DNA of 64,000 bases from Octopus vulgaris (Eukaryota), in assembly GCA_951406725.2 (NCBI GenBank), contig OX597826.1:48422001-48486000 (forward strand). Reading direction: 5' to 3'. The stretch's first letter is position 1; each line of letters begins with the position of its first letter. Below the pieces are notes generated by a model. That model did no database searches, was not told the DNA's origin, and saw only the letters and a list, made by a program, of their open reading frames with translations. The translations under genes and the position numbers were made by a program. This document shows positions 1-64,000 of the stretch, piece after piece.

Positions 1-13
1 AACTTAAATAAAT

Positions 14-59
14 TACAGTCTGATGATGGCTAATGTGACCGAAACTTCAAAGTCAGTCT
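14..59 (+). ncRNA. Degenerate minimal type I hammerhead motif at the end of a cassette cut by the window edge
   Basis: CTGATGA (20-26), t, gg...cc stem II, GAA ACTT-CA-AAGT C (41-54, GUC site). Stem I pairs poorly. Confidence 0.45.
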
Positions 60-105
60 CAATACTATTCTTGTAAGAGGAATAACACACACACGCACAC
101 ACATA

Positions 106-159
<54 letters not shown>

Positions 160-625
160 AATTAGAGATAAAACCACTATTATGCAACTCAAACAGTTTT
201 ATATATTTATACTGTAAAATTTGATTTAATACTAAATTGAATTTTTACCTGTAAGTTTGGAGTTATACTCCCTAATAATATTATATATATATATATTTAC
301 ACATACATATAGACACATACACACATATATATGTACACAGATACTTACATACATATATGTGAGTGTGTGTGTATGTATGTATATGTGTGTGTTTAGGTAT
401 GTGATTTTGTGTATATTCATGTATGCATTTATGTCTATCGTTTCTTTGTCTGCTGGCTACCCCATTACCATTTAGCTTGACAATTAAACAGGCACAGGCT
501 GTTAAACCCTGATTTATGACCCCAAAACTGTAATCAATTCTCACCAGTTGTTGGTAGCATCATTTTGGCCCAACATGCTAACAATTCTGCCAGCTCACCA
601 CCTTAATATCAATAATAATAATGAC

Positions 626-683
<58 letters not shown>

Positions 684-708
684 TCAATAATAATAATAAT
701 AATAATAT

Positions 709-1114
709 AAAGAGCAAATATAAAGATCTTGAAATAGAAATCAGCAAAATGTGGAACCTGAAAACTAAAACAATACCTGTTGTCATAGGTACCCTGGGAA
801 TGATAGTGAAAGGGGCTGATTGCTACCTAACTCAGATACCAGGAAACCCAAAAATGGCAGAAATTCAAAAGATAGTGCTCATGGAAACTGCTCATATCCT
901 ACGCAAAATACTTTCTATGAAATCTCAGCGTTTAAAACAAACATAATTTTCGTTTTTTTTTTTGGACATTCACTAGTACAACACCAAAAAAGCCCCCAAA
1001 TATATGGCACACTAGGCATAACAACAACATGAACTTCCAACCTGTTGTCTCTTGAGGTCTCTGGGTGAGACTTGGAGCCAACTTGTACAAATATAAAGCA
1101 AAAGTCAAACATAG
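709..1114 (+). mobile_element. 5'-truncated R4/Dong-clade non-LTR retrotransposon (restriction-like endonuclease C-terminus plus 3' UTR) inserted in (TAA)n
   Basis: Translation KSKYKDLEIEISKMWNLKTKTIPVVIGTLG...IQKIVLMETAHILRKIL matches the R4/Dong RLE C-terminal pattern. (TAA)n tracts flank both sides. Confidence 0.8.
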
Positions 1115-1146
<32 letters not shown>

Positions 1147-1154
1147 TAATAATA

Positions 1155-1362
1155 ATGGTTTCAAATTTTACCACAGCGGCTGCCATTTTGGGGGAGTTGA
1201 TGAGTCGATTGTATCTACCCCAGTGTTCAACTGGTACTTAATTTATCAACCCCGAAGGGCAAAGTTGACCTCAGTGGAATTTGAACTCAGAACATAGCGG
1301 CAGACAAAACACCACTAAGCATTTCACCCGGCATGCCAATGATTCTACCAGCTCGCTGCCTT
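1155..1362 (-). mobile_element. SINE family B (head ggcggcgagctggcagaa...gagttcaaattcc)
   Basis: Homologous to copies at about 500-603, 1750-1961, 11035-11330, 30250-30450 and 48947-49922. B-box-like GAGTTCAAAT on the minus strand. Confidence 0.75.
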
Positions 1363-1414
1363 AACAATAATAATAATAATAAGAAGAAAAAGAAGAAGAA
1401 GAAGAAGAAGAATG

Positions 1415-1476
<62 letters not shown>

Positions 1477-1710
1477 TTTTACTTACCACAAAAGGCAAAA
1501 AATGAAGAGAAGATTGCAAGGATGATCCCCACCCCCCACAATTGCTTAGTTTTACTCAGAATTAACTTTATAATAGTAACAGACAAGAACTGCAACAAAT
1601 ATTTAATATTAAAGGAAAGCATTTTGCAATGGTTATCATTGCTGTTTATAATAGTAATTATTATTATTCTTATTATCATCATCATCATCATTATTATTAT
1701 TATTATCATA

Positions 1711-1746
<36 letters not shown>

Positions 1747-2270
1747 AATATTTCTACTCTAGGCACAAGACCATGAAAATTTGGAGGGGAAGGAGGCTTG
1801 TTGATTATATCGACCCAAGTGAGTAACTGGTACTTATTTCATCAACCCTGAAAGGATGAAAGGCACGACCTTGGTGGAATTTGAACTCTGAACATAGTGG
1901 CAGATGAAATCGTGCTAAGCATTTCACCAAACTTGCTGATGATTCTGCCAGCTTGCTGCCTTGATAATAATAATAATGATAAGGAGAAGAAGAAGAAGAA
2001 GAAGAAGAAGAAGAAGAAGAAGAAGAAGAAGAAGAAGAAGAAGAAGAAGAAAAAGAAGAAGAAGAAGAATTTTTACTTACCACAATGGGCAACAAATGAA
2101 GAGAATATTGCAAAGTTAATTCCCCACCACCACCACTGCCACCACCAAAAACAAACAAAAAATTGCAAGATATTACTTAGAATCAACTTTATAATAGTAA
2201 CAGACAAGAACTGCAACAAATATTTAATATGAAAGGAAAGCATTTTGCAATGGTTATTGTTGCTGTTATA
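1155..2270. repeat. Tandem duplication of an ~600 bp unit (SINE B + (AAT)n/(AAG)n + unique segment)
   Basis: 1473-1650 and 2068-2270 share aatttttacttaccacaa...actttataatagtaacagacaagaactgcaacaaatatttaatat...aaaggaaagcattttgcaatggttat, and each is preceded by a SINE B copy. Confidence 0.85.
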
Positions 2271-2276
2271 TAATTA

Positions 2277-2335
<59 letters not shown>

Positions 2336-2890
2336 TAATAATAATAATAATAATGATAATAATAATGATAATAATAATGATTGTTGTTGATGTTGTTGCT
2401 GTTTCTGTTCCTATGTTTACACATGGTTACATCCTACTCAGTTCACAAGATTAATCAAATCACTTGGAAAAGTGAATTACAGCATAATTATTCGAGAAAA
2501 TGGCAATGTTGTGGGAAGCTACATAGAAATTATAGTGGCAGATGTCAAAAAGAAGTCTTAAGTTTATGTGATGACATATTTAATTACAATGCGTGGCACC
2601 GAGGTTTTTCGAGAGAAGTAGAATTAACAAATGGCAAAAGTGTTCTTATGTAATTTCACTCATTCAAAGGAATTTAAGGAAAAAAAAAATACTTTTAAAA
2701 AAAAAAATTAAGAACCGAATAAACACAGAAGAAAAGAATAGACAAGGAAAAGAAGAAAAGTATTAACAAATAAATAAATAAGAATGAAACACACACAAAA
2801 AACACAAAAGACAAGTTGCAAAAATTGAAGTAGAGGAAAAATGTTGAAATGTAATTTAAGAATTAAATATTAAACATATCACAAATGGAC

Positions 2891-2943
<53 letters not shown>

Positions 2944-3227
2944 CATGATGATGAAAGAGGAACAAGAAGAAGAAGAAAGACAACAGCAGCCAACTGGAAT
3001 CTTTAACTGACAATATGCTAACTTAATTATGTAAACATCTTAAAGTGAAAAGAGAGAGAGAAAAAGAAAAAGAAATAGAAATGAGAAAAAGAAAACAGCT
3101 AAAGAGAAAAGAAAGAGGAAGAAAGAGGAAAAGAATGACAAACCTGTAAGAACCTGCATAAAATACCATTAGAAAATCATCAAACATATAATGTTATCTA
3201 GTAGGATTTAAACAAACTGGCTGGACA

Positions 3228-3229
<2 letters not shown>

Positions 3230-3285
<56 letters not shown>

Positions 3286-3288
3286 GTA

Positions 3289-3321
<33 letters not shown>

Positions 3322-3537
3322 ATCATTATTATAATGATGATAATAATAATAATAATAATATTTATATATTTGTTGTGCAAGATTTTATAAAAATAATAAT
3401 AAGAAGAAGAAGAACAACAACAACAGCAACAATAAGAATAACACCAGCAACGACAATATTAATAGTGATGATGATGATGATGATGACAACAGCGACAATG
3501 ACGATAGCGACGATGATGATGATGTTGATGATAATGG

Positions 3538-3588
<51 letters not shown>

Positions 3589-3607
3589 CGACGACGATGA
3601 TGAGGAC

Positions 3608-3639
<32 letters not shown>

Positions 3640-3658
3640 CGACGACGATGATGAGGAC

Positions 3659-3705
<47 letters not shown>

Positions 3706-3790
3706 CAATGATGATGATGATGATGATGATGACGACGACGACGACTACAACGACGATGTTGATGATGATAATGCTGATGATGATGATGAT
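3230..3790. repeat. Compound trinucleotide microsatellite (AAT)n/(AGT)n/(GAT)n
   Basis: Direct reading. Source of the poly-M, poly-S and poly-H ORFs. Confidence 0.95.
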
Positions 3791-3947
3791 TTGTATTCCA
3801 GTGGAAATGACAGTATGACAACTGGTTCGAATCTTTCAAATCCTTGTGATTATCAGTGTTTTACTTTTGAAATGTTTTGTTTATCTTTCTTTTCTCTTAA
3901 TTAATTCATTGCATAAAACATAATTTTCAATTTTCCAATTTTTTCAG

Positions 3948-4072
3948 AGATTTGTTGATAGACTGGGGATTACTCAGTCCATCAACAAATCTGTTGACGG
4001 TCTGATGATAACTCACTGAATCATCTACTGTCCAGTGTGTCAACTGACTGGACAGTAGATTGTTTTATTCAG
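3948..4072. other. Two adjacent strong hairpins
   Basis: agatttgttgatagactggg/ctcagtccatcaacaaatct (3948-3992) and a perfect 14-bp atctactgtccagt/actggacagtagat (4023-4060). Confidence 0.8.
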
Positions 4073-4475
4073 ATGTATATTATCATCATCATCATCATCA
4101 TCGTCGTTGTCATTTGAACATTCATATTGCCATGCTTTCATGGGTCTGATATGATTTTCAGACAAGTTTGGAAACACACAATGCTTGTTTATAACCATCA
4201 TGCAATGCATGTATTTGTGTGTGTGTGTGTGTGTGTGTGTGTTTGTCCCCACACTATCAGTTGACAATCAATACTGGTGTGTATTTCTGTCCCCATAACT
4301 AAGCAGTTCAGCAAAAGTGACCAATAGAATAAGTACTAGGTTTACAAAGAATACAAAAACGTGGATGTTGATTTCTTTGACTAAAACCCTTGAAGGTGGT
4401 GCTCCAGCATGGCCACAGTCAAATGACTGAAACAAGTAAAAGAATAAAAGTATATACACTTATGTGTTATGTGTG

Positions 4476-4591
<116 letters not shown>

Positions 4592-4596
4592 TAGAG

Positions 4597-4645
<49 letters not shown>

Positions 4646-4678
4646 TAGATATAGATCAAAACTGCTTGATTCAAATTC

Positions 4679-4723
4679 ATTGGTACTCATGAGTTTCAAG
4701 CACGATGCTAGTCATCAGCCATT
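4679..4723 (-). ncRNA. Minimal type I hammerhead ribozyme (Penelope pLTR-type)
   Basis: Minus strand: aatgg CTGATGA ctagcatcgtgctt GAA ACTCATGAGT A ccaat. Palindromic stem III, GUA site, stem I tgg/cca. Confidence 0.75.
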
Positions 4724-4741
4724 TTGAATTTGAAAATTTTA

Positions 4742-4786
4742 AATGACTGATGACTAGCATCATGCTTGAAACTTGAGAGTACCAAT
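4742..4786 (+). ncRNA. Mirror hammerhead copy, partly mutated
   Basis: aatga CTGATGA ctagcatcatgctt GAA ACTTGAGAGT A ccaat. Confidence 0.6.
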
Positions 4787-4868
4787 GAATTTGAATCAAA
4801 CTGTTTTGATTCATGCATAAAACTCTCAATAACTGTTGTTGAGTGTCCTTCTTTCATTTGCTCACTCA

Positions 4869-4943
<75 letters not shown>

Positions 4944-4953
4944 CATACATACA

Positions 4954-4985
<32 letters not shown>

Positions 4986-6090
4986 CATACATACATATAT
5001 ACAAGCATGTCTAGATATGCAAGTATATGCATGAGAAGTTATACATATATAAAGCCAAACATACAAATCTGCACATATACATATATTAAAAAAAAAATAC
5101 CCTATTGTTGATGTTGAAATTCCAATGAAGGAGACGTGGATCTAGGTTGGAAACAAGCTCTTTCTCTATTGGCAAGAAATCTTGAAATAAAACTGAATAA
5201 TGACATACACACTTACATGTATACATATATATATATAGAATCAGCAAATGAGATCCAGAGATGCTTAGTACAGAAATGACTAAGTGGTGCTTAAATAATT
5301 TGAACTTACACTAAAAAATCTCTGTTAGATACATATCTCTCCACCCTAAAAGCAGAGGCCAGATCTACCTAATGTTTATATGCCTCCAATACTGGTTGTG
5401 TATTCTTGCCTTTTTGCAAACTACATTGGCAACATTATGAAATAATTCTGAGACTCCAGAAACAGCTGTCGAATTTGTAACGCCATAACTCCTCCCTTTA
5501 ATTTTATGTGTCTTTGTATTCTGTGTAATTTTGCTTTGTTAATATATGCATATCTATATATTTATACACTAGTTTATAAGCCCTTCTTCCCTGATAATTC
5601 CCAGGGAAGCAGGGCTTATCCCTTGGTTCCGTTCTCATAATTGTTTCACTAATCCAATAACAACAATACAAAGTATGTAGTGTGTTTGTGTGGCTGTGTT
5701 TGTCCCTCAAACATCACTTGACAACCGATGCTGGTGTGTTTATGTCCTTGTAAGTTAATGGCTCAGCAAAAGAGACCAATAGAATAAGTACTAGGCTTTC
5801 AAAGAATAGGTCCTGGGGTCGATTTGCTCAACTATAGGCGGTGCTCCAGCATGGCTGCAGTCAAATGACTGAAACAAGTAAAAGAGTAAAAGAGTGGGGA
5901 CTCTCTAGCAACCCTTAAAGGTATCTCTATTATATCACTCCAAAAAGGATGGAAGGCGAAGGTGACTTCAGCAAAATTTGAACTCATGGCACAAACATCC
6001 TGAAGTTATATCACTGAGTTGACACTCTGATAATCCCACCAATCCAGTATCTTTGGACGAGATATTTGTTAAAGTCTTCTAAAGTTAGAT

Positions 6091-6475
6091 ACGAGCATGG
6101 CTGTGTGGTAAGAAGCTTGCTTTCCAGTCACATAGTTTTGGTTCAGTCCCACTGTGAAGCACCTTAGGCAAATGTCTTCTACTATGAACTCAGGCTGACC
6201 AAAGCCTTGTGAGTGGATTTGGTAGACAGAAACTGAAAGAAGCCTGTCGTGTGTGTCTTTGTTTCTGTGTTTGTCCTGCAGCACCCCTTGACAATCAATG
6301 TGGCCGCATTTACATCCTGGTAACTTAATGGTTCAGCAAAAGAGACTGATAGAATAAGGACCAGGCTTAAAAAAAAAAAAGGAGCACCACCTTGTGGTCG
6401 ATTCATTTGGCTAAAATTTCTTCAAGGGGTTGCCCCAGCAGGGCCACTGTCTAATGACTGAAACAAGTAAGGGTA
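6091..6475 (+). mobile_element. SINE family A (tRNA-like head, internal microsatellite, tail ...gactgaaacaagtaaaagag)
   Basis: Homologous to the 18389-18824 copy. 3' halves also at about 4236-4450 and 5680-5895. Confidence 0.85.
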
Positions 6476-7974
6476 AAATGATATCATCCCAGAAAGAATG
6501 AAAAGTAGAGCTGACTTCAGCAAGATTTGAAACCAGAACTTTGCGAGCTGGAACTAATATTACAAGACATTTTATCTGATGGGCTCATGACTCTGCCACT
6601 TTGCTGCTTTATCTCCAACAATTGTAATAACTAAATAAATAAACAAACAAAATAAATAAACTAAAAACAAAAATATATATTTTTACAAACAAAACCCCAG
6701 AGAGAGAGAGAACTGTTCACCTCAAAAAACGTTGCATCGATTTTTTGAATATTTTCTTTTTTACTTCAGTATTTTATTTGAGTTTTTTTGTGCATGCTTT
6801 ACCTTTTTGCATCATCTTTGCATTTTCTTTATTTGTTCCTTACCTGTATATTTATTTTAATCAGCAGGTGTGAAAAAAAACACAGAAGGGGGGAGTTGGG
6901 AGTAGATTTTTTTAATGTAGTTTTATATGTGGGTATGTGTGTGCATGTGCATGCTGTTGTTTTTTATTTTTATTTTTGTTATTTAAATGAATGTCTATAT
7001 GAATTTTAATGCATCAAACTGCATTACTGCACTATAGCTGTGTGCAAATCGAGTTGCCTCGATATATCGGTTACATTCAAAATATCAGAAACCCCTTGCT
7101 GAGTTCAAATTAGGAAACTGTCTGTCTTCTCGATGCCATTTTAATGCAGTGTCTTTTAAAACAGAGGCAGATGATGTGAATTCTTCCTTCTTCTATGATA
7201 AAAGCATTCTTTTAGGTTATTTTAGCTGATTTCTTTATGTTCATTTATATATTTATTTATTTGATATTGATAATTCTTTATTTTAGAAATTCTTTGTTTT
7301 TTTCGTTTTTCATTTCTTTTCCTTATTCCATTTTCTTTTTTTTTACTTTTTTTGTCTTTTTACTTCCGCTCATCTTTTTTGGAATTCTCACAAATGATAC
7401 CAACTGGAAATTTACAATCGATTCTTGAAGGAATCAGCAAATTTTCATCATACACTTTGTCTGGAAATCTTTTATCATAGATTTATTTTGGGAACAAGTA
7501 AAAAAAAAATTCACCTGTTATTTTTGTTTTATTATAAATCTTTGTTACTTTATTCTTTTAGCAGTACACTTTTGTTAAAGATTTTTGTCATAACATCATT
7601 ATTATCATCATTATCATCATTGTTGTTGTTGTTAATATATTAGTAAAAAAAAATCATCATTATTTTTTTAATTTTTGTTGATATTTTTTCTGCTCGAAGC
7701 TTACTAATAACATGTAAAACTTCTAATATTTTTCACTAACTTTTCTCCACAATATTTATCCATTAATGGCACCAAACAAATAGCAACACATTATGCATTT
7801 CTTACTTTGTAGTAACTAGTGTAAGTTTCTCTTTATGGAATAAGATTGTATGCACTGATAGTAAACAAAGAGTTACTATTCATAAAAACGGTGTTGCTTG
7901 TTTGCAGTCCTATGTGTGAAAGTCCATCCAGGCTGTTCATTGTTCCATAAATAAGGGGAAATATTATCTCACTT

Positions 7975-8500
7975 GGAAACAGATGAAGAATAGAAATTGC
8001 AAAGAAAATATTTGAAAATATGTCAAAAGCTTTAACATCAAGGAATATACATATAGAAATAAGAAAAATGGTTGTGAAAATGTTACATTTGGTCCACACT
8101 ATTATACAGTGTAGAAACAAGGAGATTGACAAAAACTCTATCAGACAAACTAGAAGCTTTTAGAATGTGGGCTTTATAGAAGAATTTTAAGAACGTCTTT
8201 GACAAACCACAGAACTAATGAAGGAGTGCTACAACTAGTAAATACTAAAAGATCGTTACTGGCAGCTAGCTAAAGAGCTTTTGTCACATACTAAGTGCAT
8301 AAGATATACTAAGACATACTAAGTGCATAAGATATATATATATCTAGAAGGAAAGAAATCACAAATTTCCTCAAGAGGAAAACCAAAAACAAACTGGAAT
8401 GATAACATCAGGGACTGGACGAAACAAAATAAGAATGGTAGAGAAAAGGATCCCGAATGGAGATTCTTGATGTTCAACCTACTGAGAGCAGATGAATGAA
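7975..8500 (+). pseudogene. Decayed RTE-clade LINE ORF C-terminal fragment
   Basis: Frameshifted translation RIEIAKKIFENMSKALTSRNI..., CYIWSTLLYSVET...KLEAF, LYRRILRTSLTNHRTNEGVL, RGKPKTNWNDNIRDWT matches the RTE post-RT region. Confidence 0.8.
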
Positions 8501-8638
8501 GAAAGGAAAGAAGGAAGGAAAGAAGGAAATAGGTAATAGTTGGGAACAGGAAGAGCATCCAGCCAAAAGCAAAAAAATCTGCTTAAAGTTTTTTGTGTGC
8601 AAGCATGAAAAAATTGGACATCAAAATGAAAATGATAT

Positions 8639-8686
<48 letters not shown>

Positions 8687-8784
8687 GGAGGAGGAGGAGG
8701 AGGAGGAGAAGAAATTTTGTTTTATTTTTAACACACCTGTAGGTTATGTAATTTGTTAACTGTTTACAAACCATATAACCAATG

Positions 8785-9245
8785 GATGTGTCAAGAAGTT
8801 TGTTTTCCAATCACAGGCTTCTGGTTCAGTTCCACTTTGTGGCATGTTGAGCAAGTATCTTCTACAATAGACCCCAAGTTGACCAATACTTTGTGAGTAG
8901 ATCTGGTAGGCAGAAACTGGAAGAAGTTCATTGTATGCGTATGTGTGTGTGTGTGAGTATGTGTATGTGAGCATGTGTGTGTATTTATATGGATATGTGT
9001 GTGTGTGTGTGTGAGCCTGTATGTGTGTTTGTGTTTGTGTTTATGTTACCTTGTCTTGACATCATGTGATAGTTGCCAATGATTTTCACTGAATATTTCC
9101 ACTATTCTCTGAGAACATGTCTAATCATGGGGTAGTCATGGTTGGAAACAGATAAGGGCACCCAACCATAGAAAAATCGGCCTCAGTAAACTCTGTCCAA
9201 GCCATGCAAGAACCAGGAAAAGTGGACATGAAAATAATGATGATG
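8785..9245 (+). mobile_element. Degraded SINE with family-A-like head and RTE-type tail ending in (GAT)n
   Basis: Head ggttcagttccactttgtggca...; tail ...ggttggaaacagataagggcacccaaccatagaaa...gtggacatgaaaataatgatgatg. Confidence 0.55.
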
Positions 9246-9841
9246 TTGATGATGATGATGATGATGATGTTGATGTTGATGATGATGATGTATGTGCATA
9301 GAATGGAAGCTACGTGTAGATAAAAAAACAAAACAAAACAAAACAATCAGCTGTAATAAAACAGGAATTAATTTATTGTATAATTCTTTGTTCTGCCATG
9401 ATAAAAGGTAACATACATTCCCTACATAGCAACCTGTACTTAGTTGTTGCTTTGTATCAATGGTATTTTGGTTTGTTGATATGTCATCCATTGGGAAATA
9501 CTGCACCTAAAGCCTTACCGATGCACAGCCGTCTTAGACAACCTTTACCCTCATTGTTCTGTATTCGTTTCTGCTGTGAGTATTTGACGTAATTAAAATT
9601 TATTGTGGAAGGAGCAGGCATGGCTATGTGGTTAAGAAGCTTGCTTAACAACCACACGGTTTCAGGTTCAGTCCCACTATTCAGTCCCACAGGTAGATAT
9701 ATCTTCTAATATATCTACCTATCTATTAGATAGATAGATTGATAAACAGGATGGTCACAGCTGAAATGCCTGTTGATGAAAATTATGTGGAAGCTTGTTG
9801 TATATATGTGTGTGTGTATGTGTGTGTGTGTGTGGTGTTGG

Positions 9842-9968
9842 AATGGCCCAGTGGTTAGGGCAGTGAACTCACGGACGTAGGATCGCGGTTTCGATTCCCA
9901 GACCGGGCGTTGTGAGTGTTTATTGAACGAAAACACAATGAGGCTCTGGCAGGGGGTGATGGCGATCC
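9842..9968 (+). mobile_element. SINE family C head (tRNA-like)
   Basis: tggcccagtggttagggcag...ggtttcgattcccagaccgggcg with A and B boxes. Confidence 0.8.
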
Positions 9969-10003
9969 ATATATATATATAGTTTTTTTAATTTTCTCTA
10001 CTC

Positions 10004-10403
10004 TCTCTTTTACCCTTTTACTTGTTTCAGTCATTTGACTGCGGCCATGCTGGAGCACCGCCTTTAGTCGAGCAAATCAACCCCAGGACTTATTCTTTGT
10101 AAGCCCAGTACTTATTCTATCGGTCTCTTTTGCTGAACCGCTAAGTGACGGGGATGTAAACACACCACCATCGGTTGTCAAGCAATACTAAGGGGACAAA
10201 CACACACACATACATATATATATATATACATACATATATACAACAGGCTTCTTTCAGTTTCCGTCTACCAAATCCACTCACAAGACATTGGTCGGCCCGG
10301 GGCTATAGCAGAAGACACTTGCCCAAGATGCCCCGCAGTGGGACTGAACCCAGAACTATGTGGTTGGTAAGCAAGCTACTTACCACATAGCCACTCCTGC
10401 GCC
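10004..10403 (-). mobile_element. SINE family A, full length
   Basis: Reverse complement of the family consensus from head to tail. Confidence 0.9.
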
Positions 10404-10423
10404 TCTGTTTATTTCCTCGTGTT

Positions 10424-10460
10424 CCTTTCTGTTGAAGTGTGTAGGTTCGAAACATAAAAG
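10424..10460 (+). ncRNA. Degenerate minimal hammerhead in a short cassette (10404-10550) ending at (TA)n
   Basis: cttt CTGTTGA a gtgt-gtag-gttc GAAAC ATA aaag. Same layout as 29459 and 61616, with decay. Confidence 0.45.
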
Positions 10461-10587
10461 ACTTCCTCACCTTCCTGAACATCAAACTAATACACCTGCT
10501 TGTTGATTATACACCTGTCTTTGTCTTTTGTTTTTCTGTAAATTTCAACTATATATATGTGTGTGTGTATGTGTGTGTGTGAGTGTT

Positions 10588-10618
<31 letters not shown>

Positions 10619-11087
10619 GATTGTCTATGGCGGGGAGCATACATGTGTCTGTGAGTTTTTGTATTTGTTTGTTCCCGACCACTGCTTGACAACTGGTGTT
10701 GGTTTTCTTTATGTCCTCATAACTTAGCAGTTTAGCAAAAGGGAGTGATAGATTAAGTGACACAAAAAAAAAAAGTAAGAAAAAAGAACCCTAAGTACCA
10801 GGGTCAATGTGCTCAATTAAAATCCCTTCAAGATGGCACCCCAGCATGGCTGACAGTCTAATAACTGAAACAAGTAAAAGATGGGTGTAAGTGTGGCATA
10901 TGGTTAAGAAGTTCATGTAGAAAACACATAGTCTTTGGTTCAATTCCATTACAATGCCCCTCAGCAGGGGTCATTAAGGCATTGTTCATTTAAGAGAAAT
11001 GAAATCAAAATAATTTCCAGTTAGCTCTAAATATTAATTTCAAATTGTGGCACAAGGCCAGAAGGGAGTAAATCAATTTCATTGGGG

Positions 11088-11218
11088 CCAGTATTCAACT
11101 AGAGGTTATTTTCTCAACCCTGGTGTACAACTGGTATTTATTTTCTCAACCCTGGTATACAACTGGTATTTATTTTATCAACCCTGATATTCAACTGGTA
11201 CTTATTTTATTGACCCCT
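11088..11218. repeat. ~32 bp tandem repeat inside a SINE B copy (11035-11330, minus)
   Basis: ttattttctcaaccctggtgtacaactggtat repeated 3-4 times with variants. Confidence 0.8.
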
Positions 11219-11509
11219 AAAGGATGAAAAGTAATCTTGACTCTGGCAGAATTTGAACTCAGGATATAAGAATGGACAAAATGCTGTTAATCATCTTGCC
11301 CTGCATGCTAACAATTCTGCCAGTTTGCCAGCCATTCACCTTACTTAGCTTTAAATATTAATAATCAGATCAGGTCACTTGCTATGCAAGTACATCCCCG
11401 TAATAACATATACTGCTACACCTTGAGAAAGGAGCACCCACATGACCAATGGCATGCTAGAAGTAGTGGCTAAATATTTCTTGAATCACACTCTACCACT
11501 TTAGACACT

Positions 11510-11685
11510 AGATGCAGGAGTGGCTGTGTAGTAAGTAGCTTGCTTACGAACCACATGGTTCCAGGTTCATTCTCACTGCATGGCACCTTGGGCAAGTGTC
11601 TACTACTATAGCCTTGGGCCAACCAAAGCATTGTGAGTAGATTTGGTAGACAGAAACTGAAAGAAACCTGTCATATAAGTGTATG

Positions 11686-11743
<58 letters not shown>

Positions 11744-12315
11744 TGTGTCAGTGTTTGTCCCCCCAACATTACTTAACAACCGATGGTGGTGTGTTTACGT
11801 ACCCGTAACTTAGCGGTTTGGCAAAAGAAACCAATAGAATAAGTAATAGGCTTCCAAAGAATAAATCTTGGGGTCGATTTTCTCAACTAAAGGCAGAGCT
11901 CCAGCATAGCTGCAGTCAAATGACTGAAACAAGTAAAAGAGTAAAAGAATAGCTGTGTGGTAAGTAGCTTGCTTCCCAGCTACATGGTTTCGGGTTCAGT
12001 CTCACTGTGTGGCACCTTAAGCAAGTGTCTTATACTATAGCCTCGGGCTGACCAATGCCTTGTGAGTGGATTTGGTAGATGGAAACTGAAAGAAGCCTGT
12101 CATATATATTTTTGTGTCTGTATTTGTCCCCACCACTATTGCTTGACAACCAGTGTTGGTGTGTTTACATCCCTGTAACTTTACAGTTCAGCAAAAGAGG
12201 CTGATAGAATAAATACTAGGCTTATGAAGAATAAGTCCTAGGGTTGATTTGTTCAGCTAAAGGTGGTGCTTTAGCATGGCCACAATCAAATGACTCTGCT
12301 CAAGTAAAGAATAAA
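11510..12315 (+). mobile_element. Two tandem SINE family A copies (11510-11949, 11950-12315)
   Basis: Two head-to-tail copies of the consensus. Confidence 0.9.
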
Positions 12316-12484
12316 AAATTATAAAGTATATATATATATATATACACACAAAAATGTATATTTACATATATCTATATGTGTGCATACAGATAGATAGTTG
12401 GACGGACAGATGGATGGATACTTGGGTTGCTTGACTGATGGACAGTCAGCCTGCCAGTCAGACAGACAGAAAGGCAATCAAACT

Positions 12485-12548
<64 letters not shown>

Positions 12549-12600
12549 CATACATACATACATACATACATACATACATAGGCAGACACAAAGGTAGATG

Positions 12601-12649
<49 letters not shown>

Positions 12650-13405
12650 ACATGATGGTCAAAGCTGGAATGTCTGCTCTGTGTTAAGGCAATTACAACA
12701 TACCATCATAGCTAACATAGTTTTCTTATATTGAATAAGTTCACACCAAGTTGATAGCAGTCTTAATTTCAGACATGGAATTAATAAAGATTAAAACACG
12801 AAATAGAAAAAACTTTCCTTCATATGTTTATTTGTTTTATTGTTGTTTAAGGTTATGTTTTTTAATTTTTTTTTTCTCAAAGAATTTGTTAAGATATTTT
12901 AACTCACAACTTTACATATGGAAAATAAAAAAAAAAACAAAAAAAGAATTTGTAACAATATTGGAAAGGAATTCTTTTCTATTATACATATGTATTTCAT
13001 GTGTGCATGTGTGTATGTGTGTGTTTTTATATGTGTTTGTGTGTAAGAGTGAGTGTGCAGTGGGTGTTCGTGTGTGCCTGTGTATGTGTGTCTTTTATGC
13101 CACGCATATATATTCCTGGCTGATGTATGCAAATGCATATCTAAGCACACTAACATACATGTGTAGAAATACATATACATATATATGCACACATATGTAT
13201 ATATAAATATGTATGTGTATATCTACACATATATGTGTGTGTGTGAGTGTGTGTGTAAATATATATAGATATATATATATATATACACCCACATACACAT
13301 ATATACACACATAAATACATGTATATATTCATACATACATATTTGTGTTTTTGTGCACACATATTATGTATACATGTATATACATACATATATATATATA
13401 TATAT

Positions 13406-13450
<45 letters not shown>

Positions 13451-14352
13451 TACATAATGTATAATTATATCTAAGCAATTATGAAGAAGTTTGTGCATAC
13501 ATGTACATACATATACATGTATATATATACACATATACATATATTATATATATATAGTGTATGCTGCATATATATATGTATATGTATATTGTGTATGATG
13601 CATGTACACATGTATATATAAGTTTATACATCAATATACAAATACGCATATATACATACATCTCTGTGTATGAGTATATAATTACATATATTTATATATG
13701 TGTATGTATGATTACATTTATAAATATATATATATATAAATATATATAAATATATAATCACATTTATAGATATATATTTAAGTATATGTATACATATATG
13801 TATTTATACATGCAGAAACATATGCGCACATACATATATATATTCCATGTATGTATAGGTAGATATGTATTGTAAATTCAGGAAATTCAGTGAAAGAATT
13901 ATTTTCATGCAGTATTCTTGCAGATAGGAAATTTGCCAACTATATAAAAAGAAATCAAGCTTAGCGCCATAATTGAAGCTTATATGATTCTTTGCCGTAT
14001 ATTTTCAATGAATATGAATAATTCTTTGCTGATAGCTATATAAAGTGTCATTAATTTCAGCTCTTTAAATAGCTCTGAATGAGATTTAAGCAGTCTTTGA
14101 GAATGGATAAAATTGGAAACAATATGGTAACTGTAACAATCTACAAAAAAAAAAAAAGAAAAAGATAAAAAAAGGAAGAGAAAAAATATGTTAGTGAAGT
14201 TTAGAAGTTTAGTAAAAACCAGTGATGAGTGAGGGTGTTTTTGTGAGTGTGTATGTGTCAGTGAATAAGGCACATTTATACATGCACATATACATATGCA
14301 TACATATATATATATGTACACACACATATATATGCATATGTATATACATATG

Positions 14353-14398
<46 letters not shown>

Positions 14399-14815
14399 GA
14401 TATGTATATTTATAAATTTATATTATGTGTACATATACATACATATATATACGTATGTATATACGTATATGTATGCATGTATATATAAAATAGACATGCA
14501 TATGCATATCTAAATAATAGATATCTATAGACATATATCATATAGATAACTGTGCGCACACTCATACATACACACACACATATACACACACACATACATA
14601 CTCACACACACACACATAGACATATATATGAATATGCTGATGTCCTGTGTTTTAAAGTGCGTATTTTTTATTAGTATAGTAAAAGAAAGTCCTCTAAAAA
14701 CGACTGCTTTTATAAAACACTTTATAAAAATTAACAATAAATATACACACATGGGTGTTTATATATACATATCTATATCTATGTCTATCGATCTATATAT
14801 CTATCTATCTATCTA

Positions 14816-14858
<43 letters not shown>

Positions 14859-14898
14859 ATAAATAAATATTTATGTATATGTGTACATGTATACATAC

Positions 14899-14932
<34 letters not shown>

Positions 14933-15091
14933 ATATGTTATTTAATCTATATATACACACATGCAAAAATCCATATATGTGTGTCTATGTGTGTCCATGT
15001 ACCTAACTAAATACAAATACACACCAACACCCATATGCGTATTTTTTCTACATATGCATAAATTGACATACACACATACAAACAAATAAAC

Positions 15092-15148
<57 letters not shown>

Positions 15149-15476
15149 TAAGTGCATATATATATATATATATATATATATCCCGACTAATGTGTAATAC
15201 AAAATGTATACATATACATTCACACAGTGCCAAAATTTATTATTGGTGACAAGAAGGAAAAAGAAATTCCAGTTTTCTGCTTTTGCTTTTCAAAAACACA
15301 AACATATGTACAAAAAAAATTGATTTCTATTTCTTCATATTTTGAAATCTGTCCAGGAAAAATGATGACTGAATGTAATAAGGGCAGAGCTGTGTTTTTC
15401 ATGAGTCTTTTGTGTATGACTGTGTATATGCATGTATATATTTGTAAGTATATCTTCATATATATACATATATACA

Positions 15477-15525
<49 letters not shown>

Positions 15526-15877
15526 GTATGTATGTATGTATGTATAAATATAGATATATGCACACACACACATATATATACATGCATACATATATGTATA
15601 TACACATGTATATAGCTAGATAGATAGATAGATAGATGAAAAGATCTCCATACACACACATTGGCATAGTTGTGTGGATAGGAAGTTCGCTTTGTAACAA
15701 ACATGTGGTTTCAGGTTCAATTCCACTGTGTCACACACACACATATATATATACATATATATATAAATATATATATATATATATGTGTGTATATATATAC
15801 ATATATATATTTATATGTATATATATATATGTATATATATATATAAATATATATATATATAGATACATATATATATT

Positions 15878-15937
<60 letters not shown>

Positions 15938-16367
15938 CATATACATATATATGTACATATATATATACACACACACAACAGTCTTCTTTTAGTTTCCATC
16001 TATTAAAATCACTCGCATGGATTTAATCGGCCTGAGGCTATAGTAGAAGACACTTGCCCAAGGTGTCACACAATGGGACTGAACCTGGAACCATGTGGTT
16101 GGTAAGCACACACCCACTCCTCTGCCTATATATGTGTGTGTATATATATTTTCTTTTATTCTTTTACTTGTTTCAGTCAGTAGACTGTGACCATGCTGGA
16201 GTACCATTGACCCCCCAGTTTTTTTCTTTTTAAACCTAGTACTTATTCTGTTACGTGAACACACCAACAGCAGTTGTCAAGTGTTGATGGGGGGGGGGGG
16301 ACAAACACAGACGCAAACTCACACACAGACACATACACGCACATATATATATGCATGTGTATATATA

Positions 16368-17707
16368 CAAAGTGTCCATAAATTCTCCTTACAATTTAAA
16401 AATTTTATTACGAAGGTAGTTGACAAGATATCTTAACCAGATTTGTTTTATTGTAATAATTGTTTATTAAAGTTTTTTTAACTGTTATTTAATAGACCTC
16501 AATATGGGCACCATTAGTTGCACGAAGCACATTAAGATGGTACTCGATTTCTTGCCATGTTCGATGTAGGATAGCCTCATCAACGGTGGCAATGGCATTA
16601 CGAATCCTTTGCTTCAAGTCAGCAATGTCCTGTATCTTTGTTTGATACATGATATCTTTTACATAACCCCATAAAATGAAGTCCAAGCGAGTGATATCTG
16701 GTGAACGTGGTGGCCATGGTATTGGCCCATCCCTTCCAATCAATCAGTCTGGAAATGTTTGATTGAGGAACAGACAAACATGCTGTCCCCAATGTGGTAG
16801 TGCACCATCTTGCTGGAAAATGATGGTTGGTCGTAAATCAATCAGTTGTGGTGCCACATATTCGGTCAGAAGGTCAAGGTTAACATCTGCAGTAATTGTT
16901 GCCTCATTGAAGAAAAGTGAACCAATTATTCGATTGCACATAATTCCACACCACACATTCACTTTTGGACTATCCTGTTGAAGCACCCTAGTCACATGTG
17001 GGTGTTCTGATCCCCAGATTCTCCTATTGTGTCTGTTTAATTTCCCTGAAACATGAAAAGTCACCTCATCACTAAACAAACTCGCTTGAGGAATGCTTCA
17101 TCCTCAGAAATGCGTTCCAGCATATTGAGTGCAAACTCTTTTCGTTTTGGCTTGTCCTTTGGCTCAAGTGCCTGTAACAGTTGCACTTTATAAGCGTACA
17201 ACCATAAGTTCTTGTGGAGGACCTTGTGCACTGTTGAACATTGTAGTTGCAACTGTCTGGCAGCAGTGCGGATGGATTTCGTAGGAGAACCAGCAAAGGC
17301 TTTTGAAACATGATCCATGCTTTCATCAGATGTTTTTGGTCACCCTCTCCTCCCTTTATCCAACACTGTCCCTGCCTCCATAAATTTCTTGTGCCATGCA
17401 CAAATTGAAGGACGTGATAGTGGATCTTTTCTATATGTAGTTCTGTAGTTTTGTTGTATCTGGACATCTGATTTTGTCTCAATAAACCAAGATAAACATT
17501 GTGCCTTTTCATGAGGAGTAGCCATTTTATAGGGGTTCAGTGAACCAGTTCCCTTCCGTGAACAGAGAATTTGAAACACAAAAATTTAATATCAATAAAA
17601 ACTTTAATAAACAATTATTGAAATAAAATAAATCTGGTTAAGACATCTCATCAACTGCCCTTGTAATAATTTTCTTTAAATTGTAGATTGACTTTATGGA
17701 CACTCTG
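16368..17707 (-). mobile_element. Tc1/mariner DNA transposon, DD41D (rosa-type), ~1340 bp with ~115 bp TIRs and TA TSD
   Basis: ta|caaagtgtccataaa...ttattaaagtttt matches the reverse complement of aaaactttaataa...tttatggacactctg|ta. Confidence 0.9.
16489..17525 (-). pseudogene. Disrupted DD41D transposase
   Basis: MATPHEK... HTH region, FSDE, FQQDGA and WPPRSPDITRLD. 41 codons lie between the 2nd and 3rd Asp, counting one in-frame stop. Frameshifts present. Confidence 0.88.
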
Positions 17708-17737
17708 TATATTTATATATTTGTCTTGCAAGTATTT

Positions 17738-18110
17738 GGTGACCCTGTCAGTGCAAGTGCCACTTAGAAAGCACCGAATTTACATTGTAAAGTGGTTGCT
17801 GTTAGGAAGGGTATCAAGCTGTAAAAGTCTTACCGAAACAGTCACCGAAGTGTGGTGCAGGCTTCAGTCTGGCCAGCTCTTGTGGAACCATCCTGTCCAT
17901 GCTAGCATAGAAGACAGACGTTAAACGATCATGATGATGATGATGATGATCATCATCATCATCGTTTAACGTCCGCTTTCCATGCTAGCATGGGTTGGAC
18001 AGTTCAACTGGGATCTGGGACGCCCGAAGGCTGCACCAGGCCAGTCAGATCTGGCGGTGTTTCTACAGCTGGATGCCCTTCCTAATGCCAACCACTCCGT
18101 GAGTGTAGTT
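17738..18110. mobile_element. Two RTE-LINE 3' tails joined tail-to-tail (17738-17950 plus, 17951-18110 minus)
   Basis: ...gacgttaaacgatcatgat(gat)n meets (cat)n cgtttaacgtccgctttccatgctagcatgg. Same tail as the RTE at 39468-40318. Confidence 0.75.
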
Positions 18111-18348
18111 GATGACTATGATATATTGTCATCATATAACAGGCTTCTTTCAGTTTCTGTCTACCAAATCCACTCACAAGACTTTGGTCAGCCTGAATCT
18201 ATAGTCGAAGATACTTGCCCAAAGTGCTATGCAGTGAGACTGAAACCAGAACGAAGTAGTTGGGAAGCAAGCTTCTTACCACACAGCCACACTTGCACCT
18301 ATATATGTCCTTAGATGCAGATCGTGCACTTATCTATATACACACGCA

Positions 18349-18388
<40 letters not shown>

Positions 18389-18390
<2 letters not shown>

Positions 18391-18559
18391 CGCAGGAGTG
18401 GCTGTGTGGTAAGTAGCTTGTTTACCAGCCACATGGTTCTGGGTTCAGTCCCACTGCGTGGCATCTTGGGCAAGTGCCTTCTACTATAGCCCCGAGCTAA
18501 CCAATGCCTTGTGAGTGGATTTGGTAGATGGAAACTGAAAGAAGCCTGTCGTATATATG

Positions 18560-18592
<33 letters not shown>

Positions 18593-18824
18593 ATTTGTTT
18601 GTGCGTCTGTGTTTGTCCCCCTAGCATTGCTTGACAACCGATGCTGGTGTGTTTACGTTCCCGTCACTTAGCGGTTCGGCAAAAGAGACTGATAGAATAA
18701 GTACTGGGCTTACAAAAGAATAAGTCCCGGGGTCGAGTTGCTCGACTAAAGGTGGTGTTCCAGCATGGCCGCAGTCAAATGACTGAAACAAGTAAAAGAG
18801 TAAAAGAGTAAAAGAGTAAAAGAG
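18389..18824 (+). mobile_element. SINE family A, young full-length copy (resembles Octopus tRNA-derived SINEs)
   Basis: ggcgcaggagtggctgtgtggtaagtagc...gggttcagtccc head, internal (TA)/(TG) tract, (taaaagag)n tail, CpGs retained. Confidence 0.9.
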
Positions 18825-18856
<32 letters not shown>

Positions 18857-19068
18857 CAAAATGGTCTGAGTCTGCATGTTTCTAGGAGTAGCTTTTACCC
18901 ACCACACTCTACAGACCATTTTTCACATATTTTTTATATTTCTTTCTGCTGGTGATCTTCTCCATATATGGGATCCATTCCAGAAGTTTTGAGAGTTTTT
19001 CAGGAGAGAAAATTTTTTTAATTTCATAATTTCAAAGAAGTACAAAACACTAGTCTCCTTCATAGTAG

Positions 19069-20150
<1,082 letters not shown>

Positions 20151-20588
20151 TTTTGAATTGTTGCCCTCTTTTGTAACCGAAACAACAGGAGACATATGCA
20201 TATGCATATGTATGTGCATGTGCATGCATGTGTGTGTATGTATGTATGTATGTATGTATGTATATGGATATATATATGTGTGTGACATTAGCCATTAAGT
20301 TTACACCTTTGTTATTTCAGATTGTAATCTGAAAGCAATAATAACGAAGAAGAAATAAGATGACAGGTAAGATGACAGCAGGTGAGACGTCAAACCATAC
20401 CTGAATGGTCCTCGTTTCTTCCCTCCCCCCCCCCAGTTCTGTTCTCCAAAGGTGCTGCTGCTTAAAAAAAAATTCTTACAGACTGCTCCATTGCCAGAAT
20501 CTTCAACTTCAATTTCCTGCCTTTGAAATAGAATTCTTGATTAAATAAAGTCAAATGATTTATAGCTATACACGCACACTCACACACA

Positions 20589-20663
<75 letters not shown>

Positions 20664-20811
20664 ACCACAAACAAACATTTACGTGCCTAGATGATGCATA
20701 CATGCTTAAATTCATAGACATAGGTGTGTGTGTGTGTGTGTGTGTCTGTCCGTCTGTCTATCTGTCTGTGTGTCTGTCTGTCTGTCATAAATACATATCC
20801 TAATTTGTTTT

Positions 20812-21058
20812 TTTATTCTATTTTCCTTGTTTTAGTAATTTGACTGTGGCCATGCTGAAGCATCATATTGAAGTGTTTTTTGCTGAACAGTTCAACCCCG
20901 GGACGTATTTTTAAGCCTAGTACTTATTCCATTGCTATCTTTGCTGAACTACTAAGTTACAGGGATGTAAACACACCAACACCGGTTGTCAAGTGGTGAT
21001 AGGGGACAAACACAGACACAAAAACACATACATATACACACACACATATGTATGTATG

Positions 21059-21093
<35 letters not shown>

Positions 21094-21253
21094 CAGGCTT
21101 CTTTCAGTTTCCATCAGCGAAATCCACTCACAAGGCTTTAGTCAGCCCAAGGCTATAGTAGAAGACACTTGCCCAAGGTGCGATGTAATGGGACTGAACC
21201 CAGAAACACATGGTTGGGAAGCAATCTTCTTACCACACAACCACATCTGCACC
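20812..21253 (-). mobile_element. SINE family A
   Basis: Reverse complement of the consensus. Further copies at about 21893-22027, 23538-23703, 30515-30985, 32727-32882, 35228-35328, 36378-36530, 43400-43610, 49932-50292 and 60360-60562. Confidence 0.85.
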
Positions 21254-21394
21254 CATGTATATATATAATATATTTGCATGCATCTGTATTAAATATATAT
21301 ACGTATACACATGTATACATATCCATGTATCTGCATATGTATTTACATATTTATGTATAGACATGTGTGCATGTGTTCATCTGTGTGTGTGTGC

Positions 21395-21431
<37 letters not shown>

Positions 21432-21622
21432 ATGCGTGTGTGTATGCCTGCAGTCTTTGAGCCCATCAGATCCTGATAAACTATCCAAACACATGCTTAC
21501 CTGGAATATGGATGGTAAATAACAATAATGATAATATACGTGACTACATATTATTCTACCTTTGGTATTCGAGTAGTATTTTGTTCCACCTTGTTTCACA
21601 TTTATGTGCTTACTTGCATATA

Positions 21623-21654
<32 letters not shown>

Positions 21655-21757
21655 GATAGATAGATAGATAGATAAAAGTAGATTAATAGATATCAGTGGG
21701 ATAGAGAATTACATATCCAGGCTTTATTATACAGTTAATTACATCCTTCTTTGGCAG

Positions 21758-21855
21758 TACCTACACATGTTTCTGCTGTGAGCCATTGCACACTGCAGAT
21801 TATGCATCTTGGTGTGTGTCTGGATGTTAATTATTTGTGCTGCTTCATCAGGATA
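21758..21855 (-). ncRNA. Type I hammerhead with an extended (~70 nt) domain II
   Basis: Minus strand: tatc CTGATGA ...long insert... GAA ACATGTGT A ggta. Stem I tatc/ggta; base of stem II is degenerate. Confidence 0.55.
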
Positions 21856-22266
21856 AAATTTAACTGCATTTTAGATATCATCTGAACAGAGTACTTAGCG
21901 GTTCAGCAAAAGAGACTGATAGAATAAGTACTAGGCTTACAAAGAATAAGTCCTGGGGTCGATTTGCTTGACTAAAAGTGGTGCTCCAGCATTGCCACAG
22001 TCACATGACTGAAACAAGTAAAAGAGTGAGTATTAGCCCAACTAGAATTATTCATGCATATGTGTGTGTGTGTCAGTATGTGTGTGTGTGTGTATGTGAG
22101 CTAGTTTAAGTATGGTATAGATAGGAACTAGGTAGCATGGAGAAAGATCAGACTCTTGAACTATGACTCCAGCAGGGTGAGGTAATCCAAAAAGTTGGTT
22201 AAAACAATATTCAAAATCAAGCAGGTATGGAAATGTAACATTGCCTCACTATTGCATCTTTGTGCA

Positions 22267-22327
22267 TTCAGATGTACGATGATATCAACCAGTCACTGAA
22301 CATTCGAAACTGGTGTAAAGATCTGAA
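22267..22327 (+). ncRNA. Degenerate hammerhead
   Basis: ttcagat...(A)CGATGA...c GAAAC tggt GTA aag atctgaa. 7-bp distal stem I ttcagat/atctgaa; core mutated. Confidence 0.35.
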
Positions 22328-22577
22328 CTAATTACATCATGTAAACTGCATACACAGCTTTTTAAATATATACATTCCTTCCTCTCACCTGTTAATGTTT
22401 ATCTCTCTTTCTTCTTCTACACACACACACACACATATATATGTATATATTTATATACGTAAGTGTGTGTGAGTATATATATGTATGAGTATGTATATAT
22501 ATATTAGTATATATGTGTGTGTGTATATATGTATATGTATATATTTATATATATGTACATGTATATGTCTATATATG

Positions 22578-22690
<113 letters not shown>

Positions 22691-22781
22691 ATAGAAATGT
22701 TAAGACAACAAAAGAATGAAAGAATGTAAATATAGGAATTTATCTGTAAAATATAATATGTGACAATTATTCAGTAGCCTT

Positions 22782-22842
22782 GATAAAACTCTGAGTTTCG
22801 GATGTCAAGGCAGAAACCCACGCTGCTATCTCTTCAGTTATC
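22782..22842 (-). ncRNA. Type I hammerhead ribozyme in a (TA)n-flanked cassette (22688-22866)
   Basis: Minus strand: gataa CTGAAGA gat-agcag...ctgc...atc-c GAA ACTCAGAGT T ttatc. Perfect 5-bp stem I, near-palindromic stem III, GUU site. Confidence 0.8.
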
Positions 22843-23437
22843 TGGCCATCAAAAAAATGCTATTAATATATATATATATGTGTGTAGAGCAATAAGAAAA
22901 TGGAGGGGATCAATAGGTGGTAATCATCAACTTTTAGACATTATATTATGTCAATTTATGTATTAATTTACTAAAATGCCAACTATAACAATATACATAC
23001 ATGTATAACATATTATGCTTTAGATATATAATATATAAAGATACCAGTAATTATTAAAATATATAACATACAGGAATAGAAATTGGGAAAATATCTTACA
23101 GCTGTTTCAGACAAGAGGCAAAAATACCTAATTCTACCTTTATCCTTCCAGTAGACTGTAGTAATTAGTAGATAAATTGAGGTACTTGGGTGTTTCTCTA
23201 GGCAGTATATTGGATAGATATTATCCCTTAGTTGGTTGGATTCACAACCTCTATCTTTCTTGGAAATATATATATATGTATATGTATATATATATATATG
23301 AATGGATTGGCAGACTGAAACTGAAAGAAGCCTATTATATATGTATATCATCATTATCATCATCATTTAACAGAAAACAGATGTTAAATGATGATGATAT
23401 GTATATATATATTTATATATAAATATATGTATGTATG

Positions 23438-23490
<53 letters not shown>

Positions 23491-23491
23491 T

Positions 23492-23529
<38 letters not shown>

Positions 23530-24581
23530 ACATATATACAGCAGGCTTCTTTCAGCTTCCTGCAGCCAAATCCACTCACGTGGCTCTGGTTGACCCAAGG
23601 TTATAATGAAAGAAACCTGCTTAAAGTACCACACAGTAGGACTGAACTCAGAGCCCTGTAATCCAGAAGCAAACTGCCTACCACACAGCCATGCCTGTGC
23701 CTGTATATAAAAAATATAAATTCTTTTCTTGGATAAATTTTATCTCTCACCAGCTCAAAATTTATGGAAACCATAAAACCATCATGTTTTTTCCTTCTAT
23801 TTTTTGCATGTGTGAAGAATTCGTATTTATCTGCATCAGAAATATGTATAAAATCATTTGTTTTATTTGTCTTTTGTGAAGAATTAACTCAAAATTAAGT
23901 GGGAACAATTGAATAATTAAATATCTGTTAATTCCATTTTTTTTTTATCAATTTGCTTTAAATTTTGTAGAAACAGAAAATACAATACAAAGCCAATTTT
24001 GGCAATTGTTTCTTGTTAAATGTTTTTTTTTCTTTCGCTTTTAAACCAAAATATGCCAGCGTTAGAAAGAATAGAAACATGGTAAATGTTAGCTCTTTAA
24101 AGATGCTGACTTAAATATTTTGTAAAAGCCAAGAAATTTAAATGAAATTTTATTCTTTTTACATTTTAATATCAATGAGGTGAAACAGTTAATTTTCTTC
24201 TTTTTTTCACAGTTCTGATAATGAAAATCTATAAAGTTTACACCATCTGGTGTGTGTGTGTGTGTGTACGTGCATGCATGCGTGTGTGTGTGTGCATGTA
24301 TGTGTGCATGTATGTGTGTATGTATGTGTGCTTTTATATATGTTTATGTGCATTGGGGAAATGTAAGAAAAAGAGAGATAAATACGTGTATAGGTATATA
24401 GATATAAATATATTCATACACACATACACATATATACACACATACAGACACACACACATGTGTATATCTCTATATCTACCTCTCACTCACTCTCTCTCTC
24501 TATATATATATATATATGTATGTATATGTATGTATGTATATATGTATGCATATATATATGTGTGTGTGTATATATTTGTAT

Positions 24582-24682
<101 letters not shown>

Positions 24683-25551
24683 GTTTCCCTTTTTGTATAT
24701 TTCCCCTTCCTTTTTCTAGATTAAATAAAAAATCGACTCCTTATCTCTCATATCGTACAGCCTATTCAATTCCCATTGTACCTCCTCCATTACAACTTTG
24801 CGGTTTATATTCTAATTGAAGAAATAGTTATCTTCATTATAATTTTTGTGATTTTATTGTTATCATCCTCTTTATCGTGATTATTATCATCATTGCTATT
24901 AACACCTTAATTATCGCATTGTTAATTCTTGAAAATTAATTGAATATTAAAAAAGATCATTAAATATTTGCCTTATTATTATCTGTTCTTCCACACTTGA
25001 TGTTACAATTTACAGCAAATTCCTGTATAATAATTCTCTGCAATATTTCCAAGTGAGTATAACACTGGAATTTGTACCATGCTTTCATTGAGTGTTGCAG
25101 GTGCCTGTGTAGTCACTAGCAGACATTGACACTTTCTTAACTCTCTCAGTGGTTTAATGAATATGTGACAGCAAGAAGGAAAACACTTTACACTAGCAGT
25201 CAGCTGGTACTCATATTTTCAGCTGAGTAGACTGCAACAACATGAAATGGAGTGTCTTGATCAAGGAGACAATGAACCTATTTTCCTCAAAACTGAAACC
25301 ATGAGCTAATTATCATGATTACAAACCCTAACAAATGGACGATATGAAATATTTTGCTTAGATAAAAAAAGTATCTATAACGTTGAGTGACTCCTTAGAG
25401 TGTTAGTTCATGTACAAGAATATAGTTTTTGTACAATGTCAATAGTCGGAGCTCAATGCAGACTTAATAAAACAACTGACTCAATCACTCAATTATCATT
25501 ATTTAAATTTAAAGAATTTTTCATTCTTTCTTAGCGTAAATCTTTGATATA

Positions 25552-25985
25552 TATCATCATCATCATCATCATTACCACTACCATCACCAACATCATTGTC
25601 GTCGTCATCATCATCATCCTCATCATCATCATCATCATCATCATCATTACCACTACCGTCACCAACATCATTGTCGTCGTCATCATCATCATCCTCATCA
25701 TCATCATCATCATCATCATTATCATTGTCATCACCACGACCATCATCATCCTCATCTTCATCATCACCAACATCATTCACCTCTATCATCAATCTCATGA
25801 TAATCATCATTACCATCTTTATCATCTTCATTATCATCATCATCATCTTCTTGCTCATCACCACAACCATCATTGTCATCATCATCATTGTCATCGTCAT
25901 CATCATCACCTTCATCATCATCGTCGTCATCATCTTCATCATCATCATCATCATCATCACCGCCACCACCATCACCACACTCACC
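25552..25985. repeat. (CAT)n-based compound microsatellite with an internal ~78 bp duplication; a similar array lies at 31410-31945
   Basis: Direct reading. Confidence 0.9.
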
Positions 25986-26644
25986 ACACTCGTTATCAAT
26001 GTTTTAAGATTTACTTCTTTTTCATGTTTGCATGACTCGGGTGATACTACATAGATGCAGTGTTCTCTACAGCTGGATACAGTCACTGACACCAACACTC
26101 GTTTCCAAACAACATAATTAACCCCCCCCCCAATCTGTCAAATATCACACAGCTTGGTCATGTTTGTGCAACGGATTGCAAACAAACTGCACTATTTGTA
26201 TGCACTGTCTTTTGTTTACAGTTAGAGCAAAGCATGTCAATACATGACAAAAAACAACAAAAAAAAACCAACCTGGACATGTTTTCATGGTGGATTACAA
26301 ATAGATGACACCGTCTGTGTGAACATTGAGCCCTGTGTTTATAACAGCATGCAAACATGTTAAAGAGGAAGGGAAATACAATCTCATACTCACACACACA
26401 AATACATGTATAAATACACACATATACACATATATACACACACACATACATGGAATGATATAAACAGCTTCATGGAATCTGTATAGGAATGTTTTGCAGA
26501 AAATGATTTTGGTTTGAGAGCTGCGAAGTGAGACAGATTTAAATAATACACACATAATCAGTTCTTGGAGATCTGGTAATATACTGTCCATAAATATATA
26601 TCCCTTCAAAAGTCTATGTCTGTCTTTTTATCTATCTATCTACC

Positions 26645-26679
<35 letters not shown>

Positions 26680-26680
<1 letters not shown>

Positions 26681-27130
26681 CAGCCATGCCTGTAGAGCTT
26701 ATCCTGAACATGTAGCACTTCTCGATACCATTGCCAGACCAGGGATCTCTGGAAGTTGTCTATAGGTCCCGGCCCGAAAGTTATCTTGAACAGGCAGGAC
26801 AGGTAGTCCTTTTCAATGACCAGGTTCACCCTGAGACTGTCGTCATACCTCCCCTCCACTAATCTGCTATAGAATGTTTTGGTTGTGTTGCAATCGCTCA
26901 AGATCAACCCAGGACAAGAGCAATGTGACAATCGCAGTGCCATTTACCCTTCCTCGGCCTCTTTTTGATCCACAACTGCAGTTTGGTCTTGGAGACGAAC
27001 CGTGGGAAAGCACGCCTCACAAATGGCAACCATTCCTGTTCACCGTCGTTTATGTAGAGCCAGAGATGTCACAGTCTCAGCGCATGTCTGCACATCATCA
27101 ACCACAGCATGCCCAGCTCTCCTTTTAACA
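26680..27130 (-). pseudogene. Decayed Tx1/L1-like LINE ORF2 fragment (post-RT, before the zinc knuckle)
   Basis: LLKGELGMLWLMMCRHALRL (GGLG...ALRL-like) and SLVWQWYREVLHVQDKLYRHG (W..R.AL.V..KL.R.G-like), with stops and frameshifts. Confidence 0.6.
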
Positions 27131-28297
27131 GGTAGATAGATAGATAGATACATACATACATACATACATACATACATACATACATAGACAAACAGATAGA
27201 CAGACAGACACATACATACACATACATACATACATACATGCACATACATACATACGTACATACATACATACATACATACATGCACATACATACATACAAA
27301 TACATACATACACATACATATATGTATATACATACATACATACATACATACATACATACATACATACATACACAAATACATATATACATGCATACATACA
27401 TTCTTTCTTCCGAAAGTATATTTATAGATATATATATAGTGTTTCAAAAGAGTGCATATCTCTAGTTTATGTCTGTAGACTATGGATAACCTTTCAGCTG
27501 ATTAATTACTTTCTTCCTGATCTAACTGGATGAAAGCTCTATTGCAAGAGAGAGTGAGGGTCTAAAGAGAACTGAGTTGTGTAAATGACTAAGACAAAGA
27601 CTTAATTGCTCATTTATTCAATCTAAATTAATTAAAGTCTTTCTATTAGAGAAACAAAAAAAAAAATAACAAAAGAAAGATGGGGGGAAAACGGTATTCA
27701 AAAGCCTCAAGCCAAATTTGAACTTAACACTCTTAAACTCTGCCTTAACATACTACCCATGGGGCTACATTCTATATTTTAAAATAAAGCTACTTAACTC
27801 TGAATTCATTGGTAAATATTGAACAGAAAAACCAAATAAATTGACTCACAATATTACAGATATAATCTTTTATATGTTGTGTTATCCTTCTTACCATCAG
27901 AGAGAACTTCTTCCAGATTAAAAAAAAATTATTGAATTATTTCATTTGTCTTTCCATACAGGATTTTTTTTTTGCTTTTCTTTTTACTGTTTTTTTTACT
28001 GTTTTTTATGCTTTTTTTTTTTGGTGATAATTAGATTCGCCCTTTATTCCTGAGTATTCTCTACTAAAAGACAAGATCAAATTAGACATTACCATTATTT
28101 GTTGTTTGGATTTTGTGAAAAATTATCTTCTCTATCATCCATTTATTAAAAAACATTGTCTCAAGATTAAAATCTCTATCTAGCAATTCTTAAGAAGTCT
28201 TTTTTTTTTTTTTTATCTTGGATTTTTTTATCAACACTGTATAATTGTTCTCTTTATCTTCTTCTTCAGTTTATCTTTCATATCATTTCTATTTCAA

Positions 28298-28480
28298 GAT
28301 GTTCAGTTGTGTATTGTAGCCAGAGCCATTTAGTTGTATATTGTAACCAGAGACATTCGGTTGTATATCATAACCAGTGATGTTCTTGTTATATATTGTA
28401 AGCAGAGACATTTAGGTGTATATCATATAAGTTGTATATTATAGCCAGTGATGTTCAGTTGTATATTATAAGTGAAGACA
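28298..28480. repeat. 27-bp minisatellite, about 7 degenerate units
   Basis: gatgttcagttgtgtattgtagccaga / gccatttagttgtatattgtaaccaga / gacattcggttgtatatcataaccagt. Confidence 0.8.
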
Positions 28481-28701
28481 CTTGGACATAGAAACTCTTT
28501 TTTCTGTTGCAGAAATAGTCTCCGGTGACAATTCTCTTTATAGACAATATGTGTGAAAACATCATTGGGCTATGAATGCCATCAGTCAATCATTAAGATA
28601 CATACATTTCTGTATCATTACACATCGTTGGCTAGAAATACCAAATCAGACTTTAACAGCTCTATAACAATGGTTGTTTGTATATATAGAAATAAAAGAA
28701 A

Positions 28702-29008
28702 TACACCCTTTTCAAGCCTAGCCAGGCTCATGGGCCTGGTTTCTCGGTTTCTGTGGCATATGTGTTCCTCCCCAGCTGGACGGGACACCAGTCCATCACA
28801 GCATTACTCAAGAAACAGGAAGAGAGAGTGAGAGAAAGTTGTGGCGAAAGAGTACAACAGGGGTTGCCACCATTCCTTGCTGGAGCCTCATGGACCTTTT
28901 TTGGTATTTACGCTCAATAAACACACACAACGCCCGGTCTGGGTATCGAAACTGCAATCCTCCGACATCAAGTCTGCTGCCCTAACCACTGGGCCATTGC
29001 ACCTCCAC
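28702..29008 (-). mobile_element. SINE family C
   Basis: Head ...cctaaccactgggccattgcacctccac, the reverse complement of the family C head. Confidence 0.8.
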
Positions 29009-29162
29009 TGTTTATATATATAAGAACAACAAAAAGTATATATGTTGATGAACATACATATGTGTCTAACATGATTGAATTCAACATAGTTATTCAACGT
29101 TGCTTCAAGCAATTCTGATTAATTTAGGCCAGGCTGACCAAGCTATGAATATACTAATTTAA

Positions 29163-29760
29163 TCTTTTATTTGTTTCAGCCTTTTGACTGTGGCCATGCT
29201 GGAGTACCACCTTAAAGGGTTTTTTGGTCGAAGAAATCAACCCCAGGGCTTATTCATTGCGAGCCTAGTACTTATTCTATTAGTGTAAACACATAAACAC
29301 ACCAACATCAGTTGTCAAGTAATGGCAGGTGGGGGGGGGGGGAACAAACACAGATACAAAGAGATACACAGACACACACACACATATATATACTGCATGT
29401 GTATCATCAGCGATTTTCTTTCTCTGTCTTCCCTTCCTTGGACCTTTCCTTTTTCTATGTTTCTGATGAAGAGCTCTGCTCGAAACATTAAATCCTCCTT
29501 CTTTCTTTGCTTTCTTGAGCGTCCAATAACACTATATTTGTTCCACGTCCTTGCATTGTTGTGTTTTCTCTTCGTTCATGTTTGGATTAACTATATATAT
29601 ATATATATGACAGGCTTCTTTCTTTTCAATCTACCAAATCCACTCACAAGGCTTTGGTCAGCCTGAGGCTATAGTAGAGAACACTTGCCCAAGATGCCAC
29701 ACAAAGGGACTGAACCCAGAACCATGTGGTTGGGAAGCAAGCATCTTACTACACAGCCAT
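29163..29760 (-). mobile_element. SINE family A with a hammerhead cassette (29405-29605) inserted in its internal microsatellite
   Basis: Tail and head halves flank a 200-bp insert homologous to 61520-61705. Confidence 0.8.
29459..29493 (+). ncRNA. Minimal hammerhead (CpG-decayed stem III)
   Basis: gttt CTGATGA a gagc-tct-gctc GAAAC ATT aaat. The homologue at 61616 has GAAAC GTT aaac. Confidence 0.7.
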
Positions 29761-31758
29761 ATTAACAAATACACTGTTTAAAGGCTACTTCAGTATTGAT
29801 AAATGACGATGCATAACAACACAGAAATACATACATCCCATGATCTGATGATCTCATTCGTAGCCCAATGTGCTTTCACACATGCCTACAAGGAGGGTTT
29901 TCTCCTACAATTATTTCCACATGAAAGGTTTTCCAACATTCGAATATGATGGGACATGCATATATTTCATTTTTTTAATGTTGGGAAGAGACATAATATT
30001 TAGTGCAATGTTATTACCTGTTTAAACATGCTCATTGCACATGTGAACCTTTAAGCAAGCCATTCATTGTATTTTGCATTGGAGAAAATTTCTCGCAATA
30101 GACAAATGGTGTAAATATACCTAAATCACCTCACAGCGCCACCTATCCAGACTGTGAGAAGCAAGCATTTCAGAAAAGTTATCTTCTCTTCAGTTACAGA
30201 AATCAAACAGGGTGCAGCCTTAATAATATTTAGTAATTTTCTCTTTCAACAGGCAAGAAGCTGGCAGAATCATTAGCAGACTGGAATAAATGCTTAGCAG
30301 CATATCCTTGCATTCTGAGTTCAAATTCTGCTAAGTGTAGCTTTGCCTTTCATCTTTGCAGGATCAATAAAGTAATTACAAGCTGAGCTCAAAGGAATCA
30401 ACTGGACCCCCTCCCCTAATAAAACTTCAGGCCTCGTGCCTAGAGTACAAAGACAATAAGAATTTCTTGTTTGGATATTTTGTGGTAGATTTTTCACTGT
30501 CTGAATTGGTAAACTTTTATTTTCTATTTGTTTCAGTCATTGGACTGTGGCTATGCTGGGGCACCACCTTGAAAAACTTTTAGTTGAATGAATCGACTCT
30601 AGCGATTATTTTTTTAAAACCCTGGTATTTTATTCTATCAGCCTCTTTTCACCAAACCACTAAGTTATGGGGATGTAAACAAGCCAACACCAGTTGTCAA
30701 GCAGTGGTTGGGAGACAAAGACAGATACAAAGACAAGCACACATACATATATACATACACACACACACACACACACACACGTGTGTGTATCTGTCTGTAT
30801 GTATGTATGTATGTATATACGATGGGCTTCTTTCAGTTTCTGTCAACCAAATCAATTCACAAGGCTGTAGGTCAGGCCCAAGACTATAATAGAAGACACT
30901 TGCCTAGGGTTCCACACAGTGGGATTGAACTTGGAACCATGTGGTTGAGAAGCAAGCTTCTTACCACACAACCACACAAGTGCCTATTCACACAGTCATT
31001 TCGTTTTTTTTTTTTGTTTGATTGCAATTTTGGGTGTAGTAGGAATGTGATGTAGGGTTTATTGTGAAAAAATTATATGATTGAGGATTTGTGAATTCAT
31101 GACGGATCTACATGGCAACCAAAGCCCTTAGGGATCACTGTACATGAAACTTGAATATGGTTTTTTAAAATAACTGCAACGCTTAAATGTCAGAATGCTA
31201 TGTTTATAAATATTACAGAAGGTTTTTTAAAAAAGGAAAAAAAATTATCTTATTGACATTGACAAACGAATTGAACATTTAATAGTGAGAGACATATGTC
31301 CCCTGATATCTTAGTATGGACTAGTCCCATGCAGCAGTCACTACTAATAAGGCATTTGCTACTATTTAAGGAATTGATTTTATGCCATTCCTGTCGTCAT
31401 CGTTATAATCCCATCATCATCATCATCATCGTCATCATCCTCATTATCATCATCATGATTATCATGTCATGGTCATCCTCCTCATCATCATCATCCTCAT
31501 CATTGTCGTCATCATCCTCATCATTGTCATAAACTTCATCACCATATTCATATTATCATCATCATCACCATCATTATAGTCATCACTGTTATCATCATCA
31601 TCATTATCACCTCATCATCATTGCTGTTGTCTTCATCCTCATCCTCATCATCATCATTGTCATCGTCATCGTCGACATCATCAACTTCATCACCATATTC
31701 ATCATTATCATCAACATCACCATCATTGTGGTCATCATTGTTATCATCATCGTCGTCG

Positions 31759-31799
<41 letters not shown>

Positions 31800-32123
31800 T
31801 TCATCATCATCATTATCACCTCATCATCATTGCGGTTGTCTCATCATCACCATCATCTTTGTCATTGTTGTCATCATTGCAATCCTTGTCATTGTCATCT
31901 TCATCATCGTTGTTACCAACATCATCATCCTTATCATCGTCATGGTATAGTAGACAACACTTACACCAGGTGGTGTACAGTGAGACTGAATTCAAACCCA
32001 TGTCACTGACAAGTAAATTTTCTCAACTACATTTATTTACACATTCACTCATATACGCATATTTGTGTGTGTGTGTGTATGTGTTTGAGTGTGTGTGTAA
32101 ATGTCTTAGTTGTTAACAATACA

Positions 32124-32154
<31 letters not shown>

Positions 32155-32358
32155 AAGTAGATAAATGAATTATCTTATTACGGATAATTCAAATGATAAC
32201 CGATACCTGGGTAGCAAAAATCACAACAGAAAAATCACGGTTGAAGTTACGACCATGGGGCATAAAAACCGTGCCTTAGTGCGGAAATTTGAAGTTTTAT
32301 ATATTAAGTGTAGGAAGAAATGGAGCTGAACAAAGATTTAACAAAATTCCTTTATATT

Positions 32359-32444
32359 ATTTCCTACATATGTTTCGAAGGCTGCAAAGTCCCTAATTCG
32401 GATTGAATAAGGAGTCCATTTTGCAGCTTTCTCTTCAGGAAAAT
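32359..32444 (-). ncRNA. Type I hammerhead ribozyme, intact core
   Basis: Minus strand: attttc CTGAAGA gaaagctgcaaa...tttgcagccttc GAA ACATATGT A ggaaat. Confidence 0.85.
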
Positions 32445-32503
32445 CCAGGAACTTAATTCTCCAACAAAATGCACAACATTTTGTTGGAGAATTAAGTTCC
32501 TGG

Positions 32504-32578
32504 ATTTTCCTGAAGAGAAAGCTGCAAAATGGACTCCGAATTAGGGACTTTGCAGCCTTCGAAACATATGTAGAAAAT
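32504..32578 (+). ncRNA. Type I hammerhead ribozyme, intact core
   Basis: attttc CTGAAGA gaaagctgcaaa...tttgcagccttc GAA ACATATGT A gaaaat. 6-bp stem I, 12-bp stem II with one mismatch, palindromic stem III, GUA site. Confidence 0.88.
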
Positions 32579-32952
32579 AATATAAAGGAATTTTGTTAAA
32601 TCTTCGTTCAGCTCCATTTCTTCCTACACTTAATATATATATATATATGTATAAGAATGACAATAAAGACTCAAATTAGGCAATCAACGCTTTTTACATA
32701 TGCATACACAGTTATAAATTCAATAGAAGTGGTTGTGTGGTAAATAGCTCGCTTACCAACCACATGGTTCTGGGTTCAGTCCCACTACATGGCACCTTTG
32801 GCAAGTGTCTTCTACTATAGCCTCGGGTTAACCAAAGCCTTGTGAGTGGATTTGGTAGACAGAAACTGAAAGAAGCCTGTCATATATATATATATATATA
32901 TATCATCATCATTTAACGTCCGCTTTCCATGCTAGCATGGGTTGGACGATTT

Positions 32953-33012
32953 GAAAGATAAATTAAAAATTAAAAATTAGTGCAGTAATTTTTAATTTTT
33001 AATTTATCTTTC
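32953..33012. repeat. Perfect 27-bp AT-rich inverted repeat with a 6-nt loop
   Basis: gaaagataaattaaaaattaaaaatta gtgcag taatttttaatttttaatttatctttc. Confidence 0.9.
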
Positions 33013-33275
33013 CAACAAACACCATTTTATAGTGTGTGTCTATGAGCAAAACACCTAAAGCTCCATGCAGATTCAGCTGAAAGTGAAGGCGAACTTCTGC
33101 TGACTCTTTCGCCACAACTTTCTCTCACTCTTTCCTCCTGCATCTTGCAGCTCACCTGCAATGGCTGGCATCCCATCCAGATGGGGAACCTATAAGCCAA
33201 GGAAACCAGGAAACCAGTCCTATGAGCCAGGCGTGGCTCCAGAAGGAATAAACAATGTGTGTGTGTATATATATA

Positions 33276-33590
33276 TCATCATCATCGTTTAACATCCGTT
33301 TTCTGCGCTAGCATGGGTTGGACGGTTCGACTGGGGTCTGGGAAGCCAGGGGCTGCACCAGGCTCCAGTCTGATGTGGCAGTGTTTCTACAGCTGGATGT
33401 CCTTCCTAATGGCAACCACTCCGCGAGTTTAGTGGGTGCTTTTTACGTGCCACCGGCACAGGTGCCAGGGGAGTCTGGCATTGGCCATGATCGGTTGGTG
33501 CTTTTAATGTGCCACCGGCACGGAAGCCAGTCAAGGCGGCGCTGGCATTGGCCATGTTCGGATAGTGCTGTTTATGTGCCATCGGCACAG
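33276..33590 (-). mobile_element. 5'-truncated RTE-LINE 3' UTR
   Basis: (cat)n cgtttaacatccg...gtttctacagctggatgtccttcctaatggcaaccactcc. Homologous to 39468-39720; other copies at 32903-32952 and 35036-35225. Confidence 0.75.
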
Positions 33591-34073
33591 TGTGTGTTTA
33601 TATACATGTATGTATATGTATGTGTATATATATGTATATACATACACACATACATGCATACATGTGTGTTTGTGCATCTGCATATGCATATGTGAGAGAG
33701 AAAGAGAGGGAGAGAGAGAAAGAGGGGAAAGAGAGTATGCATTTGGGTGTAATTTGGTGTATGTGTATTTGTGTGTATGTATAAAGTTATATGTTGGCCT
33801 TTTATCAACAAGAATTAGGATGTATAAAAATCAAGATCTTATTAGATGCCTCAGTGAAGCTGACAGCAGATTCAAGTGGTTATTCAATTTCATTGTTCAC
33901 TGATTAGAATGAGAAAACGCATCACATTTTTTACAAACAACTGGAACAGTCCACCTGAACTTTTATCAGGCTATTGACCTATTCTATTTGTGTGTCTGAA
34001 TGTAAGACAAGTATGTGATGTGTGTGTGCGTATGCACAAGCAACAGAACATACACACACTTATATATATATGG

Positions 34074-34455
34074 GGAAGCACTCCATCGGTTACAACGGCG
34101 AGGGTTCCGGTTGATCCAATCAACGGAACAGCCTGCTCATGAAATTAACGTGTAAGTGGCTTAGCACTCCACAGACACATGTACCCTTAACGTAGTTCTC
34201 GGGGATATTCAGCGTGACACAGAGAGTGACAAGGCCGGCCCTTTGAAATACAGGTACAACAGGAAGAGGAAGTAAGAGTGAGAGAAAGTTGTGGTGAAAG
34301 AGTACAGCAGGCATCACCACCATCCCTGCCGGAACCTCGTGGAGCTTTAGGCGTTTTCGCTCAATAAACACTCACAACGCCCGGTCTGGGAATCGAAACC
34401 GCGATCCTACGACTGCGAGTCTGCTGCCCTAACCACTAGGCCATTGCGCCTCCAC
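34074..34455 (-). mobile_element. SINE family C, full length
   Basis: Minus-strand head gtggaggcgcaatggcctagtggttagggcagcagactcgcagtcgtaggatcgcggtttcgattccc with A and B boxes, flanked by (TA)n. Confidence 0.88.
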
Positions 34456-34544
34456 TATATATATATATATATAATGTTACATAATATATATGTATCTATA
34501 TATGTATACATAAACATATAATGTTATATAATGTATATGTATAT

Positions 34545-34595
<51 letters not shown>

Positions 34596-34709
34596 CCTAT
34601 CTATCTATGTATCTATATAATAATAAAGGGTAAAATTAATTAATCAATTAATAATTAATAATTTTACCAAATAGTTCGGTATGTTAAAAAAACCATTATC
34701 GGTAACCTT

Positions 34710-34952
34710 ATACAAAAATTCTATTATTATAAGCATAATTATAATTAGGGTTCAGCAAAAATTGCTTCATCACAAACCGAAATTTAGAAATAGTAGTCAA
34801 ATACTATTCCACTACCATCTTATATGTAAATACATACCATCTTATGGTAGTGGAATAGTATTTAACTGCTATTTCTAAATTTCGCTGTGTGGTGAAGCAA
34901 TTTTTGCTGAACCCTAATTATAATTATGCTTATAATTATAGAATTTTTGTAT
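34710..34952. repeat. Fold-back palindrome (~109 bp arms, 25-nt spacer); cassette starts ~34620
   Basis: atacaaaaattcta...attccactaccat / atggtagtggaat...tagaatttttgtat. Arm sequence is related to 36034-36098 of an HHR-bearing cassette. Confidence 0.92.
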
Positions 34953-34973
34953 CTCTCTCTCTCTATATATATA

Positions 34974-35006
<33 letters not shown>

Positions 35007-35327
35007 GGCTCTCTATCTATCTATCTATCTATCTATCATCATCATCATCATCATTGACTTACATCCATTTCCATGCTGGCATGGGTTGGATAGTCAAACA
35101 GGAGCTGGCCACCTGATGAGCTGCCCAGACTCCATGTCTGTTTTAGCATGATTTCTACAGCTGGAAGCCCTTCCTAACATCAGTCACTTTACAGAGTGGA
35201 CTGGGTGCTTTTACACAACACCAGGACAGGCTATAGTAGAAGACACTTGCCCAAGGTACCATGCAGTGGAACTGAACCCAGAACTATGTGGTTGGCAAGC
35301 TACTTACCACACAGCCACTCTTGTGCC

Positions 35328-35486
<159 letters not shown>

Positions 35487-35881
35487 TACATATATAGTTA
35501 TCATTGTAATACCATTTTTCTATGCATGTATGTGTCATGGAATTTGTTGAAACAGATTTTCTACAGCTGGTTGCCCTTCATGTAGCCGACCCTCACATGT
35601 TTTCATGTGTGATAATAGTTTCCCATAGTCAGACATTGCTTTCATGTAAGATTGTATGAGAGGGGCATTTGTTAACAATTATTGTATGAAGTTATGCAAA
35701 GATAACAATAGCACATACTTGCACACAGGCACACATGCACAGACAACACACACACATTATATATATATATATATATATATATAAACAACTTATAATTTTA
35801 ATCTTTAAAGGTATTTTAATATGCTGCCACTTTTTGATGAAATTTTCTGAAAAAATTTCATCCTATATTAATAGTACATAT

Positions 35882-36020
<139 letters not shown>

Positions 36021-36214
36021 AAACATTACGTCATATAATTAGGGTTCAGTAAAATAATTTACTTTACCACACACCGAACTTTTAGAAATAGCAGCCAAAA
36101 ACTCTTAGCTATTCCCTCTACTGTAAGAAAAGTCTCCTAGACAATGTATACTCAAAAATAATTCACGCAGGTATAGAGGGAAAAATAACGAAAGATCACA
36201 CGAACATCGATTAC

Positions 36215-36275
36215 TTGAGAACACCGTTTCTGGATTAGTTGCATATAGAGATCAACATTTCCGTCATCAGCTCAA
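36215..36275 (-). ncRNA. Type I hammerhead ribozyme in a (TA)n-flanked cassette (36020-36312)
   Basis: Minus strand: ttgag CTGATGA c gga-aat-gttg...caac-taa-tcc a GAA AC-ggt-GT T ctcaa. Perfect 5-bp stem I, GUU site. Confidence 0.8.
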
Positions 36276-36312
36276 TATTTCTTCAGATTCTCTCTCTCTG
36301 ATATTTGACAAC

Positions 36313-36343
<31 letters not shown>

Positions 36344-36812
36344 ATATGTATGTACTTATTTATGTATGTATGTATATGTGACAAGCTTCTTTCAGTTTCT
36401 GTTAATCAAATCCACTCACAGAGTTCTGGTTTTCTTGGTGTTAAAGCAGAGAAAACTTGTCCAAGTTTGCAAGCAGTGGTACTGAACCTGAGACTGCATG
36501 ATTGGGAAATAAATTTCTTACCACACACTCACATATATATAAATACACACACACACACATATATATATTCATTTTTTTATTTGTTTCAGTCATGTGACTT
36601 CAACCATACACATTTATGAGAGCAATTCCAGAAGTCATGGAACTTCTCTAGAAGAGGATACATCATAGGATATTTGAGGAATTTACCAAAAGAGAGACAA
36701 GGAAGAGAAGAAAAGAGATAAGAAAAGAGAGAATGGTGCCATGTAAATAACACATGTGGGTTATGGTCACACATTAAACCTATATATGAGTGTTTATATA
36801 TATATTTTTTTC

Positions 36813-36946
<134 letters not shown>

Positions 36947-36967
36947 CAATATATATATATATACATA

Positions 36968-37255
36968 CAGTGGTTAGGGCAGTGGACTCGCGGTGGTAGG
37001 ATCGCGGTTTCGATTCCCAGACTGGGCGTTGAGAGTGTTTATTGAGCGATAATACCTAAAAGCTCCATGATGCTCCGGCAGGGGGTGGTGATCCCTGCTG
37101 TACTCTTTCACCACTCTTTCTGCCACTCTTTCTTCTGTTGGCCTGCTCACTTAGCCAGCGGGGTGGCGTCATTCGAAGGCTAAAACAATGCAAACGCATT
37201 GTGACCAGCGATGTGTAACAACATCTGATGGTCTGGTCGGTCACGTGATCACGTG

Positions 37256-37257
<2 letters not shown>
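36968..37257 (+). mobile_element. SINE family C variant with a different tail (...tcacgtgatcacgtga)
   Basis: Family C head cagtggttagggcagtggactcgcggtggtaggatcgcggtttcgattccc. Confidence 0.8.
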
Positions 37258-37289
<32 letters not shown>

Positions 37290-38289
37290 GTATATATATT
37301 CATGTGTATATGTGTATGCCCCCATGTGTGTCTATGTATGTCTTTGTCTTTATTCTGTACTTTCATCTGCATATTTGCTGACTTTTTACAGGCAATAATT
37401 TAAAAAATATTAATAAGTAAAAACAAAATTTACAAAAAATAGATTTTTTTAAAAAATACGGTGAAATGAAAAATGCAATACATTTTTACTAATTAAATTC
37501 ATCTTAGGTCTTGTTTCATGTGTAATGTATGTGTGTGTGTATAAATAAATAAATATATTAATAAACATATATATATATACATGTATATGTGTATATATGT
37601 ATATATATATATATATAACAGGTTAATATTCCAGTTGACATAGACCCATACATGTATACATATATATGTATATTTGCACACATATGCACATTTTGATACA
37701 CATGTACATACCCACAATCTATCTATATATATGTACATACACATGTAAATGTATGTACACACACACATATACACTCACACATATACACACACACATATAC
37801 CAACACTCATATATACATATACATATATATACACACACACATATATACACACACATATATATATATACATATCTATGTATGCGTATGTATATATATGTAG
37901 GTATGTATACCATAAAATTTTTTTTATGATGAAACTTTCTAAATTGCAACTCTAAGTGTCACGTTTTACCAATTCTCAAGCAATAAAAGAAATAAATCAA
38001 AAGAACTTATATTTATGTACGAAATAAAAACCAATGAATATGCACGTCAGGAAGAGAGAATCCTTTTGATCTGGTTGGATTGTGTAACAACAATATATAT
38101 ATATATATTAGACTGTCTGTCAGTTATTCACTAGACGTTTCAAAATATTTCAATGTAAATTTCGGATTTATGATGGTAGAATTATTGAAAGTGAGATGCT
38201 TGTAAACAAAAGAAAATTTTGCATTTGTTTGGAAGATGCAGCAGTATGGTTTGAAGCTGTCTGACATTAAAACATTTTAAAGTATTTTG

Positions 38290-39200
38290 ATGAATATGTC
38301 AATTTATGGCTACAAAAGATGTTAACTCTGACCAGGTGTTTAAGGTAAAATTCTTATAGAACAATGTATTCAGTTTTTTATTTGAAATACAAAGATTACA
38401 GCAATCGTTATCTTTATAATAAGATCTGGTATAATCTGATATCTTCAAAATAATTTTATATTTTCAGAATCTTTTATTTCTTAAAAGCAAAGTTTACTTT
38501 GGCTAACTTACCTTCAATTATCTTTCAGGATTTCTGAAAGTATGCTGATGTTGGCTGATTCTTAACTTAAAATGATTCCCAGTCAATCCAGTATAATGTT
38601 TGAAAATTAAATTACCAGCTCTAAATACTTTTGCACACTAAACTATCAACTTCAAAAGACAAATTATTGAATGGACAATTTACAAGGTTATAACATTTAC
38701 ATGAATGGGAAATGCTAAAATGTAGGTAGAGCTATATAATACTTGGTGAAAACTAATACTATTTGGAGTAAAGATTTATTAATCAATGGATATAAAGTTC
38801 AATGATATCTTGGACCAGGTAACTTTAATCAGATGCTTATTGCTAATACTCTTGAACCACATTATGACAGGACCAGTATTATGTCACCATGGTGAATCAG
38901 TTATTTGTTTAATTCTAGGAATAATGGTGACAAAGTTATTGTCACTTACTATATTTAATTCACTGTTGGTTGAATATATTAACCTCTATGATTGATTATA
39001 AAATGATGGATTATTAGATTATTGGTTTTGTTCAAGTCCTTAAATGTAATGTAAGATATGTGAAATGCTAAACTTTCAATCCTACTATGTTCCTAATTTG
39101 GTTGCTGTATTCCTTAGTTTCTAAATAGATGTAATTGAGTAATGTGTTGGTAATGCTACATGATCAAATCTTTTATGTTGTTATTACATTGGTAATTTCA
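38290..39200 (-). pseudogene. Decayed Penelope-like retroelement ORF, C-terminal GIY-YIG endonuclease region
   Basis: Minus-strand fragments KHYTGLTGNHFKLRISQH (~38547-38601), CCNLCIS (~38385-38405) and LNTWSELTS (~38318-38343) match Y.G.T..FK.R...H / C.LC / LN..SE motifs. Confidence 0.65.
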
Positions 39201-39467
39201 TATACTGTTTTTAGTTATCACCTCAAGTACTAATATGGGAGCCAAAATTATCCAGAAATTCGGTAGTATTAAATTGTTTGGCACTCCCGGGAAAGTGGTT
39301 CTGTAGGTAAGTCTTGAAACCATAGTGACCTTCATTCAACAGCTGATGAGAAGAGTTCCTAGTAGTGCATACATACATACACAAAAACACACACGCAAAC
39401 ACACACATACACTCATGCACACACACATACTCATATACATGTGCTTCTAAATATATACATATATATA

Positions 39468-40318
39468 TCATCATCATCATTATCGTTTAATGTTCGTTGT
39501 TCATGCCAGCATGGGTCAGATGGTTTAACCAGGCTGGCATGCTGAAAGGCTGCACCAGACTCCAGTCTGATTTGACATGATTTTCTACAACTGAATGACC
39601 TTCCTAATGCCAACCACTCTGAGAGTGTAATGGGTGCTTTTACATGCCACTATCATGGGTGCCATTTGTGCGACACTGGGGTACTTTTAGGTGCCATCAG
39701 CATGAGTGCAATTTTGCTCAGCTTGATGGGTCTTCTCAAGCACAACATTGTGCAAAAGGTCTCAGTCATTACCTCTGTGAGGCCCAACACTTGAAAGGAA
39801 CTTAGTCGCTTTGCTTCCATGAGGCCCAACGCTCAAAAGGAACTCAGTCACTTAGCCTTCGTCAGGCCCAACACTCAGAAGGAACTCAGCCATTTTGCCT
39901 CTATGAGGTCCAATGCTTGAAAGGTGTCCTTTATGTGCCACTAGCATGGGTGCACTTGGCTTGATGGGTCCTCTCAAGCACAGCACATCGCCAAAGTTCT
40001 TGGTCACTAGTCTTTGCCTTTGTGAGGCTCAAAGTTCAAAGATCATGCTTCACCATCTCATCCCATGTCTTCCTGGATCTACTTCTACCACAGTTAGAGA
40101 TCGGCACTTTTTTATACAGTTGTATTCATCTATATGCATCACATGACCCTACCAATACAGTTGTCTCTCTTGCACACCACAATTGATCCCTCTTATGTCT
40201 AACTTTTCTCTTAAGATGCTTACACTCTGTCAAACATGCATGCTGACATTGTACATCCAGTGAAGTATACTGGCTCCCTTTATTTCAAGCCTACACATGT
40301 CCTCAGCTGTCACAGCCC
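39468..40318 (-). mobile_element. 5'-truncated RTE-clade LINE (ORF C-terminus, 42-bp tandem repeat at ~39775-39925, 3' UTR, (GAT)n tail)
   Basis: LREKLDIRGINCGVQERQLYW*GHVMHIDE and GRSRSRKTWDEMVKHDL...DQELWRCAVLERT. Confidence 0.85.
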
Positions 40319-40489
40319 ATATATATATATACGTACATATATATATAAATATATATTTATATATATATTCAATTCAAAGGACAAACTTTTAAAAAAGAAG
40401 CAAAAAACAAAGCAAGAAGGAAAAAGAAACCAATGTGAGGACATACACAAAAAATATATAAATCTGACGCTCAGTGAAAGGAGTGAGTT

Positions 40490-40523
40490 GTTAATGTCTT
40501 GAGCATAGCTCTTCATCGGAAAG
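40490..40523 (-). ncRNA. Degenerate minimal hammerhead related to 29459 and 61616
   Basis: Minus strand: cttt CCGATGA a gagc-tat-gctc AAGAC ATT aac. The GAAA segment is mutated. Confidence 0.45.
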
Positions 40524-40589
40524 AGAAAAGTCCAAAGAGGAAGAAGGAAAAATTGCAAACAATCCACATGCAGTTATATTTCTGAAGTG

Positions 40590-40714
<125 letters not shown>

Positions 40715-40719
40715 ATATA

Positions 40720-40772
<53 letters not shown>

Positions 40773-40824
40773 TTACATGCATATGTCTATAACTATATAT
40801 ATGTATATGTATATATATATGTTC

Positions 40825-41070
40825 TTGTATTTCAAGATGGTCATTTTATTTATTATTCTCTTTTTTGCCAAATAAACAGACGCACTATTTTTGTTTTCAC
40901 TCATTAATTACTGTTATTTTATTATTTAAATGCATGTCCATTGTTCAGAAATCTTTCGTCACACACCTCTGACCTCCTCAGTGATACTTTTTGTTTCTGT
41001 ATATATTTAGTGAGTGTTATTATTTGGCAAAAAACATTATAATAAATAAAATGATCATCCTGAAATACAA
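40825..41070. repeat. Inverted repeat (~63 bp arms, ~120 bp spacer holding a hammerhead); cassette continues to ~41130
   Basis: ttgtatttcaagatggtcattttatttattat...ttttttgccaaataa versus ttatttggcaaaaaa...ataataaataaaatgatcatcctgaaatacaa. Confidence 0.85.
40943..40987 (-). ncRNA. Minimal type I hammerhead
   Basis: Minus strand: gtatca CTGAGGA g gtca-gaggtgtg-tgac GAA AGATTT C tgaac. Stem II gtca/tgac, stem I tca/tga, UUC site. Confidence 0.65.
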
Positions 41071-41272
41071 CAATATCTGTTTCATCAGACATTTTCACAT
41101 CAGGAATCTTGCAAAACGAGTTGATAAATGTGTATATATATATATATATATATTTAGCAATTAAGGACAACTACTTAATAAGGAAAACTTAACAAGAAAT
41201 TGTCAGGTAGATAGCGTGAAAACCTCATAAGAGAATAAATTTCGAAAATAATTATTTCTTATTGAACATATT

Positions 41273-41538
41273 AATTTATATATAGAGGGCATTATACATA
41301 CATGCCAGTGGGCATTATACATACATGCCACACGCTAAGAGGGACAATTAGTCATTTCTACCAAAAAATATTACTAATTCCACCGAGTGCAATTTTTCAA
41401 AGTAAGACATCTTACTTTGTGCACTCGGTGGGATTAGTAATATTTTTTGGTAGAAATGACTAATTGTCCCTCTTAGCGTGTGGCATGTATGTATAATGCC
41501 CGCTGGCATGTATGTATAATGCCCTCTATATATAAATT
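41273..41538. repeat. Near-perfect fold-back palindrome (~130 bp arms, 2-nt loop, 6-nt bulge); cassette starts ~41155
   Basis: aatttatatatagagggcattatac...gagtgca(attttt)caaagtaaga ca tcttactttgtgcactc...gtataatgccctctatatataaatt. Confidence 0.95.
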
Positions 41539-41659
41539 TATATATATATATATATATATATATACTTACATACATATGCATATATAAATATATTCAGACA
41601 TACATACACACATATATATATATACTTACATACACATGCATATATAAATATATTCAGAC

Positions 41660-41692
<33 letters not shown>

Positions 41693-41802
41693 GATAGATA
41701 GGTAGATAGATAGATAGATAGATAGATAGATACATACATACATACATACATATATAGATAGATAGATAAATAGATAGATAGATACATACATACATACATA
41801 CA

Positions 41803-41836
<34 letters not shown>

Positions 41837-42093
41837 CATATATATTGTTGACCCTATAATAATTTATAAACTTTCAAGTGAATTTTTTTTAATTGAATCT
41901 TGAAATACATATATATGATAGCAATAACATATTGGGCTGAAAAACTAATTTCGATAGAAAAAGTTAAAAGCTACCCAAAGAATATATATACACATACATG
42001 CATATACATATAAGTAAGTGTATATGTGCATAATTAAATATATATATATATACATATATATTTCATGCATCTATCTTACTTATATATATATAT

Positions 42094-42139
<46 letters not shown>

Positions 42140-42547
42140 CTCTTACTCTTTTACTCTTTTACTTGTTTCAATCATTTGACTGCGGCCATGCTGGAGCACC
42201 ACCTTTTAGTCGAGCAAATCGACCCCGGGGCTTATTCTTTGTAAGCCCAGTACTTATTCTATCGGTCTCTTTTGCCGAACCGCTAAGTGACGGGGACGTA
42301 AACACACCAGCATCGGTTGTCAAGCAATGCTGGGAGGACAAACACAGACACACAAACACACACATACATATATATACATATATACGACAGGCTTCTTTCA
42401 GTTTCCGTCTACCAAATCCACTCACAAGGCATTGGTCGGGCCAGGGCTATAGCAGAAGACACTTGCCCAAGATGCCACGCAGTGGGACTGAACCCGGAAC
42501 CATGTGGTTGGTTAGCAAGCTACTTACCACACAGCCACTCCTGTACC
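42140..42547 (-). mobile_element. SINE family A, young full-length copy
   Basis: Near-consensus with CpGs retained. Confidence 0.9.
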
Positions 42548-42566
42548 TTATATATATATATATATA

Positions 42567-43045
42567 TCTCTTATTATAAAAGGCAGATTTTATCTGCCTC
42601 CCTTTGGGAGTTATACAAATCTACAATATAGGATTTCTTCAATTACAATTTACCTAGCATTTTTAAGAGTACAATGCATCGCGTCATGCCATCTAGTTTT
42701 TTAAATTTAAACTCCAATTAAGCAAAATTTACAGAAAACTCACATTCTGGTGTGTGTGTCAAATGCTTTTCTTAGTCTGGTTTACACCACATGCAAACGC
42801 ACACACACAGTGGGCAACGAATAAAATGAAAGTAATTCACTTACTGTAGTGAGTGATTCTTTCACTCTGCCTCCCACTTCCTCTTTCCACACATAGACAC
42901 GCAAATATATAAATAAAATTGTAAGCTAACGTGCGTGTGTGTGAGTGTGTGTGTGTGCGTGTGTGTGTGTGTGAGGGTGCGTGTGTGTGTGTGTGCGTGT
43001 GCATGAGTGTGTGACAGGAAAGTTTTTTACGACGAATATAACACC
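42567..43045 (+). mobile_element. Probable Helitron 5' fragment; second copy at 44534-~44793
   Basis: Starts a|TC..tattataaaaggcag. About 255 bp are nearly identical to 44534-44793. No 3' CTAG end seen. Confidence 0.55.
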
Positions 43046-43063
43046 TATATCCAAGTAGCAGAA

Positions 43064-43330
43064 AGATAAGACAGTAAGGTGTGATTTGAGGGAGATTTGG
43101 CTGCTATTTCTACCAGGTCTAGCTGCCATGTAGGAGTCTCCCTCATAGGCTCATACATACATATATACATAGATAAGACAGTAAGGTGTGATTTGGGGGA
43201 AATTTGGCTGCTATTTCTACCAGGTCTAGCTACCATGTAGAGGTCCCCCTCATTGGCTCATATATATATACATACATAAGACAGTAAGGTGTGATTTGAG
43301 GGAGATTTGGCTGCTGTTTCTACCAGGTCT
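43064..43330. repeat. ~107-bp tandem repeat, 2.5 units
   Basis: ataagacagtaaggtgtgatttgagggagatttggctgctatttctaccaggtct occurs three times. Confidence 0.9.
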
Positions 43331-43695
43331 GTTAGGCCTTCTCATGTAAACTCAAGCTTTCTCATGCCTTGAACATAAGACCAAAGCAGAGAATGTATTC
43401 TTTTATTCTTCTGCTTTTTCCAGCCATTGGTCTGTGGCCATGCTGGGGCAATGCCTTGAAGAATTGTAGTTTAATGAATCAACTCCAGTTTTATTTTTGT
43501 AAGCATTGTACTTATTCTATCTGTTTCCTTTGTCAAACCACTAGGTGACAGGGATGTAAACAAACCAACATTCGTTGTCAAGCAGTGGTGGAGGACAATC
43601 ACAAGCACAGACACGCACACACACACACACATACATGCATACACATATACACACATACATACATACATATATATATATATGTGTGTATATATATA

Positions 43696-43954
43696 TTGCA
43701 GCGTGGAAGGTGTTTGTAAGCCATTTAAGAAACACACAAAAACCGTTACATTCACTTCAACATTTAAATTTAATTTGCCAAAATATTTTCGTCGCTTTCA
43801 GACCGCGACCTGTTCACTGACAAAAATATCATGCTAACAGGTCGCGGTCTCAAAGCGACGAAAATATTTTGACAAATTAAATTTAAATGTTGAAGTGAAT
43901 CTAACGGTTTTTGTGTGTTTCTTAAATGGCTTATAAACACCTTCAACGCTGCAA
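43696..43954. repeat. Fold-back palindrome (119 bp arms, 21-nt spacer); cassette continues to ~44018 between (TA)n tracts
   Basis: ttgcagcgtggaaggtgtt...gaccgcgacctgtt / aacaggtcgcggtc...aacaccttcaacgctgcaa. Confidence 0.95.
43774..43824 (-). ncRNA. Type I hammerhead with variant core GUGAACA (G3:C8 swap)
   Basis: Minus strand: tttgtca GTGAACA g gtcgc-ggtctgaaa-gcgac GAA AATATT T tggcaaa. 7-bp stem I, 5-bp stem II, palindromic stem III. Confidence 0.7.
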
Positions 43955-44030
43955 CTGTTTTCGTTCCAGCACACGATCTCAGATCAAGTCACTTGCTATG
44001 CAAGTACATCTCTGTAACTATATATATATT

Positions 44031-44061
<31 letters not shown>

Positions 44062-44124
44062 TGGTAAAAACAGTAAGATAACAAAAGAAAGAAAGGGACC
44101 TCAATATTATGTAAATAGAGGAAA

Positions 44125-44519
44125 TCTTTATATATAAAAGTGAGGTTGTGTGTCTGTCTCCTACGATTTAGATTCCTAACTACTCCCACATTTTGCGGTG
44201 CAGTTTAACCAAAACCGGGTGTCTTATAGTCGTGATTGATATCGAGACCGTCTGGGTATTAGCGCGCGTCTACGATGAGTCTACGATTTAAAAACAAATT
44301 TACCATCAATTTTTCCCATTTTTAATCCATTTTTGATATATATAAGGGAAGTAACTCTCTAAAATTTATTATTAAATCTCAGAACGTAAAAAGCTACAGT
44401 AACACCCCTCTCCCTTTGTGGTTAGCCATATTGAGATGGCTATTATACTTTACATCTCTAAAAATGCATATATAATTATTTCCCTTACAAACCCGAGCAA
44501 CGCCGGGCGATACTGCTAG
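44125..44519 (+). mobile_element. Non-autonomous Helitron
   Basis: A|TC 5' end, 3' hairpin cccgagcaacgccggg followed by CTAG|T. Homologous to 46041-46678. Confidence 0.88.
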
Positions 44520-45006
44520 TATATATATATATATCTTATTATAAAAGGCAGATTTTATCTGCCTCCCTTTGGGAGTTATACAAATCTACAATATAGGATT
44601 TCTTCAATTACAATTTACCTAGCATTTTTAAGAGTACAATGCATCGCGTCATGCCAGGTCCAGTTTTTTTAAATTTAAACTCCAATTAAGCAAAATTTAC
44701 AGAAAACTCACATTCTGGTGTGTGTGTCAAATGCTTTTCTTAGTCTGGTTTACACCACACGCAAACGCACACACACAGTGTGCAACGAATAAAGTGAAAC
44801 TAGATGTAATATTTGTTTCTGTCTATCACGCTGATAGATACATGAGTAAAATGTATGGGAAGCTAACACATAAGAGTGAGTGAAAATGTTCTTGGAAGAG
44901 AGTAAATAGCCAGAGAGAGTGATTTGAGGAAGACTTTACATTAAATAACCGTAGTGGCTTGTGTTAATAATAAAGTAAACATACACTCATACATACATAC
45001 ATACAT

Positions 45007-45057
<51 letters not shown>

Positions 45058-45435
45058 TACATACACACACACATACATACATACACACATGCATACATAC
45101 ATACATATACATACATACATACATACATATACATACATACATACATACACACACACACATACACACACACACAGTATTGAAGCTTGAGAACAATCAGATA
45201 CATTTGCAACACATCTGTTGAAAATATTATTGTTCACACACATACATATACATATATACATACAGACAGACAGACAGATAGACACACACACACGCACACA
45301 CATGATCCAGCATGGCCACAACCTCAAGGCTGAAACATATAAAAGAATAACAGAATATAAATGTGTGCATGTGTGTGAGAGAGAGAGTGTGTGTGTATAT
45401 GTATGTACGTATGTATGTATATATATATATAATAA

Positions 45436-46020
45436 TGCCGTTTTTTCAACAGCTTGAACTAAAAGTCAGAGGGGAATGGGATAAACTACTTATATTAAAT
45501 TGCTATAAAAGCAGGTAGTAATTTTATCTTGTCCTTATTCATAGTGCAAGTTTTGAAGAGTGCATTTCGATTTTAACAGCTATTTTTTTCAAAGCTATAT
45601 TGGAAGTAACAAAGGAGCATATTTGGCATATTTTGCTTTATGAGTTCAATAAAGACAACAACGCAACGGAAAGTACAAGAAATATTAATGCAGTATATGG
45701 GGATTGGACAATAAGCGTAAGGCAGTGTCAATGGTGGTTCCAGAAATTCCGAGCCATAAACTACAGCCTAGAAGACGAGTCTCATCCTGAAAGATCTGTA
45801 GAACTCGACAAGGACATCCTGAAAACCCTGTTGGAACAAAATCTCATCGTAACTGTTGAGGAACTAGCAGAGAAGCTTGGATTTGGTCATTCAACCATTC
45901 ATTGAGACCTGTGTGCTATCGGAAAAGTCAGCAAATTGGGTCAATGGGTTCCTCACGAACTTTCCGAGTCTAATTGCATGCAGAGAGTGAATGTATGCTT
46001 TTCTTTGCTGTCACATCTCA
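45436..46020 (+). pseudogene. Mariner transposon 5' fragment with the transposase N-terminal HTH region (~45600-46020)
   Basis: EHIWHILLYEFNKDNNATESTRNINAVYGDWTISVRQCQWWFQKFR...TVEELAEKLGFGHSTIH*...IGKVSKLGQWVPHEL (WVPHEL motif). Truncated before the catalytic domain. Confidence 0.85.
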
Positions 46021-46040
46021 CCACTACTGCGCTATGTATG

Positions 46041-46677
46041 TCTATATATATAAAACTGTAGTTGTGTGAGTGTCTGTCCCCTTCGATTTAGATTCCTAAC
46101 TACTCCCACATTTTGCGGTGCAGTTTAACCAAATTCGGGTAGCTTATAGTTGTGATTCATATCGAGCCCGTCTGAGTATTAGCGCGCGTCTACGATGAGT
46201 CTACGATTTTAAAAATAATTTAACATCATTTTTTATTCCATTTTAATGCATAATTTTTCGTGTGTCGATGGCGGCGGAGTTGGCGTCCACGCTCACACCT
46301 GCACCTGTGGGGAAGGGAGTGTAAGGAAATCAACGTCGTAATGCATTGTCAAGGAGACCAGCGTTCTTTTAGAACAACGACTTCATGGCTTGAAGACACC
46401 AAAACAGAAATGGCTAAGAAAGCGTCTACAGGAGTCTACGATTTAAAAAAAAAATTTACCATCGTTTTTTTTCCATTTTAATGCATTTTTTCGCTATTAT
46501 ATAAGGGAAGTAACTCTTTAAAAATGTCTACGATGAGTCAACGATTTTCAAAAAAATTTACCATCATATTTTTTCCATTTTTAATGCATTTTTTGCTATT
46601 TTTTGGCTATAACTCTCTAAAAATGCTTATATAGTTATTTCCCTTACAAACCCGAGCAACGCCGGGCGATACTGCTA

Positions 46678-46678
<1 letters not shown>
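46041..46678 (+). mobile_element. Non-autonomous Helitron with internal duplications
   Basis: TCtatatatataaaa 5' end and the same 3' hairpin plus CTAG|T. The gtctacgatgagtc...aaatttaccatc block is repeated three times. Confidence 0.88.
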
Positions 46679-46727
<49 letters not shown>

Positions 46728-46907
46728 TTGTATGTAATATATGGTATAATTATAAACAGGGCAAATTTTAACCATTTCTCTGAAGAAATGATGAACAACC
46801 TTAATCGATTTTTAAACCTTATTGTGTTCTCATGAGAGTCATCTATCCATATACATATACACATCCACATGAATCTGCATGTAAATGTACACACACGTAC
46901 ATGTATG

Positions 46908-46944
<37 letters not shown>

Positions 46945-47172
46945 ATATAATATAATATAAATAATATATAAATATATTCATATATACATACATATGCGTA
47001 CATACCTACATATATATGTATATATACATGCATATATAGGTACAAGACATCAAAAAAAAAAACGTAGACAGAATAAGAAACAATAACAAAAAACAAAAAC
47101 ATAGAAAATGAACCTTTTTCAAACAACGAGAAAAACAAACAGAGAAATGGGACATGCAACATTAAGAGCATT

Positions 47173-47233
47173 CCCTTCATCAGTTGTCCTGTGTTTTATC
47201 TACTCTGCCTTTCGAAGGTAAGGACAAGACGTG
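47173..47233 (-). ncRNA. Candidate hammerhead with non-canonical strand order (copy 1; cassette 47038-47313)
   Basis: Minus strand: cacGTC ttgtcct tacc ttc GAA AGGCA [15 nt] aggacaa CTGATGA a ggg. Perfect 7-bp stem I; stem III decayed. Confidence 0.5.
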
Positions 47234-47326
47234 ACTTCATTAAAACAGTACAGTTCTTCTCACAAAGCAAGTTAAATAAAATTTGGGATTTTTTACGGAG
47301 GGTGAAAGTGGTAATATATATATATA

Positions 47327-47430
<104 letters not shown>

Positions 47431-47583
47431 TAGATATGTGGCACTTTGGGTAGGTGTCTTCCACTATAGCCCCGAGCCGACCAGAGCTTTGTGATTGAAT
47501 TCGGTAGGTGGAAGTTACTGCCGTGTGTGTATGTGTGCGTATAGCTGCTCAGTGCCTCTCCGAAAGAGAGAGAGAGGGATATG

Positions 47584-47618
<35 letters not shown>

Positions 47619-47649
47619 TTATATATATATATATATGTGTGTATTTATA

Positions 47650-47690
<41 letters not shown>

Positions 47691-48946
47691 TCATATTCAT
47701 GTGTATTTGTGTGTGTGTGTGTGTGTCTGTGTGTCTGTGTGTGAGTAGATAAGCATATATGCAACCTGTACTTATATATCAATTTTTAAATATCTATTTA
47801 TTTTCTCCAGTCTCACTCCCTCTTTTCCCATCCCCCCCCCTTTGTATTGAGTGTGTGTTGATGATGAGTTTCAATGATGTTAGCTGTCTAAACGAAATGA
47901 TAATGTCTCAGTATCTTTTCCTTCTCTCCTAGACACAACAACAACGCAATTTTTCAATTGGCTGTTTGAGTGATGCATATATTTAAGATAGTAATGGCGT
48001 TTGTCTAGGCTTCACTAGTAATTATATTATATCTGCTGACATGCAAAAAAAAAAAAAAACAAGAGCCAAAAAACATATTTCAAAAATTATAAAATAAAAC
48101 AGCTAAATAAAAAAAAAACACAGAAAGGATATAACACACATATACACACATACACACATATATACATACACACACACACACAAACACACAGACAGACACA
48201 CACACACATACACATATACACACACATACACTCATGCAAACAGATTTTTAGAACTTCTGGGGGTTTAAATTTTAAAATGATAACAATAATAAACAAATGA
48301 AAAAATTTGACAATTACAAATTTCAATTAAAATGGCTGCTTTGCTGATGAAAATATCTGATTGCTTTCTAAAATGTGAAGATAAAAAAATTGCGCATTTT
48401 TTTGGTGTATTTTTCATTTTTTATACATTTTCTTGGGGGAGGGTCACTTATTGTTATTGTTATTGTTTAAAAAAAAAAAACCGGAAAACTTTGAAATAAA
48501 AGATAGAATAAATGTTTTCTTGTGTTAGTATTTTTTTTCTTGGGGAGGTCTCCATTTTTTTTATCTTCATTTTTATTCCTTTATTTATTTGTGTGTGCAT
48601 TGTTTTCCCTGCCTGCTTTTCCCTTCGGCCTTGGGAAGTGAGTTGATGATTTTGTTCCAACGAAATCGTAATAATTGCTGTTGATTTTAGAAATTAATGA
48701 GCAGAAAATTTACTGTCATATTCAAAACATTCCTTATGATAACATGCGTAAAGCAGACTATTAACTCATCGTTTGTCTCTGTCTATTATGATCATGTTTT
48801 CTTTTTATATTCATATATTCTCTGATCAGTGGCATGTTCCATATTTCTACCTATACCTGTAAAATAGCTTACTTTGTAATCTATTGAGTTGTAAGTGACA
48901 ATAAAAGACCATGTTTTATTAAGTTTGCTAGTGTTGTTAATGTTCT

Positions 48947-49922
48947 TTTCTACTCTAGGCACAAGGCCCAAAATCTTTGGAGAGGGGGCCAGTCGATTAC
49001 ATCGACCCCAGTATGCAACTGGTACTTAATTTATCGACCCCGAAAGGATGAAAGGCAAAGTCGACCCCGGCAGAATTTGAACACAGAACATAGAGAAACA
49101 AAATACCGCTAAGCATTTCACCCGGTGTGCTAAAGTTTCTTATTTCTTTATTGCCCACAAGAGGCTAAACATAGAGGGGACATACAAGGACAGACAAAGG
49201 GATTAAGTCGATTACATCAACCCCAGTGCGTAACTGGTACTTAATTTATCGACCCCCAAAAGGATGAAAGGCAAAGTCGACCCTGGCAAAATTTGAACTC
49301 AGAACATAGACAGACGAAATACTGCTAAGCATTTCACCTAGTGTGCTAACGTTTCTGCCAGCTCACCACCTTAGTGTTGTTAGTGTTGTTTAGCTCAAGA
49401 GCAATACTGCTGAAATAAACATACAGTTAAGAGTATTCCAGCTATGACCATTCCATCAAGTAAGACTTAATATTTTGCAAGATATTAAGGCTGTGAGCTG
49501 ACAGAACTGTCAGCTTGTCAGACATAACGCTTAGCAGCATTATGTTCTAAATTCAAATTCCATACAAGATGACTTTGGTTTTCATTCTTTCAGGGATTAA
49601 TAAAATAAGTACCAGTTGAACACTGGGGGTCAATGTAATCACCTTAACCCCTCACTGAAACTTGCTGCTTCGTGCTAAAATTTGAAACCGATATTTTTAC
49701 AAGATATTAAGGTGGCGAGTTGGAAGAACCATTAGCACACCGGGCAAAATGCTTAGCAGTATTTTGTCTGTCTTTACTCTCTGAGTTCAAATTCCACCAA
49801 GGATGACTTTGTCTTTCATCTTTTCAGAATCAATAAAATAAGTACCAGTTAAGTACTGGGGTTGAAGTAATTGACTTAACCCGCCATTGGAATTGCTGGC
49901 CTTGAGCCAAAATTTTGAACCA
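48947..49922. mobile_element. Cluster of four SINE B copies: two on minus (48947-49372) head-to-head with two on plus (49487-49692, 49708-49922)
   Basis: Homology to the family B consensus in both orientations. Confidence 0.85.
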
Positions 49923-50344
49923 AAATTTCACAGTGGCTGTGTGGTAAGTAGCTTGCTTACTAATCACATGGTTCCAGGTTCAGTCCCACTGCATAGCACC
50001 TGGGGCAAGTGTCTTCTACTATAGCCTCAGGCTGACCAAAGCCTTGTGAGTGGATTTAGTAGATGGAATCTGAAAGAAGCTCGTCATACATATGTATATG
50101 TATATGTATGTGCATATGTATATGCTTGTGTGTCTGTGTTTGTCCCCCCAACATCGTTTGACAACCGATAGAATAAGTACTAGGCTTACAAAGAATAAGT
50201 CCTAGGGTCGATTTGCTTGACTAAAGATGGTGCTCCAGCATGGCCACAGTCAAATGGCTGAAACAAGCAAAAGAGTAAAAGAGTAAAAGAGAGGTATAAT
50301 ACACATAAAAATCGCATATGATTTGATACTTGCTGCTGGTAGCA

Positions 50345-50560
50345 AGATGAACTGAGACAATGTAGAATGTTGGTGTGTCAAAGTCAACATTTCCAGATGA
50401 TCTATTACTGACAGACAGGTGAGTTGAGACAATGTAGAATGCTGGTCTATCACAGGTAACATCCTCAGATGATCTGGTACCTACCACCAAGAGATATCAT
50501 AGGTGAACTGGGGCAATGTAGAATGTTAGAATATAACCAGCAACATTTCAAAATGATCTC
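50345..50560. repeat. Degenerate ~72-85 bp tandem repeat, three units
   Basis: tgaactgagacaatgtagaatgttgg...caacatttccagatgatct recurs three times. Confidence 0.7.
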
Positions 50561-51077
50561 ATATTTAACACATATTTAACAACATGTGTACGTATTCACA
50601 GAGTGCGTTTGTGCATGCATTTATGTGTATAGACCGATATTCTTCAGTCCATGTTCATTTATCAGCCAGAGGAAATGAACTACATTATCTGGAGATATCA
50701 GCTCAAGACAAAATGGCAGACAAAGCAGAATGGATAAGGCAAAAGAACTGCTTTTTATCTAGTGAGTCTTATCAAACAAGAATTACATAATGATCTGTAA
50801 GAACCCATTCTGGTTTCTTAGAACTTTCTTAAACATTTTGTTGTATGTCTTTTTTTTCTTACTCTGATGTTTATAATTTATCCTGTCCTATTCTGCTGTG
50901 TTGTGTCTACAAAACCTTTAAAATTTGTTACAATTTCAGTCTCCTTTGTTTTTAACTTATTGTCATATATTTTTCTTTTATAAACAACTATGTAATGATA
51001 AGGATACAATCTATAAAACAGTAATAGATACAAAGTTACATATAAATATACATATATATACAATATATATATATAGA

Positions 51078-51113
<36 letters not shown>

Positions 51114-51733
51114 CATATATATACACATATATATACATATATACATACAAACATATATATATATATGCATACATATATACATACACATGTGAACATACAC
51201 GTACATGCATGTGTATGCACACACACAAATATATATATATATATATATATACAGATGTGTGTATGTGTATGTATGTATGTATGTATGTATGTATGTATGT
51301 ATGTATATATGTATGTATCTATATATACATGTAAATATAAAGTCAGAAAATACCTGCTTCTGCTCCCTTGCCATGTTATACTGTTGCATTGTTCTATTTT
51401 CCTTATTTTATTTTCTCTTGATTTTCTGATTTTTCACAGATTTGATAGCTTTGTTTGTATTTAGGAATGTGTGCTAATATCTTTTTACTTGCTACTGTGC
51501 TCAGAAATAAATTCTTGCTAAGTGACACAAAGTCAATATAAACAGAATTTCGACAAGAAAATTAACAATATAAATAAGTAAATAGCAAAATAAATAAATT
51601 AAAGCATACAAAATTTATTTCAATGTAATAAGTACAGCAGGGAAGAATAGAGAATGGCTTTGTACAACTGAAATTAAACAAAACCTCATAGGTTTTGGTT
51701 GTATGAGTGGATTTCAAGAGGTATGTATGTATG

Positions 51734-51859
<126 letters not shown>

Positions 51860-51973
51860 CATACATAGATACATACACATTTATATATACATGCATATAT
51901 ATATATAAATAAACACCTACAAATATATATGCATATATGTACATATATATATATATTTATATATATACATATA

Positions 51974-52019
<46 letters not shown>

Positions 52020-52212
52020 TAGATAGACAGATAGAGAGATAGATAGATAGATAGATAGATACATACATACATACATACATGCCAGTGTTTATGTATGTGT
52101 GTTTGTGAGTGCAAACATGCACATACAAACACATAAATAAATGAAATCGCATTTTGCACGTTTTGTTATTTAGAATCTGTATATTCATATAAATATTTGC
52201 ATGCATACATTC

Positions 52213-52245
<33 letters not shown>

Positions 52246-52379
52246 CATACATACATACATACATACATACATACATACATACATACATACATACATACAT
52301 ACATACATACATACATACATACATACATGCATACATACATACAATATATCAATTCTGAAACAATGAGTGTAATAACTCA

Positions 52380-54130
52380 TTTAGAATTAGAAGATTGAGT
52401 GCAAATCCATATGTTACATTTAAAAATCATAAAGCCCCATCTGCTAACAGCCCTGTAACTAGACTCATTAATGCCACTAAAACTGACAGAGATATAATGA
52501 GCAAATACATCCTTAAATTTTCCTTAAAAGCCAAGATAGCATCACGTTTACCTCTGTGAAATAATTTAAATTCAGGTATTACAGTTGTTTCATTCACTAC
52601 CAAATCCTGAAACTGTAATATTACAAGAGGAATGAACTACATTATCTGGAGATATCAGCTCAAAACAAAATTGCAGACAAAGGAGAATACTCTTATTTAA
52701 AACAGAACTAAGACATTAATTACTTAATGAAAGTGACTTACTGTTGTGGAGTACATCTAACAAGTGATCCAAAGGCACAGTTGTGGACATAAGTATCATC
52801 AATATAAATTAGCATTGTGAGTCTGTCTTACTATATTTATATAATCTCTTATTATATCATTATATCATTTATAATATTTTGGTTCATCAAAATTTTGTAA
52901 TTTTGCAAAGAACTTCTCATTATTACTTATGAAATTATCATCATTATGAAAGTAAGGAATCACTCATTCACAGCAACAGTATATGTGCATAAAAGAAACT
53001 ACCCACTAATATTTTTATATGATCAAATTATTAGGATGGCCAAAATATGAAATATTATGAAATTATATATTCTAAAACATTTACATACCAAACTTCTATA
53101 TATCCTCAGTTTTCTTTTCAAAGTCTCTAGCCTACTGACACTAAAAAATACCAATAAACAATGATCTGAGAAATTTAGTAAAATAGTCCATCATGTTTTT
53201 GAAGAATTTACCTCAAAATTTACAATCAAATCTATTTGTAAGATAACCACTTCTTGTGAAGTAACTTCCAGCTTAGGTAATTCACAATTCTTCTAACCCA
53301 GAAAGTTTAATGAATCACTACACTAAATACAGACTCTGCAATGACCCAACAATATTTTAAGCAATTTGGTTTAAAATATTTCTTTTCTGATTCTTGTTTG
53401 TTTTCTGATGGAGCAGCAATCCCTGCTGATTCTGAATACTGAAATGTCATATTACAATGTTGCATATTTACCAACATAGATACTTAATGACAATTCACGA
53501 ACCTATAGAAATAAAAAATGAAATCCTCCTCAAAACAAGAATGTGTCACTACATTTGAAGATAAAATGTTTTAAAACAACTCCAAGAAACATTTCCCCTT
53601 TATCACAAGTATAACAGAATTTTTAATGAAATTAAACATAAAAAATCCTAATCTACACACTCTCAATTTTGGATATTTGGTGAGTGAATATGAACTGAAT
53701 AATTCTATATGATTCCCTTTCTATGCAATATTCACCATCTTGCAATTGTTCACATATGAATGAATGCTGAATCAAATGGATATGCACATCTAAAGGAATA
53801 CTGTGTCTATATCATACATTAAATTAACTGCTTTTTTAAAACAGTGTACATTCAGCATAAACACGTATTTCACAATCATTTTAGAAATATTCATGTAAGT
53901 TTAACCTGATATATCCAGTGTTGTAAAATTAAGGGTTTAAAATAAACATTCAAAAACAACTCGATTCTTTTTTGAAGCTGTGTAACCAATCAGGCAGGTG
54001 TTTTTCTCTCTACCTCTCTAAATCATATGAATTACTGCTTTCAAATTTTTCAAATTTTTAATCAAAGTTCTAAGTTTACAACAAACAGTCATTGAAAATA
54101 TGAATGCTATTATCATATCAAAAGCACTAA
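52380..54130 (+). pseudogene. Heavily decayed Penelope-like retroelement ORF (RT to GIY-YIG)
   Basis: PYVTFKNHK (52407) and RLINATKTDRDIMSKYILK match ITLKDHK...RLINP.K...G.ISK.IL. AKI*NIMKLYIL (~53040) resembles GAE+C+L+GLYIL. YIKLT/FKTVYIQHK (~53815) resembles the GIY-YIG segment. Confidence 0.6.
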
Positions 54131-54521
54131 GCATATAATATTGCTTTTTTTTTTTGTTCCACAACAACTATTGTTGTGTCTCCTCCCAAATACTTATACA
54201 AATAATTCAACTCTATATATTAGCTTTAATAAACTTAATTTTAATTTTTTGTTAATTTTCTTTAAATTTTTAACATAATAATATAATATAATAATGTAAA
54301 AACTCAGACACCTAAGAAGTCGAATCCTTTATGATAGTGACTTATCTTGGTAATTATATCTTACATCCAACTCAACACTACAGAATATTTCAGCATTGTG
54401 AATCTCCCTTGCTATGTTTTATATATTCATTTAATCATATATGATTGTATGTTTTAAAATTTGGGTTGTATCAGTAGCACCAAGAGTACAAGTGGTCTTC
54501 AGATATTTATATGAGTATACT

Positions 54522-54690
<169 letters not shown>

Positions 54691-54736
54691 GTATATATGT
54701 ATATATATATGTATATATATATGTATATATAAATAT

Positions 54737-54773
<37 letters not shown>

Positions 54774-55452
54774 CAGGTGCACACACATACATACATACAC
54801 AATATGGAATTATATAGATATATTTGTTTAAGTGTATACATGCATGAAATTTGTTGGAATATTTGTATATGTGTGTGTGTGTGTGTGTGTATGCATATAT
54901 TTGCATGTGTCTGTATGTGGATGCATGTGTAGTTGTATGAATGCCTGAATGTATGTATGTCTACACTTGCATGCATGTGTTTGTGTAGTTAGCGTTTTTA
55001 TCTATGTTTAGCTAAAAGAAGAAAAAGAAGAAAAAAAACCCACTTTTTTCTTCTTTTTTTTTTCTGAATCTATAACCAACAGCAATTCACTCTATGAACA
55101 AATATCTGTGTTTATATGTCAGCAAAATGCATATGAATGTATGTTTATAGCAAGAATTTTACTAATCTCTTAACTTGCTTTTCACTTACATCTGCATATC
55201 AATTAAAATTTGTTCAACAGAATAGCTTTACAAGTGTGTCTGCTGTGTTTGGCTTTGTTCTCTCTATGTGAATATACTACACACATGCATGAATATGCAT
55301 AGAGTTTGCCATTCATACATGTTGAATAGGCAACATATGTCTTATCAAAATTTGGGTCATTAATTAAGACAAACTCTGTATTAACCAGATTTGTCATTCC
55401 CAAGTCAGGCCTTAAAAATGTTACAAAATAAATCATATAAAAAAAAATTACA

Positions 55453-55496
<44 letters not shown>

Positions 55497-56006
55497 TAAT
55501 AATAATAATAATGATAATAACAACAACAACAGCAACAATGATAACAATTTAGTAAGTAAAATAATTTAAATATTTTAAAATTATATAAACTTTAAATAAA
55601 CTATTTTCCTAGATTAAAGTTAAGAAAAACTACAAAAAAATTAGAAGCAAAATAAAGTTTTGTGGATTTCAAAAAATTCCTCACATTATATAAGTGCAAA
55701 GGAAATTTGTTTTTATATATTTATTACAATCATTTTTTTTTTTTTTACATATTTATTTATTTCTGGAAGGTTCTTTGACCACCCATAAAAGCAGATATCA
55801 GACTTTGTTCAGAAAAATGCATATCATTGGAATTAATTTGGGATGCTAAGAAATGTAATAAAAATACATATATATACATAACAAAATAGAAATAAAACAT
55901 AAAAGAATGCTTGTGAAACCATATTGGCCATCGAAGATTATAAACACAATCTTATGTATATTTTTTATTTGTAAAAGGAAGGGACTGATATGTTTGTAAA
56001 ATGCAT

Positions 56007-56045
<39 letters not shown>

Positions 56046-56106
56046 TATACATATATACACATATATATATGCATATATGTACACATATATATACACATAT
56101 ATCCAT

Positions 56107-56144
<38 letters not shown>

Positions 56145-57079
56145 TGTATATGTATATATATATGTGTGTGTACAAAGATATACTGATATATAGATATATT
56201 ATATATATATTATATACATATTATATGTACAGCATATAATGTATGTATGTATATATAGATACACACAAACATACATATATATATATGATAAATATGTGTA
56301 CGAGTGTGTGTGTGTATATATAGTTATATATATATATATAGATATACAGACACAGACACATATATATATGTACATATATATATATGTACATATATATATA
56401 ATATGTATACCTGTGTATGTATACATAAATGTATATGTATGAGTACACATACATCATATGCATGCACACACACACACACATATATATTACATTTTACTTT
56501 TCATTTTTCTTTTTGTTCTTTGTTGTTTTTGAGTTGCTGTAGTTGTTGCCTTTTAGCAAAGATAACACAACATACTTCTTGCCATAAAATGGTACCACAA
56601 TTGAAGATGTTTGTGGTAGTGATGCATCTAGCTTGTGAGGGCCTCTTGGAATGTGTCTTCCATGGGAATGCAGTGAAAGATATGTGCGGAAACAAACATA
56701 TATGTCAGAACAATTATACATCTTCTTCTGTTTTGTTTTGTGTTGTTAATCAACTCTTCGACAAGGTGATGACTTGTTTGTTGCAATGTGATATAATCAG
56801 AACCATTCTGAGATTGTTTGGGGTTTTTTTTAATGGTATTTTGCGTTTGTGTTTGTATCTTATGTATTTTTTTTTGTATTTTTCATTCCTTTCTTTTTTC
56901 TTTTTTTTTTTCTTTTTTTTTTTGGAAGCCTGGTTGTTAGGGTTATGAACAATCAACTTATAATTCAATAAAAGAAGATCGAGAAGAATTTCGAAATCAA
57001 CATCGAAGAATAAGTGAAAATGATAAACTGCACAAAAAATATTTCCTTCCTGATAATTTAATTCAAATGTCAAATGTTT

Positions 57080-57235
57080 TTGTTGTTGTTGTGGCGGTGG
57101 TGTTGGTGGTGGTTGTGGTGATGGTGGTGGTGGTGGTGGTGGTGGTAGTGGTGGTGGTGGTGGTGGTGGTGGTGGTGGTGATGGTGGTGGTAGTGGTGGT
57201 GGTGGTTGGTGGTTGGTAGTGGTGGCGGTGACGGT
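57080..57235. repeat. (GGT)n microsatellite
   Basis: Direct reading. Source of the poly-Pro ORF. Confidence 0.9.
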
Positions 57236-57599
57236 GTCTTTGTATTTTTGTTTAGTGGTTATTTGGGGAAAAAAAGGGTGAAAAAAAAACAACCTACAAT
57301 ACACCAACAACAGCAAATATCAGAAATTAATTAATGAGACAATGAGGCTTGTTTTCTGTCTGAACCTTGAAACCTGTTGCAAAAGTTCTAGCTTTTTCAC
57401 ATAGATTTGATTTCTAGTTATCTCAATGCTGCTTTGCTTTGAGTGAAAACTTAAGCAAAAATTGAAACACTGTTTTTGTTCACTGTTTTGCTTTAATTTA
57501 TTGTATTTTTCTTTTTTACTTGGAAGATATACATATCTATAAATTTGTGTGTATGTGTGTGTGTGTATGTGCATTTATGTATTTATATTTGTGTGTGTG

Positions 57600-57648
<49 letters not shown>

Positions 57649-58024
57649 GTTAAATATGTATACATATATTTATTATATATAAGTATAAATATAAATATAT
57701 ACATACATACACAGACACATATATAGATATATACATATATATATATTTACATAGAGATAGATACACATACATATATGCATACACATACATATGTATACGT
57801 ATTTTATATGTATGTGTGTGTATACATACATATATGTGTATATATACATAGTTTTATATATATTTGTATATATAAATATATATATACATATATGCATATA
57901 TATACATATACATATATATATATACATATGTATATATACCTACATATATATATATTTATATTCATATATTATTATCATTTACATATATATATACATACAT
58001 ATATATATACACATATATACATAG

Positions 58025-58086
<62 letters not shown>

Positions 58087-58644
58087 TATCATATACATAC
58101 ATACATAATACATACATACATACGTGTGTGTGTGTGTGTGTATGAAGGCATAATAAACATCTTCAATATATGTTGATAACTTTTATATATTTAAATAGGA
58201 ACAATTTGTTAGGATTCAAATCTAGAAGTGAGAGAGAAATATATATAAGAATATTGTTGTTCTTATGTTACTTGTTATTCTGGATTTTTTTCTACTGAGG
58301 AATGTATAAATTGATTTGTTTCAAATAAAATAAAAATTTTATATAAAATAAAACAAAATTTAAATATAAAAATAATTAAAGCTCAGTCCACAAGTTATCC
58401 TTACTTTTAAAAAGAGTATTCCAAGAGTATTTCAAGAAAAAAAAATTTGATGCAGATTCTCTCCTCAACTTTCTCCTTTATGGTCAATGCGACCATCACA
58501 CGTTACACACCTTCCTTTCAAGCACTGACCACGTATATATGCGTACATATACATAATATATTCACAGACACACACACACACACAAGCACACATACTTACA
58601 TACGTAAGTATGTAGGTATGTATACTCTCACATATACATATACA

Positions 58645-58677
<33 letters not shown>

Positions 58678-58686
58678 TATAAATAA

Positions 58687-58859
58687 GGCCAAAAGAAAAA
58701 CATTTCTATGCCAATATGCTGAGAAATAGACTTTAAATCACTATACATATAGAGCGTGTTGAATCGAGGTGTATTTATAGTGATGTATATTGTATGTGGT
58801 GATTGACGATTTAAAGTCTATTTCTCAGCATATTGGCAAAGAAATTTGTTTCTTTTGCC
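58687..58859. repeat. Inverted repeat (~53 bp arms, 68-nt spacer); cassette tail to ~58955 is homologous to 35783-35877
   Basis: tgccaatatgctgagaaatagactttaaatc / gatttaaagtctatttctcagcatattggca. Confidence 0.88.
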
Positions 58860-58955
58860 ATTGTTCATAATTGTTTATAATTTTCACCTTAAAGGTATTT
58901 TAATATGATTGCCACTTCATGAAATTTTTTAGAAAATTTTATCCTATATTAGAAG

Positions 58956-58990
<35 letters not shown>

Positions 58991-59005
58991 ATATATGTGT
59001 ATATG

Positions 59006-59040
<35 letters not shown>

Positions 59041-59059
59041 TATAATATTTTACTCTGAT

Positions 59060-59930
59060 TTGCCCTACCTTTCACCTTTAATGTGTAAACCTGTGTGAGA
59101 AGGTCTTTCCTTAGATTAGTGGATAAGCATTTTACACAGTCCCATAGCTTGTGTCAAAACTATATTAGTAATCGTCCCAAAGCCGGGCAAAGAAGCAGGA
59201 TGTTCATGTAGAGTTAGTGGTGACTGCCCAAAGAATAGTCAATGCAGAGCTGATGTTCTCAAACAACAACGGTCACACACACACACAGAGAAACATGTCG
59301 AAGCAACAAAGAGACTTATTAAGGCTAGACTAAATAATCACAAATCTTCTTTTAAAATCCAAGAGAAGTATAACAATGTACATGACGATTATATATGGCA
59401 ATTATGAGAGGAAGGACAGCTTGGGTCATACCTGAATCAAGGATGATATAACAGGCCTTGTTTGGTCGAGAAGAGAATTTTTGTAAACAAATTTCACACA
59501 AAACGAATGCCTTTCCTCAACTCAAAAAGTGAAATATTTTGTTGTTGCCCTTATGATGAAAAATTCGTTTTGACAACATGGTCGTCCAACTCTCAGGTTA
59601 GAGAAAAGAAAACATGTACATACGTACTGCTGACGTATGTACATTCGGTTACAGCTGACAGCATTCTATGACAAGCAACTTTTCTTTCCCTCCAAGAAAA
59701 TATATATTTCATTACATTTTTCGTCCCGCTTTTTATCATCAGTGAGTGAACCAGGACACTATATATGATTGAAGCAAGCAAATCTTAATAGTCGTCAATA
59801 ATTCATAGTGCAATACTCGATGTAAAACCGTCAGTAACATTCTGACCGATAATATGCCATACCCAGGAATATAAAGCTCAAGAATAACCGCTCAGTTTTT
59901 CTTTTAACGCGTGCTTTCTTGTAACATATG
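59060..59930 (+). pseudogene. Penelope-like retroelement 3' fragment (linker, Cys-rich motif, GIY-YIG region, 3' UTR)
   Basis: LPFTFNV*TCVRRSFLRLVDKHF, GCSCRVSGDCPKNSQC, ATKRLIKARLNNHKSSF...DYIWQL, CLVEK...FLNSKSEIFCCCPYDEKFVL. Confidence 0.75.
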
Positions 59931-59985
59931 ATGATAGATAGATATAAATAGATAGATAGACAAATATATGGATGTATATATATAT

Positions 59986-60323
59986 AAGGGTAAAGACCCC
60001 CTTCGGTAATAACTGACCATGGGATTGCACCTAGAAAGTTACCCTCCTAGACACAAGTCCGGGCAAGGTTGTTTATGGAAGACCAGCAGTCGCCCATGCA
60101 TACCAACCTCCCCTCTCCACGCCACCAGTGTTATCCAAGGGAAAGACAAAGGTCGATGCAGCTTGGCACCAGTGACGTCGCAACTCATTTCTACAGCTGA
60201 GTGAACTGGAGCAACGTGAAATAAAGTGCCTTGCTCAAGAACACAACATGCAGCCCGGTCCGGGATTCGAGCTCACAACCTCACGATCGTAAGCTCGACG
60301 CTCTAACCACTGAGCCATGCGCC
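59986..60323 (-). mobile_element. SINE family D (tRNA-derived); degenerate copy at ~25085-25340
   Basis: Minus-strand head ggcgcatggctcagtggttagagcgtcgagcttacgatcgtgaggttgtgagctcgaatcccgg with A and B boxes. Confidence 0.85.
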
Positions 60324-60561
60324 TATATATATATATACATATACACATACTTGAGTGTGTGTGTGTGTCTGTATTTGTCCCCCCTACCATCACTTGATAA
60401 CCGATCTTGGTGTGTTTACGGCCCCGTAACTTAGAGGTTCGGCAAAAGAGACCGATAGAATAAGTACTAGGCTTCCAAAGAATAAGTCTTGGGGTCGATT
60501 TGTTTGACTAAAGGCAGTGCTCCAACACGACCGCAGTCAATTGACTGAAGCAAATAAAAGA

Positions 60562-60617
<56 letters not shown>

Positions 60618-60756
60618 ATACACATGCATGTATGGGTACAGGACGTCACCAACGGTGGAAATAACATGAATTACGTAAACAAATGAGGGGAAAACGCATG
60701 AAATACGCGAAGAACGAGAAAAAATGGAAAACAAGACGAGTTAACACAGAGAAAGG

Positions 60757-60819
60757 ACCCTTTATCAGTTGTCGACTGTCTATCAACTCCTCATTTCGAG
60801 CATTCAACGACAATATGAG
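60757..60819 (-). ncRNA. Candidate hammerhead with non-canonical strand order (copy 2; cassette 60633-61125)
   Basis: Minus strand: CTCAT A ttgtcg ttgaat gctc GAA ATGAG [15 nt] cgacaa CTGATAA a gggt. Stem III CTCAT/ATGAG 5 bp, stem I 6 bp, stem II gctc/gggt. Confidence 0.55.
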
Positions 60820-61312
60820 TCTTCAAAGACATTTGCTCCCATAAATTCTAAAAAATAATTAGGATTTATGGAATGTCAAAGCTAGGAACAAAAAAAAAAG
60901 AATGACAGTGCAGACATACAAGCAAACCTAACGAAAACAAACATGGTGGATCACTAGACCAGAACGTGAGGAAAATAGTGAACGCTGGGAGATACGTCTT
61001 TTTTTTGAAAAGCGAAAAATAGAAGAGAGAGAGAAAAAAAACGCCCGTTCGTTTAAATGTCCGTGCAGAGAAAGAAAATGGACGATGGTCACGTGTGAAC
61101 AAAGAGAAAAAGAGAAAGAGGGAGGATATATATATATATTATATATATATTATTTATTATTTAATTGAACGCGACGCATCCATTTCCAAGTGTGTATATA
61201 TATATATATATATATATACAGACCTATATGCGTGTGTGAATGTATGCACTTAATATGGCCGTGGTTTCTTATATCTGTTTAAATGTCTATTTGATGAGCA
61301 CTGTTGTTTATA

Positions 61313-61401
61313 TCTTCCCTGATGAGATTGATGCATTGCTGATCATTGCCCATCCTGTCGGCTGTATTTTGAATGTGTCCATCGAAATATATGTCGATGA
61401 C
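61313..61401 (+). ncRNA. Type I hammerhead with extended stem II
   Basis: CTGATGA (61319-61325) gattgatgcatt...aatgtgtccatc GAA ATATATGT C gatgac. Long stem II, GUC site, weak stem I. Confidence 0.6.
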
Positions 61402-61460
61402 ATGAGAATATAAATGATTTAATGACATTTTGAGCGTTTGTCTCCTTTAAAACTTTTTCC

Positions 61461-61494
<34 letters not shown>

Positions 61495-61615
61495 TGTATG
61501 TATGTATGTATACATATATATAGTTAATCCAAACATGAAAACACAAAGAGAAAACACAACAACGCGAGGACGTGGAACAAGTATAGTATTATTGGACGCT
61601 CAGGAAAGAAGGAAG

Positions 61616-61650
61616 GTTTAACGTTTCGAGCGGAGCTCTTCGTCGGAAAC
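61616..61650 (-). ncRNA. Minimal hammerhead with CCGACGA (U4C) core in cassette 61520-61705
   Basis: Minus strand: gttt CCGACGA a gagc-tcc-gctc GAA ACGT T aaac. Stems I and II perfect; stem III is the palindrome ACGT. Confidence 0.7.
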
Positions 61651-61720
61651 ATAGGAAAAGGAAAGATCCAAAGAAGGGAAGACGGAGGAAAAAAATCACC
61701 AATGTATATGTACATATAAA

Positions 61721-62130
61721 CAGTAGCGGACATAATATAAGGGTCAGTAAGAACAAGCGTATTGAAATAGTTATAATAGAAGATTAAAATGACATCGAGT
61801 CAAGATATCTTACACATAGTTAGATATATCTAATACCTATCTTTCGTGAAAATTTCAAGTAAATAGAATAAATATTTCGTAAGTTATGAGGAAATAAACA
61901 AACAATCATCTGCGAAGAGTGTAAAAGATTTTTAGAATGATGAAGGGGTTAATATCATGGATTGGTCAGCTCAAAGTCCCGGAATATTTATTCCATTCAC
62001 TTGAAATTTTCACAGAAGATAGATATATCTAAATATGTGAAAAATATCTATCTCAACGTTTTGGTAATCTTCTATAGTAAATATTTTAATACACTTGTTC
62101 TTTCTGACCTTTATATTATGATCTCTACTG
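61721..62130 (+). mobile_element. Tc1-derived MITE with ~155 bp TIRs and a short internal transposase relic
   Basis: cagtagcggacataatataagggtcag... matches the reverse complement of ...ctgacctttatattatgatctctactg|ta. The spacer encodes SAKSVKDF and EGVNIMDWSAQSP (Tc1 WP.QSP-like). Confidence 0.8.
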
Positions 62131-62152
62131 TATGTACACGCACACGCACACA

Positions 62153-62192
<40 letters not shown>

Positions 62193-62194
62193 TA

Positions 62195-63394
62195 CAGGTT
62201 GCGGTAAATAGATTGTCGTCTAAATTACGTAAAAATGAAAATAATACTGACATCTCATTTTAACAGATACATTTACCAAAATTACATAAATATATCTTGA
62301 AATATTAAAGAGTAAATTTATTTAATAAAATCGCCATTGGCTTCAACCATGGTCTTCGGAATCTGCTGCAACACTTTGCCTTCAGTTCATCATTGGTGTT
62401 ACAAAGAGTTTTGATGGGGGTCCTACTCAACTGGGACCCACACAAGAGGGTTACACTGTAGGGAATTAGGTGGCCAGATGTTAGGGGTGGTGTGGTCGCA
62501 GAAATTGTCTGACAGCCACGACTGGTTTCTCCTGCTTGTGTGGCATGGTGCAGAGTCCTGTTGCCAGATATAGGCGCTTCCAGCAACTACACTCTTCACC
62601 GAGGGCAGCACTACCTCCTCCAGGCACTTGATGTTGAGTCTGACCCCATGTGGGAAGATGAATGGAGGCATAATGTCGCCATACACAATGATGTTGACTA
62701 GCTGTTTGATTTTTATCACTCTTGGTATGTTTTAAGGACACGGCAAGCCAATAACTGTTCAGTGTGTTCACTATCTGATCCTAAAAGAAATGTTTCTCAT
62801 CTGAGAAAAACCAACGCATGTTCGGTTGAAAGGGATGGTTGAGTTTGTTCAAAAATTTCCTAGCGCTGTCTTTCCTCTTGTCCCTGATAACTTGGGATTA
62901 AAATTGGCCCTTTCTCATCTTGTATGAGAAATACCAAATGTTTTCATGCACTAACTGCCTGATAAGAAACTCAGATACCCCCATGTCACTGCAATGGAGC
63001 TGGTTGGCTTGGAGGGATCGTTGTGAATCATGGCCCGGATCTCACTAACAAATTTAGGAGTTCTTTTCTTATCAGAACGATCAGAGTGAGTTTTCCAAGC
63101 CTTCGTAATCACCATCAGACTCATCCAGGTCTTTCCGAATGCTCTGCACTGTCTTCAGATTGATACCCAAATACTCTGAAATGTTTGTATTGGAGCATCC
63201 AGTGCAAATGCCAAGCAGTAAATCAAGTTGTTTCCAAATTTCTGGCAGAGTGTATTGCGTCATGGTGCTGTTTTTCTCACAGACGGTGCCCAACTGATCC
63301 TATTATACTGTGTAGTCGATAAAATCAGAAACAAACAGTGCGCATGGGCGATATTAAAAATATAAAATGTCTACAATTTATCCATCGCACCCTA
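62195..63394 (-). mobile_element. Tc1/mariner element, DD37D (maT)-like, with disrupted transposase
   Basis: TIRs caggttgcggtaaatagattgt / acaatttatccatcgcacccta with TA flanks. WFFSDEK and IWQQDSAPCH...WPPNSLQCNPL, with 37 residues after the 2nd Asp; the third Asp is deleted. Confidence 0.82.
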
Positions 63395-63407
63395 TATATA
63401 TACGTAT

Positions 63408-63525
<118 letters not shown>

Positions 63526-63675
63526 GTGTGTATGTATTTATATATCCATATATATGTCGGTACACAGGTAAGCTTATATACATTACTTTTCTTTTACTTG
63601 ATTCAGTCATTTGACTGCGGCCATGCTAGAGCACCACCTATGTATAATATATAAATATCATCTGTATATATATAT

Positions 63676-63729
<54 letters not shown>

Positions 63730-63810
63730 TATGTATGTATGTATGAAGGTTAAATATATGTGGTAGACACATATATGCAAATATTTGTTACATGTATACA
63801 CATATAATAT

Positions 63811-63910
<100 letters not shown>

Positions 63911-64000
63911 GGAATACCCGTATATATTTAAATGTATATATATATAATCTGTATATATATAAGGCAGGATGTGTGTGTGCGTGATTGTAATTTATGCACG

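Follow-up and report, generated by a model that had tools for sequence, protein, structure and literature searches.

A candidate reverse-cycle hammerhead ribozyme, probably opened between A9 and G10.1, near the 3' end of Penelope-like elements of Octopus vulgaris

The window analyzed here, a stretch of 64,000 nucleotides from the Octopus vulgaris genome (2.8 Gb, rich in microsatellites), carries on its minus strand a 5'-truncated copy of a non-coding, Penelope-like repeat, the span of which (60617-61105) is covered at ~80% by blastn matches to other copies and the family of which exhibits a fixed 3' end and ragged 5' ends. An earlier note had recognized within this copy, at 60819-60757, a hammerhead core with its strands in the reverse cycle NUH, GAAA, CUGANGA (blocks S, G and C), and every block that it listed is indeed present at its place. 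Comparison with the family, as described below, suggests that the ribozyme motif is wider, spanning ~60877 to 60756, and yields the following features:

60617-61105, minus strand: copy of the non-coding Penelope-like repeat, subfamily A, 5'-truncated; its 3' end runs into (TA)n/(CA)n
60872-60877, minus strand: 5' strand of the closing helix P0; two substitutions in the window copy, giving one mismatch and one G-U
60839-60871, minus strand: hairpin Pa, between P0 and G10.1, which would stack on P0
60834-60838, minus strand: probable 5' strand of stem II (G10.1-10.5), in place of the strand first proposed; it lies upstream of the predicted cut
60827-60832, minus strand: 5' strand of P4, a helix that joins stems II and I at their distal ends; the window copy has one substitution here
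60814-60819, minus strand: 5' strand of stem III and U16.1-H17 (AUA triplet), letters CTCAT-A; predicted cut 60814/60813
60808-60813, minus strand: 5' strand of stem I (5-6 bp in 8/8 consensi)
60798-60802, minus strand: 3' strand of stem II (11.5-C11.1), pairing with 60834-60838
60790-60797, minus strand: G12-A13-A14-A15.1 and 3' strand of stem III (GAAA 60797-60794; stem III strand 60793-60790)
60776-60781, minus strand: 3' strand of P4, from consensus comparison
60762-60774, minus strand: 3' strand of stem I (60774-60769) and C3-A9 core (60768-60762), with G8A at 60763
60756-60761, minus strand: 3' strand of P0, including the strand that the earlier note assigned to stem II
61152-61190, plus strand: part of the element's tail region in inverted orientation, immediately 5' of the window copy (by eye, against the tails of copies L004, L020 and L027)
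47173-47302, minus strand: second ribozyme copy, subfamily B, GUC triplet; predicted cut 47228/47227

The window copy is probably a dead member of its family. Owing to G8A, it lacks the complete hammerhead core (CUGANGA, GAAA, NUH, G10.1-C11.1); this change is private to the window copy, the majority sequence of the family being CUGAUGA, and breaks the C3-G8 pair, while P0 and P4 are also damaged relative to the consensus, so that the copy is probably inactive, as had been suspected from G8A. Single changes of C3 or G8 (C3G, G8C) abolish PLE hammerhead activity according to the available part of PMC11167929. Folded alone, the window copy does no better than shuffles (z 0.56). The copy at 47173-47302 has an intact core and damaged stems II and III. 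A search of the whole window against Rfam gave, among the 150 of 547 matches listed, microsatellite noise, and focused stretches gave no hammerhead match; this null is uninformative because the conventional minimal motif at +29463 was missed as well.

The stretch is one copy of a dispersed repeat with 3,141 first-look candidates (40 scored, at 88-100%), and the cassette 47038-47313 represents a second subfamily, B, with 2,334 first-look candidates. The pattern GUC, CGAAAC, CUGAUGAAG, in that order only, has 1,342 matches in the genome versus 3 for the reversed control; a looser block-order pattern has 1,861 matches versus 325 (overlaps counted). With their S-G-C order, such copies would be missed by descriptors for types I-III, as the earlier note had foreseen. 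Eight subfamilies were compared, of which A, B and G were gathered by DNA similarity, and C, D, E, H and J from hits of patterns that required the core words and AG after A9. Among 503 distinct anchor hits, 294 were assigned (A 89, B 38, C 18, D 4, E 2, G 95, H 23, J 25) and 209, mostly noise, were omitted. Copies at L338 (1480-1570), L349, L353 and L363 belong to more divergent, shallowly sampled subfamilies with the same block order. In a metagenome scan with a similar word pattern, none of the 113 matches forms stems I and III.

Stems I and III were examined with only GAAA and CUGANGA as anchors, choosing the offset that maximizes the two stems. In 8/8 consensi the best-pairing offset falls, unprompted, on UA, UC or UU, in agreement with the proposed placement of the predicted cut at 60814/60813, and affords 5-6 Watson-Crick pairs for stem I and 4-5 for stem III. 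Over six independent subfamilies, stem I is Watson-Crick paired at 30/30 positions, a count reached by 2/720 strand permutations, and stem III at 24/24, reached by 1/720; since copies were chosen for intactness and subfamilies are related, these counts should not be read as probabilities. Double changes are found, across 16 distinct natural copies, in 6/6 pairs of stem I and 4/5 of stem III, stem III being 100% paired and GAAA invariant in this set. Both stems thus stand as originally drawn. U16.1, C11.1, GAAA, CUGA and A9 are invariant across subfamilies, H17 is never G, N7 is U or A depending on the subfamily, and the complete core (CUGANGA, GAAA, NUH with H not G, G10.1-C11.1) is found in 8/8 consensi. 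Together with the covariation of stems I, II and III around this core, stem II using the upstream partner described below, these findings identify the family as a hammerhead by core and covariation; it is of none of the types I-III, whose block cycle C-G-S differs from the S-G-C order found here, and it is not strictly of type SGC.

The stem II originally drawn (gctc/gggt) fared differently. Only its core-adjacent G-C is constant across the consensi, and over the six subfamilies it comprises 11 Watson-Crick pairs, a total reached by 414/720 permutations. When the 3' strand of stem II is instead slid along the whole consensi, A, D, E, G, H and J offer it a partner of 5-6 bp located 22-29 nt upstream of the cut; 5-6 Watson-Crick pairs can be formed there in 8/8 consensi, although a purine run inside the core pairs equally well in B and C. 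The upstream stem II (60838-60834 in the window) has 30/30 pairs over six independent subfamilies (6/720 permutations). On 17 copies of A-E, to which these cell counts were limited because all-subfamily MAFFT alignments mis-register P0, P4 and G, H, J, N, 95.3% of cells are paired in the upstream stem, with no G-U type, double changes in 3/5 pairs and 0/500 shuffles, versus 91.2%, largely G-U, and double changes in 1/4 pairs for the stem after the core. The covariation check proposed for the cassettes 60633-61125 and 47038-47313 thus bears out stems I and III and speaks against stem II as drawn, in favor of its upstream partner. In subfamilies B-G, the 3' strand of stem II could instead pair perfectly with the run G8-A9-A-G-G, which would switch the core off; this option is absent from A, H and J.

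The bases following A9 pair further upstream, forming P0, with 4-7 bp in 8/8 consensi (6 bp in that of subfamily A); its total of 24 pairs is reached by 24/720 permutations, with the first two pairs biased by the search patterns. Between P0 and G10.1 lies a segment of 23-43 nt, Pa, in 8/8 consensi (by eye in B and C). In the ViennaRNA predictions for copies of A, D and G, Pa folds as a hairpin that runs on from P0; in D the upstream stem II is predicted as well. P0 is likewise predicted in an intact A copy (z -4.09), which is the only one of 7 single-sequence folds to beat all 200 shuffles under a fold model without pseudoknots. P4 has 4-8 bp as computed for A, D, E, H and J, and by eye 8 bp in B, 10 in C and 5 in G; its permutation total (21; 1/720) was set aside because the anchors of B and C fell on the in-core tie and the P4 of G went unrecognized. 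Two earlier models, namely a plain SGC fold with the stem II of the earlier note and a fold with a fourth helix downstream of the core (101/5,040 permutations), were dropped once the published Naiad ends revealed the upstream strand.

With the 5' strand of stem II lying upstream and the bases after A9 engaged in P0, the chain appears to be opened between A9 and G10.1. PLE types usually have an extra base between 9 and 10.1 (PMC4209133, in the part available), which makes this a plausible site for an opening. The order S-G-C itself is known as type SGC, which has been validated by experiment, alongside the other reverse-cycle forms CSG and GCS (Eckert 2023, PMC10085705, as far as its available text goes), so that the strand order is not new, contrary to what the earlier note had supposed. 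Block C of that scheme comprises CUGANGA with both adjacent strands, and the known alignments contain at most 1-2 inserted bases there, according to the same text. Our motif shares with the SGC and CSG ribozymes of the parts available the reverse cycle S-G-C, a pseudoknotted core, a short link between stems I and II, and a helix joining their other sides (here P4), but differs from SGC in having a stem II strand that is separated from block C and placed upstream, P0 and Pa being inserted at A9/G10.1. Hence, it can probably be viewed as an SGC/CSG hammerhead that has been circularly permuted by an opening at A9/G10.1, which places it outside the six permutations of that scheme; in this respect the suggestion of an undescribed topology stands.

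It could instead be argued that the motif is a plain type SGC, with a stem II of one G-C and several G-U pairs made from the bases after CUGANGA, and with the upstream helices as alternative or inhibitory structures, perhaps a switch. The S, G, C order and the joining helix P4 are as in type SGC, and a G-U-rich stem II after A9 can still form in A-G, which counts against the core-opened fold. However, an intact block C, with the stem II strand 1-2 nt 3' of CUGANGA, is not what we find (11 versus 30/30 pairs): only 1-2 pairs would form in H and J and, by eye, two in the copies of the octopus Naiad considered below and none in coral and hydrozoan Naiads, the Watson-Crick count is at permutation level (414/720), and it is with the P0 strand that the bases following A9 covary. 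We thus regard a plain type SGC as unlikely, while keeping it in mind.

Equally, the helices might be real but form between two RNAs or tandem units, as a strand-swapped dimer of the kind suggested for minimal Penelope hammerheads, so that no such monomer would exist. A dimeric mode of action is assumed for metazoan PLE hammerheads (PMC4209133, available part), partial tandems are common in the A-J repeat, and palindromic strands occur in stem III of B and E and in P4 of H. Yet stem III, with 4-5 bp plus an A-U, is not minimal, most strands are non-palindromic, the linkers would permit a monomer (at least 10 nt from stem III to stem I in all eight consensi), and the SGC/CSG ribozymes described in the available text of PMC10085705 cleave in cis as monomers. 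Hence, an obligate dimer appears decidedly improbable, and we favor the monomeric, core-opened fold.

The A-J repeat consists of non-coding units of ~700-850 nt, mostly dispersed or in partial tandem, with a 3' end fixed in AT-rich sequence and ragged 5' ends. Insertion marks of PLEs are 5' truncation, partial tandems, an inverted 5' piece, a tail of 30-40 nt and a microsatellite target (PMC8557442, from the portion available), and the repeat exhibits these Penelope-like features: partial tandems (L137, L133, L123, L059), inverted pieces (L003, L009 and window positions 61152-61190), a short tail and (TA)n targets. The piece at 61152-61190 is, as judged from its letters, a Penelope-type insertion mark. 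The unit starts at L137, L059, L003 and L357 show a short tail motif shared by subfamilies, followed by GTAAG and a long pyrimidine tract; this splice donor-like GTAAG with its pyrimidine tract recalls the intron in the Penelope pseudo-LTR.

The same marks ((TA)n targets, 5' truncation, partial tandems, inverted pieces, 30-40 nt tail) have been described for Naiads, which were reported to be without a canonical hammerhead (Craig et al. 2021, PMC8557442, in the available part); unlike Naiads, A-J are non-coding, and the Naiad authors proposed no fold in the material available. They did, however, flag eight families, including the octopus Naiad_Ovul, as HHR_half_core, and the 3' ends of HHR_half_core families, as far as that source provides them, exhibit the S-G-C order, with the strand before GAAA pairing upstream. 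A 21-nt word of the Naiad_Ovul ribozyme has 643 genome matches (at most 1 mismatch) versus 0 for the control. An RT motif has 21 genome matches, one of them followed on the same strand, 1,446 nt downstream, by a ribozyme; at this locus (L545), frameshifted RT pieces (RVT_1 E 1.3e-5, under the curated cut-off, with weak maturase and telomerase RT matches) are followed by a 3' UTR, the ribozyme and (TA)n, so that a broken RT, its N-terminal part missing, lies upstream of the core-opened fold. By eye, the majority sequence of 14 Naiad copies forms stem I (6 bp), upstream stem II (6 bp), stem III (4 bp), P4 (5 bp) and the Pa hairpin, whereas its P0 is weak, at 3 bp.

The last 330-400 nt of 53/55 published Naiad consensi were read by eye. 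The core-opened form was recognized in seven (Ovul, Obim, Amil, Aacu, Anas, 3_Chem and Bfor, from octopus, coral, hydrozoan and ctenophore), with a stem I of just 2 bp in Bfor; coral and hydrozoan Naiads have a P0 of 6-7 bp in different letters and no stem II after A9. Type CSG was recognized by eye in six nematode Naiads (1-3_Nbra, Hcon, Hpol and Asuum; PMC8557442 File S5), and the 3' end of the spider Naiad_Smim is by eye of type SGC (same file). The latter has a 10-bp stem III, an 8-bp stem I, a long insertion before stem II, a 15-bp interaction helix and U at 11.1. In the other consensi among the 53, including those of bivalves and hemichordates, no motif was recognized in the last 330-400 nt and may lie beyond.

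From the shared fold and target we consider it reasonably probable that A-J are mobilized by a Naiad. In the flanks examined there is no ORF with N-terminal GIY-YIG and C-terminal RT, as in autonomous Naiads, upstream of subfamilies A-J and no direct sequence link between A-J and a Naiad ORF, and among the matches listed for tblastn of GIY-YIG PLE ORFs against the loci, no ORF leads into A-J. GIY-YIG fragments beside L026 and L065 were set aside as neighboring insertions of other PLEs, 30 loci of that protein family being without such a ribozyme in the ~1.5 kb downstream of the ORF. An abundant PLE family (L091-L120; 12,503 first-look candidates) has a C-terminal GIY-YIG and a zinc finger-like linker, with no hammerhead in the ~1.5 kb downstream.

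The 5' ends of genomic copies were then related to the predicted cut, using copies picked by an anchor ~65 nt downstream of it (the first 100 of 499 matches for subfamily G, and the first 92 of 211 for A). The interval -3..+17 was chosen after viewing G and applied unchanged to A. In G, 28/86 at-risk copies end in this interval versus 1/58 in the 21 nt upstream and 5/91 downstream (Fisher 1e-6 and 4e-6), giving a step from 1 end in -24..-4 to 28 in -3..+17. In A, 21/78 end there (one of the 21 being an internal deletion) versus 4/57 upstream and 3/81 downstream (Fisher 0.003 and 4e-5); the local sequence near the cut differs between A and G. The mode of the ends is at +7 to +10, not 0, and AT microhomology hotspots elsewhere reach 10/46 (G) and 9/35 (A), the value for A almost equaling its cut-site rate. 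The simplest reading of the pile-up is that the RT ran off a cleaved template and that a few bases were then trimmed in the joining step, and its occurrence in two subfamilies would be an indirect sign of cleavage in vivo. At L253 (~1420-1450), a head-to-head inverted insertion was seen whose inverted arm ends no more than ~2 nt from the predicted cut.

A competing reading of this pile-up holds that a hammerhead-derived fold was kept as a non-catalytic site for protein binding or stalling, with the 5' ends arising from RT stalling or microhomology. It draws on the other 5'-end hotspots, on the absence of a precedent for the A9/G10.1 break in the literature examined, and on an anole PLE for which, in the available part of PMC11167929, HHR mutants were without effect on insertion in vitro, cleavage being dispensable for this one element, and the HHR needed protein to cleave. 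Against it, all helices have changed in sequence, yet the catalytic residues stay the same and the NUH rule holds; moreover, the ends in G rise abruptly (1 versus 28), and this step lies 5' of where stalling at the paired 3' strands would be expected. A non-catalytic role thus seems distinctly unlikely to us. Finally, a chance juxtaposition of short words in AT-rich repeat DNA, to which the poor folding of the window copy and its lack of an Rfam hammerhead match might point, is refuted at the family level by the 1,342 versus 3 matches, the family-wide covariation and the 0/113 metagenome matches forming stems I and III.

We therefore return to the core-opened ribozyme. It is likely, on the comparative evidence, that a reverse-cycle hammerhead opened between A9 and G10.1 and predicted to be self-cleaving resides near the 3' end of these Penelope-like elements, with the order, from 5' to 3', P0, Pa, stem II (from G10.1 on), P4, [III-UH-I], [II-GAAA-III], P4, [I-CUGANGA], P0. 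P0 and Pa would stack into one helix, the nick in which keeps A9 and G10.1 side by side and replaces the backbone link; P4 would stand in for the contact between loops I and II, and the chemistry would be the ordinary G12/G8 hammerhead reaction after NUH. The ribozyme might cut tandem read-through transcripts into units of ~700-850 nt, which a Penelope-type RT would copy from an internal AT-rich site, such internal initiation being shown for an anole PLE (PMC11167929, part available); copies from a cut template would then end just 3' of the cut.

With the minimal type I hammerheads of PLEs and retrozymes, as the accessible parts of PMC4209133, PMC7229834 and bioRxiv 10.64898/2026.07.22.740005 present them, the family shares its location in non-coding PLE repeats, numerous subfamilies bearing compensatory changes and an invariant G10.1-C11.1. 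Those ribozymes, however, have type I order, a palindromic stem III needing dimers and, in retrozymes, monomers of ~170-450 nt, in contrast to the reverse cycle, full stem III and ~700-850 nt units of A-J, which hence do not exhibit the type I hammerhead and short tandem monomers of non-LTR retrozymes; the retrozyme papers (PMC7229834 and bioRxiv 10.64898/2026.07.22.740005) treat type I only, in their accessible parts. The pistol-like PK hammerhead (PMC11300833, accessible part) likewise combines hammerhead chemistry, here predicted, with a pseudoknotted scaffold, but unlike A-J it has A9 and G10.1 covalently continuous and a conventional block order. Perreault 2011, in the part accessible, reports core insertions elsewhere and a working 1-bp stem II, none being of the A9/G10.1 kind. 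The SGC/CSG examples in the accessible part of PMC10085705 are from metatranscriptomes and metagenomes, none being from genomes of known organisms, and 'octopus' is absent from the text and supplement to that extent, whereas our motif belongs to an animal retroelement with more than 1,000 copies. A literature search covering few subscription papers returned no SGC/CSG in animals, no hammerhead fold of Naiads and no opening at A9/G10.1. The core-opened form may thus be a previously undescribed hammerhead variant, a prior description being possible.

Taking these lines together, it is tempting, and in our estimation fairly likely to be correct, to propose that nature uses a seventh way of wiring the hammerhead: an active, monomeric form whose backbone is interrupted at A9/G10.1 and bridged by a nicked coaxial helix, and which, with SGC and CSG, would constitute the missing ribozyme of Naiads across ctenophores, cnidarians, cephalopods, spiders and nematodes. 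Animal genomes would then abound in non-circularly permuted forms, and the genomic 5' ends would record their cut in vivo. If true, this would break the published assumption that CUGANGA and its stem II strand are inseparable, provide structural biologists with a natural core having an interrupted A9-G10.1 link, and explain why Naiads appear to lack hammerheads. Non-circular permutations, otherwise a rarity among metatranscriptome contigs, would number in the thousands in animal genomes, all unseen by current descriptors. The natural SGC, CSG and core-opened forms in one retroelement clade would offer a series for studying how permutation evolves, and the 5'-end footprint would make the role of PLE hammerheads in transposition testable from genome sequence alone.

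The window also contains, at 29457-29495 and 10423-10462 (both plus strand), conventional minimal type I PLE-like hammerhead motifs with an extra base after A9; 24 distinct minimal type I motifs were seen in the fetched loci, many with U at core position 6. Long near-perfect inverted repeats at 32430-32518 and 4680-4784 are probably MITE-like or inverted insertions, and the open frames at 45522-45902 (plus strand) and 16747-17097 (minus strand) resemble what we take to be fragments of mariner/Tc1 transposases.
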